DNA of 13,848 nucleotides from Pseudomonadota bacterium. GTDB lineage: Bacteria; Bdellovibrionota; FAC87; UBA2466. How positions within the stretch are numbered: position 1 is the first letter of the stretch; every line of letters begins with the position of its first letter. The notes beneath the pieces are model-generated. The model did not search any database. It was not told where the DNA came from and worked only from the letters and a program-made list of their open reading frames with translations. Position numbers and translations under genes: made by a program. This document shows positions 1 through 13,848 of the stretch, piece after piece. Location of the stretch: positions 1 through 13,848 of the forward strand of contig JAYUGC010000075.1 of assembly GCA_043767805.1 (NCBI GenBank). The letters are read 5' to 3'.

Positions 1-81
1 GGCTATCGTGAATTACTGACAATGGAGGTCGGCGTGCGACTCTACACCGCTCGACTCCCCGCCCTAAGTGACGAAAGATGA
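1..81 (+). CDS. Possible 3' end of an upstream ORF (GYRELLTMEVGVRLYTARLPALSDER*), function unknown
   Basis: Frame 1 is open from the window edge to TGA 79-81, which overlaps the ATG at 78 (ATGA). No recognisable motif. Confidence 0.25.
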   Translation, partial: GYRELLTMEVGVRLYTARLPALSDER

Positions 82-548
82 GCCCCGGGGAACGTAAAAG
101 TCAGGCACTCGAGCCCCTCACTGCGACCCGTACGAAGTTCCAGTTTTCGGGGGATGAGGAGATGGTTGCGATGTTCAAAGCTCTTCAGGATCGGTTTCGG
201 CGGAAGTTTCCTCAGGGGCGTATCGAAGACATCGTTAAGGAGTCGTTCAAGCTGCTTCTCGAGAAGAGTGACCCCGCGCCTGGTCCGGTGCGGAAGGTTC
301 ACGCCGCGCGGGCGAAACACACGCGGTATGTTCCTTCCGCCGTGAAACGAGAGGTTTGGCGCAAGGACGGAGCGCGCTGCTCCTTCGTTTCGAAAGCAGG
401 AGTTCATTGAGACGGCACCGCCTACCTCGAGCTCGATCACGTCGTACCGTGGAGTCTGGGCGGTAGCTCTCAAGCCGCTGATAACCTGACCGTTCGTTGC
501 CACGCCCATAATGCCTGGCGAGGCGGGGCGCTCAGGAAACGCGATTGA
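78..548 (+). pseudogene. HNH endonuclease-domain protein remnant: N-terminally truncated, in-frame TGA at 408-410
   Basis: Reads RYVPSAVKREVWRKDGARCSFVSKAGVH*DGTAYLELDHVVPWSLGGSSQAADNLTVRCHAHN. The DH..P...GG....NL...C..HN core of the HNH motif continues in frame after the TGA to a stop at 546-548. The TGA sits where this family normally has its second Cys. Confidence 0.8.
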
Positions 549-1305
549 GCTCCGTACTGGTTTGCGTGAGCTCTTCATTGAACGGTTTCATGTAGCGGGT
601 CAGGTGGCCCAAGATCTGAAGGTAGGCGCGCTTTCGCAAAAGAAAGTCGCTGTGAGAGAGCCCGCGCATTTCTTCCGTGCGGACGTCGGGAGATTTCATC
701 CATCCCTTGGGCAAGCGGGAGCAGCGAGGCGGACAGATCAAATCTTCTCGCGAATATAACGAGATGAGCGGAAAGCCCGCCGGATACGCGTTTCCGTTTA
801 GATGCCGGAGAAAGACGGAGCCGGGCATCAGTTGCGACAGACAGCGTGCCTTCAATATGAAATGGGTGAAAAAGCCAACTACGGCAATCCAAGTCCCGCG
901 ATGAGGCGTCGCCAGCGTGAGAAGGCCCCGACAGTAACGCGAGCCTCCAAGAAACTGAACATAGTAGCGAGCCACCAAGCCCCCCGCGGAATGTCCGACC
1001 AGAAAGATTTGGGAAGCCGAGACGTCTCTTTCTGACGATAGCTTCGAGATTTGCCGAGCCAGCTCCCGCGCGGGACCCGCGAAACCGATGCCGCCTTCGA
1101 GGCTCACCACCAGCACGTTGTAGCCATCTCGCTTCAAGCGGCGGCGAATCACGGAGAGCGAGCGGCGAGGCGCCGTGAATCCGGAAACGAGCACGATCGT
1201 CGGCGCGCCCGGATGAAGCGCGTTCACGTCTTTCCAACGAGCGACCCCAGCTCCCGGAAGGAAGTGAAATAGTTCTCGAAATAAACTTGGAACGCGGAGT
1301 CTCAC
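532..1305 (-). CDS. Alpha/beta-hydrolase (lipase/esterase family), 257 aa
   Basis: Nucleophile elbow LVGHSAGG, the TPHRGT motif, candidate Asp in EDLICP and candidate His in LSHSDF. GTG start preceded by GGGAAGG. No clear signal peptide. Confidence 0.85.
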   Translation of the reverse strand: MRLRVPSLFRELFHFLPGAGVARWKDVNALHPGAPTIVLVSGFTAPRRSLSVIRRRLKRDGYNVLVVSLEGGIGFAGPARELARQISKLSSERDVSASQIFLVGHSAGGLVARYYVQFLGGSRYCRGLLTLATPHRGTWIAVVGFFTHFILKARCLSQLMPGSVFLRHLNGNAYPAGFPLISLYSREDLICPPRCSRLPKGWMKSPDVRTEEMRGLSHSDFLLRKRAYLQILGHLTRYMKPFNEELTQTSTELNRVS

Positions 1306-1326
1306 GCCTTCCCGTTTCGGCTTTTT

Positions 1327-2037
1327 CTACGGGTTAGATGACTCGGGCGTTTGAGGTACCGGATTCGATGTGGGATTTTCTGTTTCCGCCGCGGGCTCGG
1401 GCGTGGGCTCCGGGCTAACTTCAGCGGGCGGCTCTGCTTGCGGCCCGGGCTCCGGCGCGGGAGGCGGTGGCTCGGGCATGGGGGGCGGCGTTTCCGGGGC
1501 CACCGTCGGCTTAGGCGGAGGAGGCATCGGCGGCGGACTCATCGCCCGCGGCGCCATGGGAAGCGCCGGCCTCGCCGACGCGGGTTTCGCGACGGGCTTC
1601 AATACGGGAATGGGCGCGATCGCCGGACGCTTCGGCACTTTCTTCTTCAAGAACGCGAGCACGACCGAGAGGCTCTTCGTGCCACCGATGGTCAGCGACT
1701 TCTGAACGGGGTCGTACTGCATGCGCATGCCCGTATAGACGTGCTTCAAGTTCAGATTATGGGTCTGGGGCGATGCGAAAACTTTTTCTAAAAAGGCGAT
1801 TGTGGAGGGATCTTCAAATTCCAGCCCGAACCCTTCATAACCCAGCGCCTTGAGTTGCTCGACCAAGCGATCATGGGGCTTGGGCGGGGCCGGTGGCTCA
1901 ACGACAGGCGCCGCCACGGGAGACGCTTCGGTCACGGGTTCCAAGACCGACGAAGGAGAGTCCGGCGAGCTAGCGCACCCCACTAAGAGGAGGCCCGCTA
2001 AAGCAACGCGTAAGTATTTTAAGGGTACGACGCGCAT
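1327..2037 (-). CDS. Pro/Glu-rich lipoprotein of unknown function, 236 aa
   Basis: Basic N-terminus, hydrophobic stretch and lipobox LVGC. A globular core of about 80 aa is flanked by Pro-rich linkers. Confidence 0.75.
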   Translation of the reverse strand: MRVVPLKYLRVALAGLLLVGCASSPDSPSSVLEPVTEASPVAAPVVEPPAPPKPHDRLVEQLKALGYEGFGLEFEDPSTIAFLEKVFASPQTHNLNLKHVYTGMRMQYDPVQKSLTIGGTKSLSVVLAFLKKKVPKRPAIAPIPVLKPVAKPASARPALPMAPRAMSPPPMPPPPKPTVAPETPPPMPEPPPPAPEPGPQAEPPAEVSPEPTPEPAAETENPTSNPVPQTPESSNP

Positions 2038-2046
2038 CAGCTAAAG

Positions 2047-2055
2047 ATCTTACCA
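2047..2055 (-). promoter_or_regulatory. Extended -10 promoter element (TGnTAAGAT) for the lipoprotein gene
   Basis: The minus strand reads TGGTAAGAT, ending 9 nt before the ATG at 2037. No Shine-Dalgarno sequence in between. Confidence 0.4.
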
Positions 2056-2094
2056 CAATCGCCCGATGCGTAAGCTGAGATAGGGGTTATTACT

Positions 2095-3348
2095 ATGCGT
2101 ACACTAACTCTGTACATCCTAGTGGCGGGGATACTCGCAACTGGGACAGGCTTTGCGGACGGGCAGATCGAGATGCGTAAGCATCGCTTCAGCCGGCACG
2201 ACAGCCAAGGCTTCGAACGTTTGGTCTTAGAGTTTAAAAATAACTCAGGAGCCGATTTGCCTTCGGTTCGGGTAGGAACCGACGGAACCGCCGGAGAAGT
2301 TACCATCCAAGTTGGAGACGCAGCTTTAAGAGGATCCATCCCCGAGTCCGAAGTTAACGATCGTTTCGTTCCCCGTTCCCATCTTTTAGGTCCTATCTCC
2401 GTCAGCAACGATAGTCCGCGTGGCGGCTTTACGATCCGTACCTTCTTGAAAGAGCCCCAAGCTCGCGTCGATGCGTTCTGGATCGACAGCCCGCTCCGTC
2501 TCGTTCTGGATGCGTATGGCACGGGCGGCTCACGTAACAACGCTTCCGTGCGAAGCCCCAAGAGACGCGGCTCTCGCCGTGGCTCGGGCAGGTACGCCGG
2601 CGACGTCATTTGCTTTCCGACCACCGCTTCCGTGGGCATGCAGGTCACCTTTCAAGCGACGGGCAAGCGAATCGATTCCATCGCCCTTCCCGTCGAAGGC
2701 GCCCGCAACGGCGACGAAGGCTCCGTGGTTTGTTATCCGAAGAACACGCAGCTCAGCGCTTCCATTTCCTTCGATCATTCCGCGGCCGACGGCGTGAAAG
2801 CCGTGAAGAACCGCCGCGTGAACCCGAATACTTATGACGACGGCGGCACCCCGGATCCAGTGCAAGCCACGCCCGCGGCTCGCCAGGAAATGCCCGTGGT
2901 CAAAGCGACGCCGAAGCCCGGGATGATGCTTCCGTCTCCGTCCGCACCGGTCCTTGGCGGAGCGCCCGCGAACCATCTTTTGAATAAGAGCCCAATCACT
3001 CTCGAGTCGCCAAAGGCGCTGTCTCTCTCGATGCCTTCGCCCGGAGCCGCCCCTAGCGGCTCTTCCGGCCTGTTGAGCTTGCCCTCCCCCGGTGGCGCCT
3101 CGAAACCGGCCGCGCCCATGCCCGTGTTGGGTCTTTCGCTTCCCGCCCCAGGACCCGCCCGCGCGCCGAGCGCGAGTGTCGCCGGAGCCTCACCGTTGAC
3201 TTTGCCCTCGTTGCCGCAGCCGGGCACCGGGGCTCTACCTGGAGCCGCCACTCCCGCCGCTCCTGCGGCTAGTGCGCCTTCGTTGAAGCTGAACCTTCCT
3301 CCGCCGCAGTCCGCGCAGCAGCTCTTGCCGCCGCTTTCGACAAAGTAG
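2095..3348 (+). CDS. Secreted protein with an N-terminal AMIN-like domain and a long Pro/Ala/Ser-rich C-terminal region, 417 aa
   Basis: Signal peptide (MRTLTLYILVAGILATGTGFA). HRFSRHDSQGFERLVLEF and FWIDSPLRLVLD match the paired R-x-V-x-[DE] strands of AMIN domains. AGGGG RBS upstream. Confidence 0.65.
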   Translation: MRTLTLYILVAGILATGTGFADGQIEMRKHRFSRHDSQGFERLVLEFKNNSGADLPSVRVGTDGTAGEVTIQVGDAALRGSIPESEVNDRFVPRSHLLGPISVSNDSPRGGFTIRTFLKEPQARVDAFWIDSPLRLVLDAYGTGGSRNNASVRSPKRRGSRRGSGRYAGDVICFPTTASVGMQVTFQATGKRIDSIALPVEGARNGDEGSVVCYPKNTQLSASISFDHSAADGVKAVKNRRVNPNTYDDGGTPDPVQATPAARQEMPVVKATPKPGMMLPSPSAPVLGGAPANHLLNKSPITLESPKALSLSMPSPGAAPSGSSGLLSLPSPGGASKPAAPMPVLGLSLPAPGPARAPSASVAGASPLTLPSLPQPGTGALPGAATPAAPAASAPSLKLNLPPPQSAQQLLPPLSTK

Positions 3349-3365
3349 TCGGCATGGGTTAGCGT
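3337..3365 (+). promoter_or_regulatory. Putative sigma70 promoter for rnr (TCGACA-17-TAGCGT)
   Basis: -35 at 3337-3342 and -10 at 3360-3365, ending 7 nt before GTG 3373. No SD present. Confidence 0.4.
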
Positions 3366-3372
3366 TTGCTTA

Positions 3373-5379
3373 GTGGGTAGGCATCGCAAGCGCAAAGAAG
3401 CAGTAAAGCATCTCAAGACGCGAAGGGAAAGCCGTCGCGCTAACCTTCAGCCTGTCCGCGCCCAAGCCGGGGCCCGCACCGGAAGAGTTCAAAAGAATCC
3501 CAGAGGCTTTGCTTTCATCCTGACCGGCGCACCCGGCGGCGATCAGTACGTTCCGCCCGAAGAAGCGCGGATGCTCTTAAACGACGATATCGTCGAATAT
3601 GCCATCGTGCGCGGCCAGGGCCGCCCGCGCGCCGAGATTAAAAAGATCGTCCGCCGCACCCAAACCGAAGTGGTGGGCCGCTTTGATTTCGACGGCGACC
3701 GGCTCTATCTCCTGACTCTCGATGGGGACGCTCACGTCGTGACGCCCGCGCCGCCAGACGCGCAACGGGAAGACTGGGCTCTCTGCAAGTTCGAGAAGTA
3801 CCCGACGAGAAATCATCCGGCGCAGGTGAAAGTCGTCGAGATCCTGGGCCCCGAGCTCGAGCCGAAGCACGACATCATGCTCACCTGCGCGCGCTTCGGC
3901 CTGCCGCGGGAGTTCACTTCCGAGACTTTGGAAGAAGCGTTCATGGGCAAGCTCACGGCGAGAAAAGAGATCCAGGAGCCCCAAAATCGCGTCGACATGA
4001 GAAACCTCCCGCTCGTCACCATCGACGGCGCGGACGCGAAAGATTTCGACGACGCCGTTTGCGTCGTCCGAAACGTGGAAGGCTCGCCCTTCATCCTCTA
4101 CGTTGCCATTGCCGACGTAAGCCACTTCGTGACTATCGGCACGTCTCTCGACAAAGAGGCCCAGCAGCGAGGGACGAGCGTTTATTTTCCGGGCACCGCC
4201 ATTCCCATGCTGCCCGAGGGGCTTTCCAACGAGCTTTGCAGTCTGATGCCGCAAGTGGATCGCCTGGCCTTCACGGCGGAGATTCACATGGACCGGGAGG
4301 GTAAGGCCACCTCCGCGAAGTTCTATAAGGCCATCATCAAGACGGCGGCGCGACTCACTTACGAGCAGGTCCAGGATTACTTTGACAAGCCCGGTGGCGG
4401 CACCGATCCCGTCACCGAGAAACTCGCCGACGCTTTAAAGTCGATGCGGGCTTTGTATCGGCTGATGATCCGCCGCCGTCACGAGCGCGGGACCATGGAT
4501 TTCGAGCTGCCCGAATCGAAAATCGTCGTGGACAAAGAAGGCGTGCCCACCCAGTGCGGCATCCGCGAGCGGTTCGAGGCCCATAAGCTCATCGAAGAGT
4601 TCATGATCGCGGCGAACTCGGAAGTGGCGAAACATTGCTTCCGCTTCCCTACCCTATTTCGCGTCCACGAGCCTCCCGCCCAAGGCGCTCTCGAGGAAGT
4701 GAACCAAATGATGAAGCACCTCGGCATTTCAAGGCGCATGGAGGAGCTGACACCGAAGGCCTTCTCCGAAGTCTTGGAGGCGACCAAAGGCTTGGCCGGG
4801 TCCGCCACTTTGCATCAGGCGATTTTGAGGCTCCAGAAACAGGCCAAATACGAGCCTGACCCGAAGGGTCATTTCGGCCTCGCCCTCAGGGACTATACCC
4901 ACTTCACCAGCCCCATCCGCCGGTACCCCGACTTGGTGGTTCATAGGCAATTAAAGAAGCTTCTCGAACGTGACCCGCTCACTGAAAAACCCAAGAAATC
5001 CGATAAGGAAGATGAGGAAAAGACCTCTCTCGCCGATGTCGGCGAACGGATGTCCGCCCTCGAGCGCCGGGCCATGGAAGCCGAGCGCTTCATCGTTAAA
5101 CGAAAGCAGTGTTGGTTCCTCAGGGAGCACCTGGGCGAAAGCTTCAAGGGCTCCATCGCGGGAGTAGTAGCCAAAGGCCTCTTCGTTCAGATAGAGCCTT
5201 ACGGTATCGAAGGGTTCGTGCCCTTGGAGACCATGGGCGGATTTTATGAATTCGACGAGAAACGAAATTGCTTCCGGGAACGCCCCGGCCACAAGATGCT
5301 CAGCGTGGGCGATCCCTTTGACATCATCATCGAGCAAGTCTCGCTCGAAGATCACCAGATCACTTTCGTTCCCAACTAA
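3373..5379 (+). CDS. rnr: Ribonuclease R (RNB family 3'-5' exoribonuclease), 668 aa
   Basis: Cold-shock domains (RGFAFI), catalytic TIDGADAKDFDDA, IEEFMIAAN, HFGLA..YTHFTSPIRRYPDLVVHR, and a C-terminal S1 domain. Confidence 0.95.
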   Translation: MGRHRKRKEAVKHLKTRRESRRANLQPVRAQAGARTGRVQKNPRGFAFILTGAPGGDQYVPPEEARMLLNDDIVEYAIVRGQGRPRAEIKKIVRRTQTEVVGRFDFDGDRLYLLTLDGDAHVVTPAPPDAQREDWALCKFEKYPTRNHPAQVKVVEILGPELEPKHDIMLTCARFGLPREFTSETLEEAFMGKLTARKEIQEPQNRVDMRNLPLVTIDGADAKDFDDAVCVVRNVEGSPFILYVAIADVSHFVTIGTSLDKEAQQRGTSVYFPGTAIPMLPEGLSNELCSLMPQVDRLAFTAEIHMDREGKATSAKFYKAIIKTAARLTYEQVQDYFDKPGGGTDPVTEKLADALKSMRALYRLMIRRRHERGTMDFELPESKIVVDKEGVPTQCGIRERFEAHKLIEEFMIAANSEVAKHCFRFPTLFRVHEPPAQGALEEVNQMMKHLGISRRMEELTPKAFSEVLEATKGLAGSATLHQAILRLQKQAKYEPDPKGHFGLALRDYTHFTSPIRRYPDLVVHRQLKKLLERDPLTEKPKKSDKEDEEKTSLADVGERMSALERRAMEAERFIVKRKQCWFLREHLGESFKGSIAGVVAKGLFVQIEPYGIEGFVPLETMGGFYEFDEKRNCFRERPGHKMLSVGDPFDIIIEQVSLEDHQITFVPN

Positions 5380-5391
5380 GGTGGCCCTCTC

Positions 5392-7071
5392 ATGAGAGTC
5401 ATTTCCACGGCGGCCGTCATTGGGACCGCGTTCAAAAACGTCGGCCGCGCATCTGAGATTCTCTCGGTCCTCGCGCGCCACGGGTTTGCCGATCTCGTTC
5501 AACGCATGAAGCTCGAACGGCTCGTGCGCTTTAAGACCGCCCAGGACACCGAGTACCACCAGATGCCCGCTCCAGTGCGCTTGCGCCGGGTGTTCGAGGA
5601 GCTGGGCCCGACCTTCGTGAAGCTCGGCCAGCTTCTCGCCACGCGCTCCGATCTGATCCCCGAGCCCTACGTCGAAGAGTTTGAAAAGCTTCAAGACAAC
5701 GTCGCTTCGGTCCCCTATGCGGACATCAAGCGCTTCGTCGAGAGCGAGCTGAAGGCGCCGCTGGAAAACGTTTTCTCGCATTTCGAGACCGAGCCCATCG
5801 CCGCGGCCTCCATCGGGCAGGTGCACGGCGCGATTCTAAAATCGGGAGAGAAAGTTGCCGTCAAGATTCAGCGGCCCGGTATCGAGCCGCTCATTCAAAA
5901 CGACGTTTCGATTTTGCGTGGGATCGCTCAGCTTCTGGAGCGTTACGTCCCTGAGACGAAGACTCTCAATCCGGTCGGTCTCGTCGAAGAGTTCTTCCGC
6001 ACCATTTTGTACGAGCTCGATTTTCAAGTCGAAGCCAACAACATCCGTCGCATCCGCAAAAACCTCGCGAACCTGACGAACGTCCGCGTGCCTATCGTGT
6101 ACGCGGATTTCAGCACATCGCGAGTCCTCGTCCTCGAGCGTTTCGAAGGCATCCGCTTCACCGACCGCGCCGGGATCTTGGCAGCGGGCATCAAGCCCGC
6201 GGACATCGTCACCGCGGGTAGCGACGCCTTTTTCCAGATGGTCATGCGGGACGGCCTGTTCCACGGCGACCTGCATGGCGGCAATCTTTTCGTCCTGCGG
6301 GATGGCAACATCGGCATCATCGATTTCGGCATCGTCGGACGGCTCTCCATCCGCGTGCAGGACAGCATCATCTCGATGTTCACGGCCCTCATCGACGAGG
6401 ATTTCGAGACGGTCGCCTCCGAGTACCTGGATCTTTGCCAGGCGACCGGCAACTCCGATCCGAGCGCGCTCCAAAAAGACCTGATGGACGCCATCTCCCC
6501 CTACATGGGAATGCGCCTCGGCCAAGTGAACGTCGGCAAGCTTCTGCTGCGCTCCACCGCTATCGCGGCCAAGCACAATCTCCAAGTGCCTCGCGAGCTG
6601 ATGCTTTTGTTCAAGGCCATCGTGAGCATCGAAGCGCTCGGCAAAAAGCTCGAGCCCGAGTTCGACATTCTCCAGGTGGGCTACCGCCAGGCGCGCTCGG
6701 TCATCACCCAGCGCTATAGCAAAGAGCGCCTGTTCAAAGATCTTCTCGTCATCGGCCGCGACGTGCAGCTGCTCGTCGAGCGCGTCCCTCGGGTGGGGAA
6801 ACGGTTCTTACGTCAGTGGGCGCAGAACGGTTTTGCGTTCGAGACCCGCAGCCCCGATACGGCCAGGCTCGCCAAAGCTTTTCGTCAATTCACGTATCAC
6901 ATGGTGGCGTGCCTTTTCTCGCTGAGCTTGACTGCTCTTGGCCTCGTCACCCTCGTCCTCGATCGCGGCCCCTGGGTATTCGGGGTTCCTGTCTGGTCGT
7001 TCCTGGCTTTTTTCGGCGCTTTCAGTATTCTGGGACAAGGACTCTGGACCTTGCGAAAGGCGAGACGTTGA
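5392..7071 (+). CDS. ubiB: UbiB/AarF/ABC1 family atypical kinase, 559 aa
   Basis: LGPTFVKLGQ (KxGQ motif), IAAASIGQVH, VAVKIQRP, FHGDLHGGN, IDFG, and two C-terminal TM helices. Family is certain; exact orthology to ubiB is not. Confidence 0.9.
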   Translation: MRVISTAAVIGTAFKNVGRASEILSVLARHGFADLVQRMKLERLVRFKTAQDTEYHQMPAPVRLRRVFEELGPTFVKLGQLLATRSDLIPEPYVEEFEKLQDNVASVPYADIKRFVESELKAPLENVFSHFETEPIAAASIGQVHGAILKSGEKVAVKIQRPGIEPLIQNDVSILRGIAQLLERYVPETKTLNPVGLVEEFFRTILYELDFQVEANNIRRIRKNLANLTNVRVPIVYADFSTSRVLVLERFEGIRFTDRAGILAAGIKPADIVTAGSDAFFQMVMRDGLFHGDLHGGNLFVLRDGNIGIIDFGIVGRLSIRVQDSIISMFTALIDEDFETVASEYLDLCQATGNSDPSALQKDLMDAISPYMGMRLGQVNVGKLLLRSTAIAAKHNLQVPRELMLLFKAIVSIEALGKKLEPEFDILQVGYRQARSVITQRYSKERLFKDLLVIGRDVQLLVERVPRVGKRFLRQWAQNGFAFETRSPDTARLAKAFRQFTYHMVACLFSLSLTALGLVTLVLDRGPWVFGVPVWSFLAFFGAFSILGQGLWTLRKARR

Positions 7072-7781
7072 AACGATTTTTTCTGCTGATGGCCTTCTTG
7101 CTGACCCTGCCGCTTTTCGCGGTGAACGGCGATGAGGCGATCCGGGCCCTGCTGCGAACGAACCTCAAGGGCAAGGGCGACTACATTCAGCGAAAAGTCG
7201 AGCGCATCGGCGACAAGACCATCCGTCTGGAGTGTTTCATTTCCATGGACGGGGACTTGAAGTGGTTCGGTAAAATCGCCACCGACGTTACCGACTACGG
7301 CTCCTGGCTCCTCAATAAGATAAACGACAAGCCGGACGGCGGCACTTACCCCGTGAAAATCATGGGCCTCGAAAAAGATCCCGCCGATCCCGTCAACGGG
7401 CTTTTCGCGTTGATGCGCCTGGATTTTCCGCTCATCAAAAAAGATCTGCGCAGAAAGCTCCGCTTCGTTCCTGACGCCGGAAAATCAAAAGTCGTCATCA
7501 ACGCCGAAATGCCGGACTCGACCGACGATATGATGAGCTCCGGCAAAGCAAAGATGGTTTTCTTTCAAGCCGACAATGAACCGAGCCGCATGTGGGGCTA
7601 TCTCGAGGGCAGCATCAAGATCCGCAACTGGCTCCTCTACGAAGCGCTTCCCACGGGCATCTTGAAGCGGGAAGCGGGCGAGCGCTTTCAGCAGGTCATC
7701 ACCAACTATCTAGGGGAAGAAAACCGCCGGATCAGATCGAGTCAAATCCCCAAAGAAAAAACGGCAACGCTGGGTGATTGA
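7068..7781 (+). CDS. Exported hypothetical protein, possibly START/SRPBCC fold, 237 aa
   Basis: TTG at 7068 overlaps the ubiB stop (TTGA) and opens a signal peptide (KRFFLLMAFLLTLPLFA). KIATDVTDYGSW resembles the D-x-x-x-Y-x-x-W motif of SRPBCC/START proteins. Confidence 0.7.
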   Translation: MKRFFLLMAFLLTLPLFAVNGDEAIRALLRTNLKGKGDYIQRKVERIGDKTIRLECFISMDGDLKWFGKIATDVTDYGSWLLNKINDKPDGGTYPVKIMGLEKDPADPVNGLFALMRLDFPLIKKDLRRKLRFVPDAGKSKVVINAEMPDSTDDMMSSGKAKMVFFQADNEPSRMWGYLEGSIKIRNWLLYEALPTGILKREAGERFQQVITNYLGEENRRIRSSQIPKEKTATLGD

Positions 7782-8787
7782 AAGCGTCCTCGCCGCCGAA
7801 AACCGCTTTGAGTAGGCCTTCGTCGGTGCCCGTCTCTAGGGTACCTTCCGCGAAAGTCACGCGCTCGTCGCCTTCCCACTTTGCTTCGATGCCGCTCGCT
7901 CTAAGAAACTCGCGGTAGGCCGCGAGCAGTTTTCCCCGGTCGAGTACTTTGACGAGGCCGAGCACGCCGTCCGTGGAACGGTCGGCGATTTGCCGCAAGG
8001 CCTCGAGCCGGTAGTGGTAGGGCGCAATCATGGTTAACGGCCGGTCGGAGAACGCGTGCCTCTGCACCCAAGCGACGTTGCGGCGAAGCTCGTCGGTCTC
8101 GCCTCCCCACTCGTGGATGAAGTCGGTGAAGTCGGCGCCCTTATTGATCGCGACATAACTCGTCACGCGGCCATCTTTTTCCGTGATGAAGACGCGGGCC
8201 TTGGGAATACGTAGTAGGGACTTCTGCTCTTCGAGCGAGCGGTCCAGATGGACATCGTGTTTCTGGTAGAGCCGCCACACGAGATGGGCATGGCGATCGG
8301 GATCGTACTCCATCGCACTGCCTTCGACCGCGGGAACGCTCTCAGACGTAAAGCGCAGATCCATTTCGCGGCCCGCGCGAAAGAAACCCAGGAGGCGGTA
8401 AAAATCAGGCTGGCCGGACCAGAGAACCGCGATGACGCAACCTTGGCGCTTGAGCTCCGTGACCGTCTCATTGAGAACGGCTTTGGCCATCCCCTGCCCG
8501 CGAAAATCCGGGCCGGTGGTGACCGAGCCGATGAGGCCCACTTTCAAACGCCGCTCGCCGTTTCGAAACTCGCGAATCAGAAAAGCGGCGTGAGACGCCA
8601 CTTGCCCGCAGCTTTCGATATAGAAGGACTCGCCGCCGGGAAATTCCCCAAAGAGCGACGGATATTCTTCCTTCAAACTGTGTTCGAGACCCGGCCGAAG
8701 CTGTTCGTCCAAAAACTCGATGAGACGCCTCCGGGTGTTATCCGCGGTGGTATCACTGTTTCCGTGCTGGAAGCGTTTGACGACCAT
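7732..8787 (-). CDS. GNAT N-acetyltransferase, Eis-like tandem-GNAT architecture, 351 aa
   Basis: ATG at 8787 with GGAGGT RBS (8792-8797). Acetyl-CoA motif A IGSVTTGPDFRGQGMA and FYRLLGF. A second degenerate GNAT domain (RVFITEKDGRVTSYVAI..IHEWGG) and an aromatic C-terminus (FFLWGFDSI) follow. Confidence 0.88.
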   Translation of the reverse strand: MVVKRFQHGNSDTTADNTRRRLIEFLDEQLRPGLEHSLKEEYPSLFGEFPGGESFYIESCGQVASHAAFLIREFRNGERRLKVGLIGSVTTGPDFRGQGMAKAVLNETVTELKRQGCVIAVLWSGQPDFYRLLGFFRAGREMDLRFTSESVPAVEGSAMEYDPDRHAHLVWRLYQKHDVHLDRSLEEQKSLLRIPKARVFITEKDGRVTSYVAINKGADFTDFIHEWGGETDELRRNVAWVQRHAFSDRPLTMIAPYHYRLEALRQIADRSTDGVLGLVKVLDRGKLLAAYREFLRASGIEAKWEGDERVTFAEGTLETGTDEGLLKAVFGGEDAFNHPALPFFLWGFDSI

Positions 8788-8803
8788 GGTGACCTCCAGA
8801 AGC

Positions 8804-8833
8804 AAAAAACGGGTGCCCTTCGCGGGCACCCGT
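8804..8833 (-). terminator. Intrinsic terminator after the histone gene
   Basis: Perfect 10-bp stem ACGGGTGCCC (8809-8818) / GGGCACCCGT (8824-8833) with a 5-nt loop. A-run 8804-8809 gives a U-tract on the minus-strand transcript. Confidence 0.85.
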
Positions 8834-8858
8834 CTTAGAGCGTAAAACCAAAAATGGC

Positions 8859-9059
8859 TTACAAGTCGGCGGCGCGAAGGGTCTTTCTGCCGTTCGCTTT
8901 GGCGCGCTCGACGCCTTTCTTGATGGCGTCCGAAACGAGAGAGCTCAAGCCCGTCACGACGTCGGAAGAGCACTTCATCTTGTTGTTACGGACGAGGTCC
9001 TTCACTTTGGACTGGACCACGTACGCCACTTTGCTGCCGCCACTTTTCTTTTTAGCCAT
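8859..9059 (-). CDS. Bacterial histone (single histone fold, short-alpha3 class, Bd0055/HLp-like) with a Lys-rich N-terminal tail, 66 aa
   Basis: VVQSKVKDLV (alpha1), MKCSSD (loop 1), a long alpha2, then ERAKANGRKTLRAADL carrying the histone RxTxxxxD signature. Recalled Bd0055 segments (VVTSKVKKLI, KGVESAKADGRKTVMARDI) align closely. AAGGGGA RBS, own promoter and terminator. Confidence 0.92.
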   Translation of the reverse strand: MAKKKSGGSKVAYVVQSKVKDLVRNNKMKCSSDVVTGLSSLVSDAIKKGVERAKANGRKTLRAADL

Positions 9060-9104
9060 GGATTCCCCTTACTTTGGATACAGGTTGAAAAGGTAGCGTC
9101 GATC

Positions 9105-9123
9105 TTAGCGGTGGGATCGCTAA
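9105..9123. promoter_or_regulatory. Operator-like inverted repeat TTAGCG-N7-CGCTAA at the predicted histone transcription start
   Basis: TTAGCG at 9105-9110 and CGCTAA at 9118-9123, abutting the predicted -10. Confidence 0.35.
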
Positions 9124-9152
9124 ATGTTAAGTGCGTTTTCTTTGCGTGTCGA
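9124..9152 (-). promoter_or_regulatory. Putative sigma70 promoter of the histone gene (TCGACA-17-TAACAT)
   Basis: Minus-strand -35 TCGACA (9152-9147), 17-nt spacer, -10 TAACAT (9129-9124). Confidence 0.55.
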
Positions 9153-9171
9153 AGTGTCGCAAGGGTATATT
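9142..9171 (+). promoter_or_regulatory. Putative divergent sigma70 promoter for the carboxypeptidase (TTGCGT-18-TATATT)
   Basis: -35 at 9142-9147 and -10 at 9166-9171. Overlaps the histone promoter. Confidence 0.35.
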
Positions 9172-9232
9172 GGCGACGAGTTCCCGCTCGTCCTTAGCTG
9201 AAAGTGGATCATTCATACCTTTTGGGGGTTTC

Positions 9233-10141
9233 ATGAAATCGCTTCTAGCCTTCTTTTTGTCCGTCCTGCTCACGTCCGCCGCTTTTGCCGCGCCGCCCAC
9301 GGGCCGTTACAAAGCCGCACTGGACGCGCTGCAACAGCTTCAGCAGGCGCATTCCGATAAGTCTGAGCTCATCAACATCGGAACGAACGACGACGGCGTG
9401 GACATCATCGGCTTGCGCGTGAGCCTCACGCCGAAGCAGGTCGACCCCCGCAAGATCGGCCACCTCGTAGTCTCGACCCATCACGGCAACGAGCAGAAGG
9501 CGACAGACTTCACCCTCGCCTTCACCGAAGATTTGCTTCGCCGCTACGACAGCAGCCGCGCGCTCTACTCGAGTAAGCTCGCGGACATCGAGTGGACCAT
9601 CATCCCCGTGCTGAACGTCTCCGGCTATAATAGCAACTCCCGTTACGAGCACGGCCAAGACTCCAACCGCGATTATCCGGGCCCGTGCTTGACCGGCAAG
9701 GGCGGACAAGTAAAAAGCATCCGTCTCATGATGGACTTCCTGAATACTCGTCCTTTCGCGGCGAGCGTCACGGTCCATGGCTACATCGGCACCATGACGT
9801 TTCCCTGGGGCGTGAACACCACCAACACGCACAGCAACGATCACAACGCTTACGATCGCATGTTCGCGCAAGCGGCGAGCTTCAACAGCTACCGTTATGG
9901 GACGTCGACGGACCTCATCTATTCCGCGGAAGGCACGTTTGAAGATTACGTGTACTGGAAGCACGGCATCTGGTCTCTGCTTCTCGAAATGCGGGATGGC
10001 GGCGCAAACGACATCAAGACGACAGTTCCGGCCATCCAGGCCTTCTTCGATCAGGTGGACTCTTCACCGAGCACGAAGAACCAGATGACCGGCAGCTGCA
10101 TCCGCGGCGCAAATTACGCCAACATCAGCCGCCTCGACTAA
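9233..10141 (+). CDS. Secreted M14 family zinc carboxypeptidase, 302 aa
   Basis: ATG at 9233 after GGGGG, signal peptide ending AAFA. HGNE (HxxE zinc ligands), IIPVLNVSG, DSNRDY, VHGY (third zinc ligand), GTFEDY and catalytic LLEM. Confidence 0.9.
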   Translation: MKSLLAFFLSVLLTSAAFAAPPTGRYKAALDALQQLQQAHSDKSELINIGTNDDGVDIIGLRVSLTPKQVDPRKIGHLVVSTHHGNEQKATDFTLAFTEDLLRRYDSSRALYSSKLADIEWTIIPVLNVSGYNSNSRYEHGQDSNRDYPGPCLTGKGGQVKSIRLMMDFLNTRPFAASVTVHGYIGTMTFPWGVNTTNTHSNDHNAYDRMFAQAASFNSYRYGTSTDLIYSAEGTFEDYVYWKHGIWSLLLEMRDGGANDIKTTVPAIQAFFDQVDSSPSTKNQMTGSCIRGANYANISRLD

Positions 10142-10142
10142 A

Positions 10143-10164
10143 TCTTAAAAGGTACCTTTTAAGA
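10143..10164. repeat. Perfect 22-bp palindrome between convergent genes
   Basis: TCTTAAAAGGTACCTTTTAAGA is its own reverse complement and overlaps the stop codon at 10159-10161. Confidence 0.8.
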
Positions 10165-11160
10165 GCCGCCGGCGAAGCAGCGGAGGAAGTCGGGGCCTCG
10201 GAAGGGGCCCTGAGCAGGACTTCTCAAGATCACTTCCCAGAAGGGCTCTTCCGTCTTTTGCCCTAGGGTTTTGCCGAACTTCGCGCGCAAGGCGCTGTCG
10301 ATGAAGCCTTCGACTATGGAGGGCGTGCCCCGCTCGTAAGGGGTCGCGTGCATCAGCAGCGCGTACGCTTGCGCCGCTCTGTCGATGAACTCAGCTTCGG
10401 AAATGTGCTTGTCGTTGATGGCAAGAGCGAGTTCCTTCATCCCTCGATTTAGCGTGGTCACGGATTCTTCCAAAGTCGGATGAAAGATGATGATGATATC
10501 GCCGAAATTGATAGCGACGCTGCCCGGGAATTCTTCTCCGAACGCCTGAAAATTACGGGTCTCTGATTTCCGCTTTCGATTGTCAGCGCTATCGTTCGCG
10601 CGCTTCAAAGCGCGCTCGTAGAACGGAGCGTGCCGAAACGCCACGTGGTCAGGATTGATCGAGAGATAGTCTTTAGTGAGGACATCCCTTTCGACGTTTC
10701 CCAAAAAGTCCCGCGGCAACTCCGCTTCGGTTCGGGGATGGGCTACGCCATAACCTTCATCCTCGCCCCGGCTTTTCGCGATGGCAGCTCTCGTACGAGC
10801 TATGCCGTCCATCCATTCAAAAACCCGCGCTTCGGTGATGGGTTGCCCCCCGGCAAGCGCTCCCTGGATTTTTCCCGAGGCCTCTTCAATCGCTTTTCCC
10901 ATCGGCTCGACGAATTTGGGATCGAATGAGTAGCCATACTTTTTCTGCACTAGAAAAAGGGCATTCGCTTTCCCGGTCGCCGCCAAGAGCGAAGGAACGG
11001 GAGCGCTCTTGGCCCGGCTCGAGACGTTCCTCTTGAGGACGTTGAACCACTGCAAGGGACTGAAGGCGGAATAGAGCGGACAAGCGGAGGCGGAGGCTGA
11101 AATTAAGAGAAGAAGACTTGCCCTCCAAAACGGTGCCCGCATCCATCCAGGATAACGCAT
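10159..11160 (-). CDS. Exported hypothetical protein with a divergent Fido/AvrB-like C-terminal motif, 333 aa
   Basis: Signal peptide (WRASLLLLISASASA|C). Helix-loop-helix AQAYALLMHATPYERGTPSIVEGFIDSAL resembles the H-x-x-P-x-x-R-G-[ST] loop I recall for AvrB-like Fido proteins. The CDS is likely real; the family call is tentative. Confidence 0.6.
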   Translation of the reverse strand: MRYPGWMRAPFWRASLLLLISASASACPLYSAFSPLQWFNVLKRNVSSRAKSAPVPSLLAATGKANALFLVQKKYGYSFDPKFVEPMGKAIEEASGKIQGALAGGQPITEARVFEWMDGIARTRAAIAKSRGEDEGYGVAHPRTEAELPRDFLGNVERDVLTKDYLSINPDHVAFRHAPFYERALKRANDSADNRKRKSETRNFQAFGEEFPGSVAINFGDIIIIFHPTLEESVTTLNRGMKELALAINDKHISEAEFIDRAAQAYALLMHATPYERGTPSIVEGFIDSALRAKFGKTLGQKTEEPFWEVILRSPAQGPFRGPDFLRCFAGGS

Positions 11161-11176
11161 CCGACGGCTAAAAAGC

Positions 11177-11854
11177 TTAAAAGAGGGGCAGAACCAGAGA
11201 GAGCAAGGAGGCCGAGATAACCGGAATGGAGAAGTTATCGTCGATGGGCAAGGGACAGAGCTCGGCGAGCACGCTCACCAGGCCACCCACCAACGCGAGT
11301 CCAACCGCACGGTTACCCGGAAGCGCGAAAACAAAGAGCGCCACCAAGAGAGTCGCGAAAGACGAAATGGCGAAATTGGCGATAGCCCCTTCCCAGCTCT
11401 TTTTTCCAATGAGCTTGTGGCGGCCATAGAGACTGCCAACCATCGCGGCTGTCGGATCGCCCAAGGCGAGATAAAGCACGCTGAGCATCACCACCGGCGC
11501 CGGGAACAAGAGCACGACGAGAAAGAGTCCCAAAATGTAGAAAGAGTTGCCCGAGACGCTTTTCAATTCCTCGCGGCGCATGAGCTTACCGCAGTACTTG
11601 AGAGTCAAAGCATTCACGGCGGGGAACCGGAGACGAACCAAATCAATGGCGATGAACAAGCCGCCAATGCTGCCCAAAGCGAGAAGCGCTTGTTCGCGGG
11701 TCAGAATGAAAGCGTAAAGGCTGAAGCAAAGCAGGCCCATTAGCGCATGGTAAAACTTGCGCTCGAAATGCGGCAGAGACCGTTCTCGGTTTAAAACAGC
11801 TAGCTTCAATTGACGGATTCCTTCAAGACGGGGGGCGCTTTGCGTGTAAGCCAT
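11177..11854 (-). CDS. CTP-dependent diacylglycerol/phytol/dolichol kinase family membrane protein, 225 aa
   Basis: RKFYH, LGDPTAAMVG..YG, KKSWEG and PIDDNFSIP motifs, with multiple TM helices. Confidence 0.9.
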   Translation of the reverse strand: MAYTQSAPRLEGIRQLKLAVLNRERSLPHFERKFYHALMGLLCFSLYAFILTREQALLALGSIGGLFIAIDLVRLRFPAVNALTLKYCGKLMRREELKSVSGNSFYILGLFLVVLLFPAPVVMLSVLYLALGDPTAAMVGSLYGRHKLIGKKSWEGAIANFAISSFATLLVALFVFALPGNRAVGLALVGGLVSVLAELCPLPIDDNFSIPVISASLLSLVLPLF

Positions 11855-11886
11855 GGTGAGTGCGGTTCCTTTAACCAGTCTTTAAG

Positions 11887-11902
11887 AGCAAGTACCGTAC
11901 CG
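11887..11902 (-). promoter_or_regulatory. Putative sigma54 (-24/-12) promoter of the lipid kinase gene
   Basis: Minus strand CGGTACGGTACTTGCT: GG (11901-11900), 10 nt, GC (11889-11888), close to TGGCACG-N4-TTGCW. Predicted start about 11876, upstream of the AAGGA RBS. Confidence 0.6.
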
Positions 11903-11927
11903 AAACGAGAACCGGGCAAATGTTTCT

Positions 11928-11940
11928 TAACCAATTGAAA
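11928..11940. promoter_or_regulatory. IHF-like binding site
   Basis: TAACCAATTGAAA has one mismatch to YAANNNNTTGATW and lies at about -52 to -64 of the sigma54 promoter. Confidence 0.45.
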
Positions 11941-12114
11941 TCATTGATCTCTATTTTAAGGTCCGGCGCGTCGATTCTTAAAAACCGCGTAAAGAACTTC
12001 GCGATTATTGAGCGTGCGCGTCCAAACCAGGCACTAAAAGTTGTGTAAAGACAAAATAGCTTCTGATTCCAATGACTAGACGTGACGCATTGTAAAAATT
12101 CACGAGAGGGGTAA

Positions 12115-12134
12115 GTGCGAAATGAATTTCGCAC
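12115..12134. promoter_or_regulatory. Perfect inverted repeat GTGCGAAAT-GA-ATTTCGCAC, likely transcription factor or enhancer site
   Basis: 9-bp arms and a 2-nt spacer (too short for an RNA loop), in the divergent intergenic region. Confidence 0.6.
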
Positions 12135-12185
12135 CTAGAGGGAGTTTGTCGTCGGTTTTCCCGTGCTAAAATGAGAGCACCCTCC

Positions 12186-13391
12186 ATGCGCGTCTCCCTC
12201 ATCCTCTGGATCGGCTGGCTTTTCTGTGTCCCGGCACGAGCTCTCGTAGTCGAACCGAGCGCCGTGCAAGCGCAACTCGACCACGCGGTTCTCGTTTCGG
12301 AGATCGAAGTGCTCGACGTTTTGGGCTCGGCCGAGCGAGACGACTCGATCACCTATCAAGCCCGCGTTCGCCTGGATCACATTCTCGAAACGAGACCCGA
12401 CGGCGCTTCGTTGCCGGCGGAAGGCGACACGATCTTTCTCCGCGGGTTGGGCGGGGAAGCGGGAGGGCTCGGCGTCTACCTGAACGGCTACCCTCGCCCG
12501 CACGTCGGGCGTCGTTATCAAGCGTATCTCGCCCGAGATGGACGGGATTTCTCCATCACCGGATTCGAGTCCGGGCTAAAGCCCATCGACGGGCTCAGAG
12601 AGTTTTCCAGAAACCGCACCGACGGAAGTAACGGCGAGGGCGACGGGCCCTTCCTTCATTGGGGGAAAAATTATCTCCCCGTTCCCTACGCCATTTCCGC
12701 CGATACTTTCCCGGGACACGCCGACTACATCGAGGCCATCGATCGCGGGTTTCAAACGTGGCAGAATCAAGAACGATCGCGCATGACGTTTGTCGCCGTC
12801 GGCTGCTCGAAGGGCGCCCGCAATCTCAACGACGGCATCAACCACGTCATTCTCATCACGAAGAGCTGGCCTTTCGATACCGCGGCCATCGCCATCACCC
12901 GCAATTTTTATCTGGCGGGAGACTCGCCTCGCGCCGGCATGATTCTGGACTCCGACATTTTACTAAACGGCGTGAATCACGACTTCACGACCTTCGCGCA
13001 ATCGGGCAAGCACGACGTGCAAAACATCCTGACTCACGAAGTGGGGCACTTCATCGGACTGGGTCACGAAGTAACGCCGTTTAACAGCGACGCCGCCATG
13101 TTCGCGCAAGCCTCTCCGAACGAACTGAAAAAGCGGACCTTGAAGGCCAACGACGTGGGAGGGCTGCTCGCCGCGTATGAAGGCCCCGGCGAAAAGACGA
13201 CGCCCTCCCCTGGCCCGAGCTGCATCATCCGGGACAGTACCGCCGCGAGTTGTCTGGCGACTCATCAACCCGACACCCGTCCTCCGAGCCTGGGATGGAT
13301 GGTGGCGCTTGCCGCTCTGGCCCTCGTGGTTCGGCTCATCGGCCGCCGGGTCACTCGCCAGCCGGTTAAGATTCGCCGAGACGAGCCTTAA
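12186..13391 (+). CDS. Matrixin (M10-like metzincin) metalloprotease with a C-terminal membrane anchor; start at 12186 or 12171
   Basis: Signal peptide ending ARA, ILDSDILLN, HEVGHFIGLGH zinc motif (13035-13067), Met-turn AAMFA, and C-terminal Cys residues followed by a TM helix and an Arg-rich tail. TGCTAAAAT (extended -10, 12164-12172) overlaps the first ATG, which favours 12186. Confidence 0.9.
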   Translation: MRVSLILWIGWLFCVPARALVVEPSAVQAQLDHAVLVSEIEVLDVLGSAERDDSITYQARVRLDHILETRPDGASLPAEGDTIFLRGLGGEAGGLGVYLNGYPRPHVGRRYQAYLARDGRDFSITGFESGLKPIDGLREFSRNRTDGSNGEGDGPFLHWGKNYLPVPYAISADTFPGHADYIEAIDRGFQTWQNQERSRMTFVAVGCSKGARNLNDGINHVILITKSWPFDTAAIAITRNFYLAGDSPRAGMILDSDILLNGVNHDFTTFAQSGKHDVQNILTHEVGHFIGLGHEVTPFNSDAAMFAQASPNELKKRTLKANDVGGLLAAYEGPGEKTTPSPGPSCIIRDSTAASCLATHQPDTRPPSLGWMVALAALALVVRLIGRRVTRQPVKIRRDEP

Positions 13392-13457
13392 CCCCTCGGC
13401 TTTGTTGACACCCCGTCCATTCTCAGTGGTCCCTGAAGGGATTTTCTTCATCTCAAA

Positions 13458-13654
13458 GGCATGAAGATGTGGTGAGAGTAGTTCAGCTGCTCTCAACCCA
13501 CCGGCGAGACAGACATCGCCAAAGTGAGGGACGTGCCCGAATCCGAAATCCTCGGGCAAGTAAATGCCTCCGAGTAGTTTGCCTCGCTGGTTCAGCCGGT
13601 AAAACTGAGATCTACCGTACGTGCCTAGCGGCTGAACTACACGCTACTTCAGCC
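13458..13654 (+). ncRNA. Structured ~190-nt rod-like ncRNA, 6S RNA-like
   Basis: Hand folding gives a closing stem 13478-13491/13627-13640 (14 bp, 1 GU) extended by 13458-13474/13642-13654, an asymmetric central bubble, an inner stem 13500-13514/13577-13591, GAGG/CCTC, and an apical stem 13534-13540/13552-13558. GU pairs favour the + strand. TTGACA lies upstream at 13405-13410, but with no convincing -10. Confidence 0.55.
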
Positions 13655-13848
13655 CGGCCATCTCGGTCTTGGCCTTGGGAGTAAGGGAGCTCTTGGGGAA
13701 GCGATCAATGAGCTCTTGGTAGAAGAGTTTCGCTTCGCGGTTCTTCTTGAGACTGCGAAACGCGTTGGCCTGACGGTAGGTGGCCTTCGGAACGAGATCG
13801 TCGTTGGGATACCGCTTTTTGAAATCTCCGAACTCGAGGGCCGCCGCG
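13644..13848 (-). CDS. cpoB: C-terminal TPR part of cell division coordinator CpoB/YbgF (Tol-Pal associated), partial
   Basis: Missing from the ORF track. Translates AAALEFGDFKKRYPNDDLVPKATYRQANAFRSLKKNREAKLFYQELIDRFPKSSLTPKAKTEMAGLK*, with the paired YP/FPxS TPR turns typical of YbgF. Stop TAG at 13646-13644. Confidence 0.8.
   Translation of the reverse strand, partial: AAALEFGDFKKRYPNDDLVPKATYRQANAFRSLKKNREAKLFYQELIDRFPKSSLTPKAKTEMAGLK

Follow-up and report, generated by a model that had tools for sequence, protein, structure and literature searches.

Does a short tail rich in lysine, serine and glycine, placed ahead of the histone fold of a bacterial protein, bring that protein closer to the tailed histones of eukaryotes, or is it a usual attribute of the bacterial class to which the protein belongs? 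The question is raised by a small gene in a 13,848-nucleotide stretch of DNA from a member of the Bdellovibrionota (contig JAYUGC010000075.1 of assembly GCA_043767805.1), which was analysed as a whole and is called the window here. The original prediction, made from the letters and their translations, had identified the gene as a bacterial histone, described its first ten residues as a eukaryote-like tail of a kind unusual in prokaryotic histones such as Bd0055, and ascribed their resemblance to the K9-K14 region of H3 to composition rather than homology.

The histone gene and its signals

The gene and the elements around it are the following:

8859..9059, minus strand: histone gene, 66 codons plus stop; alpha3-type and face-to-face (FtF)-like by phmmer and Foldseek matches to PDB entries
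9030..9059, minus strand: N-terminal tail MAKKKSGGSK, codons 1-10, from the translation
9064..9070, minus strand: Shine-Dalgarno (SD)-like AAGGGGA in the sequence, 5 nt 5' of the ATG (9059-9057)
9102..9152, minus strand: two overlapping sigma-70-like matches, TCGACA-17-TAACAT and TTAACA-17-TAAGAT, as consensus matches only
8806..8836, minus strand: intrinsic-terminator-like hairpin (13 pairs) with a T-run, directly after the histone stop codon
9027..9029, minus strand: in-frame GTG (V11), an alternative start codon with no SD-like motif ahead of it (AGTGGCGGCAGCAAA)

Translation of 8859-9059 on the minus strand gives a product of 66 residues with the N-terminus MAKKKSGGSKVAYVVQSKVK. The ten-residue tail lies at 9059..9030 exactly as predicted, consists of M, A, four K, two S and two G, and carries a charge of +4. 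The claims made for its start codon also hold: the SD-like AAGGGGA (9070-9064), separated from the ATG by a 5-nt gap, is a good ribosome-binding site, and no other ATG precedes the fold, with in-frame GTGs at V11 (9029-9027) and V14. In the orthologous loci of related Bdellovibrionota genomes the tail, 7-16 residues long and of a similar Lys/Gly/Ser/Ala make-up, begins with ATG-GCN behind an SD-like motif; the exceptions are L012, with an apparent GTG start, and L022, which is cut by a contig end, and the open frames of L009 and L011 have the same MA(T/K)K start. Eight of these loci, drawn from four genera (L006, L007, L010, L014, L017, L019, L020 and L021), lack any ATG, GTG or TTG between the tail ATG and helix 1, and for this reason the tail is almost certainly translated from the ATG at 9059, as judged from the comparison of orthologs.

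Upstream of the gene, two sigma-70-like matches are observed against 0.2 expected from shuffles, and the TTAACA box and the 5' UTR are kept in the ortholog from the same genus. Since it has an SD, promoter-like matches and a terminator-like hairpin of its own, the histone gene looks like a self-contained unit. An Rfam search returned zero families anywhere in the window. A 214-nt contig from the metatranscriptomic library X13 spans 9015-9146 with 5 differences; because DNA can occur in metatranscriptomic libraries and the contigs show no ends, it is at most a hint of expression of the histone gene.

Fold, class and homologs of the histone

The identification of the gene as a bacterial histone is borne out by phmmer searches against PDB sequences, which recover HBb/Bd0055 (8CMP/8FVX; E 3e-7), HTkC (9F2C; E 1e-4) and HLp (9QT0; E 1.5e-3). 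The matches comprise four relatives, all aligned over residues 9-66, with the tail outside every match. Pfam at E <= 1 yields neither of the histone families CBFD_NFYB_HMF and DUF1931, its sole match being LEF-9 at chance level (11.3 bits), and a search of NCBIfam with the protein likewise gives no histone family. An AF2 model built with 59 homologs (mean pLDDT 83.8) has helices at 16-25 and 33-55 and a one-turn (3-residue) helix at 63-65, displaying, in the model and in its Foldseek matches, the truncated alpha3 and shortened alpha2 of the alpha3 histones. Secondary structure begins only at residue 16 of the model, and the tail is predicted to be disordered, pLDDT staying < 50 over residues 1-5 and averaging 50 over 1-10. 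The top Foldseek match is HLp (9qt0_A; TMt 0.94, rmsd 0.8, ~30% identity), followed by HBb and HTkC, with TMt of 0.81-0.94 across the three.

The RxTxxxxD motif (RD clamp) is present as R58-K-T60-L-R-A-A-D65, and S17, R52, N56, R58, T60 and D65 do not vary across the 59 sequences of alignment A1. In the HMMER alignment R52, N56 and R58 correspond to R49, N53 and R55 of HLp, which, according to the text available from PMC12701072, are tetramer contacts conserved among bacterial FtF histones; the protein has, therefore, the FtF tetramerization residues at the expected positions. The Bd0055-type histones lack R48 and N52 of the FtF logo, and in HBb the residues aligned with R52 and N56 of this protein are S and D. 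Bd0055 was the wrong comparator for this tail, as the protein carries FtF tetramer residues that are absent from Bd0055.

A model of four copies of the protein scores 0.84, against 0.00 for the best control, a mark that 20 of 30 solved one-chain pairs and 1 of 23 single chains attain; because the HLp and HTkC tetramers have already been solved, this score may reflect likeness to them only. The runs agree in at least 98% of contacts, with a partner pLDDT of at least 84, and the predicted contacts comprise the histone-fold handshake and a second-dimer interface at 51-52, 55-56, 58, 62 and 64-65; residues 1-10 are outside every interface. On account of the conserved R52/N56/R58, of HLp as the closest model match and of the four-copy interface, we file the protein as a probable FtF-type alpha3 histone rather than a Bd0055-type dimer, a placement by residues and models rather than by the published CLANS clustering, and one to which the better sequence score of the dimeric HBb (3e-7) than of HLp (1.5e-3) is a counterpoint.

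The histone query (P0001) was matched in 31 of 41 related genomes, its own included, among them 19 of 24 of the same family and 4 of 4 of the sister family; the named relatives are labelled as uncultured Pseudobdellovibrionaceae or Bdellovibrionota MAGs. For a count of tails, a core HMM anchored 269 of 270 collected homologs, from which 223 singlets of <= 100 aa starting with M were kept and doublets, longer proteins and fragments without M were dropped. Tail length was taken as the number of residues that precede the alignment column of query residue 12, in 118 near homologs and in 105 cluster representatives (50% identity):

Median residues before position 12: near homologs 9 (IQR 8-10); representatives 9 (IQR 3-15)
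At least 8 residues: near homologs 93/118; representatives 58/105
At most 4 residues: near homologs 8/118; representatives 41/105
Net charge +2 or more: near homologs 80/118; representatives 41/105
Net charge 0 or below: near homologs 11/118; representatives 56/105

In the 118 near homologs, K accounts for 33%, A for 18%, G for 14% and S for 10% of the residues in tails that are 6 or more long, and across the homologs the tail spans the range from none (MAE-LLVV..., many of them archaeal) to > 30 residues of K/A/G. Judged from these sequences, the tail is more than chance. The alignment of orthologs that had been proposed as a check on its conservation was run, and it points to a tail conserved in composition and in kind, that is as a short, basic and flexible segment, and not in sequence. 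Length and charge vary widely among the 105 representatives, so that the fold family, taken as a whole, does not require the tail.

Among the best-scoring representatives, many (P0121, P0123, P0124, P0127-P0129 and others) are doublets: 114-128 aa long and with two stretches of histone fold each, they are pseudodimeric relatives of the singlet histone. A second, paralogous family of small histones (...WYLEQAAKRAKANGRKTVR..DF) occurs in the relatives L025, L029, L030, L027, L028 and L031 and carries basic tails of its own, such as MAKKKME... and MAKKAKGSKKSSKSKGGEM; no copy of it was found in the window's genome with query P0001 at E <= 1e-3.

The likeness of the tail to H3 is indeed merely compositional, as had been proposed: the K-x4-K spacing becomes K-x3-K (KSGGK) in the ortholog from the same genus and is missing in most homologs. 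Homology to H3 K9-K14 was accordingly rejected, the spacing not being conserved even within the genus. The description of the tail as eukaryote-like did not stand. An H3-like tail would be long and bear conserved motifs as modification sites; this one has ~10 residues, its lysine spacing shifts within the genus, its length and sequence vary, and the exact KSGGSK is found in 7 of the 270 collected homologs. Nor is the tail unusual. Schwab et al. 2024, in the portion available (PMC11390915), report that bacterial FtF histones commonly bear tails, which are mostly positively charged; Hocher et al. 2023, as excerpted (PMC10627809), describe most bacterial singlet histones as being without long tails. 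The excerpts of the bacterial histone literature consulted yielded no study of what such a tail does or of its modification in a bacterium, and no sign emerged that the present tail is modified. The tail, then, is real; within its class it is not a rarity, and it is not eukaryote-like in any specific way. Such tails having already been reported as common in bacterial FtF histones, it is an ordinary further example of the known basic tails, from one more lineage (Pseudobdellovibrionaceae-like MAGs). It does not speak for a connection with the histone tails of eukaryotes, and the current picture stays as it was.

In the literature as excerpted, bacterial histones are a young field, with experimental work confined to HBb and HLp. 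The locus offers this field a well-supported example of a tail, with a start codon secured by comparison, and its many orthologs, whose tails run in graded lengths from 3 to ~16 residues within the order and are longer elsewhere, could help in planning experiments that delete or swap the tail.

Possible roles of the tail

We favour, with moderate confidence, a role for the tail as a disordered polycationic arm of an FtF histone that adds non-specific contacts with DNA, its A-rich codons at the same time keeping the initiation region open; this rests on the sequence comparisons and the models. By the usual rule the Met would be removed before Ala2, leaving AKKKSGGSK as the mature tail, a probably flexible arm of ~10 residues and charge +4 ahead of helix 1. 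The fold would dimerize, and two dimers would probably join via R52, N56 and R58 into a ring-like tetramer, as suggested by homology and the model, which may bind or wrap DNA in the way shown for HLp. The four tails of such a tetramer would then most likely make non-specific phosphate contacts and neutralize charge, resulting in higher DNA affinity or compaction. In the mRNA, the A-rich Lys codons would keep the ribosome-binding region unstructured, as would suit a highly expressed gene.

The last of these steps can also be turned into an explanation of its own, namely that the tail codons are kept mainly for the mRNA, with an A-rich, unstructured start boosting initiation of an abundant protein and the peptide itself having little function. 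The initiation region from -35 to +35 (9025-9094, minus strand) has a folding energy of -8.1 kcal/mol, where shuffles give -14.66 +/- 3.02 (z +2.17), and each of the 200 dinucleotide-shuffled versions folds at least as well as the native one; such an open region is as expected for a highly expressed gene. The ratio of AAA to AAG among Lys codons is 33:12 in the tails (73% AAA) and 52:77 in the gene bodies (40%) of 16 loci, whose kinship and consequent non-independence mean that the count overstates the support for an mRNA-level cause; in the other genes of the window the ratio is 64:104. An MA start is seen in 161 of the 223 singlet homologs and an MAK start in 64 of the 118 near homologs, and MA or MAK is a common start for abundant bacterial proteins. 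The AAA bias and the open initiation region are as compatible with a cause in the mRNA as with one in the protein. Yet A-richness alone would also admit Asn, Thr, Ile and Glu, whereas K makes up 33% of the tails and the net charge is at least +2 in 80 of 118 near homologs; moreover, GC-rich Gly codons (GGC GGC) are retained within the tail, and the same family includes homologs without a tail, both archaeal and bacterial (MAE/MGD-LLVV...). We consider it unlikely that the mRNA is the main reason for the tail, and an mRNA-level layer is in any case compatible with the polycationic arm.

Other readings of the tail draw on its genomic surroundings, which include the following features:

7732..8787, minus strand: Eis-like GNAT acetyltransferase, 351 aa (PF13527, E 6.9e-12; PF00583), a context gene
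9233-10141, plus strand: secreted-looking M14 zinc carboxypeptidase, divergent from the histone gene
532-7781: neighbours with family-wide order, namely an alpha/beta hydrolase, two unknown proteins (one Pro-rich), RNase R, an ABC1 kinase and an unknown protein
10159-13391: neighbours beyond the histone, also with family-wide order, namely two unknown proteins and an M10 matrixin-like peptidase
G000:C68:2941-3441 (L002 1492-1995), minus strand, in the same genome: ZZ-type histone, 167 aa, with a Cys-rich zinc-finger-like N-domain and an alpha3 histone fold, QAARQDGRKT

The GNAT gene is the next one downstream on the histone strand, starting ~70 nt after the histone stop codon, and its product has distant PDB matches to the Eis-like GNATs 2ozg, 3n7z, 4my0 and 2hv2. 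A precedent exists in Eis, which, according to the excerpted text of a review (PMC6456759), acetylates > 30 lysines of the mycobacterial nucleoid protein MtHU. By analogy, the tail could be a regulated modification site, the lysines or the new N-terminal Ala being acetylated by the downstream GNAT in a manner that tunes DNA binding. Of 16 orthologous loci from the same family, 12 have the two genes side by side, and the pair stays together where M14 is lost or DNA has been inserted beyond the GNAT. Against this, a strong terminator-like hairpin lies between the two genes, the GNAT being behind it. Synteny across the family extends over a block of ~12 genes that runs from the hydrolase to the M10 peptidase, and the adjacency of histone and GNAT is for that reason not specific. 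The GNAT is missing beside the histone in the remaining 4 of 16 family loci and is present in 0 of 4 sister-family loci; the pairing of M14 with the histone is kept into the sister family, further than that with the GNAT. Five genomes that keep the tailed histone, namely G004, G025, G026, G027 and G028, 79-96% complete and with no positive control among them, gave no match to this GNAT query at E <= 1e-5. Beside the histone genes of other lineages, a scan that took in 58 of the 84 flanking ORFs with 130 aa or more found no GNAT, the sole match coming from a same-family locus; the 26 ORFs left out belong to the near-duplicate loci L064, L065, L073 and L074 or are overlapping or edge ORFs. With block synteny, five genomes without a match and no GNAT among the flanking ORFs scanned in other lineages, the tests of the linkage were mostly negative and it was rejected; acetylation of the tail by this enzyme is improbable.

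An extension of the same idea would make the tail (AKKK...) the substrate of a small chromatin-marking system, in which it is either acetylated by the adjacent GNAT or read, at its free N-terminus, by the ZZ-domain histone of the same genome, just as eukaryotic ZZ domains read the N-terminus of H3. Matches to the ZZ histone occur in 32 of 41 relatives, including genomes without a match to the P0001 histone; as ZZ matches are near-universal in the family irrespective of the tail, their co-occurrence with it is uninformative. We regard such a system, suggested by analogy, as highly improbable; if real, it would amount to a writer/reader-tail pair in a bacterium. The match in several relatives is confined to the ZZ part, in a short stand-alone ORF (query residues ~18-82).

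Finally, it is scarcely credible that translation begins at an internal GTG with the tail as 5' UTR: in-frame GTGs at V11 and V14 are present in both the window and the same-genus ortholog, but they have no SD-like motif ahead of them and a good SD sits 5 nt before the ATG, the eight loci named above offer no alternative start, and residues 11-15 lie in the modelled dimer interface, which a V14 start would be predicted to truncate. The changes within the tail of the same-genus ortholog point the same way, being confined to a synonymous substitution in one Ser codon and the loss of 3 nt in frame; its SD-ATG spacer has indels of 1 nt and 4 nt. Given the position of the SD and the orthologs without an alternative start, the internal GTG start was rejected.

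Comparison with known histones and their tails

Among solved structures the closest system is HLp of Leptospira perolatii (PDB 9QT0-9QT2), a bacterial FtF alpha3 histone of the same fold (TMt 0.94, rmsd 0.8), with which this protein shares the truncated alpha3, the RD clamp (R58...D65 here), the conserved R/N/R of the tetramer, the same interface as predicted in the four-copy model, and a short N-terminal extension. The two differ in that their identity is only ~30% (phmmer E 1.5e-3), in that the extension of HLp is not Lys-rich in its aligned part (...EKDTLIV), and in their neighbourhoods, the HLp gene lying beside SMC and MAP genes, according to the HLp paper as available (PMC12701072), and the present one beside an M14 peptidase and a GNAT. 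In the HLp-DNA crystals the first six residues of HLp are invisible, as stated in the same text (PMC12701072), and the nearest solved relative is therefore one without an ordered contact between tail and DNA.

HBb/Bd0055 of Bdellovibrio bacteriovorus (PDB 8CMP, 8FVX), a 'bacterial dimer' alpha3 histone from the same phylum, is the best PDB sequence match (E 3e-7, ~43-44% identity) and has the same truncated alpha3 fold and the GRKT loop. It differs in having S and D at the positions of R52 and N56, and is a strict dimer according to the excerpted PMC12701072. Only ~4 residues (MAEV) precede the fold of HBb, whereas this protein has 8 more, with a charge of +4. Removing HBb's four N-terminal residues left its wrapping behaviour unchanged in a FRET assay, as reported in the part of Hocher et al. 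2023 that was available (PMC10627809).

The tails of eukaryotic H3 and H4 and of Asgard archaeal histones resemble the present one in being disordered, rich in Lys, Gly and Ser, and N-terminal to the histone fold. The N-terminus of H3 is ARTK, and the likeness to it of the mature end AKKK is superficial only. The differences are that the present tail has no conserved motif, its K-x4-K spacing being lost within the genus; that it has no known writers, readers or erasers; and that the fold which bears it is of the alpha3 family and not of the nucleosomal family. Eukaryotic tails are also 'long', in the wording of the available text of Schwab et al. 2024 (PMC11390915), as against ~10 residues here. 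The FtF tails described in that work (PMC11390915, as excerpted) are bacterial, N-terminal and positively charged, with no sequence conserved across lineages; the tail of this histone is the same in each of these respects and shows no essential difference from them.
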